Below, piece by piece: positions 1 through 33,395 of a stretch of 33,395 nt of DNA. The position numbers and the translations under genes were made by a program. Within the stretch, counting starts at the first letter, position 1; each line of letters begins with the position of its first letter. The notes beneath the pieces are model-generated. The model saw only the letters and a program-made list of their open reading frames with translations. It was not told where the DNA came from and did no database searches. Source of the DNA: a virus (taxonomy: Duplodnaviria; Caudoviricetes). Location of the stretch: the IMG/VR virus record IMGVR_UViG_3300020045_014702, positions 1 to 33,395 of that record; one strand, given 5' to 3'.

Positions 1-309
1 AGCGCTTCGGAGCAAACCTTCCTTTTCATCAAAAGCAGAAGCGCCCTCTTCAAGCATTCTGATTAACGGATCCTTTGAATAGTCAAGAATAACTGTACCC
101 TCCATTCTTCCGGAATCTACTACGTGTACATTTTGAATGTATCGTCGCCTAGTAGAGTGAAGTGCGTTGTTTGCTTCTTGCTCTAGTTGTTGTGCGTAGC
201 GTGCTGCAAGGGTTTTGGCTATATTATCGCAGACGGATTCGATTTGATCTCCGCTGAGAGCAAACTGTTGCTGTAAAGCTGATCCATCTATGATAATTGG
301 TATAATCAT
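1..309 (-). CDS. Partial (3'-truncated) putative neck/tail-completion virion protein
   Basis: Not in the ORF track. ATG at 309 overlaps the upstream stop (TAATG) and the frame stays open to the window edge: MIIPIIIDGSALQQQFALSGDQIESVCDNIAKTLAARYAQQLEQEANNALHSTRRRYIQN...LIRMLEEGASAFDEKEGLL. Function inferred from position after the neck genes. Confidence 0.6.
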   Translation of the reverse strand, partial: MIIPIIIDGSALQQQFALSGDQIESVCDNIAKTLAARYAQQLEQEANNALHSTRRRYIQNVHVVDSGRMEGTVILDYSKDPLIRMLEEGASAFDEKEGLLRSA

Positions 310-911
310 TAATATTTAGACATTTTATCTCCTATGTTCTCGTGAATCTCGTCGTGATGCTTCTTATAAGATTTGTAATCTCCTGCGCGAGAATCTGCGT
401 AATCTCCATGAGCTGTTCCGTCTGCCTCTTCAGCGTCGTCTTCGTTGTATCCTGCTTTCTCAGCAGCTTCTGAAGCACTATAATTAATCATACTATGATC
501 TTCGAGATGAGATTTGATTTTATCTTTATGTTTTTCATAAAACTCTTTAGTCTTGGTTGCTTCTTTCGTAGATCCGCCTTTACCCTCTCTCTTCCTTTGT
601 TCGCTAGGAGCAGACTCAATCGCTATTGAATGATAAAAAGAATTAACCGAATGATTTTTCTTCTCTGAAGATTCCTCAGGGTGTTTCGATGCTTCGTTTT
701 TATTGACAATACTTGCGTCTTTATGATCTTGAGCAGTAAAGTCTCGATGAGCTGAGTGACCATAAGTATCGTAGATAGGTTTACCGCTTCGCGTGTGACC
801 GATAATTTTCCCTCCTTTTGAACCCTCTCCGCCTTTTTCTAAAAGGGTTTCTGGAGTTTCGTTGTAACAACTTAAAATACGTGCAGCTTGTGCTTTTTGA
901 ATATCGTTCAT
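309..911 (-). CDS. Putative internal head (capsid cargo) protein with QKA-x-RIL...LEK/G leader
   Basis: N-terminus MNDIQKAQAARILSCYNETPETLLEKGGEGSKGGKIIGHTRSGKPIY is near-paralogous to 1744..2265. His/Lys/Glu-rich C-terminus. Sits among neck genes. Confidence 0.6.
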   Translation of the reverse strand: MNDIQKAQAARILSCYNETPETLLEKGGEGSKGGKIIGHTRSGKPIYDTYGHSAHRDFTAQDHKDASIVNKNEASKHPEESSEKKNHSVNSFYHSIAIESAPSEQRKREGKGGSTKEATKTKEFYEKHKDKIKSHLEDHSMINYSASEAAEKAGYNEDDAEEADGTAHGDYADSRAGDYKSYKKHHDEIHENIGDKMSKY

Positions 912-936
912 TTTCTTATGTTTTTAAATTATTTCA

Positions 937-986
937 TAAAGATACAGTTTTTATTCTTGCAAAACAACAAAAGTATGTTTTATTTT
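937..986 (-). promoter_or_regulatory. Repeated phage promoter, class 1 (Bacteroidota-type -33 TTG / -7 TATCTTTA)
   Basis: The 25 bp at 962-986 are identical to the repeats at 22182-22261 and 24492-24571, with the same 16-nt spacing to GTATCTT. Confidence 0.65.
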
Positions 987-1744
987 CAATCTGTGTATGA
1001 ATTATCGATTAATCTATCTCCAAGGAGATTGTTTGCTTTTAATTGGTAGTGTGCTCTTCGAGCTATTGCTGAGACTGGCATGTTTTGAAGTCTTTCAGTT
1101 CCTCGCCACTCGAATGTTTGCATTGTTTCTCTCCGCATTTCAATTACGTGAAACTCAGGAGCGTGTTTGTATCTAATTGTGAAAGATGTATTTTCTGCGT
1201 TAATATCACTTCCAAGAAGATCAAGATTCGTTAATTTGAAAGCGCTGCCTTCAATAGTGAAATCAGTCCCTTCGATTAATCTCAGTAGTGGTTCGTCTGT
1301 CGCTACAAACATTCCTACATATAGAATCTCTTTTACAGCATATGTTGTGTAGCAGAAGATTTCTTCACCTTTCTTTTTGAAGAACAGTACTTCGTTGAAG
1401 ATCGCTTCTCCGTTTAGTACTGTTATTTTATCCATAGCTGAGAGTTGCTCTTCAGCTTTGCAAGTGACGTTGACAGTTCCTCGCATTTCCTCTGACCACG
1501 CTTTGAAATCTGTTACAATATTGATTGCAGTCAAGATCATTCGTGTTTTTACTGGATTGATGAATACCCATCCGGTTCCTCCACAGTTTTTACAATCGCT
1601 TTGTTGGTTTGTAGATTTTGATTTGCAGGGACACTCCAACGCTTTTTCAAAGATCACATCTCCACCTTTTTGATCAATAAGCTTTTCGAACTCAGTTTTG
1701 TCGAGATCAGCTCTTAGTTGTGAAAGGTTAGTTTGTTGAAGCAT
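986..1744 (-). CDS. Head-closure/neck protein with Zn-binding CPC...CxxCGGTG motif
   Basis: FEKALECPCK...DCKNCGGTGWVF motif typical of SPO1/Twort-like neck proteins; downstream of capsid and adaptor genes. Confidence 0.7.
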   Translation of the reverse strand: MLQQTNLSQLRADLDKTEFEKLIDQKGGDVIFEKALECPCKSKSTNQQSDCKNCGGTGWVFINPVKTRMILTAINIVTDFKAWSEEMRGTVNVTCKAEEQLSAMDKITVLNGEAIFNEVLFFKKKGEEIFCYTTYAVKEILYVGMFVATDEPLLRLIEGTDFTIEGSAFKLTNLDLLGSDINAENTSFTIRYKHAPEFHVIEMRRETMQTFEWRGTERLQNMPVSAIARRAHYQLKANNLLGDRLIDNSYTD

Positions 1745-2265
1745 TATTTATTATAATAAGAAAATTCTTGATTCGGATCAAATTTACCTATAACTTCACC
1801 GTCTCCTTGTTTTGCGAATTGAGAAGCTCTATTATTAGTCGTGCGAACGAAGCTGCCATCATTCATTTTTACTACACTATAATTTTGAGGCTTAGTTAAT
1901 TTACCAGCAGGGTTAGTAGCTAATTTCTCAGAAGAGAATTTACCATCTCCATAAGAGGTTGAAATTGAAATTCGATCTCCTTCTTTCTTTTTGATTTGAG
2001 CTTCGTGATGAGCGATTCCAACCTTATTAACAAGAGAGTTCTTTTGTTTGTGAACCTCAATTGCTTCTCTGTGTTCATTTGGGGTAAAATCAGCATGGAG
2101 ATGGTGAGCGGTGCCTTCGTAGATTGGTTTATCTGTTGAAGTGTGACCGATAATGTGTCCACCGCGAGATCCTTCGCCTCCTTTTTCAAGGATGGATTCT
2201 TTGGTCTCGCCGTAGCAGCCTAAAATACGCTCTCTCTGAGCTTTTTGAAATTCATTTATTTCCAT
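1744..2265 (-). CDS. Putative internal head (capsid cargo) protein, paralog of 309..911
   Basis: Start moved to ATG 2265 (TAATG overlap). MEINEFQKAQRERILGCYGETKESILEKGGEGSRGGHIIGHTSTDKPIY..HADFT..EH..A is shared with 309..911; the C-terminus is unrelated. Confidence 0.6.
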   Translation of the reverse strand: MEINEFQKAQRERILGCYGETKESILEKGGEGSRGGHIIGHTSTDKPIYEGTAHHLHADFTPNEHREAIEVHKQKNSLVNKVGIAHHEAQIKKKEGDRISISTSYGDGKFSSEKLATNPAGKLTKPQNYSVVKMNDGSFVRTTNNRASQFAKQGDGEVIGKFDPNQEFSYYNK

Positions 2266-3113
2266 TATGCGCAAATCATTAAAAATGCATTATAATAATC
2301 AATCAATCGTTGTAATTCTCCCGATTTTTGACCCTTTGTGTCTCCAAGAGTTTGTTGGTATTGTTGAATTCTGGCCTTAAAGATACCGCTTGTAGCTCCA
2401 CTTGACAACGATTGAGATAAGCCGTCGATTGAAATACTCTTCGAATTTAGTCCCCAACCTATTCCTGAGCCAGTTTCCCCAGCTTGACGATTTCCCATCA
2501 GCATATCGCTTAGAACTGCCAAAAAAGATATACTAGCAAGCATTCCAATAACATGAACAATGTCTGATGGAACTTTTTCAAATCCTGTGATGTATTCTTG
2601 GTTCCAGTAGCAAGGTATTTGTCCGTTTGATCCATAAGAAGCGAACCAATTCAGATTTGGCATTACTCCTGAGAAAATAATTGAGTTCTGACTTGTGACT
2701 GAATTGTATGTCGGAACCATATAGAGAATTCGACTGTACAGTTTGTTGTCGCTTGTCTTTCTAGCCTGTAGCCATGAGCGAGGATAGTCGACTTGTTTAG
2801 TTGTGCCAAGATAGCCTCTCAACGCGATTGGGTACACTACCGGATAAGTCGCTTTTGTGTAACTCCAGTGTACCCAATCGTCGTAGAAAAAGTCTTTCTG
2901 CTCTTTAATTATTTCTCTGTTTAGTCTTAAATTCAATAAATCCTCAACTTGTTCCTTAGCTGCACTTAGATAGTGTTCGTAGATCTCTGCTGGTATAAGT
3001 ACCCCGTCTTTTTCAAGGGGTAGACCAAACAAATACTTCTGCTTAAACTCCTCAACAGATAAGATCTGTCGAGTGCTCTTATCAGTGATTATACTAAGGG
3101 TTATTTGAGGCAT
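2265..3113 (-). CDS. Head-tail adaptor (neck) protein
   Basis: LSVEEFKQKYLFGLPL, Y..AAKEQVEDLL, YITGFEKVPSDI and SKSISIDGLSQS motifs of myovirus adaptor proteins; synteny after the capsid gene. Confidence 0.75.
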   Translation of the reverse strand: MPQITLSIITDKSTRQILSVEEFKQKYLFGLPLEKDGVLIPAEIYEHYLSAAKEQVEDLLNLRLNREIIKEQKDFFYDDWVHWSYTKATYPVVYPIALRGYLGTTKQVDYPRSWLQARKTSDNKLYSRILYMVPTYNSVTSQNSIIFSGVMPNLNWFASYGSNGQIPCYWNQEYITGFEKVPSDIVHVIGMLASISFLAVLSDMLMGNRQAGETGSGIGWGLNSKSISIDGLSQSLSSGATSGIFKARIQQYQQTLGDTKGQKSGELQRLIDYYNAFLMICA

Positions 3114-3122
3114 ATTATTGTA

Positions 3123-3614
3123 TTAAGCTAATTTTTCTTTCAGATAAGTGATCAAATCTTTCTTGATTAAATTTCTCCATTCTGCACCCGGAAAATCTTT
3201 CGCCAATTCTTTCAATTCAGCTACTGTTTTTTCTTCAAGTGAAGCAAAGAAGATTTCTTTTTCGTGTTGAGAGATTAAACCGGCGTCTTCTTGAATTTCT
3301 TCGTGAAGTTCGTTTTCACCTTCAGGATTCAACTCATCTTCTTCAGTTTTCTCTTTGAGAGGTTCTGCAGTAGTTGTGGTTGTTGTTTCCTCTACGGTGG
3401 TAGTTGTAGTGGTGACTGGTGCTTCAGTTGTAGTGCTTGTGGTTTCTACTACTTCAACAATGTTGAATCCAATCTCGAGTGCTTCGATCTGTTGAGCGAT
3501 CTCTTCAGACTCTACTTCAATAATTCCTTCCTCTGTGATTTTTATTTCTCCTACGATTGGAAGGCAGGCTTTTCTACCCCATTTGTGTTTCAATTCTGTT
3601 TTTAACGATACCAT
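3123..3614 (-). CDS. Capsid-downstream protein with Thr-rich linker and C-terminal HeH/Rho-N-like motif
   Basis: Likely start MVSLK at ATG 3614. ETTSTTTEAPVTTTTTTVEETTTTTTAEP linker; LEEKTVAELKELAK...IKKDLITYL resembles Rho-N/HeH. Confidence 0.6.
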   Translation of the reverse strand: MVSLKTELKHKWGRKACLPIVGEIKITEEGIIEVESEEIAQQIEALEIGFNIVEVVETTSTTTEAPVTTTTTTVEETTTTTTAEPLKEKTEEDELNPEGENELHEEIQEDAGLISQHEKEIFFASLEEKTVAELKELAKDFPGAEWRNLIKKDLITYLKEKLA

Positions 3615-3688
3615 CTTTAAAATATTTATAGTTTGCGTAAATATCAGCAATCTATTTCTTTAATGCAAAAAAAGCGTCGCACTAATAA

Positions 3689-4702
3689 TTATTCCTTATA
3701 ATCCTTCCTATATAACCATTTATATCCAATAAAGTTTCGATCGTTATTCTGAATGTAGTAACGAATCGCTCCTTGTCGTCCAGTTTGCCCTAAAACCCAA
3801 TCTGATGCCTCCTTAGCCATTTTGAACTCTATACAGATTTTGTTGTTCGAATCTACAGCTACGATCTCCTTCCACCAGGTATTGACATATCCTTCCTTAG
3901 ACTGAGTTTCTCTCTTCGATTGCATTCTTTTATCGCATACTTCTTTTGAACCGAGTAGAGCGGTTCTTTTCGCTCTGTATTCCGGATTATCCCAATTTGC
4001 TTTCTGCTTGATTCTGTTTTTTTCGTTTCTCTCTGGCGTCTTCGCTACTTTTGCGAGATATTCAGGATCTTGCCAGTTGGCTTTAGATTTGATTGAGACT
4101 TTCGCTCTCTTCTCTGGTCGACCATTAATTTCTTTCCATTTTTGAGTGTAAGCGTCAGGATCTGCTTCTCTCTCTTGCTCTCTTTGTTTTTTAGATGCTG
4201 TTTTCATTTTTTCATGATGAGCTTCACTCCATACTTGCTCTATTCTTTTTTTATGCCACTCGGGTGTACGAATAGTGTTCTGTTTTTCGATATACCACTC
4301 TTGTTGCCATAGCCAGATAGCGTTATCTTTCATTTTTTCGAGAGCTTCAGGAGTATGTGGTCTTCCTTCTGATCTCCCAGCTACTGGACAAACATTATAA
4401 CCTAATTTAAGAAATCGATCGTCTTTGCCTTTCGTTAAGCAATATTCTTGCGAATAGAGAAGTGTATCGAGATAGTATTGTTCTCTTTCTAGTAATATGC
4501 TTAGTTCGCATTCTTCGATAATAGAAAACTCGAAAGCTTCTTCGCCGTATTTATTAAAAGAGTGTTGTAGATGAGTTGAGTGGTGAGAGTTTGATCGCAA
4601 ATACCAAAAATGTTGTGTTTTTCGTCTCTCAAAGTTGTCGCTTGATCCAATATAGATCTTATTTGTTGTGTTATTTTTTATTTGATAGATTCCACTATTC
4701 AT
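3689..4702 (-). CDS. Free-standing GIY-YIG homing endonuclease
   Basis: SGIYQIKN...KIYIGSS...RRKTQH, EREQYY and GYNV motifs; WxDPEY helical repeats; NUMOD1-like C-terminus. Confidence 0.92.
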   Translation of the reverse strand: MNSGIYQIKNNTTNKIYIGSSDNFERRKTQHFWYLRSNSHHSTHLQHSFNKYGEEAFEFSIIEECELSILLEREQYYLDTLLYSQEYCLTKGKDDRFLKLGYNVCPVAGRSEGRPHTPEALEKMKDNAIWLWQQEWYIEKQNTIRTPEWHKKRIEQVWSEAHHEKMKTASKKQREQEREADPDAYTQKWKEINGRPEKRAKVSIKSKANWQDPEYLAKVAKTPERNEKNRIKQKANWDNPEYRAKRTALLGSKEVCDKRMQSKRETQSKEGYVNTWWKEIVAVDSNNKICIEFKMAKEASDWVLGQTGRQGAIRYYIQNNDRNFIGYKWLYRKDYKE

Positions 4703-4734
4703 GCTCTTTCGATATAAAATTTATAATTTGAGTT

Positions 4735-4764
4735 AAAAATAAGAGCTAATTTCTTAGCTCTTAT
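4735..4764 (-). terminator. Intrinsic terminator after the major capsid gene
   Basis: Minus strand ATAAGAGCTAA-GAAA-TTAGCTCTTAT followed by TTTT. Confidence 0.8.
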
Positions 4765-4790
4765 AAATTATTTACCTTATTGCTTTCTTA

Positions 4791-6260
4791 TTAAGCAGTA
4801 GTCAAAGTTTTGCCGACATTGATGTAACGCACCACTTTGCGTGGGGCATACAACTGGGGGGTCCCAAAACTGAAACAAATAAAGCGTCGACTCATCGATA
4901 AAACAGCTAAATCCAATTTCGAAATTGGAGCCAATTGTTTGAACGCTACAACTTCTTCATCAATCTGAGTCAAGAATGCTTGTTCAGTGTTTGGTAAGAA
5001 ATATCCAGCGTCGCGAATTTTACCAGCAGCTCCACCATTGAATCCAGCAGCAAGATTAGCAGCACCAACTTTGAAGATTGGATAAAATTCTAAACCTGCA
5101 TGAGTAGCAGCAGTAGTGATCTTCGTGCGATAAATCACGTAACCGTTAGTTACATTTGATCCGGCACCAGCAACAAAAGTCAAATCTACAGCGTAACCAG
5201 CAGCTAATGTGATTGGAGTAGCGTGGATAGCTAAGTTTGATTCACCATAACGGTTGATTGCAGATACTGCGTAGAAACAGTCACCAAATTCACCGGTTGC
5301 GTATTTCGACAAAGCATCAGCGGCCAAAGCAACTGTAGAGATAGTTGGAACAGAAGGAGCTTTCGTTGAGGTTGAAGGAGTAGCTGAATTTTTTGAAGGA
5401 TCAGCTTTCATGAATTTATCGCCCATCAAAGCGGCATCTCCCATAGTGGTTGAAATCGCTTTCGGAACAACTCCAATCTTACCTTCAAATCCGGTACCGT
5501 TTTGAATGATACGTTGAGTTTCGAAGTAATCCTGAGCTAAAGCCGATAGAACAGTTGTTGGAGCAGCTAAGTGAGAGATGGTTCCGTAGTTGTCGTCAAC
5601 CTGGATCGCACCCTTTTCAACATCCATTTGCTTCAAACTTTTCCCGCGCAAATCAACTACTGTGCCACTGTTGTAGTAAGCTTCGAAAGTTGGATACAAG
5701 AAATCTTGAGTTGCACCAATACTTGCATGTTGTTTGTAGATAGAGTTGAACTCCTGAGGAATAATGTCAGCGTCGCCTTTTGTCAAAGTTGTGTTAGCTA
5801 AACGCATGATCCACATCATTTTGTTTTCAACTTCCTTACGCATTGCGTCAACGTACGAACGTACCATTTGAGCTTGCATTGTTACTTCACCGGTAACCTG
5901 CATGTATTTTACCAACTCAGACCGACGGATGTATTTGCTGTCTTCTACATCAGAAAGCTCACCTTCGTCGTAGAAACCTCCACGTTGTGAACCGTAGCTT
6001 GATAATTGCAAGAATTCTTCAACAGTATTGTAAGCAGTAAGCTTGGGAATCGCGTTGAACAATTTGATATCGCTTGTGCGATATTCCAGTAATTTCAATG
6101 TTTTTTCAAGAGACTCTGCTTTCAGAGGTTCTTGGGTTAAACTTAACCCTGTGGTGTCTCTACCGGTAATTTGACCAGCAGACATTGCTTTTTGCAACTC
6201 CAATTGGCCTTCTTGTTCGGTTCCACCGAAGCCATCAACATAGTCATTTAATCCTACCAT
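4791..6260 (-). CDS. Major capsid protein (Herelleviridae-like)
   Basis: 489 aa. LQKAMSAG propeptide end, PLKAESLEKTLKLL, C-terminal LYAPRKVVRYINVG, biased codon usage; follows the prohead protease gene. Confidence 0.92.
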   Translation of the reverse strand: MVGLNDYVDGFGGTEQEGQLELQKAMSAGQITGRDTTGLSLTQEPLKAESLEKTLKLLEYRTSDIKLFNAIPKLTAYNTVEEFLQLSSYGSQRGGFYDEGELSDVEDSKYIRRSELVKYMQVTGEVTMQAQMVRSYVDAMRKEVENKMMWIMRLANTTLTKGDADIIPQEFNSIYKQHASIGATQDFLYPTFEAYYNSGTVVDLRGKSLKQMDVEKGAIQVDDNYGTISHLAAPTTVLSALAQDYFETQRIIQNGTGFEGKIGVVPKAISTTMGDAALMGDKFMKADPSKNSATPSTSTKAPSVPTISTVALAADALSKYATGEFGDCFYAVSAINRYGESNLAIHATPITLAAGYAVDLTFVAGAGSNVTNGYVIYRTKITTAATHAGLEFYPIFKVGAANLAAGFNGGAAGKIRDAGYFLPNTEQAFLTQIDEEVVAFKQLAPISKLDLAVLSMSRRFICFSFGTPQLYAPRKVVRYINVGKTLTTA

Positions 6261-6322
6261 GATTGTATTTTTGTGTTTGTAATTTTGCGATTAACGATTT
6301 CAAAATGCGATTCACGATTTGA

Positions 6323-8047
6323 TTACTTCACTAATGTGATACCCATTGCTCTTAATTTAGGAGCTAAGGCTGTATAGTCTGCCGATTTGCTGATTTCAAG
6401 ATCGGCTACTGCTTTTTCAAGTTGAGCGTCTTCTTTACCTTGTGATTTCAAAATTTCTACGTGACCAAAAATTCGATCACCTAAACGTTTTACGTCGCTT
6501 GCGTTGCTGATGCAATACATATCTTCGCTACCTTCTTCGTTTCCTTTTTCAAAGCGCTCAATTGATTGAACTGTACGTTTTGATTTAGGTGCTGCCGGAG
6601 TTTCTGCAAGTTTTTCGAAGTCATCTGAAAGATCATCAAAACCTTTTTGAAGAGTACTTAAACTCTCTTTTAGTTCAGTGTTTTCAGAAACTACTGATTT
6701 CAAAATCGCTCCAATTGCTCCAAAGTTTTGACCTAGAGTGTTTTGTAAACCTTTTACAAGATCAAGAACTGGATCAGGCTGTATTTCGAGCGTCATCATT
6801 TCTTCACCTTTGACGATCGGAACCGTTTCAGCAGCAATCGTGCCGCCGTTTTCTTTTAACGCTTCTGCTTGAGAAATACATGCTTGACAAGCTGTTTCCG
6901 CCATCGTTAGATCTACTCCACATGAAGCCATTGCTTTTACAACGTCTCCTTGAGCCATTCCGGAAGCCAATAAACCTTTCGCCATTGAGGTGCAAGCTTT
7001 TGCTTTTTTCACTTCTTCCGTTTCTTCCTCAGCTACTTCTTTACCGGAAGTTGCAGGTTCAGTTTTTTCTTCATCTTCTTCCTCGTCTTTTTCTTTAGCC
7101 TTGTTAGTTTCTTCGTTTTCTTCCTTGCCTTTTACAAGTCCATCGAGAATCTCGAAAGATTTCTGAAGAGTTTCTTCAGTTATTTTTTCACCTTTTACCA
7201 TATTGAAAAGTTTTTCGTTGACTGTTGATATAAAATTGAAAATTTCTTTTGCTTTGATTACGTCAGTTGTATACCGATCGTAGATTTGAATGTAAACTTC
7301 ACTTTTGTTTAACGATAACCCAACAGTGGGCTTTTCTTTATGTTCGACTGACTCAGGCATAGCAGGGCTCATCGCCACAGTATCCATGGCCTTCTCAGTT
7401 GTACCTTCTTTTTCGTTTTTTTCTTTCTCTTTTTTCTTTTCTTCGTCAGTTAATTCTTCATCTTCAACATAGAATTCATCAGACTGTCCTTTCACAATCG
7501 ACATCAAAGTATTTGGATTCTTTGGACTCTGTGTGATTGCTACTCCAGTGATACGAGCTTTTGTTACTTGCTTCCATAAATAGGGATCGAAGCTTGGGTT
7601 CTTAATTGTTTGTGCCTTATCTAGATATTCCGGTCCACACCCTCTTTCAGTAGCTTGTCCTTCGATCGAAAACCCCAATCTTCTGTTTGGAGAATACGTT
7701 TCAAGAGTTTCTGCTAACTCTGCTACTTCTTTGCCTTGAGCGTTTGGATAGAGAAAACCTTCAATGTAGAGATCTCTACCGTCATTGATGATCTTAGCTG
7801 CTGTAGGCTCTCCGCAAATTGCTTTTGCAGATTTAGTAGCTTGATGATTCCAATTTAAAAATCCAGTCTTCAAAAGTGGACTGAAATCAAATCCTGATGG
7901 AATCAACGTTTCCCCATCAGAATCTTCCGCTGCAGAAGAAGCTATTCCTTTTATTTTGGTAATAGCTTTCCCCTTGTTATCTAAACCTTTTTCAAAAGCT
8001 AGGGGTACGAAGAAATTAAATTTGTTGCTGTTAGTTGCTGTAGTCAT
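6323..8047 (-). CDS. Prohead protease fused to scaffold domain
   Basis: IKGIASSAAEDSDGE, FLNWNH, LGFSIEG and VAITQSPKNPNT protease motifs, then an acidic coiled-coil scaffold with many [FILMV]xK[GAS] sites. Confidence 0.88.
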   Translation of the reverse strand: MTTATNSNKFNFFVPLAFEKGLDNKGKAITKIKGIASSAAEDSDGETLIPSGFDFSPLLKTGFLNWNHQATKSAKAICGEPTAAKIINDGRDLYIEGFLYPNAQGKEVAELAETLETYSPNRRLGFSIEGQATERGCGPEYLDKAQTIKNPSFDPYLWKQVTKARITGVAITQSPKNPNTLMSIVKGQSDEFYVEDEELTDEEKKKEKEKNEKEGTTEKAMDTVAMSPAMPESVEHKEKPTVGLSLNKSEVYIQIYDRYTTDVIKAKEIFNFISTVNEKLFNMVKGEKITEETLQKSFEILDGLVKGKEENEETNKAKEKDEEEDEEKTEPATSGKEVAEEETEEVKKAKACTSMAKGLLASGMAQGDVVKAMASCGVDLTMAETACQACISQAEALKENGGTIAAETVPIVKGEEMMTLEIQPDPVLDLVKGLQNTLGQNFGAIGAILKSVVSENTELKESLSTLQKGFDDLSDDFEKLAETPAAPKSKRTVQSIERFEKGNEEGSEDMYCISNASDVKRLGDRIFGHVEILKSQGKEDAQLEKAVADLEISKSADYTALAPKLRAMGITLVK

Positions 8048-8054
8048 AGTTGTG

Positions 8055-8552
8055 TTAGTTTACTGATTCAGCCATTTCATTATCGAGAAGGCGAAGTGCA
8101 ATTTTATCGTCTCCATAAGAGTTGAGTTTATCGACCCATGCCTGCGTTTTGCTGAGCTCTTCAACTTGTTCTTTCAGGTATCTCATCGCTAACTCCAGTG
8201 TCATAAAGTCTCCTTCTGTATGAGCTGCTGTTGCTAAAGCTTTACATTGATCGGTCACTTCGATTTCGTGTTTCAGACTCAAAGCTACGATATTCGCCAA
8301 TCCCTTGTAATCGTTTTGAGGTTTCTCTAACGAAGGAGTAGTAGGTTTGATGTTTAAATCGAGTAGGTATTGATAAGCCCATTCTTTGTGTACGAGCTCT
8401 TCTTCACTGTACCTATACCATACTTTTGCAGCGCCGGAGAATCCGTGAAAGTCTAACCATACTGCCATCGCTTTGTATAGTCGTGAGCTCGCTTCTTCTT
8501 GCTCTATGCGGTAGTTCATTAATTGAACTATTTTATCGGAGATTATAGCCAT
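8055..8552 (-). CDS. Ferritin (non-heme Ftn type)
   Basis: 165 aa four-helix pattern with ferroxidase-like residues: EQEEASSRLY, EEELVH, KHEIEVT, EQVEE. Confidence 0.85.
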   Translation of the reverse strand: MAIISDKIVQLMNYRIEQEEASSRLYKAMAVWLDFHGFSGAAKVWYRYSEEELVHKEWAYQYLLDLNIKPTTPSLEKPQNDYKGLANIVALSLKHEIEVTDQCKALATAAHTEGDFMTLELAMRYLKEQVEELSKTQAWVDKLNSYGDDKIALRLLDNEMAESVN

Positions 8553-9811
8553 TTTGTATGATCTGTTTTAGTTTCTTTATCTTCGCTTTTTACTAACTTT
8601 CCGTTTTCAGTTACTGTCTCGAATCCTGGAGTACTTCCTGTGTCCATTTTTTCAACTTTATCGTTCTGTCTCTTATAGACAGGAATTTCGGTATATTTTA
8701 ATTTCTTATAAGCGATTAATCGATGATTACCGTCTAAAATTTTGTTGTTTTCGTCAAGAACGATGGGATGTAGTTTTGTTCCTGATTTGATTTTATCTAT
8801 GATTTTATCGATCATCGATAAATCTTCATCCATATCGTTTCGCTTATACCAAGCGTAGGTGAGTTTATTGTTGATTTCTTCTAACGGAAGAGTCTGTTGA
8901 ATAAAAGAATCTGATTCTTTGATAAAAGCGGAACCGTCTTCAGATGAAGAGAGACCTTTATTCTGAGCGACGATATCTTTCCCCGATATCGCTTTCTCAT
9001 TTGAGTCGCTTTTTTCTTCACTATAGATATAATTCCATTCTCCATTCTTAAATTCTTTCCTTATATATTTGTGAGATCCGCCTTTCACAATCTCCTCCAA
9101 TACTTCAGTATCGGTTCCTTTTGCAAGTTCGAGAGCTTGATCGAATCCTTCTCCTTTTTCGATATTACAGACTCTACTAAATTCTTCCGGTGTGATTGCG
9201 TCGTTATCAAAAGCTCTAGTCACTAATTCGTAAGCAGCGACTGCTTTATGGATCTCAATAGTTTTGAAGAATACTGACTCATCAATTTTACCTTCATCGA
9301 ACGACGTAAGATTGTTTTGCCATGAAGTATATAAATCCTCTCCTATCGGAGCTACTTCTGGAAGTGTAGGAACTGGAGAAAGCGGTAATTTTGCGAGCGT
9401 ATCTTTGAGATCGAGCAATAGTTCATAATCATCGAGATCTTTCGGTTCTACCCATTGAATTCGATAGTGTTCGTCATTATCAAGTAATACTGCTGTTTGA
9501 CTGTAAACGAATCCTTCGTAGTACAGACTAACGCTATCTTTGCGATCTACTTTATCAAGATAGAATAACGGTACAGCTTTGTAGCCAGTTTCTTCTTCAA
9601 GTTCTCTGCCTGCAGCGAAGATCGGTTCTTCTCCGTCTTCAATGTGTCCGCCTGGTAGACACCATTTACCTGGTGCAAAATCGTCTTGGTATGAACGATG
9701 AAGTAGGCATATTCTGCCTTTCTCATCTCTGATTACACAGTCTGCGTAGTGAGTCTTGTTCTTTTTGAGAGCAAGTAGTTGTCCAATTCTATCTAGTGTT
9801 TTTTTAAACAT
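8543..9811 (-). CDS. Nudix hydrolase fused to a ParB/Srx-like domain
   Basis: Nudix box GGHIEDGEEPIFAAGRELEEETG; C-terminal PIVLDENNKILDGNHRLIAYKKL ParB-N motif; IEKG, LAKG and IVKG sites in the linker. Confidence 0.85.
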   Translation of the reverse strand: MFKKTLDRIGQLLALKKNKTHYADCVIRDEKGRICLLHRSYQDDFAPGKWCLPGGHIEDGEEPIFAAGRELEEETGYKAVPLFYLDKVDRKDSVSLYYEGFVYSQTAVLLDNDEHYRIQWVEPKDLDDYELLLDLKDTLAKLPLSPVPTLPEVAPIGEDLYTSWQNNLTSFDEGKIDESVFFKTIEIHKAVAAYELVTRAFDNDAITPEEFSRVCNIEKGEGFDQALELAKGTDTEVLEEIVKGGSHKYIRKEFKNGEWNYIYSEEKSDSNEKAISGKDIVAQNKGLSSSEDGSAFIKESDSFIQQTLPLEEINNKLTYAWYKRNDMDEDLSMIDKIIDKIKSGTKLHPIVLDENNKILDGNHRLIAYKKLKYTEIPVYKRQNDKVEKMDTGSTPGFETVTENGKLVKSEDKETKTDHTKWL

Positions 9812-9855
9812 ATTTCTATTTTGCGAGCATTGAGATAATGCGACTAGTTATAATT

Positions 9856-10608
9856 CTAATACTTAATCATTAATACTCCAGTAGCGGTTCTATATATAGT
9901 TCCATCAGCAAGTGCTGCTGCTTCTGCGTTATCAGCGAATACTTCTGTTACTATCTCTAGTCCTCTAGTATTATTTATCTTTACTAAATCAACTACGTAC
10001 GCTGAATTTCTAGCAATCGCTCCAGTCATTCCAGAATACGACGTTACGTTACTGGTTGCAATTAATGTAGTGTCGTCAATTATTGAGGCAATAGTAAATG
10101 TTATCGCTGGACCGCCAGACTGAGTAAACACATCTCCTGCCTTAAAGCTTAAAAAATTAGTCCCATCTCCCGAAACGTAATTAGTTCCAACACTTGTAAT
10201 AGTTCCAGTTAGAGATTCTGTAATATTTTGAATTAGAGTTGGGTTTTCTATTAATACAGTAGCTCCAATCAATTTAGTATTTGTTGATAAATTTCCAACA
10301 GTAGTCGTATTATCCAATATGGATGATCCAGTACTAATGTTTTTTATCATAGAGTAAGGAGTCGATTGAATCCTAGTATCTATCTTATTGACATTTATTG
10401 AATTCTCATCTCCATCGATTGTTACACCTAGTGCAGTATTTGATGTATTTTTAAAATTAGCAATCCCAGTAAATATTGGACTTGCTTTTGGAGCTTTTAG
10501 CGCAATCTTTTCATCTAATGTTTTACCTGCTCGCGCATCAAGTATGTACCCTGCTATAGTTTCTGTTAACGTGTTCTTAATAAAAGAACTAAGTGTTGGG
10601 AAAGTCAT
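9856..10608 (-). CDS. Putative virion fibre/decoration protein
   Basis: ILDARAGKTLDEKI and KAPKASPIFTG motifs common in phage fibres; Thr/Gly-rich beta content. Confidence 0.55.
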   Translation of the reverse strand: MTFPTLSSFIKNTLTETIAGYILDARAGKTLDEKIALKAPKASPIFTGIANFKNTSNTALGVTIDGDENSINVNKIDTRIQSTPYSMIKNISTGSSILDNTTTVGNLSTNTKLIGATVLIENPTLIQNITESLTGTITSVGTNYVSGDGTNFLSFKAGDVFTQSGGPAITFTIASIIDDTTLIATSNVTSYSGMTGAIARNSAYVVDLVKINNTRGLEIVTEVFADNAEAAALADGTIYRTATGVLMIKY

Positions 10609-10618
10609 ATCTTTTATT

Positions 10619-11041
10619 TTAAATTGTATTTATAAATTCGCCTTCGTTAGTTACGATAAAATCTCCATCTTCATCTATAAGAAGAGGTTGATCAGTTACG
10701 AATGCAGCATCTATCACTATATAGTTACCTAAGTCATCGAGTAAGAAGTTACCTAGATCATCTTTAAGAAATCCACTTATGTTTCGATAATCGTATTCAA
10801 TTAATAAATTATTGGCTTCGTCATAAATTGAAACTAACATTAAATTATTCTCGGCAAAAAACAGCATTTCGTTAAGAGTCCATTGTTTTTTGTCAAAAGA
10901 ATAGAATAAATGTTGCTCGAGATAAGTGTTTACTTTAACTGCTCCAATTAGAAAATTTTCATCAAGATCTTCTATGTTATATAGAAACGTCAAGATTTCA
11001 ACGTTTATATTATCTGCTCTTATGAAGATTATTTTTTTCAT
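10619..11041 (-). CDS. Hypothetical, probably virion-associated protein with LxD(D/E)xG repeats
   Basis: C-terminal repeats FLKDDLGNF, LLDDLGNYI, LIDEDGDFI, VTNEGEFI. Confidence 0.55.
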   Translation of the reverse strand: MKKIIFIRADNINVEILTFLYNIEDLDENFLIGAVKVNTYLEQHLFYSFDKKQWTLNEMLFFAENNLMLVSIYDEANNLLIEYDYRNISGFLKDDLGNFLLDDLGNYIVIDAAFVTDQPLLIDEDGDFIVTNEGEFINTI

Positions 11042-11063
11042 TCTCTAAAGATAACTCAATTAA

Positions 11064-12005
11064 TTACACCCAAACCTCTATTCCGCCTATGATAGCTTTT
11101 ATTTTAGGTCGCGGCCTTTTCAGTTGAGGTCGCTCTTTCTCGTCGTAGAGACTGAAATTATTCGTTTTTGGATCAAAAGCGTATCCTGGAGTTTTATAGT
11201 GAAGTGGACAGCGACAAAATGGGTGAATCTGTTCTAAGGTAGCTTTCCAGTCTGCTTGTTTGCGACCGATGTTACTTCCATTCGCTCTTAACTCACTTAA
11301 CTTGAAGGTTATCGGTTCGCTACCTAATCCCTTTGTAAGATACAATCCAATACAGTGTTTACAAGCTCCCATGAAAGGTTTCTTGTACACTAAAGGATCT
11401 CCGCTTACTTGTCTTTCGATTGCTGCTGCCTTACCGCTCTCAAATGCTGATTGTGACATATATTCGACTATGCGATCGAAATTTCTACTCCAGTCTCCTG
11501 TTTTACTCGCTATCTCATTAGCGATCTGACGGATTGTTTGCTTCTTCAATGTGCCTTCGACTACTTCTTTCTTCAAGAACTCTTCTTGAGCTTGTCGAGA
11601 GTTGTTGTCGAGTATTCCGTTCACATCTTGAAAAATCTTTCCTCCTAACCCTTTCAATGAACTTAGGTTCTGAGTTTTGATATGATTGATGGTCGCTTTC
11701 TCTTGTTCGGTTAGCGGAATATAATTTCCGCCTTTGATGTATTCTTTGAGATCGTCGTACGTTACTTTGCTGACTGATTTGATTGCTTCCAATGAATCAC
11801 TTAATAAGCCGAATGAGAAGCTCGAGAATACGGTATCGTTCTCCAATTGGTATAACTCATCCACTTTCACTCCATAATCGCTTAGAAGTGATTTATCGTA
11901 GTCAGTGAGAAATTCCGGACCAAATTCCTTCCCAATCATCACGTTTTGATTTCGCGAGATAATATTGAGAAGTTCATTGGTCTGAGTTGGAGATAAATTC
12001 AGCAT
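11064..12005 (-). CDS. MuF/SPP1 gp7-like head morphogenesis protein
   Basis: DWSRNFDRIVEY, ACKHC and HPFCRC motifs; lies between portal and protease. Confidence 0.8.
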   Translation of the reverse strand: MLNLSPTQTNELLNIISRNQNVMIGKEFGPEFLTDYDKSLLSDYGVKVDELYQLENDTVFSSFSFGLLSDSLEAIKSVSKVTYDDLKEYIKGGNYIPLTEQEKATINHIKTQNLSSLKGLGGKIFQDVNGILDNNSRQAQEEFLKKEVVEGTLKKQTIRQIANEIASKTGDWSRNFDRIVEYMSQSAFESGKAAAIERQVSGDPLVYKKPFMGACKHCIGLYLTKGLGSEPITFKLSELRANGSNIGRKQADWKATLEQIHPFCRCPLHYKTPGYAFDPKTNNFSLYDEKERPQLKRPRPKIKAIIGGIEVWV

Positions 12006-12009
12006 TTAA

Positions 12010-12336
12010 TTATCCGGCAGTTGTTGTAGTTGTGGTTGGAGCTGCAGTAGTCGTTGTTGTCGTGGGAGCTGCTGTCGTAGTAGTTGTGGTTGCGTTTACC
12101 AACGAAGCTGAAGAGTCTTGATCGCCTTCCAATAATTGAAGAGCGTTTGCTGTAGCGAATGCTTTGAATGCAGCAAGAGTGTTTGGAAGTTTTTGAAAAC
12201 CCTGGAATAAAGCTTCTTCAGCAGTATCCAAACCTTTGATTCCCATCACTGTGATATTTCCTGTGTTTGATCCTAAAAGATCAACTTGATATTCTACGCG
12301 AACTGTAGCTCCATCTGTGAAAGTTAATGATTTCAT
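12010..12336 (-). CDS. Small protein with Thr-rich repetitive tail
   Basis: C-terminus ATTTTTTAAPTTTTTTAAPTTTTTTAG. Confidence 0.7.
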   Translation of the reverse strand: MKSLTFTDGATVRVEYQVDLLGSNTGNITVMGIKGLDTAEEALFQGFQKLPNTLAAFKAFATANALQLLEGDQDSSASLVNATTTTTTAAPTTTTTTAAPTTTTTTAG

Positions 12337-12340
12337 ATTG

Positions 12341-12979
12341 TTATGTTGTTAGAATTTTATAATAGTGGTTTGTTTTAGTTATCCTTTCTTCGAGTCCAAT
12401 TGGAGTTCCTTTTGAGTTAGGATTGCCCAGATTGATCGCTTTCGATACTTTGATTATTGATGCTACATCTACTGTTTTACACAAACTCCATAAATTATTT
12501 GAATCAAAAAAGAATTTAGCTGACTCAAAAGCGTACTTAGTTGCTATCAATGAGGGATTGTTAATTATTTCCAAATCTCCAATCTTTTTAGCAAAAGCTG
12601 TTTGATTATCTTTTCCAGTTGTTTGGATCGGACCGTATCCTCGATGCTTCCATCCGTCACCACTTTCTTCACTGCCGTTTCCCATTCGATTCGCGTAAAC
12701 TCTGTTTGCTATCTTTTCAGGATTGCGTTGATAGAGTGAAGCTGTTTTGCGATCAAAATACTTACCGAAGGTTCCGAGTAATCCTTGAGATGAGTAATTA
12801 AGGTTTTCAGCTAGTCTTGTAAACGCTGTACTTTCGTGATCGCATTGTCCCATGAAATGAGATAATCCCTCAATCGTAGGAATCGACAAAACTTCTTTAA
12901 GTTTCAAAAGAGTTTTCTTCCCAATTTGTCCATCAGGAAGAAGTCCGTGTTTTATTTGAAAATCTTTAATCAATCCCAT
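12341..12979 (-). CDS. Endolysin, glycoside hydrolase family 19, with N-terminal peptidoglycan-binding motif
   Basis: HFMGQCDHES, ENLNYS, IANRVYANRMGNG, GDGWKHRGYGPIQTTGKDN; N-terminal FQIKHGLLPDGQIGKKT. Confidence 0.92.
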   Translation of the reverse strand: MGLIKDFQIKHGLLPDGQIGKKTLLKLKEVLSIPTIEGLSHFMGQCDHESTAFTRLAENLNYSSQGLLGTFGKYFDRKTASLYQRNPEKIANRVYANRMGNGSEESGDGWKHRGYGPIQTTGKDNQTAFAKKIGDLEIINNPSLIATKYAFESAKFFFDSNNLWSLCKTVDVASIIKVSKAINLGNPNSKGTPIGLEERITKTNHYYKILTT

Positions 12980-13266
12980 TATTTATCTCCTTTATTTTTT
13001 TTGTATTTCAAATCAGTTTTGATTTCAACAACGTTTCGATCTATTCTGTTAATGGCATCGTTCATCTCTTTTAGAGTTGTTTGGTAGTCGTTTAAGCGTT
13101 TGTCGTGTTGTGTATCTTTTTCGTCTCTGACTTGATCTTTTGCTGTATTTGCTTGGACATCGTTGCTTAGCGCCATGAAAATTCCTCCACCATAGATTAA
13201 TGCAGCAATAACCCATCCTATTACTACTTCGTTTTGCTTTACCCAGCTTGACGTTTTCTGTACCAT
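12979..13266 (-). CDS. Putative holin (single TM plus coiled coil)
   Basis: TM segment VVIGWVIAALIYGGGIFMAL and basic C-terminus; overlaps the endolysin start. Confidence 0.55.
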   Translation of the reverse strand: MVQKTSSWVKQNEVVIGWVIAALIYGGGIFMALSNDVQANTAKDQVRDEKDTQHDKRLNDYQTTLKEMNDAINRIDRNVVEIKTDLKYKKNKGDK

Positions 13267-13324
13267 TGTTTCAATATTTGAAGATTAAACTTTCGATCTG
13301 TTTACTACGATTGTTTAATCTTCT

Positions 13325-14128
13325 TTATTTAGCTCCTTGAAGCTTCTTTAGTTTTTTAGTTGACTCCTCTCCCATTCTCCTCTCTTCTTCAGAAGAGTAT
13401 TGCATATTAGTGATTTCCTTTGGATCAAGTTCTTCTGTTTCAATTGAAGAGTCGGCATTACCTCCTTCTCGATCTACCTCAAACATGTCGCCGTCTTCGT
13501 GTTCACGATCAGAGATTGTGCCTTTATGGTGTTTACCGGAATCGTCTTGGTAGTGGACTTTGTCGCCTGGTTTGAAGACTTTTTCTCCTGAGTCTGGATC
13601 AAGAGTGTCTATGTAGTGTTTGCCGTCTTCTTCTACGAAGTGGTCTGTAGCGTCTTTGTGAGTAGGTTTGGATTGAGTTTTATTTAGTATTTCAATAGCT
13701 AAATCTTTCATCTTTTCCTTATCTCCTCTTACAGATTGAAATTGAGCGCCTGTAATCTTTACTTTTTGAACTGTAGCGCCGCCTTCAAAAGTTGGAGTTA
13801 AAATTCTACCCCCATCTTCAGAAATCAACTCTCCTATCGAGTGAATGTCTTCTTTTTTGAAAGCAGCTTTCTTCTCTCCAACATGATGTTCTAATGCACC
13901 AGCTACGTGAGATTGAGCTTTTGAGCCAGTTCCCTTACCATGAAATTTCCATCCATCACTGGTTTTGATGTACTCTCTTCCTGCAAATGTGCGTTTTTCA
14001 CCGATCATAGCTCTCTTACCTCCTTTTTCAATATCGAGGATTTCTGCTTTGGTTAGTTCGCTTAATCCTTCATCTGTATTGAAAGAGTTTAATATTCTGG
14101 CTTTTTGAATTTCTTCGAAACTAGGCAT
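13325..14128 (-). CDS. Putative internal head protein with QKARIL...IEK/G leader and C-terminal SH3/KOW-like domain
   Basis: MPSFEEIQKARILNSF...LTKA...IEKGGKRAMIGEKRTFAGREYIKTSDGW; FKPGDKVHYQDDSGKHHKGTI near the C-terminus. Confidence 0.6.
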   Translation of the reverse strand: MPSFEEIQKARILNSFNTDEGLSELTKAEILDIEKGGKRAMIGEKRTFAGREYIKTSDGWKFHGKGTGSKAQSHVAGALEHHVGEKKAAFKKEDIHSIGELISEDGGRILTPTFEGGATVQKVKITGAQFQSVRGDKEKMKDLAIEILNKTQSKPTHKDATDHFVEEDGKHYIDTLDPDSGEKVFKPGDKVHYQDDSGKHHKGTISDREHEDGDMFEVDREGGNADSSIETEELDPKEITNMQYSSEEERRMGEESTKKLKKLQGAK

Positions 14129-14131
14129 AAA

Positions 14132-14371
14132 TTATATTGTTTTGAGGAATTTTACTATATCTAAAACTGTAGTGGAAAGCTCCTCCTTATATCTCTCTTT
14201 TGCAACGTTTTCGTATTGCTCGATAAGGGGATACTGAGGCTTCTCCTTGTGAACTGGCTTAACTACTGAAAAAGAAGTAGGTACAGGTCTCGTTTTATAG
14301 AGAAATGTACCGTCCTCTTGAGGAGTTGCTAGAAACTTACCTACTACTATGTCGCCATCTTTATTCAGCAT
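14132..14371 (-). CDS. Small hypothetical protein (head operon)
   Basis: Start moved to ATG 14371 (TAATG overlap with the upstream stop), giving MLNKDGDIVVGKFL..., 79 aa. Confidence 0.6.
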   Translation of the reverse strand: MLNKDGDIVVGKFLATPQEDGTFLYKTRPVPTSFSVVKPVHKEKPQYPLIEQYENVAKERYKEELSTTVLDIVKFLKTI

Positions 14372-15051
14372 TATTTGAGAATTAGTCCCGTTAGAACGAT
14401 TCCTCCGCCAAAATAGAACCATTTCTCGTTCCGACGCCACCAATTATTGTCTTTTTTGATTTGATCTCTGAGCTGTTGATTGATCCGGTTCTTCTCTGAT
14501 ATAGCGTCATCCTTTATAAAGATTTCTTTTTGCTTATTGGTTAGTTGTAGATTGGAATCGTGTAGTTGTCGAGAATATCCTTCTGCTTCCGAATCAAGCT
14601 CCCTACATTCTGATTTCAAAGAATCTGTTTGAGTGTAGAGTGAATCGTTGACTTGTTGTAGTTTTGAGATAGCAGAGTCGCATTTCTCAGAATGAGCTGT
14701 AGTATCGCTTTGGTAGTCGCTTACAGCAGTGTTCGCTTCTCCCTGTAGTTTTTTGATTGTTTTATCTTGTCGATTAACTACTGTTTGAAGACCGTCTGCT
14801 CGCTTTTTGTGGAATTCAGTTTTGATCGAATCAGCTCTTTTAATACTGTCTAACTGAATGTTGTCCTTTTTCAAATAGGATAGATCGACAGAATCTTTAT
14901 AATTCTTCTTCCATTGATCGATTTGCGTTTGTTCTACAAGTTGATTTGCGTTCTTTGATAGATGGTTATCGATAACGTTGAAAACGCTGAGAGAAATCAG
15001 TATACCAACGATAACGATCCAAACTCTATTTTTTGCGACGAACTCTTTCAT
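14371..15051 (-). CDS. Membrane-anchored coiled-coil protein, spanin candidate
   Basis: Start MKEFV at 15051. N-terminal TM, long coiled coil and hydrophobic C-terminus WFYFGGGIVLTGLILK; adjacent to a holin-like gene. Confidence 0.55.
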   Translation of the reverse strand: MKEFVAKNRVWIVIVGILISLSVFNVIDNHLSKNANQLVEQTQIDQWKKNYKDSVDLSYLKKDNIQLDSIKRADSIKTEFHKKRADGLQTVVNRQDKTIKKLQGEANTAVSDYQSDTTAHSEKCDSAISKLQQVNDSLYTQTDSLKSECRELDSEAEGYSRQLHDSNLQLTNKQKEIFIKDDAISEKNRINQQLRDQIKKDNNWWRRNEKWFYFGGGIVLTGLILK

Positions 15052-15052
15052 A

Positions 15053-15292
15053 TCAATTTTCTTTTTTGAGAATTTCTCCCTCTGAATTTGTGATGAACTG
15101 TTTAATGATGTATGCAACAAACGCTCCTACTGCAGCTAGAACTACTCCTTGCCAATTGAATGCTTCAAAGCTTGTTGCTGATTCAATGATACTTCCGAGA
15201 GAGGTAATTCCTGCTGTAAGCATAGCTACTATTAATCCCTTCCAAAAGTCAAACGTTTTTAGTTTCCCGAATTCTGATTTTTTTGTTGCCAT
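15053..15292 (-). CDS. Putative holin (two TM segments)
   Basis: 79 aa with two hydrophobic helices (GLIVAMLTAGITSLGSII; GVVLAAVGAFVAYII) and charged termini. Confidence 0.6.
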   Translation of the reverse strand: MATKKSEFGKLKTFDFWKGLIVAMLTAGITSLGSIIESATSFEAFNWQGVVLAAVGAFVAYIIKQFITNSEGEILKKEN

Positions 15293-15294
15293 AA

Positions 15295-16884
15295 TTATTC
15301 ACATAAAAGTTTTTCTAAATCGTTTTCTAAAGCTTTCATTATTGGATTATTTTCCTCGGCTTTTTGAGTATCCTCTTCTCCTTGTTGTTGTCCTCCACCT
15401 TCTTCTCCACCTTCCATAGACGACATCATAAGTTGAATGTACATTGGGTTCAATGGTACATCTCCATTTAGAAGTAGCGGTAGATTTCGTTTCGCACGAA
15501 TCTCATTAAGTGTAGAAAAATTCTGCAATCCCTTGATGTCGTTGTCGAGTTCTGTTTGAGCATCAACCTCTCCTTCTATACCAACGAATCTGAATTCGTA
15601 ATTTGGATCGATCTGAGAGATCAAGTATTTATTGATCCATAACTGAAGTCTTTTCAAAAGAGGCTTTAATCCCTTATCTTTGGAGTATTGTAATCTTGCT
15701 TCATTGTTACCTTCGAACATTGGGTGTGACTCTGCTGATCCTGACATTGGAAACCCAATCTCTGATGGATCGATTTTGTACATGGCACAAGTGATCTTGA
15801 TCAAGAACTCTTGATATCGCGACCACTCCATATCTTTATTTGATTGCTGAGTATTGATAAAATCCAATTTGTCAGCATTGATCATTGGAATTTTATGCAT
15901 GTTCTGTACTCCTGCTACCTGAGCTACCCATTGACGCTTGAAGTCTTCAACTGTGTTTGGGTTTATATTGCCTGAATAGCGAAGTATTCCTTTTGGAGCA
16001 GATCCTACTTTAAAGAAGTTTGCATTGTAGAAGTCAGCGTTTAAGAGTGCAGTAACGGTCTGAATCATATCTTCAAGCTCACTCTTACCGTATCCATTTA
16101 ATCGGATGTCGGTTTGAGGGTTACGAACTCCAAACATGAGCTCCCAAGGATAGAATTCTGCTAAGACTTTGTTTTGATAGATTTGAACGTACGATGGAGT
16201 GTAGCCTGAGATTTCTTTTTCTCCTTTTGTGTAGTCATCTTGTTCGTAGGAGTCAGCGATACGATAAGTAGCTCCGTCTGTTGCGAAGAAGTTTACTGGA
16301 ACTCCTCGTCTGTTACGAATGATCTCCGACGTACATTGGTCCAAGATAAGTGAGTCTCCCATCATTTTACTTACCCAAACATCAAAGGAGTCTTGTGACC
16401 AGAAGTTGCCAGTAGAGCCACAATTCATTATAAACGAATAGAGTTCGTCTATTTTAGCTTCCTCCTCTTTCGTTAATTTGACTTCTTGATCTTGTTGAAG
16501 TCTATAACCCTTTTTCTTTGAGATTACAAACCCTGTAGCGTATTTGTTTGCTTGAGGTTCGCAAAAGGACATTATTTGCTCTTTGCGAGTCTCAACTATG
16601 GCTTTCACAATAGGAGCTCTTCCCATCGCTCTCAATACATCAAAACTTAGATTGTATGGTTTTTGCTTATATCCTAAAGCAGTGGTCATATCGAGAGGAT
16701 CGACGATAATCGATTTGAAGTCGATATCCTCTCTCTTCTCAATTCCTTTAAGATAAGATTGAGCCTTCATTATCTCGTTCGCATCGTTAGATTTGAACGC
16801 TTTTTCAAGAGCTAAAGTCTTCTCAATTTGAAGTTTTTGTTCTTGTTGAAGGATGCTGTCTAGGGTTAATGATTGCTTTGCCAA
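15295..16884 (-). CDS. Portal protein
   Basis: VRNPQTDIRLNGYGKSELE, NANFFKVGSAPKGIL, DMEWSRYQEFL, YKIDPSEIGF, SKDKGLKPLL and TLNEIRA motifs; TTG start. Confidence 0.93.
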   Translation of the reverse strand: MAKQSLTLDSILQQEQKLQIEKTLALEKAFKSNDANEIMKAQSYLKGIEKREDIDFKSIIVDPLDMTTALGYKQKPYNLSFDVLRAMGRAPIVKAIVETRKEQIMSFCEPQANKYATGFVISKKKGYRLQQDQEVKLTKEEEAKIDELYSFIMNCGSTGNFWSQDSFDVWVSKMMGDSLILDQCTSEIIRNRRGVPVNFFATDGATYRIADSYEQDDYTKGEKEISGYTPSYVQIYQNKVLAEFYPWELMFGVRNPQTDIRLNGYGKSELEDMIQTVTALLNADFYNANFFKVGSAPKGILRYSGNINPNTVEDFKRQWVAQVAGVQNMHKIPMINADKLDFINTQQSNKDMEWSRYQEFLIKITCAMYKIDPSEIGFPMSGSAESHPMFEGNNEARLQYSKDKGLKPLLKRLQLWINKYLISQIDPNYEFRFVGIEGEVDAQTELDNDIKGLQNFSTLNEIRAKRNLPLLLNGDVPLNPMYIQLMMSSMEGGEEGGGQQQGEEDTQKAEENNPIMKALENDLEKLLCE

Positions 16885-16917
16885 AGTTGTAATTTTCTGT
16901 AAAGATAAGGAATTATT

Positions 16918-17295
16918 TTATAAACCTGCTTCTGATTTCAATTTTTCGATTTCAGCATCAAGTAACTCAAGTTGTTTGATGTGGTTTTGTTTATGTCCTT
17001 CTAAGACCTTCAATTTTTCCTCAATGGTGAGAGTTATTTTGAATTGAGCTACACCTTTTTCTTCTCTTGAAGTACAGAGTCCAAACAATTGAAGTCCAAC
17101 TATCATTCGAGCCGCTTCCTGAGAACTTTTGACTCCTGTCTTTTGATTAACATCTTTTACTCGAAACCACTTGTCTTTGAATGTTGCTTTGAGAGTGTAG
17201 GCCATCGCTATATGCATCTCTCTGTTCTTCGGATTGCTAACGTAAGCTTTTACTACTTCCTCATCTGTGAGGTTTGGAATTTCTTGATCTGCCAT
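16918..17295 (-). CDS. Hypothetical protein (possible winged-helix plus coiled coil)
   Basis: Co-oriented 125 aa ORF with ATG start and A-rich leader. Confidence 0.6.
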   Translation of the reverse strand: MADQEIPNLTDEEVVKAYVSNPKNREMHIAMAYTLKATFKDKWFRVKDVNQKTGVKSSQEAARMIVGLQLFGLCTSREEKGVAQFKITLTIEEKLKVLEGHKQNHIKQLELLDAEIEKLKSEAGL

Positions 17296-17326
17296 TTTGC
17301 AATTTTATTGATTTGAATTTAAAATT

Positions 17327-17363
17327 ACGGTCGGACAAATCTTTCGATTACTGGTCCGACCGT
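17327..17363 (-). terminator. Strong hairpin (terminator or structured leader)
   Basis: ACGGTCGGAC-CAGT-AATC-GAAA-GATT-T-GTCCGACCGT followed by AATTTT. Confidence 0.55.
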
Positions 17364-17542
17364 TTCTGAAATTGTTTACTAATTAAAAAGTCCTTTTCAC
17401 ACCTGATTGATTTTTGAATTGTTAATTTTCTGTCATGTCTTCTTGAACTTCTTCACTTCTTACCTGAGATACAAATTTCTTCCCCATTTTCATAAGCGTT
17501 CTGTTTGACTGTTTGAATTATGTTTCTTTTAACTTTGGATTG

Positions 17543-17584
17543 GGAAGGTAGATCTTTAATCCTTACTCAGCAACAGTCGTCTGT
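17543..17584 (-). promoter_or_regulatory. Repeated phage promoter, class 2
   Basis: ACAGACGACTGTTGCT (17569-17584) is identical to 27128-27143; TTG-N20-TACCTTCC. Confidence 0.55.
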
Positions 17585-17594
17585 GTTTTGAAGG

Positions 17595-18131
17595 TCAATC
17601 TTTGTATTTTAATAGTGAGTTCTTGATTTCGTTGATCGGAAGAGCTACTACTACACATTTTTGATTTTCTTCCTCCTTGATAATTATTTCAAGTAGCTCG
17701 TACGCTTCTGGGAAGTCTGATTGGATTCTTTTTGGAGTTGAAAGGTGAATGAGAGTTTCGTAGATTTGGTTCTGCAGCTTCTCTTTTTCTTCTTCAAGCG
17801 ATTCGAGGAGTTGTTTTTGATTAAAGAAGTAATCATACTGTTCTCGAGAGATTTCGATAGTCTTCTGATTGCCGCCTTGATGAGGGAAGCGATTGACTGT
17901 ACTTCTTTCGAGAACTAAAGTATTGTGAACCAATTGGATGTAAGATGTACAACAACAAAGATTTGGGTATTTCTTGTGAAATTCAAGTACGTCTGATGGA
18001 ATAGAGAGATCTTTAATGCACTCTTTTTCATCTCTGATCGATTGCTTGATTTCTGCGATTTTCTTACCTATGGTCTTAGCGACCATGTCTTCTGCGATCT
18101 TAGTCGCTACTCCTTGCGATATTTTTCTCAT
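17595..18131 (-). CDS. Hypothetical protein, possibly Nmad5-like
   Basis: C-terminal STPKRIQSDFPEAYELL resembles, from memory, the TxKxLxExWPEA motif of Nmad5 phage proteins. Confidence 0.5.
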   Translation of the reverse strand: MRKISQGVATKIAEDMVAKTIGKKIAEIKQSIRDEKECIKDLSIPSDVLEFHKKYPNLCCCTSYIQLVHNTLVLERSTVNRFPHQGGNQKTIEISREQYDYFFNQKQLLESLEEEKEKLQNQIYETLIHLSTPKRIQSDFPEAYELLEIIIKEEENQKCVVVALPINEIKNSLLKYKD

Positions 18132-18387
18132 TTTCGATATTATTAGTTGTTTTAAATATCATTGATTGTGCTGCTTTACATAGTTTTGCGAATCGTTTGC
18201 TCGCAGTTGTATAAGTGAAGCTTTTTGATTTTCCGAAATCTTTACATTTTTGAGCTTGATCAAGAGTGGAAAAGATTGAAATGTAATAGCGAACTTCCTT
18301 TGCTCTGTGACTGCCTGTAAATCTATGATATTCAATTAATCCAACGATGATATCGTTGATTTGAGCATAAGCTATTAATTGCTTCAT
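18100..18387 (-). CDS. Hypothetical protein
   Basis: Co-oriented ORF overlapping its neighbours in an operon. Confidence 0.55.
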   Translation of the reverse strand: MKQLIAYAQINDIIVGLIEYHRFTGSHRAKEVRYYISIFSTLDQAQKCKDFGKSKSFTYTTASKRFAKLCKAAQSMIFKTTNNIENEKNIARSSD

Positions 18388-18862
18388 CTTTTAACGCTTT
18401 TCTTTTATTCTTCTTTCTATTTCTCCAATCTTCACCATACAGTCCTAATTTCGACAAATCATCAGCTTCTTGATTCTCTTCTCGAGGAACCCATTTGATT
18501 TTCGATATTCCTGCCTTCTGAGCGTAGTGATGAGCTGTTGTGAATGCTTCTCTGAATTCAGGTTTATTAATGTAGAAATCGCCGTTAAATTGGTTTACAA
18601 TCACTTGCGAATCTGAGTAAACAAATACTGTGTATCCATCTTGTCGTAAACCTACTGCTACTTTCATAGCTTCGATACAAGCGTGCCATTCAGCGACATT
18701 GCTTGTTAGCTTCTCTTCTCTTGATTCTGCAGCGACATGAACGGCTCGACATAACTCTTCTATATAAACTCCTTCTAAGAAGACAGCTACCCCAATTCCC
18801 ATTGCTGGTTTCTCAAGATGATTATTACAAGCTCCATCTTGAAATATTTTAGCAATTTTCAT
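18332..18862 (-). CDS. rnhA: Ribonuclease HI family protein
   Basis: FQDGAC, TSNVAEW, YSDSQVIVNQ and WVPREENQEADDLS carry the four RNase H acidic residues. Confidence 0.9.
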   Translation of the reverse strand: MKIAKIFQDGACNNHLEKPAMGIGVAVFLEGVYIEELCRAVHVAAESREEKLTSNVAEWHACIEAMKVAVGLRQDGYTVFVYSDSQVIVNQFNGDFYINKPEFREAFTTAHHYAQKAGISKIKWVPREENQEADDLSKLGLYGEDWRNRKKNKRKALKDEAINSLCSNQRYHRWIN

Positions 18863-19124
18863 ACTCTACCTCTTCAGCTTTCGACTTCCATTTACCTTTG
18901 TCTCTCATTTGACGAGCTATTAAATATTCTTCTGGATCGTCCATGAATTGTCTTTCATAATTAACTGAAGACGATTCTTTTGGTTTATTCGAATACTCCT
19001 CCTCAAAAACTGACTGAGTCATATTGTTCTGAAAACTTTGAAAATGTACACTTGTATCTTTTTCAGCCCAGACAGACTCGAAATCTGGTCCAAATATTGA
19101 AAATGCACTTTGTATAAATTCCAT
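18849..19124 (-). CDS. Hypothetical protein
   Basis: Co-oriented operonic ORF. Confidence 0.6.
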   Translation of the reverse strand: MEFIQSAFSIFGPDFESVWAEKDTSVHFQSFQNNMTQSVFEEEYSNKPKESSSVNYERQFMDDPEEYLIARQMRDKGKWKSKAEEVEYENC

Positions 19125-19125
19125 A

Positions 19126-19299
19126 TTATTCTCGATTTTCGATTTCTTTTAATTTCTTTTCGATCCACTTTTGAGCGTAATGTTTAGCGTCAACTCCTTT
19201 CATCGTTCCGTTTTCAATAATGTGTTTATTGGTTTCGCGAATTCCTTGAATAACTAATTCTCTTACCAACTCTTCACTGTACACTGTTTCTTCGCTCAT
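19126..19299 (-). CDS. Small hypothetical protein (57 aa)
   Basis: Not in the ORF track. MSEETVYSEELVRELVIQGIRETNKHIIENGTMKGVDAKHYAQKWIEKKLKEIENRE fills the gap between two genes. Confidence 0.6.
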   Translation of the reverse strand: MSEETVYSEELVRELVIQGIRETNKHIIENGTMKGVDAKHYAQKWIEKKLKEIENRE

Positions 19300-19311
19300 A
19301 TTGCGATTTTA

Positions 19312-20076
19312 TTAAATTGGAAATTGAAATCCTTCTCTCTTTGCTCGGAAGCTGTTTGATCCTTCTCCGAGACCGTATCCGCTTCTCAAGTTTCTTATCG
19401 TTGCTCTCAAGAAGTCTGCTGTCGCGACTGTATCATTCATTGCTCGGTGAGCATCACTCAGTTCTACACCAGCTTTCTCCACTATAGTTCCAAGTTGATA
19501 GTTTGGTAATTCACCATCTCCTCCAAACCACATTTTACCTAATGACCAAGTATTGATGTACTCAGGATAGAAGTTCCCGAAGTGATCTCGATTACCTTTT
19601 ATCAATGACTCAAGAATATCTTGACCTCTGAGTGTTGCTTTCTTTTTATTTCCTACTGATTGAGATAAAGCATATCTTTCAAATATGTGTTGGAGGAAGT
19701 TGATATCGAACATTGGATTGTGTCCGACTAATACCGGTCGTAATCCTGGACTGTTTTTCGGATTATGAAGATTAGCAGCTTGGAATACTCCAATTACTTT
19801 CTCTACTACCTCGTTGACATCTTTACCTTCGTCCTCAACTAATTCGACTGTTACTCCTGATACCTTAATTGCTTTTTCAGTGTATTCAAGACTGTAGTCG
19901 TATGGTTTGATGAGTTCTTGATAACGACATATTTCTTCTAAACCTACTCCGCCATCAATCGCGATTAACGCAATCTCTGTCGCTGGATTTTTGTTTGAAT
20001 CTAATCCTCCAGTCTCAAAGTCGAATACTACGAATGAGTTTGGTTCTTGTGGTTTGCTATTGTTGTATCCGGCCAT
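19312..20076 (-). CDS. DEDDh 3'-5' exonuclease (DnaQ/Pol III epsilon-like)
   Basis: VFDFETGG, VGHNPMFDINFL and AHRAMND motifs. Confidence 0.92.
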   Translation of the reverse strand: MAGYNNSKPQEPNSFVVFDFETGGLDSNKNPATEIALIAIDGGVGLEEICRYQELIKPYDYSLEYTEKAIKVSGVTVELVEDEGKDVNEVVEKVIGVFQAANLHNPKNSPGLRPVLVGHNPMFDINFLQHIFERYALSQSVGNKKKATLRGQDILESLIKGNRDHFGNFYPEYINTWSLGKMWFGGDGELPNYQLGTIVEKAGVELSDAHRAMNDTVATADFLRATIRNLRSGYGLGEGSNSFRAKREGFQFPI

Positions 20077-20332
20077 TGTTCTTTTTGAAGCTATTTAAAA
20101 TTCTTTTCAAGAAAGATCTTTTGATGAGAGCTATATTGTCGTTGCTAATCCACCAAGATCGATCATCACTATGTCTGTTTAACATCGATTCATCATCCCA
20201 TTTAACTAAACAGCTTGTCACGCCTAATACAGTAACCGATCCGGTTGCTTTTTCTTTTACATATAAAGTTGAACTCAAACACTCAACTCGATCGCCGATT
20301 TGCGGATTATCCATATTACTTTTCTTTTTCAA
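20057..20332 (-). CDS. Hypothetical protein, SH3-like fold
   Basis: PQIGDRVECL...GSVTVLG...LVKWD pattern. Confidence 0.55.
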   Translation of the reverse strand: MKKKSNMDNPQIGDRVECLSSTLYVKEKATGSVTVLGVTSCLVKWDDESMLNRHSDDRSWWISNDNIALIKRSFLKRILNSFKKNNGRIQQ

Positions 20333-20582
20333 TTTTTAATACTGTCTCATCGTTGTTGACAAAGGGTGTGATTGAAAGTTCTAATACTTTCAATGGTCCA
20401 ATCTTTTGGACTTTTAGAAATTGTCCACCGTAAGCTTTGGGGATTCGTCCTTTGTTTGCCCAGTCGTGGATGTCAGATTTGCTGAACGGAGATCCATTCA
20501 TCTTCTGATTGTTTTCTTTTTTAACATGCTGAAGAAGAGATTCTACAGTGTGTTCGCTTTTGCTTAATACTAATTTCGCCAT
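20316..20582 (-). CDS. Hypothetical protein (possible DNA-binding)
   Basis: Operonic ORF; FSKSDIHDWANKGRIP resembles the helix of excisionase/MerR-type HTH domains. Confidence 0.55.
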   Translation of the reverse strand: MAKLVLSKSEHTVESLLQHVKKENNQKMNGSPFSKSDIHDWANKGRIPKAYGGQFLKVQKIGPLKVLELSITPFVNNDETVLKIEKEK

Positions 20583-20809
20583 TATATTTGGATATTTGGA
20601 ATTTTCTTTGGTTTAGGGAAGGCTTTCTCTCTTGTATTCTTAACGCATTCTCTCACTGTTCCTCCTTCAGTGAGCCCGAGACCGTTGATGTAAGATTGGT
20701 AAGTTGTCTTACCGTTACTATAGAGTTCTACATTAACTCTACAATAATCTTCACTCTTTTCTTGAGCTATCTTTTGAATTTGTTCTAAGAAACCTTTTAT
20801 TGTCGCCAT
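20582..20809 (-). CDS. Hypothetical protein
   Basis: Operonic ORF preceded by a TATCTTTA element at 20831-20838. Confidence 0.6.
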   Translation of the reverse strand: MATIKGFLEQIQKIAQEKSEDYCRVNVELYSNGKTTYQSYINGLGLTEGGTVRECVKNTREKAFPKPKKIPNIQI

Positions 20810-20875
20810 TGTTGTTTTATTTTGAGATAGTAAAGATACTATCTCTTTACATACTTCTGTTGCTTTTGGTACCTA

Positions 20876-21184
20876 TTATTCTACTTCTGGAACATTTCTC
20901 CATTCTTGTTTACCGTACTCACTGATCCAAAGCTGTTGGAGGACTTTGATCTCTATCATAGCGCCTTGATCATTATATTCGTTTGATTTCTTAAACCTGA
21001 GTTCATTGGTTGCTTTCCAAATCAGATGTCTCTCTGATGGTCTAGTTTCGATCAGAGTTGTAGAAGTGCCTTCTACAACCTCACTCTCTGCGAGAGTGGC
21101 TTTGTTTTCATTTTCCATTTCGTTTTGAACTTCTTCTATACATGAACCACATGCGATACAGTCTTCTGAAATTATATAAGCCAT
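20876..21184 (-). CDS. Hypothetical protein with a truncated 4Fe-4S ferredoxin N-terminus
   Basis: MAYIISEDCIACGSCIEE matches the start of 2x[4Fe-4S] ferredoxins but lacks the following CP and the second cluster. Confidence 0.6.
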   Translation of the reverse strand: MAYIISEDCIACGSCIEEVQNEMENENKATLAESEVVEGTSTTLIETRPSERHLIWKATNELRFKKSNEYNDQGAMIEIKVLQQLWISEYGKQEWRNVPEVE

Positions 21185-21185
21185 C

Positions 21186-21926
21186 TTACTTCAATTCTTT
21201 AACCTCTTTTACTTTCCCAAGAGGTGCGTTAATACTATAATTCTCACCAGCTTCGATTCCACTTCCGTAGGCTGGTCCAACGAAAATTTGTTTAGATTTC
21301 ACTGTTTTAATCTCTGGATTTTCGATCTTGAGGAATTTCTTTAAAGCTTCTTTATTATAGAGAACTAATCCGCTTATCTCTTCTGAATGAATCGATTGTT
21401 CTTTTTGTTTTGTGAGTTTGTTATCAATTCCGACTGTCGCTCCAACTAACCAATCTTTCAAGAAAGCGTAGCGACGATCTCCGTAAATTACTTGACTCAT
21501 TAGATCTCTTTTTACGTGAGCTTCTTGAGCGAGTCTCAGTAGTCCAATCGAAAGAAAATTGTACATCCAAACTACTGTGTCTACGTTTTCCATTCTACCG
21601 TACACTTCAAAGGTTTTTGAATATGAGCTGTATATGAAGCTGCAGAAGTTGTGACGAGTCAATACTGTGATCAACTCCATTCTCCATCGTTGTCCAGCTT
21701 GATTGTCTTTGTATGAGAGTTTCTCACTATACATCCATTTGTCGAATTCTCCTTCTTTATCATCGAGAGCGACTTGACTGAGTTCAATGTTGTACTCAAT
21801 CATCAATTCCTCAACTTTCGCTGAGAAGGCTTCTGCTTCTTCGAGAGATCCAAGTTGTTTAGCTGACTCTGCATGTCGCATCAGTTTCTTGATACGAGAT
21901 ATGATTGCGTTTTGTTTTGCTTCCAT
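21186..21926 (-). CDS. DUF2786 domain-containing protein
   Basis: IISRIKKLMRHAES...EEAEAFSAKVEELMIEYNIE N-terminal signature; AYGSGIEAG C-terminal motif. Confidence 0.8.
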   Translation of the reverse strand: MEAKQNAIISRIKKLMRHAESAKQLGSLEEAEAFSAKVEELMIEYNIELSQVALDDKEGEFDKWMYSEKLSYKDNQAGQRWRMELITVLTRHNFCSFIYSSYSKTFEVYGRMENVDTVVWMYNFLSIGLLRLAQEAHVKRDLMSQVIYGDRRYAFLKDWLVGATVGIDNKLTKQKEQSIHSEEISGLVLYNKEALKKFLKIENPEIKTVKSKQIFVGPAYGSGIEAGENYSINAPLGKVKEVKELK

Positions 21927-21938
21927 TATACGATTTTA

Positions 21939-22187
21939 TTACATAATAGATTGAAATCCTCTCCCTTCTTCAAGAGTAATGTGATTGTTTCCCCAAATCG
22001 TAACTGAGTAATTATCAGCAAATAACTTCTTGATTTCTTCTTTTTGAGAGAAGAACCTAGAATTATCGTCACATGCTACATGAATAGCAAACCTTACTGA
22101 GCCGCTTGGTTTGGTTATAACTACATTTTCATTGAGCGTTAAAGCTAGTCTCAAAATTGTTTCGAATTCGATTTTTGTACGTTTCAT
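21939..22187 (-). CDS. Hypothetical protein
   Basis: Its ATG lies inside the duplicated promoter/leader cassette. Confidence 0.65.
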   Translation of the reverse strand: MKRTKIEFETILRLALTLNENVVITKPSGSVRFAIHVACDDNSRFFSQKEEIKKLFADNYSVTIWGNNHITLEEGRGFQSIM

Positions 22188-22261
22188 AATCTTCTGTTTT
22201 TAATTGTGTCCTAAAGATACGACCTATTTTCTTACGAAACAACAAAAGTATGTTTTATTTT
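22182..22261 (-). repeat. 80-bp direct repeat (class 1 promoter + leader + ATGAAA), copy 1
   Basis: 73/80 identical to 24492-24571; all mismatches fall in one 8-bp block. Confidence 0.9.
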
Positions 22262-24249
22262 TCAGTTATTTCATTCCACTTGCCTGCTTTCAGAATTTCA
22301 TAGATCTTTTCAGCTTTGATGTAACTTTTGGTTTCTGTTTTAGTTGGTATTTTCTTCCACCTATTCCACATTGGAATCTCAAGAGTATTGTTGTATGAAT
22401 TCAACGTATTCCCAAGAATTCTGATACACTGAAACTGATCACTACTATAGCCTTTAAACCATTGATCTCTGTTTTGAGGAACTTCTAATCCAAATAATCC
22501 GTCATTCGCTACAAAGTGATCCTCTACACTTTTTCTCCACTGTTCCTCGTTGAATTCTTTTGCTTTGCTTTGAATTGCTTTCAGATCTATTTTTGTTTTT
22601 TCAAGATCAAGAATCTGTTCGTACAACTCCAATGTCTGTACTTCTATTTTTGGTTGAGTAAGAAACATCTGGTTGAGTTCAGCGAATACTTGCGACATTC
22701 TCATCATTTCAACGATTCTTCCTTCTTCGCCTGGTTGAGTGTTTGGTCCTTCAAACGCTGCATATAATCGTCTCTCAAGTGAGAATTTAACGATTACTCT
22801 GAATCTCTGCCAATCTCTTTCAGTTGATTCTTTTTTCTGAATATCGAATAATGTGATTTGAGACTCCATATAATCTCGATGAACTTTGTCTTCAACTGCG
22901 TGACAACATTCACTCAACTTACTCTTCACAGAATTACTCCATAGCTCGTATATTTTTTCAAATAACGCAAGTTTGTTTTCGTCGATCTTCTCGTTCAATT
23001 TGGTTGCTTTTTCAAGACCATTCTGTACACTATTGAGGTATTCTTCAGGAGTCAACTCGATTACTTCACCAATGAAATCAGATAGATCTTCTTCGATCGT
23101 ACCGTTTTCTCTTTTCCCAACTACTCTGTTATTCAATCGAGGATTGTTTGGATCTATCTCAGGATTAAGTGACCAATGTTTTGGACTGCTTAATTGACCG
23201 AAAGCTTCAGTCCAACCACAACAGTCAAGTACTATGAGGTGAGATCTATCTGATTTTAGTCTTGTTCCTCTACCAACCATTTGTAGATAGAGTGTGAGCG
23301 ATTTAGTTGGACGAGCTCCAACGATAACTCCTGTGTCAGGTAGATCGACTCCTTCTGTCAACATTTCGACATTTATGAGGATCTGTGTTTCTTTTTCTTC
23401 GTAAGATTTAGTTATTCTTTCAATCTCTTCTGTGGAGAGCGATGAATCAATCTGTTCTACACCTTTTACTTTCTGCTCTACAAAGACTTTCTTTAAATTG
23501 CGAGCATGTTCCTTATCGACAGCAAAAACGATTGCTTGACGATTGTCTCCATACTGCTTGTACATTTCTACTACATAGTTGAGGTATTCAGGTTGTCTCA
23601 TGTAGTGTGAGAGTTGTTGTTGTTGGTAGTCGTTCGCTACCTCATCTACTTCTTTTTCAATTTCACCAATCGGAGCTACATAAGTTTTATATTTAGCTAA
23701 GAAACCTTTCTCGATAAGTGAAGCAGTAGTTTCAGTGCTACACACCATACATTCGAAATGTTCATCTAAACGCTTTTTATCCTTGCGGTAGGGAGTGGCG
23801 TCACATCCTAATTTCTTGATATTCAGGTTGTTAATTTCGATTGCTTTGAGAACTTTGTCGTAAGAGTTGGTTCTTGAGTTTCTGGCTTCATCGATCACTA
23901 CCATATCCCAATCTCTTTCAAGAAGCTTGCCTAAACGTGCATCTTTCACTGCTGTTCGGATCGAAACGATTATAACGTTACTATCCATATTCTCTGCAGT
24001 ACTTGCTATGAGTAATCCAGCTTTGATTCCTACATTTGAAAGATGTTGTTTGAGTTGAGTGAGTAATCTGCGTTTGTGAGCGAAGACTATGATCTTTTGA
24101 TCTTTGTGATCGCTGATGATCTTAGATAGGACCACAGACTTTCCTCCACCAGTTGGAAGCTGGTAGAGGATTGAGTTGTATTCAGTCCAAGCTGATTCGA
24201 TTCTTTCTATATCAGACTTTTGATAATCTCTGAGTTTTATTTCTTTCAT
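22255..24249 (-). CDS. Superfamily 2 helicase (DExx, Res-subunit/YejH-like) with long C-terminal extension
   Basis: LRDYQ, QLPTGGGKS, VIDEAR, DATPYR, LTEGVDLP and QMVGRGTR motifs. Confidence 0.92.
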   Translation of the reverse strand: MKEIKLRDYQKSDIERIESAWTEYNSILYQLPTGGGKSVVLSKIISDHKDQKIIVFAHKRRLLTQLKQHLSNVGIKAGLLIASTAENMDSNVIIVSIRTAVKDARLGKLLERDWDMVVIDEARNSRTNSYDKVLKAIEINNLNIKKLGCDATPYRKDKKRLDEHFECMVCSTETTASLIEKGFLAKYKTYVAPIGEIEKEVDEVANDYQQQQLSHYMRQPEYLNYVVEMYKQYGDNRQAIVFAVDKEHARNLKKVFVEQKVKGVEQIDSSLSTEEIERITKSYEEKETQILINVEMLTEGVDLPDTGVIVGARPTKSLTLYLQMVGRGTRLKSDRSHLIVLDCCGWTEAFGQLSSPKHWSLNPEIDPNNPRLNNRVVGKRENGTIEEDLSDFIGEVIELTPEEYLNSVQNGLEKATKLNEKIDENKLALFEKIYELWSNSVKSKLSECCHAVEDKVHRDYMESQITLFDIQKKESTERDWQRFRVIVKFSLERRLYAAFEGPNTQPGEEGRIVEMMRMSQVFAELNQMFLTQPKIEVQTLELYEQILDLEKTKIDLKAIQSKAKEFNEEQWRKSVEDHFVANDGLFGLEVPQNRDQWFKGYSSDQFQCIRILGNTLNSYNNTLEIPMWNRWKKIPTKTETKSYIKAEKIYEILKAGKWNEITEK

Positions 24250-24497
24250 TTGTTAAGGATTTGTTTCCAAACTTCTTTATCTTTCTTGATTTCTTTAGTT
24301 GCTAATTTTTCCAAATCTCCTTGAAACAATTCGATCGTTCTTGTGGTGTAGTTAGATATTAAAGATCCTCTCGAATAGTAACCACTCATTAAAATACCAC
24401 CGTTATTAGTTTGTACACTATAGTCGTATGAATCGTAATTAAGGATCAATTCTACTACTGTACTCATTACTCTGATTGAAATGTTGATCTTTTTCAT
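24246..24497 (-). CDS. Hypothetical protein
   Basis: ATG inside repeat copy 2; ATGA overlap with the helicase. Confidence 0.65.
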   Translation of the reverse strand: MKKINISIRVMSTVVELILNYDSYDYSVQTNNGGILMSGYYSRGSLISNYTTRTIELFQGDLEKLATKEIKKDKEVWKQILNK

Positions 24498-24571
24498 AAT
24501 CTTCTGTTTTTAATTACGCTGCGAAGATACGACCTATTTTCTTACGAAACAACAAAAGTATGTTTTATTTT
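24492..24571 (-). repeat. 80-bp direct repeat (class 1 promoter + leader + ATGAAA), copy 2
   Basis: 73/80 identical to 22182-22261. Confidence 0.9.
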
Positions 24572-24577
24572 CGAATT

Positions 24578-25123
24578 TTATACTGGAATCGTATTAATTA
24601 GATCTTTTACAGCTAAGATAGTTTGTAGCAAAGCTATAACTGTGTCTGGAAGTATGAAAAAGATGTTCACTGCTGCTTGAAGGAGTCTTTGAAAGGTTTG
24701 AAGCAAAGTATTGCAAAGCGATGAGAATGTATTCTTTTTTGTTTTGTTCTCCAGTAATACATAAGCTGGGTTTGGTGCTACTGGAGGAACTCCGATTGCT
24801 GGTGGCATTAAGGCTGTAGCGATCGTTGTTGCGACATTCTCAGTTAATTGCACTGTTCCTTCAGTAACAGTTTGAATTGAGGATTTGATTGTAGCAATTT
24901 GCTCGTTGATATAATCTGAACCTGTAGATTTCAAGGAGTCTATGATTTGAGACTTTTGTTCAGCTCTTTGCTCTTTTGTCGGTAAGGCGTCAAGCTTAGC
25001 TTTGTATGTTGGATTATTCTCCACCATTCCATCTATAACTGAATTGAAATCTAATCCAGGAACTTCTATTGATCCTCCTAATTGAGAGATCAAGTCTTTT
25101 TGTTGTTGCAATGATACTGGCAT
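24578..25123 (-). CDS. Hypothetical helical protein
   Basis: 181 aa with a PPAIGVPPVAPNP hinge between long helices. Confidence 0.65.
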   Translation of the reverse strand: MPVSLQQQKDLISQLGGSIEVPGLDFNSVIDGMVENNPTYKAKLDALPTKEQRAEQKSQIIDSLKSTGSDYINEQIATIKSSIQTVTEGTVQLTENVATTIATALMPPAIGVPPVAPNPAYVLLENKTKKNTFSSLCNTLLQTFQRLLQAAVNIFFILPDTVIALLQTILAVKDLINTIPV

Positions 25124-25138
25124 ATTGGTTGAATTTAG

Positions 25139-25182
25139 AAAAACCTCACTCTTCCTAACAATAAGGTGTGAGTGAGGTTTTT
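25139..25182. terminator. Inverted repeat, possible bidirectional terminator
   Basis: AAAAACCTCACTC-N18-GAGTGAGGTTTTT. Confidence 0.6.
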
Positions 25183-25228
25183 GAGTTTAATTTATTCTCT
25201 TTGATATCAATTTAGTATGATTTCTGAC

Positions 25229-25552
25229 TCATACGAGGACTTGTGGTTTTATACCAAATGACCAAGGTTCCTGTTTGATTTTCGGCAGATTGGTTACAGA
25301 CTTCACTCTTTCACTGAGCTGAGGAACGATATCAACTTCTCTCCCTCGATCTTCTCGAGTTAACAGCTCTCCTCTAATGATAGTCTGGTTTTGAATGAAA
25401 GTGTCGTAGTCGTTACTAGAATTACCGCCTTGATTTATCCAAGAGCTCTTATCTACAACTGATGGAGACTTTTGGTTCGACTTGCTCTCGATACTGGTCG
25501 AACAGTTTGAGAGTGCTAAGCAGACGGTTAATAATAGGGTTGACTTTTTCAT
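25229..25552 (-). CDS. Putative lipoprotein
   Basis: MKKSTLLLTVCLALSNC signal peptide II-like N-terminus. Confidence 0.6.
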   Translation of the reverse strand: MKKSTLLLTVCLALSNCSTSIESKSNQKSPSVVDKSSWINQGGNSSNDYDTFIQNQTIIRGELLTREDRGREVDIVPQLSERVKSVTNLPKIKQEPWSFGIKPQVLV

Positions 25553-25764
25553 TCGATTTTTGTTTTAAAGTTACGAGATACTTTACGATTTATGAGTTGA
25601 TCTTCAAGTAAACTCTCAATCGATTTGATTAAGCCAAGAAGAATTCTTCCTCGATTCCATATCTCGTTATATTTTTAGTAGCAGTTCAATAGATTCTCTC
25701 ATCCTTGTCTCCTTCTGTTCAGTGAAGGTTAGATTGGCTCACTTTCGAGTTTCCATCTCTGCTA

Positions 25765-25947
25765 CTATTTCTTTAATCTTAAATGTCTTAGGCGATCTTT
25801 CTTAATCTCTGAGTTTGTTTTTATTTTGAAAGCTATAAAACTGATTAAATTTACCAATCCTGATAAAATGAAATAAATAATAAAGAGAGTTGCTGAGATG
25901 ATTCCAGCTAATACTAGATCGTTTAATCCTTGTTGAATACTTGTCAT
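25765..25947 (-). CDS. Small membrane protein
   Basis: Long hydrophobic stretch followed by a basic tail. Confidence 0.5.
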   Translation of the reverse strand: MTSIQQGLNDLVLAGIISATLFIIYFILSGLVNLISFIAFKIKTNSEIKKDRLRHLRLKK

Positions 25948-25977
25948 AGTGACTCGATTTTTAAATGTTAATGTGTT

Positions 25978-26095
25978 TTAGCGAGAAGTGCTTTCAGCTT
26001 TCACTTTTTGCTATTTGGGGCGGTTCTTATATTACCATGAACTATAATCTTTCGATTATGTTTTACTTACCTCCACCATGCAGTAAGCTCGCTAA
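25978..26095 (-). ncRNA. Unassigned structured RNA A (double pseudoknot)
   Basis: Closing stem TTAGCGAG/CTCGCTAA; hairpin CTTACT/GGTAAG whose loop GGTGG can pair with CCGCC; ATAATC-GAAA-GATTAT; AATAGCAA then AAGTG-AAAGCTGAAAG-CACTT. Confidence 0.65.
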
Positions 26096-26103
26096 TTTTA
26101 TTG

Positions 26104-26465
26104 TGGAGGTGGAGGGAGTCGAACCCTCGTCCAAACACGGAATCAGTATTGAAATTAATTACAGCTTCACTCATCCGTTCTGGAGATACTATCAAGTTTG
26201 AGAAACTTGTAAACTAGGCTGAAGGATACTTCCTCCAACTCCACCACCTCATTTTATCTAAACAAGGAAACTCTTCAAAAACTTCTGACTACTCTTATGC
26301 AGCAGCTTTCACTGATACACGTTGTGCAAAATTGATTACTAGTACTTCATCAATCATGCGTTGGATTTTGTTGTCAATTAATTTTGTGATCTTTTGAAAC
26401 GAGACCTTATCAAACTCGTGCTGTTCCAATACCGCTTCGACATGCTGTCAAAACCAAACACCCCC
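26104..26465 (-). ncRNA. ssrA: tmRNA
   Basis: 5' GGGGGTGTTTGGTTTTGACAG; 3' GAGGG-TTCGACT-CCCTC-CACCTCC-A with G3:U70 pair. Tag frame 26375-26295 encodes DNKIQRMIDEVLVINFAQRVSVKAAA*. CCA not encoded. Confidence 0.93.
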
Positions 26466-26489
26466 ATATTTCAATGAACTCTTTTAAAA

Positions 26490-26583
26490 TAAAAACAACG
26501 GTGAGGTTCTGAGCTTTTATCCTCCTTGCTATTCTGGGTAACCTTTTGAATTTTCCCACACACCCTTTAGGAAATTGTTTTTA
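26490..26583 (-). ncRNA. Unassigned structured RNA B (same topology as RNA A)
   Basis: Closing stem TAAAAACAA/TTGTTTTTA; hairpin TTTCCTA/TGGGAAA whose loop GGGTG can pair with TACCC; AATAGCAA then GAGG-ATAAAAGCTCAGAA-CCTC. Confidence 0.65.
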
Positions 26584-26584
26584 G

Positions 26585-26690
26585 AAAGGAGAAACGGATT
26601 CGAACCGTTGACCTCTGGTCTTACCCAGCGCTCTATCCGTTCGACAATTGCTTTAGTCATCGCACTGTCGGGTATCTGAGCTATCTCCCC
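26585..26690 (-). ncRNA. tRNA-like RNA with hairpin insertion in the D-loop and shrunken anticodon arm
   Basis: Acceptor GGGGAGA/TCTCCTT; D-stem GCTC/GAGC enclosing 44 nt; anticodon arm CTGG-GTAAGA-CCAG; intact T-arm AACGG-TTCGAAT-CCGTT. Confidence 0.75.
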
Positions 26691-26699
26691 TTATCTCTC

Positions 26700-26778
26700 G
26701 AGAGGAGTCTAATCCTCTCTTCACTTACAAATAAATTGATCGCCTCTCTAGTAAACCAATTTTAGACAATTCGTAAGC
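26700..26778 (-). ncRNA. Unassigned structured RNA C (bulge-loop kissing interaction)
   Basis: GCTTACGAAT/ATTTGTAAGT and AATTGGT/ATCAATT stems; bulged GTCTAA is complementary to the loop of GAGAGGA-TTAGAC-TCCTCTC. Confidence 0.6.
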
Positions 26779-26784
26779 AGTACG

Positions 26785-26858
26785 CTGGAATTGAGAGACT
26801 CGAACTCCCGACTTTCGACTTAACAGGCCGACGCTCTAACCAACTGAGCTAAATTCCA
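26785..26858 (-). tRNA. tRNA-Asn(GTT)
   Basis: TGGAATT-TA-GCTC-AGTTGGTTA-GAGC-G-TCGGC-CTGTTAA-GTCGA-AAGTC-GGGAG-TTCGAGT-CTCTC-AATTCCA-G; discriminator G; CCA not encoded. Confidence 0.95.
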
Positions 26859-26863
26859 AGGTT

Positions 26864-26917
26864 GTGACGATTCCCCTCTTCTACAGCATATTGGGATTGA
26901 TTTTGCCGTCTCGTCAC
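26864..26917 (-). ncRNA. Unassigned structured RNA D (single pseudoknot in a closing stem)
   Basis: GTGACGA/TCGTCAC closing stem; ACGGCA/TGCTGT crossing TCCC/GGGA. Confidence 0.6.
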
Positions 26918-26996
26918 TTTGCAGAGTTACATTTATCTACTACCAACTTAAAGAACTCCAAGATTATTCTGCCTAAGCTACATCTAATTGATTTGG

Positions 26997-27078
26997 AAGT
27001 GTTGTATTTTAAATATCAAACAAGTTATTCAGATTTCAGCTGAAACTGATGTTGTACTGATCTTGCGATCCTACACTT
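26997..27078 (-). ncRNA. Possible structured RNA at the 5' end of the RNA operon
   Basis: AAGTGT/ACACTT closing stem, GATC-GCAA-GATC GNRA hairpin, TCAG-TTTCAGCTGAAA-T-CTGA. Confidence 0.35.
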
Positions 27079-27100
27079 TTTATCGTCTCGTTTGACTTTG

Positions 27101-27143
27101 GAAAGATACTACCGTTTGATTCGATTTAGCAACAGTCGTCTGT
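27101..27143 (-). promoter_or_regulatory. Repeated phage promoter, class 2, heading the RNA operon
   Basis: ACAGACGACTGTTGCT identical to 17569-17584; TTG-N21-TATCTTTC. Confidence 0.6.
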
Positions 27144-27187
27144 TATTATTTTTCATTTATTTTCAACTACTCTTGAGAATCAGTTTG

Positions 27188-27820
27188 TTAGATATCGATA
27201 TAATCGTATTCTTTTTGGAAGTATTCGATTAGCTCCTTTATTTTGGGATCGATTACACCATCTACTATGAGATCAAACATCCTCTCTCCATACTCCTCAA
27301 TCAGTAGTAGGATCTTATTGTACCGTTTTGAATCGTGCTTTTGAGTGTAGAGTAGATCGCTTTCAAATGAATTCAGTATAATCATCTTCTCGATATCACC
27401 ACTCTCCCACGAATTATGGCAGGTTCGACAGAATAGATTGATGTTGTCTTCGTCTAACTCAAGATCCTTTCTCTGCTTTACTGAGAGGATGTGAGATTTA
27501 TCGAAACTGCTTCCTCCTACTCCACATCCCCAACAGTAGTAAACTCCATTATCAATGGCTTTTTGTTCAATTGATGCTTTGAGTTCATGTAGCTTCTTTT
27601 TTGTTTCAGCTTCGTTTGAGGTTTGTTGTTTGAGAGGTTTGAATTTTGCTCTGATCGTTCGTGGCACTTTAGCCTCTACTCTTTCAGAAGCTCTCTCTTT
27701 ATAGACTTGAGCTCTGCTCGCTCCATTATGAAGTCTTTCAAAGTTGCAATCTGAACACAACCACTTCGATCTATTTTCGATTGGTTTTGGTTTATTGCAT
27801 TTGCTGCAAGGCTCACTCAT
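27188..27820 (-). CDS. HNH nuclease with N-terminal Zn finger
   Basis: Start MSEPCSKC (TAATG overlap at 27820); CWGC...DKSHILSV...NINLFCRTCHNSW HNH core. Confidence 0.8.
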   Translation of the reverse strand: MSEPCSKCNKPKPIENRSKWLCSDCNFERLHNGASRAQVYKERASERVEAKVPRTIRAKFKPLKQQTSNEAETKKKLHELKASIEQKAIDNGVYYCWGCGVGGSSFDKSHILSVKQRKDLELDEDNINLFCRTCHNSWESGDIEKMIILNSFESDLLYTQKHDSKRYNKILLLIEEYGERMFDLIVDGVIDPKIKELIEYFQKEYDYIDI

Positions 27821-28074
27821 TACCAAGTAAATGTTGTAGGATTGGTCCAATCGATTTGAAAGAGTTGTTTGAACTCTTCATTGGCTTGCTTTGCTGTTCC
27901 TTTATAATAGATACGGAAATTCTTCCACTCTCTTTTCATTTTTGAAGCTATTTTGTATCCAATAAGATATTTACCTGGAATACCGTTAGATTTCGGTTTT
28001 ATTCCAATTAACTCCATTCTTCTTACGATTGGATTTATTTTGATTCGTCTCTTGCAACTTGTTCCTAATTTCAT
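27820..28074 (-). CDS. Hypothetical basic protein
   Basis: Operonic ORF. Confidence 0.6.
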   Translation of the reverse strand: MKLGTSCKRRIKINPIVRRMELIGIKPKSNGIPGKYLIGYKIASKMKREWKNFRIYYKGTAKQANEEFKQLFQIDWTNPTTFTW

Positions 28075-28076
28075 CT

Positions 28077-28334
28077 TTACTTCTTTTTAAACATTTCTTC
28101 GCTCCAACGATTCTTCCCGCTGTCTATCGATAATTCGTATGTATGTGTGAATTCGTCGTATTCTACGACTTTCGTTACTTTGCCACAGTATTCTCTCATT
28201 TCAGGAGAGAAACCCATTCCTACGCAAACGTAACCATTAGAACAAGCGTTAGATAGGTACCATTGTAAGGATAGGATTTGAACTTCACTTCCAATAGGAA
28301 GATTAATCCTCTGAGGAATCACTTTTGTACACAT
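28077..28334 (-). CDS. Hypothetical protein
   Basis: Operonic ORF with EMREYCGKVTKV...WSEEMF pattern. Confidence 0.6.
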   Translation of the reverse strand: MCTKVIPQRINLPIGSEVQILSLQWYLSNACSNGYVCVGMGFSPEMREYCGKVTKVVEYDEFTHTYELSIDSGKNRWSEEMFKKK

Positions 28335-28716
28335 AGTTGTTTCTTTTGTTAACTTTATCTGTAACAGATCTCCACATCTTATCTCTGAGTGAATCTGAAT
28401 TGTGATGATCGATAGTCATTTTATTCATTCTTTCAAGGCGATCTGTCTCCATATTATCAAACTCTTTAGTGAATTTGAGTTTGTATTGAGATGAGATTTG
28501 AAAGTACTCATTAATGCTCTTATAAGCAAACTCAACTCCTCTTATTATAACTCCAATAGAAACTAATATCGATCCCAAAAGGATTAGAACTCCCCAATAT
28601 GAGAAGATTATCCAAATCTTTCCCTTTGGAGTGTAGTCGCTTAAATCTGTCTCATTAATGTAGTATCCTGTTACTAGAGAATTGAGAATAAAGTAAATGT
28701 AAATTAAGTGTATCAT
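28303..28716 (-). CDS. Hypothetical membrane protein
   Basis: Two N-terminal hydrophobic segments. Confidence 0.6.
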   Translation of the reverse strand: MIHLIYIYFILNSLVTGYYINETDLSDYTPKGKIWIIFSYWGVLILLGSILVSIGVIIRGVEFAYKSINEYFQISSQYKLKFTKEFDNMETDRLERMNKMTIDHHNSDSLRDKMWRSVTDKVNKRNNYVYKSDSSED

Positions 28717-28814
28717 TTATTTTGTTTTAGTTGGTTGTGAGTATTGAGGAAACCTAGTCCAAGTCACATCTTCGTAGTAATGAGTACTTATTCCTGTGAT
28801 TGTTGAGGTGAATT

Positions 28815-29894
28815 TCATCTTACTGGTGTTAAATGTTCTGGGTTATCGAATTCTACTGTCTTACTTCCTACTCTTTCGAGTTCCTCTTTTGCCTTTCTTC
28901 TGAGAGCTAATCTCATTTTTTCTTGAATACCTGACAGAGCCATATTTTGAGGTAGAGGTTCAATGAATTCTTTCGGTTGTTTGTTTTCCATTCGATCGAT
29001 ATTCAATCTCTCTTCGACTACTTCGTGCTGTATATCCTCAATCACTTTTGTTTGTTCTGATCTAAGAATTACTCCACCAATCTCATCCTCTGTTCGTCTA
29101 CTCTTCTCCATTAACTGATTCAATTCAATCTTTTCTTCAAGAGTTAGTTTAGAGAGATCGATGTTCGGTTTTGTATTCTTTATTATCGTTGTCTCCTCGT
29201 TGTTGATGATCAATCTGAATGCTTTACGATGCATTCCTAGTAATTCTTCCTTTTGATGGAGAACTCCAAGACAATTCATGTAAGCTATGTTTTTAGCTTC
29301 TTCTCTCTTCCAATCTTCTTCGATATACCAAGGAGGAATGAAGTGTAGTAGTACTTCAATCTCTCTATCGTAACGTTGGGTGTGGATTGAGATCACTTCT
29401 GATCTCTGGATATCGTAGTCTTGTTTTATGAGTTTGTTTGCTGTGAGAGTTACTTCATCAGCAAATCTTTCGTGATATGGTTTTTTAGTGTTAGGATTGA
29501 TTTCTTCACAGATGAGTTCTCGACAAGCGTCTACACTCATTCCTGATTTGATTCGGTCGATAGTTTGATAGACCAGTCGCTCCATATTGCCATCTTTCCC
29601 TCCAACTCCTTTCTTCTCAACTTCCTCCTTTGTTGGTCTATTTTTTGGATCAACTACTTTTGGATCTTTGAGAGCCTCTCTACCGCTTCGTTTTGGTTTT
29701 TTAGCTTTACCTCTCTCACCTTTCAACATCCATTCGAATTGTCCAGAGGACAATGTTTCAGCTTGAATCTTTTCACTTTTACTGTACACTACGCAACCAG
29801 CTTGAACCTTTCCTCGATGAAGTATCCCGTTACCAAACTTCACTACTATGATCGCAGCCTCTTTCGGTAGTCGATTTTTAAATTTAGTCCACAT
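28815..29894 (-). CDS. Terminase-adjacent protein, candidate small terminase subunit
   Basis: Likely start MWTKF at 29894. Helical core and IDLSKLTLEEK motif often seen near TerS C-termini; directly after TerL. Confidence 0.4.
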   Translation of the reverse strand: MWTKFKNRLPKEAAIIVVKFGNGILHRGKVQAGCVVYSKSEKIQAETLSSGQFEWMLKGERGKAKKPKRSGREALKDPKVVDPKNRPTKEEVEKKGVGGKDGNMERLVYQTIDRIKSGMSVDACRELICEEINPNTKKPYHERFADEVTLTANKLIKQDYDIQRSEVISIHTQRYDREIEVLLHFIPPWYIEEDWKREEAKNIAYMNCLGVLHQKEELLGMHRKAFRLIINNEETTIIKNTKPNIDLSKLTLEEKIELNQLMEKSRRTEDEIGGVILRSEQTKVIEDIQHEVVEERLNIDRMENKQPKEFIEPLPQNMALSGIQEKMRLALRRKAKEELERVGSKTVEFDNPEHLTPVR

Positions 29895-29907
29895 CTCTTT
29901 TCTTTTT

Positions 29908-30963
29908 TTAAACAAACATAAAGTCAGGACTGTCGTCAATTAATAATTCTCGTACAGCCATAACAAGTGTATCGACTGCTTCGTCGTGATTACCACTTGG
30001 GAAAGATCCTAACAAATCCAAGAAATGCTCTACGTACGGACCTTGAATTAGTCGAACTCGCCTTGATTCTAAGGTTGGAGCGATTGAGTGAGCTCTTGTT
30101 ACTTTATCTTTTTCAGGATTCTCAGCTTCAATCACATTGAGTGAAGTGACTGACCTAAGTTGTTGTACAATACTCTTCCCACTTGCTTTAGGTTCAATGA
30201 ATATTTTACTTAGATGAGTGTACTGATAGCCGTTAGTGTGAATTATGATGTTTTTACACAGTTCTGGAAATTCTAACCATTTTTCTGTGAAATCCAACAC
30301 ATAGAGGAAATTGTCTTGTACAAAACACGTTAAAATACCTGTTGGATCATTTTCTGTTTTAGCTGTGTACGCTGAATCGATAAAGAAGTGTATTGGACTC
30401 TGCTCCACCTTTCTCAAAATCATTTCCGGTAATAAGATATCGAACCATGTCCGTTTAATAATTCCTCCCTCATCAGGAGATGGTCGCTGTTCGTATTGTC
30501 CAGTATAACCTCTCAACCCAAGTGTCTTTCTAAACCCACTCAAGATCATTGCTGAGAGTCGAGTAGGATCCAATAGTCCATTTACGTATTTTGTTTTTAA
30601 TTCAATAGGTTTGACTATATCGCTCGTCTCTGCTGGTAGACATATGTGTCTGTACTGTTCCGGATTCTGCTCTAAGAGAAACCCAGTCAGATCATTCTCA
30701 TGTAGTCGTTGCATGATGATGATTCTTATTCCAAGGTTGATGGGAGTGAGTCGATTGTACAGTGCTCGAGTGTAGTATTGAATTACGGCTGTACGACTAA
30801 GCTCACTCTCTGATGTCTTGGGGTTTTGAGGATCGTCGACTATACAATTATGAACTAAAACTCCATCGATGTAGTAATTGTTGTTATCTTTGACCTCTAA
30901 ATTGTATACTTCAAGATCTTTCACTTCTTCAAAGGAGATAGATCGTATTTGTTCACTTTTCAT
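29908..30963 (-). CDS. terL: Terminase large subunit, C-terminal part, preceded by split intein C-fragment
   Basis: After the 39-aa IntC: CIVDDPQ (Walker B), IIMQRLHENDLTG, GQYEQRP, IDSAY, IEPKASG and HDEAVD nuclease motifs. Confidence 0.93.
   Translation of the reverse strand: MKSEQIRSISFEEVKDLEVYNLEVKDNNNYYIDGVLVHNCIVDDPQNPKTSESELSRTAVIQYYTRALYNRLTPINLGIRIIIMQRLHENDLTGFLLEQNPEQYRHICLPAETSDIVKPIELKTKYVNGLLDPTRLSAMILSGFRKTLGLRGYTGQYEQRPSPDEGGIIKRTWFDILLPEMILRKVEQSPIHFFIDSAYTAKTENDPTGILTCFVQDNFLYVLDFTEKWLEFPELCKNIIIHTNGYQYTHLSKIFIEPKASGKSIVQQLRSVTSLNVIEAENPEKDKVTRAHSIAPTLESRRVRLIQGPYVEHFLDLLGSFPSGNHDEAVDTLVMAVRELLIDDSPDFMFV
30847..30963 (-). mobile_element. Split intein C-fragment (39 aa)
   Basis: MKSEQIRSISFEEVKDLEVYNLEVKDNNNYYIDGVLVHN followed by Cys+1: blocks F (VYNLEV) and G (VHN/C). 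Confidence 0.93.
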
Positions 30964-31897
30964 TATGGAATTTCTTTATGTGTCCAGGTAATCGACATAT
31001 TTGAAAGCTTTTATTGCAATAGGGACAGATAGTTCTCGGTCGATTCAAACTTCGTTCACTTTGTAATTGCTTTAATCTTTCTCCCTCACTACCTTCGTAA
31101 CGATCTTTCATTGTTTTGGAATTCTTCTCAGCTATGTTAGCTTTATACTGAGGATCACTCCATCTTTCTCGATTTCTCTCTGAAGCTTTAATGTGCTCTT
31201 CTTCTTTGCTCCACTTCACTTCATTCATCTTCTTTCCTGAGTCTATTGGACTGGTTTTAATTCCCTTTTTCAATAAAGATCTCTCTTTCTTTTTATCCTC
31301 AGTCCAATAGTTCTGAAATCGTTCACTAGTTTGCTTTCGTCGCTCTTCAGTCCAACTCTCGCTTCTTCTTGTCGAGATAGATTTTCTTTGCTCAATTGTT
31401 AGATTAGACCAGAATAGTTTTCTCTTTCTTGAAGAGGTTTCTTTTTGCTCAGTAGTTCGATTCGCTCTACCTATTGCACTATTTCGTAAACGTTTCTCAG
31501 CGATATGTTCTTTTCGGTCTGGATCGTTTAGAGCTTCTTGAATAGCTAATCTTCTCTTATCATAGTCTCTCGCCCAAGATTCTTTATTCTGTACACTTGA
31601 TCTTTGCGATCGAGCTTCTTTATCTTGATACAATTTCCACCACTCACCGTCCTCTCCTCCTTCTGAGAGATTGTAACCAATTCCTGGAATGTTGGCTTGT
31701 AACTTTTTAATCCACTCTCTTTCTAAATCTTTACTTTCTTGTAAAATTTCTTTTAGAAAGTTCTTTTTACCGTTTTTAGCTACACTTTGCTTTATTAATT
31801 TACCACTACCCCAATAGCGATCGAAATCTTGTTTTGTTCGACCAACGTAGAATAAACCGTTTAATTTATTGGTTATTTTGTAGATTTTATACTCCAT
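30953..31897 (-). CDS. Free-standing GIY-YIG (Seg-like) homing endonuclease between the terL halves
   Basis: YKIYKITNKLNGLFYVGRT, YWGSG, NFLKEIL, LEREWI and GYNL motifs; helical W-repeats; C-terminal CPYC...H...H Zn finger. Confidence 0.9.
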   Translation of the reverse strand: MEYKIYKITNKLNGLFYVGRTKQDFDRYWGSGKLIKQSVAKNGKKNFLKEILQESKDLEREWIKKLQANIPGIGYNLSEGGEDGEWWKLYQDKEARSQRSSVQNKESWARDYDKRRLAIQEALNDPDRKEHIAEKRLRNSAIGRANRTTEQKETSSRKRKLFWSNLTIEQRKSISTRRSESWTEERRKQTSERFQNYWTEDKKKERSLLKKGIKTSPIDSGKKMNEVKWSKEEEHIKASERNRERWSDPQYKANIAEKNSKTMKDRYEGSEGERLKQLQSERSLNRPRTICPYCNKSFQICRLPGHIKKFHNEK

Positions 31898-31934
31898 GTA
31901 ACTATTTGTTGATGAGTTATAAAAGTATGACTTT

Positions 31935-32228
31935 TTAATCTTTCAGTAAAACGTTATCAGTTATTAGAAGGTCTTTAGCTTGAAGCCAACCTCGGTTAGT
32001 AGTGTAGATTGGGTGCTCTTCTGTGCAGATTATTTTTCTTGTCTCTGTCTCGATAACATACAGTCGACCAGTGTAGTTTGATTTCAAGTAGTGTGTGATT
32101 GGTTTGAGTTCTACATTTTTCTCCTCTTCGTTGTAAGAATCAATCAGTACATCTAATTGTCTTTCTACAACATCAGCTATATCGAGCTCTCCTTCGCTTG
32201 TAGAAATCATCTGCCCTTTGGGAAAGCA
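31935..32228 (-). mobile_element. Split intein N-fragment (97 aa)
   Basis: CFPKGQMIST (block A), ICTEEHPIYT (block B TxxH), RGWLQAKDL, then stop. Confidence 0.93.
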
Positions 32229-32771
32229 AACTGTACCCTTGTGACCAGTAATGTTCGATCCGGTCGTCTTAGATAGTCTAAAACCACCCTTGTCGTTCAT
32301 AAAGTAACTCTTACTGTCAGCGTCGGACCGTATTTGATACAAGTGTCCAAACAACTCTTGATACTCGTCGCTCTTGATTATATCCTTTGAGTATTGGGCG
32401 TTTAGAAGCGATAAGTCTTCGTCGAACGAGATAGAGATCATCGGTAGCGACGGTTGCTTTATCCACATCCATGCTAGGAGCGACACTGACGTGATGAGCG
32501 ACTTGGAAGTACGTGGGGGGATGTTAACAATTAGGTCGGTAGTCCTTTCCTCTTTTCTAATGATTCTCTCAATCTCAACTTGGTATAAATCACATAGATA
32601 GTGAATATGAAAGGTGTCCTCAAACTTCTCGTTAGGGAACAAAATTAAGAAGCTCCAAACGAAAAATTCGTAGTACGATTCGGTGAAGATTTGTCGTTTT
32701 AACTCGAGCTCGAGTTCTCTGTCGACTAGAGAATAATTTTTATCTGACATTGTTTTCTGGAATTCTACCAA
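31935..32771 (-). CDS. terL: Terminase large subunit, N-terminal ATPase part, fused to split intein N-fragment
   Basis: LIVNIPPRTSKS Walker A and GSNITGHKG. Start is TTG 32771 or ATG 32750. Confidence 0.92.
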   Translation of the reverse strand: MVEFQKTMSDKNYSLVDRELELELKRQIFTESYYEFFVWSFLILFPNEKFEDTFHIHYLCDLYQVEIERIIRKEERTTDLIVNIPPRTSKSLITSVSLLAWMWIKQPSLPMISISFDEDLSLLNAQYSKDIIKSDEYQELFGHLYQIRSDADSKSYFMNDKGGFRLSKTTGSNITGHKGTVCFPKGQMISTSEGELDIADVVERQLDVLIDSYNEEEKNVELKPITHYLKSNYTGRLYVIETETRKIICTEEHPIYTTNRGWLQAKDLLITDNVLLKD

Positions 32772-32904
32772 ATTTCTTAAAATTTAACTACTCGATCTTC
32801 ACTCTACTACGCTCTCTAACTCTTTCAATATCAACTCCTTACGATCTCCTCTACTACAATCTTTGATAGTTACTACGCTTTCAATAGCTTAATACTACAC
32901 TTCC

Positions 32905-33132
32905 CTACAGTTCTTTCAAATCGCTCTCCTCAATAGGTGATAACCGATTAGTCATAACATCCCACTCTGACTCTTTTCCTCTAACTGTTGTGAAGAGTTT
33001 ACCTGGAGTTTGTCTTACTACTGTGACTTGAGATCGGTTGCTTCGATCTCGATCTAACCAAACGATACTTCCTTCTTTGTATTCTGCTCGCAATCGATTA
33101 TTTGATTCCATGTTGCTATTTTTCTTTTTCAA
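32905..33132 (-). CDS. Hypothetical protein, SH3-like
   Basis: Co-oriented short ORF with WDVMTNRL motif. Confidence 0.55.
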   Translation of the reverse strand: MKKKNSNMESNNRLRAEYKEGSIVWLDRDRSNRSQVTVVRQTPGKLFTTVRGKESEWDVMTNRLSPIEESDLKEL

Positions 33133-33137
33133 TAAGT

Positions 33138-33344
33138 TTATTCTTTCGGTAGTGGAGGTAGCTCGAAATAGTGAGTGACTACTCCTGGTTTTACGATTGA
33201 TGGTAGTGAGAAGAATAATCCTTTTAACTTTCCTTGGCCGGTGAGAGAGTTCGGTCCTCCATACCAGATTTCTTCTTCAATAAAGTGTACATGTGCTAAT
33301 TGAACTTCTTTAGCTTTACCGTAAGGAGTGTAGTCGAGAATCAC
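33138..33344 (-). CDS. Hypothetical protein (start uncertain)
   Basis: C-terminal VTHYFELPPLP resembles the DUF551-type THWMPLP motif. Confidence 0.5.
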   Translation of the reverse strand: MILDYTPYGKAKEVQLAHVHFIEEEIWYGGPNSLTGQGKLKGLFFSLPSIVKPGVVTHYFELPPLPKE

Positions 33345-33395
33345 TAATACATCACTTCCTATCTTTGGTTGGTTTTCTTTTGTTAGAGGTATCCA

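Follow-up and report, generated by a model that had tools for sequence, protein, structure and literature searches.

The stretch of viral DNA analysed here (the window; 33,395 nucleotides) is a partial phage contig that encodes a major head protein, portal, protease, endolysin and helicase, together with a terminase gene interrupted by a homing endonuclease gene. Its minus strand carries a 1.1-kb ORF-free unit (27095-25978) in which a promoter is followed by a hairpin element, E2, D, tRNA-Asn, C, a tRNA-like RNA, B, a boxA-like site, tmRNA and A (Table 1). An earlier note on this DNA had described one promoter and the same order, which holds, except that two elements (a weak pair of hairpins and E2) and not one precede D. 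The spacers from D onward, put there at about 1-25 nt, read from the sequence as 2-24 nt: 5 nt between D and tRNA-Asn, 5 nt between tRNA-Asn and C, 2 nt between C and its hairpin, 9 nt from that hairpin to the tRNA-like RNA, 2 nt from there to B, 24 nt from B to the tmRNA, and 5 nt from the tmRNA to A. E2 and D are 2 nt apart. The claim that the unit holds no credible ORF was likewise confirmed, as the longest sense ORF in 27095-25978 has 49 aa and the antisense ORFs of 78 and 59 aa had no Pfam match.

Table 1. Features of the RNA unit and of the transcript presumed to continue beyond it
Feature	Position	Strand	Description
Promoter-like motif	27101..27147	-	TTG, 20-21 nt, TAnnTTTC; recurring
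Two small hairpins	27020..27076	-	z about -1; weakest element
E2	26920..27006	-	Pseudoknotted 87-nt RNA motif without Rfam match
RNA D	26864..26917	-	7-bp closing stem enclosing a predicted H-type pseudoknot
tRNA-Asn(GUU)	26785..26858	-	69.6 bits (Rfam); CCA not encoded
RNA C	26722..26779	-	9-11-bp closing stem enclosing a predicted H-type pseudoknot
7-bp hairpin	26700..26719	-	Accompanies C
tRNA-like RNA	26586..26690	-	Evidently tRNA-Ala-derived; no anticodon
RNA B	26490..26583	-	10-bp A/U closing stem
boxA-like antitermination site	26469..26479	-	11-mer immediately upstream of tmRNA
tmRNA	26101..26465	-	One-piece; 85.7 bits vs gathering 47 (RF00023); CCA not encoded
RNA A	25978..26095	-	8-bp closing stem, four hairpins, possible GGUGG/CCGCC loop pairing
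RNA F	25676..25767	-	9-bp closing stem, three inner stems; beyond the 25978..27143 stretch
Terminator-like hairpin	25139..25182	-	Fold -20.2 kcal/mol; absent from the consensus scan's list

Searched at gathering score over the whole 33-kb window, Rfam recovered the tmRNA and tRNA-Asn(GUU) only, and ARAGORN concurred. The Rfam search that had been proposed as a check on novelty favoured it: at E<=10 over positions 24000-29000 no family fell on A, B, C, D or E2 alone, and the tRNA-like RNA scored as a sub-threshold tRNA. A sub-threshold permuted-tmRNA match ran from the tmRNA 3' end across A (21.3 bits, E 0.22), and a wcaG match from the E<=10 scan lay inside the tmRNA (29.8 bits). The tmRNA belongs to RF00023 by its tRNA-like ends, its tag frame and a score above gathering; in the ARAGORN frame the predicted tag has 26 residues and ends in AAA.

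The small RNAs had been described as mostly closed by stems of their own. The share of 5000 random same-length windows with an equally long closing stem was 0.0002 for C, 0.0016 for the tRNA-like RNA, 0.012 for A and 0.034 for D (these stems exceed 99.98, 99.8, 98.8 and 96.6% of random windows), with element ends that were picked after inspection. It was 0.19 for B, whose test window overran its 10-bp stem, 0.73 for the first hairpin element and 0.74 for E2. Folding energies are modest (z = -2.7 for C, -1.8 for A, -1.7 for the tRNA-like RNA, -1.4 for D and +0.6 for B); tiles with z<-2 numbered 2 of 17 within the cluster and 33 of 417 across the window.

The promoter motif, which we take to fit the Bacteroidota -33/-7 consensus, would place the transcription start near 27095. 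A second copy lies in the window at about 17585-17535 (16 nt exactly shared), and further intergenic copies stand ahead of operons in G002 and G003. The block 27147-27085 had also been considered as an RNA, which was rejected since it recurs at intergenic operon heads as a promoter motif; a metagenome scan with it gave 17 matches, of which one was a relative (L152, the same as L001) and 16 were due to chance. The 11-mer at 26469-26479 is presumably a boxA: the pattern occurs in sense orientation at 18 of 20 Bacteroidota rRNA-operon loci, and it accompanies a tmRNA 5' end in 64 viral stretches, which were retrieved with that boxA/tmRNA pattern itself. The transcript probably continues beyond A through a 60-aa ORF, RNA F and a 107-aa ORF to a terminator-like hairpin, and the predicted fold at 25182-25139 is its likely end.

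Related phages and the turnover of units

Among cultured phages, the nearest to the window is Chryseobacterium phage MA9V-3 (71% identity in the head protein), and the host is therefore presumably a Bacteroidota bacterium. MA9V-3 is described as a 103-kb myovirus (PMC13120357). Its growth is lytic although its tmRNA, a permuted one, stands alone and no comparable RNA cluster was found in it, so that the array is accessory.

Two close relatives, L001 and L002 (helicase 89% identical to that of the window), retain the promoter (90% identity in L001), E2, the tmRNA (82% in L001) and F, but are without D, tRNA-Asn, C, the tRNA-like RNA, B and A. Their island holds two other tRNA-type genes, and in L001 the first hairpin element is swapped for a tRNA-like gene. 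Further relatives of the window phage, as distinct from the same genome, were represented by contigs matched at 80% likeness (X1, X2 and X3; X1 and X3 come from two separate studies). X1 and X3 contigs skip 26481-26691, i.e. the tRNA-like RNA and B, with an identical 8 letters in between. D (26862-26917) is also missing from one X3 contig and A (25973-26101) from another, and in an X2 contig 29 letters separate the promoter region from the tmRNA; the sides of the D, A and X2 joints measure 30-33 letters, which is at the limit of reliability. Two more X2 joints, 26580-26784 (side 23) and 26993-27088 (side 25), were too short to be relied on. In an X3 contig the first hairpins are replaced by 120 other letters and part of E2 is unaligned. 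The deletions end within a few bases of the closing stems, and to judge by these alignments, gain and loss among related phages affect entire units. Together with the covariation of E2 (below), this bears out the earlier view of the units as discrete. The single metatranscriptome among the matched runs matched solely via tRNA look-alikes, and X17 solely through other tRNAs; small word shares in sequencing runs were not taken as evidence of habitat.

C and D share a topology in unrelated sequence, as found by a helix search. A descriptor derived from them matched only the C and D sites in the window (both strands) and none of the other 28 islands, their antisense strands or three shuffled sets; one site matched among the GTPase-centre loci described below. 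In the X1 and X3 contigs all four stem substitutions in C preserve pairing; of the substitutions in D, two preserve inner pairs and one (X1) disrupts a pair of the closing stem, the partner base being at the margin of the aligned stretch. Two-sided changes were found in neither. Distant homologs of A, B, C and D were absent from a BLAST search over all loci gathered, and a model search of 99 sources found no homolog of A. The motif UGGUGGAG, common to A and family tmRNAs, was rejected as a link since it has seven occurrences on the same strand; the 7-mer is present in 9 of 52 tmRNA stretches and in 12 of 183 flank tiles. RNA F, 82% identical in L001, has 42 of 44 cells paired, with four one-sided and no two-sided changes, and follows a tRNA in L001, though not in the window phage.

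E2 and the tRNA-like RNA

E2 consists of a P1 stem, a pseudoknot, a 2-bp tetraloop hairpin, a 4-bp stem and a 3' hairpin, with the invariant sequences GAUGUAGC, GCAGAA and GUUCUUUAA; many of the invariant bases are unpaired. Homologs were found in L001/L002, G003 (L281) and G053 (L352), and all four distinct copies sit in phage tRNA/tmRNA islands. In the four-sequence alignment 80 of 82 cells are paired, and 10 of the 21 pairs are altered on both sides, four of them in the pseudoknot. This level of pairing was reached by none of 500 shuffles, and shifted registers pair at 32-47%; the contrast is inflated because the structure was drawn from the same four sequences, two of which are closely alike. 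The copy in G003 was spotted by eye and the search pattern was built from three copies, whereas the fourth (G053), an independent one, was retrieved via the unpaired motifs and yet obeys the structure. From this alignment it can be concluded that E2 is under structural selection, and it is the best-supported candidate for a new motif in the array. The covariation that had been proposed as a check thus appears in E2, whereas A-D have no compensatory changes.

The E2 pattern gave six viral matches, four real and two in ORFs, and eight matches in GTDB, all within ORFs. The E2 model found no further members in 50 family records, 96 loci and 24 loci; a match in the family records with E 0.015 was rejected as coding-like sequence. 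A diverged GTPase-centre or twister fold was also rejected for E2, as the pairings mismatched and scores never rose above the null.

The tRNA-like RNA, found in the window genome only, is evidently derived from a host-type tRNA-Ala(UGC), with which it shares a near-identical T arm. It has a 44-nt D-loop with a hairpin insert, its acceptor 3' strand is 2 nt short, and a 4-bp stem with a 6-nt loop replaces the anticodon arm; it falls outside RF00005, with 19.1 bits against a gathering score of 29 and without the 7-nt anticodon loop. Other tRNAs without a 7-nt anticodon loop recur, twice with an identical loop in different phages: G009 and G010 have a 5-nt loop, tRNAs of both G040 and G042 have a 6-nt GACUAA loop, and a GAAA tetraloop replaces the anticodon loop in a G003 tRNA. 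The pattern of a D-loop insert had 22 viral matches, due to chance apart from L018, L007 and L023. L018 lies in an unrelated phage and is tRNA-shaped, with a long D-loop. A Y RNA (YrlA) is expected to have a neighbouring Ro60/TROVE gene; RF02553 had no match in the window, and the protein was absent among the flanking ORFs scanned. In L007 and L023 tRNA-shaped RNAs lie upstream of a gene that we read as Ro60/TROVE.

Other islands and ribosomal RNA look-alikes

A tmRNA above the cut-off was found in 6 of 41 family records searched; permuted tmRNAs are present in G003, G042 and MA9V-3. ORF-free islands of about 1-2 kb surround the tmRNA in G030, G009, G003 and G053, and they have no sequence likeness to A-D. 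The island of G053, which shares E2, holds a look-alike of the 23S rRNA GTPase centre (score 46 against a shuffle maximum of 26; by profile 13 bits, exceeding 100 of 100 shuffles) and one of the sarcin-ricin loop (8.3 bits, exceeding 100 of 100 shuffles). Its tmRNA also contains a likeness to 23S nt about 171-200 (16.9 bits). When 161 windowed rRNA profiles were run against 29 islands, five overlapping matches reached at least 12 bits, all at two G053 sites, compared with 0.2 per shuffled set. In the window no profile reached 5 bits, no module outscored its shuffles, and a stand-alone copy of helix 43 (GTPase centre) is absent. A weak GTPase-centre likeness in G009 was rejected for its ORF-like context and failure in the profile. 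Both 23S sites copied in G053 are toxin targets in the literature: the toxin Tre23 modifies helix 44 (PMC8661411), and the sarcin-ricin loop is attacked by toxins (PMC2896532).

The GTPase-centre pattern had 41 viral matches, comprising 32 intergenic stand-alone copies, eight chance matches in or beside ORFs and one rRNA operon. The 32 intergenic helix 43 copies (25 distinct) are without surrounding rRNA, and many lie among tRNAs; several resume helix 44 past an insert. The L11-binding helix is nearly unchanged, and the inserts in helix 44 measure 0-130 nt. Rfam gave only tRNA-type matches on 20 of these loci, and stand-alone GTPase-centre RNAs appear to be an uncatalogued and widespread class of phage RNA.

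Within the window, B can be aligned collinearly to the region around nt 455-520 of 23S rRNA, which holds the best site for 17 of 19 references. The mean score of 35.4, against 28.9 +/- 1.8, was equalled or exceeded in 2 of 600 shuffles and in 3 of 340 control tiles and is marginal because about nine units were tested. The likeness is invisible to the profile method, and no stand-alone host-like copy of this region was found, the one pattern match being a true rRNA operon. We regard the resemblance as faint, and as a lead.

Proposed function, alternatives and known systems

We infer that the host polymerase would start at the recurring promoter and yield one transcript, and that the boxA likely recruits Nus factors, which would carry polymerase through the untranslated RNA by antitermination. 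RNase P cuts tRNA-type 5' ends and RNase Z cuts CCA-less 3' ends. Acting on the tRNA, the tRNA-like RNA and the tmRNA, they would free D, C, B and A with tails of 2-24 nt, and the closing stems would protect the released RNAs. Such punctuation by tRNA-shaped elements, as the earlier note had it, is plausible: B was lost jointly with the preceding tRNA-like RNA in contigs of two studies, which fits it, whereas the E2-D border, the border between the hairpins and E2, and F in the window genome have no tRNA-shaped neighbour and do not.

The freed RNAs may then sequester those host proteins, for instance defence nucleases and toxins, that recognise RNAs of the translation machinery. We tentatively prefer this reading, in which host RNase P and RNase Z set free interchangeable RNAs that act as decoys for proteins aimed at such RNAs. 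It is favoured because turnover is fast, the neighbours include non-decoding tRNAs, and the G053 island copies two toxin-hit 23S sites. The decoy role is the most weakly inferred step of the scheme, drawing on the G053 island and the recurring non-decoding tRNAs, not on A-D. The earlier suggestion of decoys or antitoxin mimics thus gains indirect support in its decoy half, from the 23S look-alikes of G053 and the recurring anticodon-less tRNAs; its other half, mimicry of type III antitoxins (below), is not supported. A broader and more doubtful reading is that phages keep exchangeable cassettes of RNAs that mimic the translation machinery, cut by host tRNA-processing enzymes, as an RNA-only counter-defence, the window being one such cassette. 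The mimics in one antiterminated transcript would include tRNAs lacking an anticodon, tRNA scaffolds carrying inserts, stand-alone copies of two 23S sites (GTPase centre and sarcin-ricin loop) and new folds such as E2. If the RNAs are decoys, then the many defences and toxins directed at tRNA and rRNA are countered by a modular, RNA-only layer that screens centred on proteins would overlook. The locus in any case provides a natural comparison series, near-identical phages that differ in which units they carry; it contributes E2 as a new covarying motif candidate, links to the GTPase-centre class of phage RNA, and its units of 55-120 nt can be tested singly.

Among the alternatives, two are the main rivals of the decoy reading. 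The units may be real RNAs that adjust host translation in the phage's favour by binding ribosomes, ribosomal proteins, RelA or tRNA enzymes, rather than RNAs that counter defence. They share a transcript with a tmRNA and a tRNA, and the L11-binding helix kept in the GTPase-centre copies suits protein docking as well as decoying; this remains rather unlikely, since fast unit turnover amid 89-94% identical proteins suits an arms race better than a core function, and the GTPase-centre copy is absent from the window. It is also unlikely that only the tmRNA, tRNA-Asn and perhaps E2 matter, with A-D being structured spacers, decaying tRNA relics or passengers that recombine in and out at tRNA ends. 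Modest folding z-scores, the lack of distant homologs and two-sided covariation in A-D, and the confinement of the tRNA-like RNA to the window genome would be expected of such passengers; the long closing stems with deletions ending a few bases from them, the rare topology common to C and D, the preserved pairs in six of the seven stem substitutions in C and D, and identical odd anticodon loops in separate phages would not.

The remaining explanations are less likely. That E2, C, D or some of these are small self-cleaving ribozymes that process the transcript is improbable. Compact pseudoknots do adjoin tRNA ends, E2 has many invariant unpaired bases, and theta ribozymes occur beside phage tRNAs, but no Rfam ribozyme family matched at E<=10 and the helix order of E2, C and D, as we read it, misfits the HDV-like, twister, pistol and hammerhead cores. 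Phage phiTE carries a pseudo-ToxI, an RNA that neutralises a defence toxin (PMC5086642; PMC3475682), and the H-type pseudoknots predicted for C and D correspond to the fold reported for ToxI and CptI (PMC5086642). A similar role for C, D or E2 against type III toxin-antitoxin systems is nevertheless quite improbable: the window has no tandem array, just five short two-copy families, no Rfam antitoxin match and no adjoining toxin gene, and C and D, at 54-58 nt, are longer than the 34-36-nt ToxI monomers with single-stranded tails (PMC5086642) and are sealed by a stem without free tails. A template array for a reverse transcriptase is very improbable, because although the variable UG27 ncRNA arrays of Bacteroidota phages likewise gain and lose single units (10.64898/2026.09.22.753630), the units here are heterogeneous, arranged around a tmRNA and a tRNA, and not repeats of one fold, and PF00078, which divergent reverse transcriptases may escape, matched in none of five records (MA9V-3 complete, four incomplete).

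Translation RNAs of phages are known in counter-defence, the role proposed here for the window: tRNA-Tyr of T5 acts against retron 78, and T6 tRNAs against Septu (10.1101/2023.03.15.532788; PMC13096335). Those tRNAs work and replace the cut ones, whereas the tRNA-like RNA of the window cannot decode and most of its units are not tRNA-shaped. Uncharacterised and tRNA-like structured RNAs have been mined from IMG/VR by Fremin et al. 2023 (PMC10690425), in a catalogue of single motifs, in contrast to the multi-unit array of the window. In the mainly open-access literature covered, tmRNA-centred cassettes, E2 and stand-alone phage GTPase-centre RNAs are undescribed, although the supplementary models of PMC10690425 and PMC8040213 may hold them.

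The nearest known kind is the T4 tRNA cluster, which is transcribed as one precursor of about 1.75 kb with tRNAs and non-tRNA RNAs (PMC2330249), among them RNA C and RNA D (species I and II), which are expressed and described as without assigned function (PMC9697503). The window, in a layout read from sequence, resembles it in having non-tRNA RNAs in one unit with tRNA genes behind a single upstream promoter motif. It differs in that its non-tRNA RNAs outnumber the tRNAs (at least six vs one) and flank a tmRNA, and in its predicted pseudoknots, its anticodon-less tRNA and its unit-by-unit turnover. The sequence comparison with T4 RNA C and RNA D was made through a BLAST search of a phage collection, in which the matches listed (40 of 91) comprised matches to the tRNA-Asn region and one MA9V-3 gene.

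tmRNA islands in the phage family

The RNA array of the window is not the only such island in its phage family. Three family records (G009, G030 and G003) contain tmRNA islands of 1-2 kb without ORFs, which hold a number of tRNA-shaped RNAs whose anticodon arm is altered, along with further RNAs closed by a stem (Table). A second island carrying E2, the conserved pseudoknotted motif of the window, was found in G053, together with a tmRNA, tRNAs and tRNA-like RNAs; 23S-like stretches lie inside this tmRNA (about nt 171-200 and 230), and the neighbouring ORFs of G053 (at L406) presumably resemble phosphatase, kinase, nicotinamidase and vWA proteins.

The family holds both one-piece tmRNAs (window, its close relative L001, G030, G040 and G053) and two-piece, permuted tmRNAs (G003, G042 and MA9V-3), often with long tags. 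The internal domain of the window tmRNA gave a sub-threshold match to the wcaG RNA (29.8 bits vs a gathering threshold of 42).

Locations of features in the window and at related loci
Feature	Position	Source
ORF-free island around tmRNA	L273:1141-3100	G009
ORF-free island around tmRNA	L271:1216-2325	G030
ORF-free island around tmRNA	L281:130-1000	G003
Island carrying E2	L352:1-1590	G053
GTPase-centre copy	L352:641-675	G053 island
Sarcin-ricin-loop look-alike	L352:875-890	G053 island
Neighbouring ORFs	L406:9340-13521	G053
wcaG match	26178-26275 (-)	window
107-aa ORF	25229-25552 (-)	window
Split terminase gene	29908-32771 (-)	window
Second homing endonuclease gene, after head gene	3689-4702	window
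tRNA-shaped RNA, 52-nt D-loop	L018:1494-1612 (reverse strand reading)	unrelated phage
Tandem tRNA-shaped RNAs	L007:1361-1620 (reverse strand reading)	

tRNA-shaped RNAs and GTPase-centre RNAs

Anticodon loops of other than 7 nt recur in tRNA shapes (L263:1420, L264:1229, L262, L363 and L281:635). G040 and G042 have a 6-nt GACUAA loop in common, G009 and G010 a 5-nt loop, and a G003 tRNA shape carries a GAAA tetraloop instead. The tRNA-shaped RNA of L018 lies directly 3' of a sigma70-like promoter. An ORF that we take to resemble Ro60/TROVE directly follows a tandem pair of tRNA-shaped RNAs at L007 and L023; these two RNAs have expanded arms and are probably phage Y-like RNAs.

Among 41 viral matches to the GTPase-centre pattern, 32 (in the range L408-L445) were stand-alone phage copies (25 distinct) of 23S rRNA helix 43, the L11-binding GTPase centre, often within tRNA clusters of large phages (e.g. 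L412, L414, L424, L427, L431, L434 and L435). In several, helix 44 is interrupted by an insert of 40-130 nt; no Rfam family was found for them at the 20 loci scanned. Close to GTPase-centre RNAs, L411, L418, L424 and L435 have tRNA scaffolds with long anticodon-arm inserts, possibly introns or else natural scaffolded aptamers.

Protein-coding genes and the split terminase

The 107-aa ORF, which has a lipoprotein-like N terminus and no match in Pfam or PHROG, probably shares a transcript with the RNA array. In L001, a 2.7 kb insert that is absent from the window separates the HNH gene from the RNA island (L001:4775-5947); it contains tandem repeats and encodes a repeat-rich protein. Rfam found no intron RNA at the split gene for the terminase large subunit, whose two pieces flank a homing endonuclease gene, an arrangement that suggests an intron.

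Follow-up and report, generated by a model that had tools for sequence, protein, structure and literature searches.

Two candidate small RNAs with a shared predicted pseudoknot architecture in a phage tRNA-tmRNA cluster

We describe two non-coding segments of a phage tRNA-tmRNA cluster, RNA A and RNA B, that probably form one RNA family with a shared, selected fold. They are probably a motif of a known kind, the accessory small RNAs of phage tRNA clusters, whose jobs have been open since T4 RNA C and RNA D. Our favoured account, to which we assign a probability of about 0.35, is that A and B are one new small RNA motif derived from the tRNA-tmRNA precursor and putatively acting in trans on a host protein. 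What sets the pair apart is a compact fold that appears twice in one genome with swapped stems around a fixed core, a claim that is fragile with two members; if it is true, finding a new class of ribozymes, or a decoy RNA aimed at a defence factor of Bacteroidota, would in either case count as a real discovery.

The RNA cluster and the predicted architecture

The window, by which we mean the whole 33,395-nt stretch of DNA analysed, is a linear virus record with an estimated completeness of 33% that carries capsid, portal, terminase, helicase and homing-endonuclease genes on its minus strand. Its nearest isolate is Chryseobacterium phage MA9V-3 (capsid protein identity 71%), and its capsid protein shares 38% identity with those of Bacteroides DAC phages; from these identities we infer a Bacteroidota host. 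Elsewhere on the minus strand, the terminase gene (29908-32771) is split into two frames around a homing-endonuclease frame (30953-31897), likely by an intron for which Rfam gave no match at gathering score, and listed with it is 3689-4702 (minus strand), the related endonuclease being the gene after the capsid gene. Among the head genes, 8543-9811 (minus strand) encodes a 422-aa protein that has a NUDIX domain at its N terminus and matches portal proteins and nucleases weakly.

The cluster is non-coding and read on the minus strand in the order tRNA-Asn, hairpins, tRNA-like gene, A, tmRNA and B (Table 1); our letters A and B may be swapped relative to those of an earlier note on this DNA. The tmRNA is ordinary and occupies the middle and most of the span 25978-26583. 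The tRNA-like gene, which does not encode CCA, has a D-loop hairpin of about 35 nt and travels with A; no full-length relative of it was found among the phage isolates or loci compared. Several neighbouring minus-strand stretches also look structured. Downstream of B, 25675-25767 is a closed-stem RNA (folding z -4.26, 82% identity in the related L002 phage described below, no Rfam match) that has better support as a structured RNA than A. Following tRNA-Asn, 26695-26782 contains long hairpins (z -3.18), and at 26860-26920 a closed stem encloses an inner hairpin, the loop of which might base-pair to a G-run immediately ahead of tRNA-Asn; one contig of run X1 spans both of these stretches and differs at 8 positions across 26692-26917. 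Upstream of tRNA-Asn, the non-coding stretch 26918-27153, which is 73% identical in L002 and has two conserved blocks, probably represents further small RNAs or the leader of the cluster.

Table 1. Features of the cluster and predicted helices of RNA A and RNA B (window positions)
Feature	Position	Strand	Remarks
tRNA-Asn(GUU)	26784..26858	-	same cluster, upstream
tRNA-like gene	26584..26690	-	long D-loop hairpin insert, 6-nt anticodon loop; absent together with A in relatives
RNA A	26490..26583	-	predicted closed three-armed RNA (P1/P2/P3) with loop pseudoknots T1 and T2; nothing in Rfam at E <= 10
RNA A core words	within 26490..26583	-	AAUAGCAA (26533-26526) and AAAGCU..GAA
A P1	26582-26574/26499-26491	-	9 bp, closing stem
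A P2	26573-26568/26558-26553	-	6 bp
A T1	26565-26561/26540-26536	-	GGGUG with UACCC
A P3	26524-26521/26506-26503	-	
A T2	26530-26528/26514-26512	-	AGC with GCU
One-piece tmRNA gene	26101..26465	-	tag DNKIQRMIDEVLVINFAQRVSVKAAA; Rfam 85.7 bits; between A and B
RNA B	25978..26097	-	architecture predicted as in A plus an extra hairpin; Rfam overlaps at chance level only
RNA B core word AAUAGCAA	26015-26008	-	
B P1	26095-26088/25985-25978	-	8 bp
B P2	26087-26083/26070-26066	-	
B T1	26077-26073/26023-26019	-	GGUGG with CCGCC
B extra hairpin	26059-26044	-	GAAA hairpin, specific to B
B P3	26006-26002/25990-25986	-	
B T2	26012-26010/25998-25996	-	

Both RNAs contain, on the minus strand, the elements that the earlier note had read from the letters, namely a closing stem (P1), a 5' hairpin (P2) with a loop that can pair with a downstream C-rich tract (T1), a 3' hairpin (P3) with a loop that can pair with AGC (T2), and the shared words; G-U pairs in P1, P2 and T1 fit that strand. 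Its observation that each RNA starts within 10 nt of a tRNA-like 3' end also holds, as P1 of A begins 3 nt past the acceptor stem of the tRNA-like gene and P1 of B begins 6 nt past the tmRNA end (26101). A possible further 3-bp helix in A (26543-26541 with 26502-26500) would link the segment preceding the C-rich tract with the one that follows P3, at a cost of 0.4 kcal/mol in A and 5.3 kcal/mol in B, and because of the latter cost it is doubtful in B. An alternative partner strand for P2 of B would move a 36-nt insert into the loop and leave a linker close in length to that of A.

Nested folding, a model without pseudoknots, gives P2 a pair probability of 0.10-0.12 in A and 0.34-0.37 in B. The corresponding z scores are +0.49 for A and -1.51 for B, with -2.59 for the opposite strand of B, so that A folds no better than its shuffles and B modestly.

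Likeness of A and B against chance

The rival reading that survives best is chance: A and B would be unrelated spacers or separately structured RNAs, and their likeness a coincidence arising from A-rich sequence. We regard this as quite possible. The sequence likeness of the two RNAs taken alone is at chance level (local alignment P = 0.25, shared 8-mer P = 0.29, from 5000 shuffled pairs). A covariance model built from A alone did not recover B in the window at E <= 10; on 641 nt it gave B 4.0 bits (E 3.1) with P2 in a different register. These results, the folding z of A, the homologue searches reported below and the several spacers of the cluster from which a reader could have picked a pair all favour coincidence, and they do not bear out the implication of the earlier note that the two RNAs resemble each other clearly beyond chance.

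The shared architecture fares better. We compared A and B in three descriptor-free tests, in which an algorithm picks the best shared helix set around any shared word within natural boundaries, and in all three the helices of Table 1 came out as the best common set. The first test used helices of at least 4 bp, hence T2 could not be listed; its observed score was reached by 18 of 1500 null pairs, and natural trailers scored as high in 5 of 54 cases against A and 0 of 54 against B. With tangled helix sets admitted, the null reached the score in 475 of 14785 pairs for structure and 930 of 14785 for structure plus words, and several natural trailers equalled it. The loose tests thus leave chance P at 0.01-0.06 with natural trailers as good. 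Against coincidence stands a constrained test, devised after the first two, that demands the closing stem, the hairpins and the loop pseudoknots: 10 of 4502 shuffled pairs reached its score and none of the 4502 its structure part, while natural tRNA trailers did so in 2 of 96 cases for each RNA. Both this test and the descriptors were devised once A and B had been seen. Depending on the test, the five-helix architecture common to A and B is moderately significant (P 0.002-0.06).

Descriptor searches also count against coincidence. None of 3000 shuffles of each RNA fits a descriptor built around A and B, a post hoc figure. In the window, a sequence-blind descriptor picks out A and B and nothing else, and 691 kb from other phages contains a single match. 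Across 2.44 Mb from related phages (both strands) it finds 12 core matches, five with a closing stem of at least 6 bp, and the closing stem and the motif occur together only in A and B. The descriptor is rare in AT-rich phage DNA; in GC-rich DNA it is unspecific, with at least 1796 core matches in 477 loci. Natural sites that contain both words had the core in 0 of 228 and 0 of 30 cases (0 of 258 in total).

The earlier note had taken stems that differ while still pairing to amount to internal covariation. A pair of RNAs with stems that defy alignment at the sequence level does not demonstrate it. Three of the five T1 pairs differ between A and B, under a structure-assuming alignment only, and T2 (AGC/GCU) never varies and therefore gives no evidence of its own pairing; covariation is unproven on both counts. 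The proposal of a single RNA family is made likelier by the three comparisons, the rarity of the architecture and the loss of A and B as units in relatives.

Relatives, homologues and candidate functions

One close phage is present in three assemblies (L002, L003 and L243), with 94% capsid and 89% helicase identity. The L002 phage keeps the tmRNA and its flanks, lacks 26918-26489 and hence A, and has a small hairpin in the slot of B. Contigs of runs X1 and X3 keep tRNA-Asn and skip 26481-26691, which corresponds within 10 nt to the tRNA-like gene plus A, and in run X3 20 other letters replace 25973-26101. The breakpoints in relatives thus lie about 10 nt or less from the predicted RNA ends. 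A and B are each gained or lost as a whole, with boundaries that coincide with the closing stems, and their absence from close relatives with breakpoints near the predicted ends marks them as accessory units. That these breakpoints track the closing stems is a further point against coincidence. We discounted an apparent joint in run X2 between tRNA-Asn and the first 23 nt of A, one side of which is shorter than 30 letters; four runs searched with A came back blank. Neither A nor B is covered by RNA reads, and none of the runs, which are represented by contigs of relatives, contains them; a gap in contig cover over A and B does not prove that they are missing.

Permuted tmRNAs occur in MA9V-3 (L180, 22766-23124) and in the relative G002 (L492, 339-689), and the window phage and L002 have one-piece tmRNAs, so that both forms exist in one phage group. 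By eye, the slot after the tmRNA contains a tRNA-like RNA with an expanded anticodon arm in two related phages (L485, about 2750-2880, minus strand; L491, about 5450-5590, plus strand). A spacer after tRNA-Ile in another relative (L481, 7086-7180, plus strand) contains a word that may resemble RNase P conserved region I. In L002, a 2.7-kb insert (6660-9340) separates the HNH gene from the RNA cluster, with a 69-base repeat frame that looks by eye like a leucine-rich repeat protein.

Searches for a third member found none in viral, genome, phage-isolate or related-phage collections, and the homologues beyond this genome on which the earlier note had let the family stand or fall were absent from all collections searched. 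Motif patterns gave 120 loci in 23 of 64 parts of the viral contigs, 52 loci in the entire viral contig collection and 56 matches in genome contigs, none of them a homologue; the 3 matches of a further viral-contig scan all lay within other sequence. Among 401 genomes from the phylum of a Flavobacteriaceae genome, 22 matched, with comparable scatter in controls and none structured. BLAST against 50,697 phage records returned 2 weak matches for A and 7 for B, and the three inspected lie in coding frames. No homologue of A or B was found in 33 viral loci with a Bacteroidota-type tmRNA end, in three annotated phages or in 35 same-group phage records found via the capsid protein, and the A-only model had no match in the window or in 13 cluster loci. 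A metagenome scan keyed on a tmRNA word, not on the A/B core, recovered 1 true relative in 118 loci. Rfam gave 10 matches at E <= 10 over 25500-27300, none meaningful on A or B. We found no description of the motif in the literature; according to the available sections of PMC10690425, that study drew 8495 candidate RNAs from IMG/VR in families of at least 3 unique sequences, and its candidates could still include the motif.

In the account that we favour, A and B are accessory non-coding segments that likely take the same closed, doubly pseudoknotted shape. They would be co-transcribed with their neighbours in one precursor, as suggested by the common strand, gaps of less than 30 nt and the lack of an internal promoter signal: the Bacteroidota -7 promoter word is absent from 25400-28200, and sigma-70-like sites are at chance level only. 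Host tRNA-maturing nucleases would release them, with 3' trimming of the upstream tRNA-like RNA freeing the 5' end and an RNase P cut at the tmRNA freeing the 3' end of A. Pairing of the 5' and 3' ends in P1 may then confer stability and protection, the J2/3 strand would pair with both hairpin loops and hold P2 and P3 side by side, and the invariant A-rich bases around T2 (and P3) would form a candidate binding surface with which A and B could bind and occupy a host protein in trans. We favour a trans role because A lies upstream of an RNA gene and so lacks a reading frame that it could control, and because terminator-like sites are absent from both RNAs. The patchy presence of A and B suits a counter-defence or host-adaptation role, and a partner that is a host defence or RNA-turnover factor would suit it in turn.

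A role in cis is a credible but unlikely alternative. Here A and B would be 3' trailers that time or protect the maturation of the upstream tRNA-like RNA, and in a variant for B the G-rich loop would invade the tmRNA acceptor stem until T1 forms. Both RNAs do start at a tRNA-like 3' end, and relatives keep a small hairpin in the slot of B. Eight bases of the G-rich P2 loop of B can pair with the 3' end of the tmRNA (reached in 1 of 400 shuffles), and nested folding of the tmRNA together with B drops the acceptor-stem probability to 0.17; this complementarity gives the G-rich loop another explanation and speaks for B acting in cis, or for that loop having arisen separately. The complement in A, however, is not significant (46 of 400) and is located elsewhere in the fold. 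A trailer would also have no need of an invariant loop core, and the relatives manage without A and B.

Bolder still is the idea that with A and B we have the founding pair of a new catalytic or ligand-binding class, a three-way junction in which the joining strand locks both hairpin loops, which we consider doubtful. The same applies to its boldest form, a self-cleaving class plugged behind tRNA-like genes by Bacteroidota phages. A new class of small self-cleaving ribozyme cutting the tRNA-tmRNA precursor, theta-like in its working and different in fold, appears improbable. The compact double pseudoknot, free stems and few invariant core bases resemble small ribozymes, as do the divergent copies in one genome, the patchy presence and the tRNA-adjacent position, and the available sections of PMC10879173 place theta ribozymes at phage tRNA 3' ends in phages with Bacteroidota and Bacillota hosts. 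Against this, all known classes fail to match, and the conserved core is 50-85 nt away from the end of the tRNA and enclosed by the closing stem, where a cut would leave the tRNA untrimmed. New ribozyme classes are rare among new motifs.

It is very improbable that A and B are trans-acting aptamers sequestering a small signal of the host, for example a second-messenger nucleotide used in defence against phages. Tied-loop three-way junctions, like stacked pseudoknots that contain A-rich strands, typically serve as ligand pockets, and the predicted fold resembles them; without an expression platform any such binding would be in trans; however, no riboswitch family in Rfam matches A or B, and we know of no natural phage example of a signal-soaking trans aptamer. 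Nor is a riboswitch likely, since what follows A is an RNA gene, the tmRNA, and both RNAs lack a platform: there is no terminator-like site in A or B, nor an Rfam riboswitch match. A 60-aa frame starts 31 nt past the end of B and does not overlap it. Of the core functions proposed in the earlier note (protein binding, ligand binding or catalysis), ligand sensing in cis is thus opposed by the context, and catalysis as a known ribozyme class did not survive the tests.

That A and B are decayed pieces of tmRNA, derived either from pseudoknot 1 together with the resume region or from the coding part of a permuted form, is hardly credible: the order of hairpin, tract and A-rich strand does recall tmRNA pseudoknot 1, in which a G-rich hairpin loop and a C-rich tract are followed by an A-rich strand, and relatives have permuted tmRNAs, but the weak tmRNA_permuted match over B (E 0.08) rests on the T arm of the real tmRNA, A and B align with 28 phage tmRNAs no better than expected by chance (best 1 of 100 shuffles in 56 tests) and no shared tag frame was found.

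Comparison with known RNA systems

The closest parallels in context are the theta ribozymes, minimal HDV-like ribozymes that, in the available sections of PMC10879173, are likewise small, doubly pseudoknotted and located directly 3' of phage tRNAs, with Bacteroidota among the hosts. A and B share that position, lying 3 nt and 6 nt after the upstream RNA. Theta cleaves at G1 at the tRNA end (PMC10879173) and has the HDV helix order and a catalytic C in J4/2, whereas A and B have a 5'-3' closing stem. In place of the theta cleavage-site G1, A/U-rich bases follow both tRNA-like ends, and then the closing stem. A descriptor for the HDV-like order P1-P2-P3-P1.1-P4 with the J4/2 C found no parse in A or B, and Rfam gave no HDV-family match at E <= 10.

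Other small ribozymes offer partial likenesses in fold. Like A and B, twister has two pseudoknots, and in pistol, again like A and B, a hairpin loop pairs with a tract and another hairpin comes next; in both, few bases are invariant. Unlike both, A and B draw their pseudoknot strands from two separate hairpin loops. Twister, pistol, hatchet, twister-sister and hammerhead are not among the 10 Rfam matches at E <= 10 in 25500-27300, and the core words of hammerhead, twister and pistol are absent from A and B. Likenesses to CsrA sites, T-boxes, fluoride riboswitches and RNase P were considered and dropped, having no Rfam match.

Phage T4 provides a second parallel in context, with a tRNA cluster that ends in two small, stable RNAs whose function is unknown, as stated in the available sections of PMC9697503. 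These, RNA C and RNA D (rnaC and rnaD), are a pair of 120-140 nt at the tRNA cluster's 3' end, close to a nuclease gene. The end of RNA C forms a T-arm-like hairpin that A and B lack, and RNA C and RNA D are expressed, whereas A and B are known here from sequence alone. No words or fold common to rnaC/rnaD and A/B were found, and a descriptor scan of the T4 comparison locus (L176) gave no match.

Phages use pseudoknotted ToxI-type RNAs as decoys. Type III antitoxin RNAs have one pseudoknot in 35-55 nt, whereas A and B have two in a closed unit of 95-120 nt. The tandem repeats of type III antitoxins (ToxI, CptI, TenpI) do not occur over A or B; PADLOC flagged 0 of 9 adjacent proteins as toxin or defence neighbours, and no toxin family appears in their Pfam matches. 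Theta ribozymes and T4 RNA C and RNA D therefore resemble A and B in context and not in fold, and the model for our favoured reading of A and B as trans-acting RNAs is the pseudoknotted, protein-binding RNA of type III toxin-antitoxin systems and of phage pseudo-ToxI decoys.
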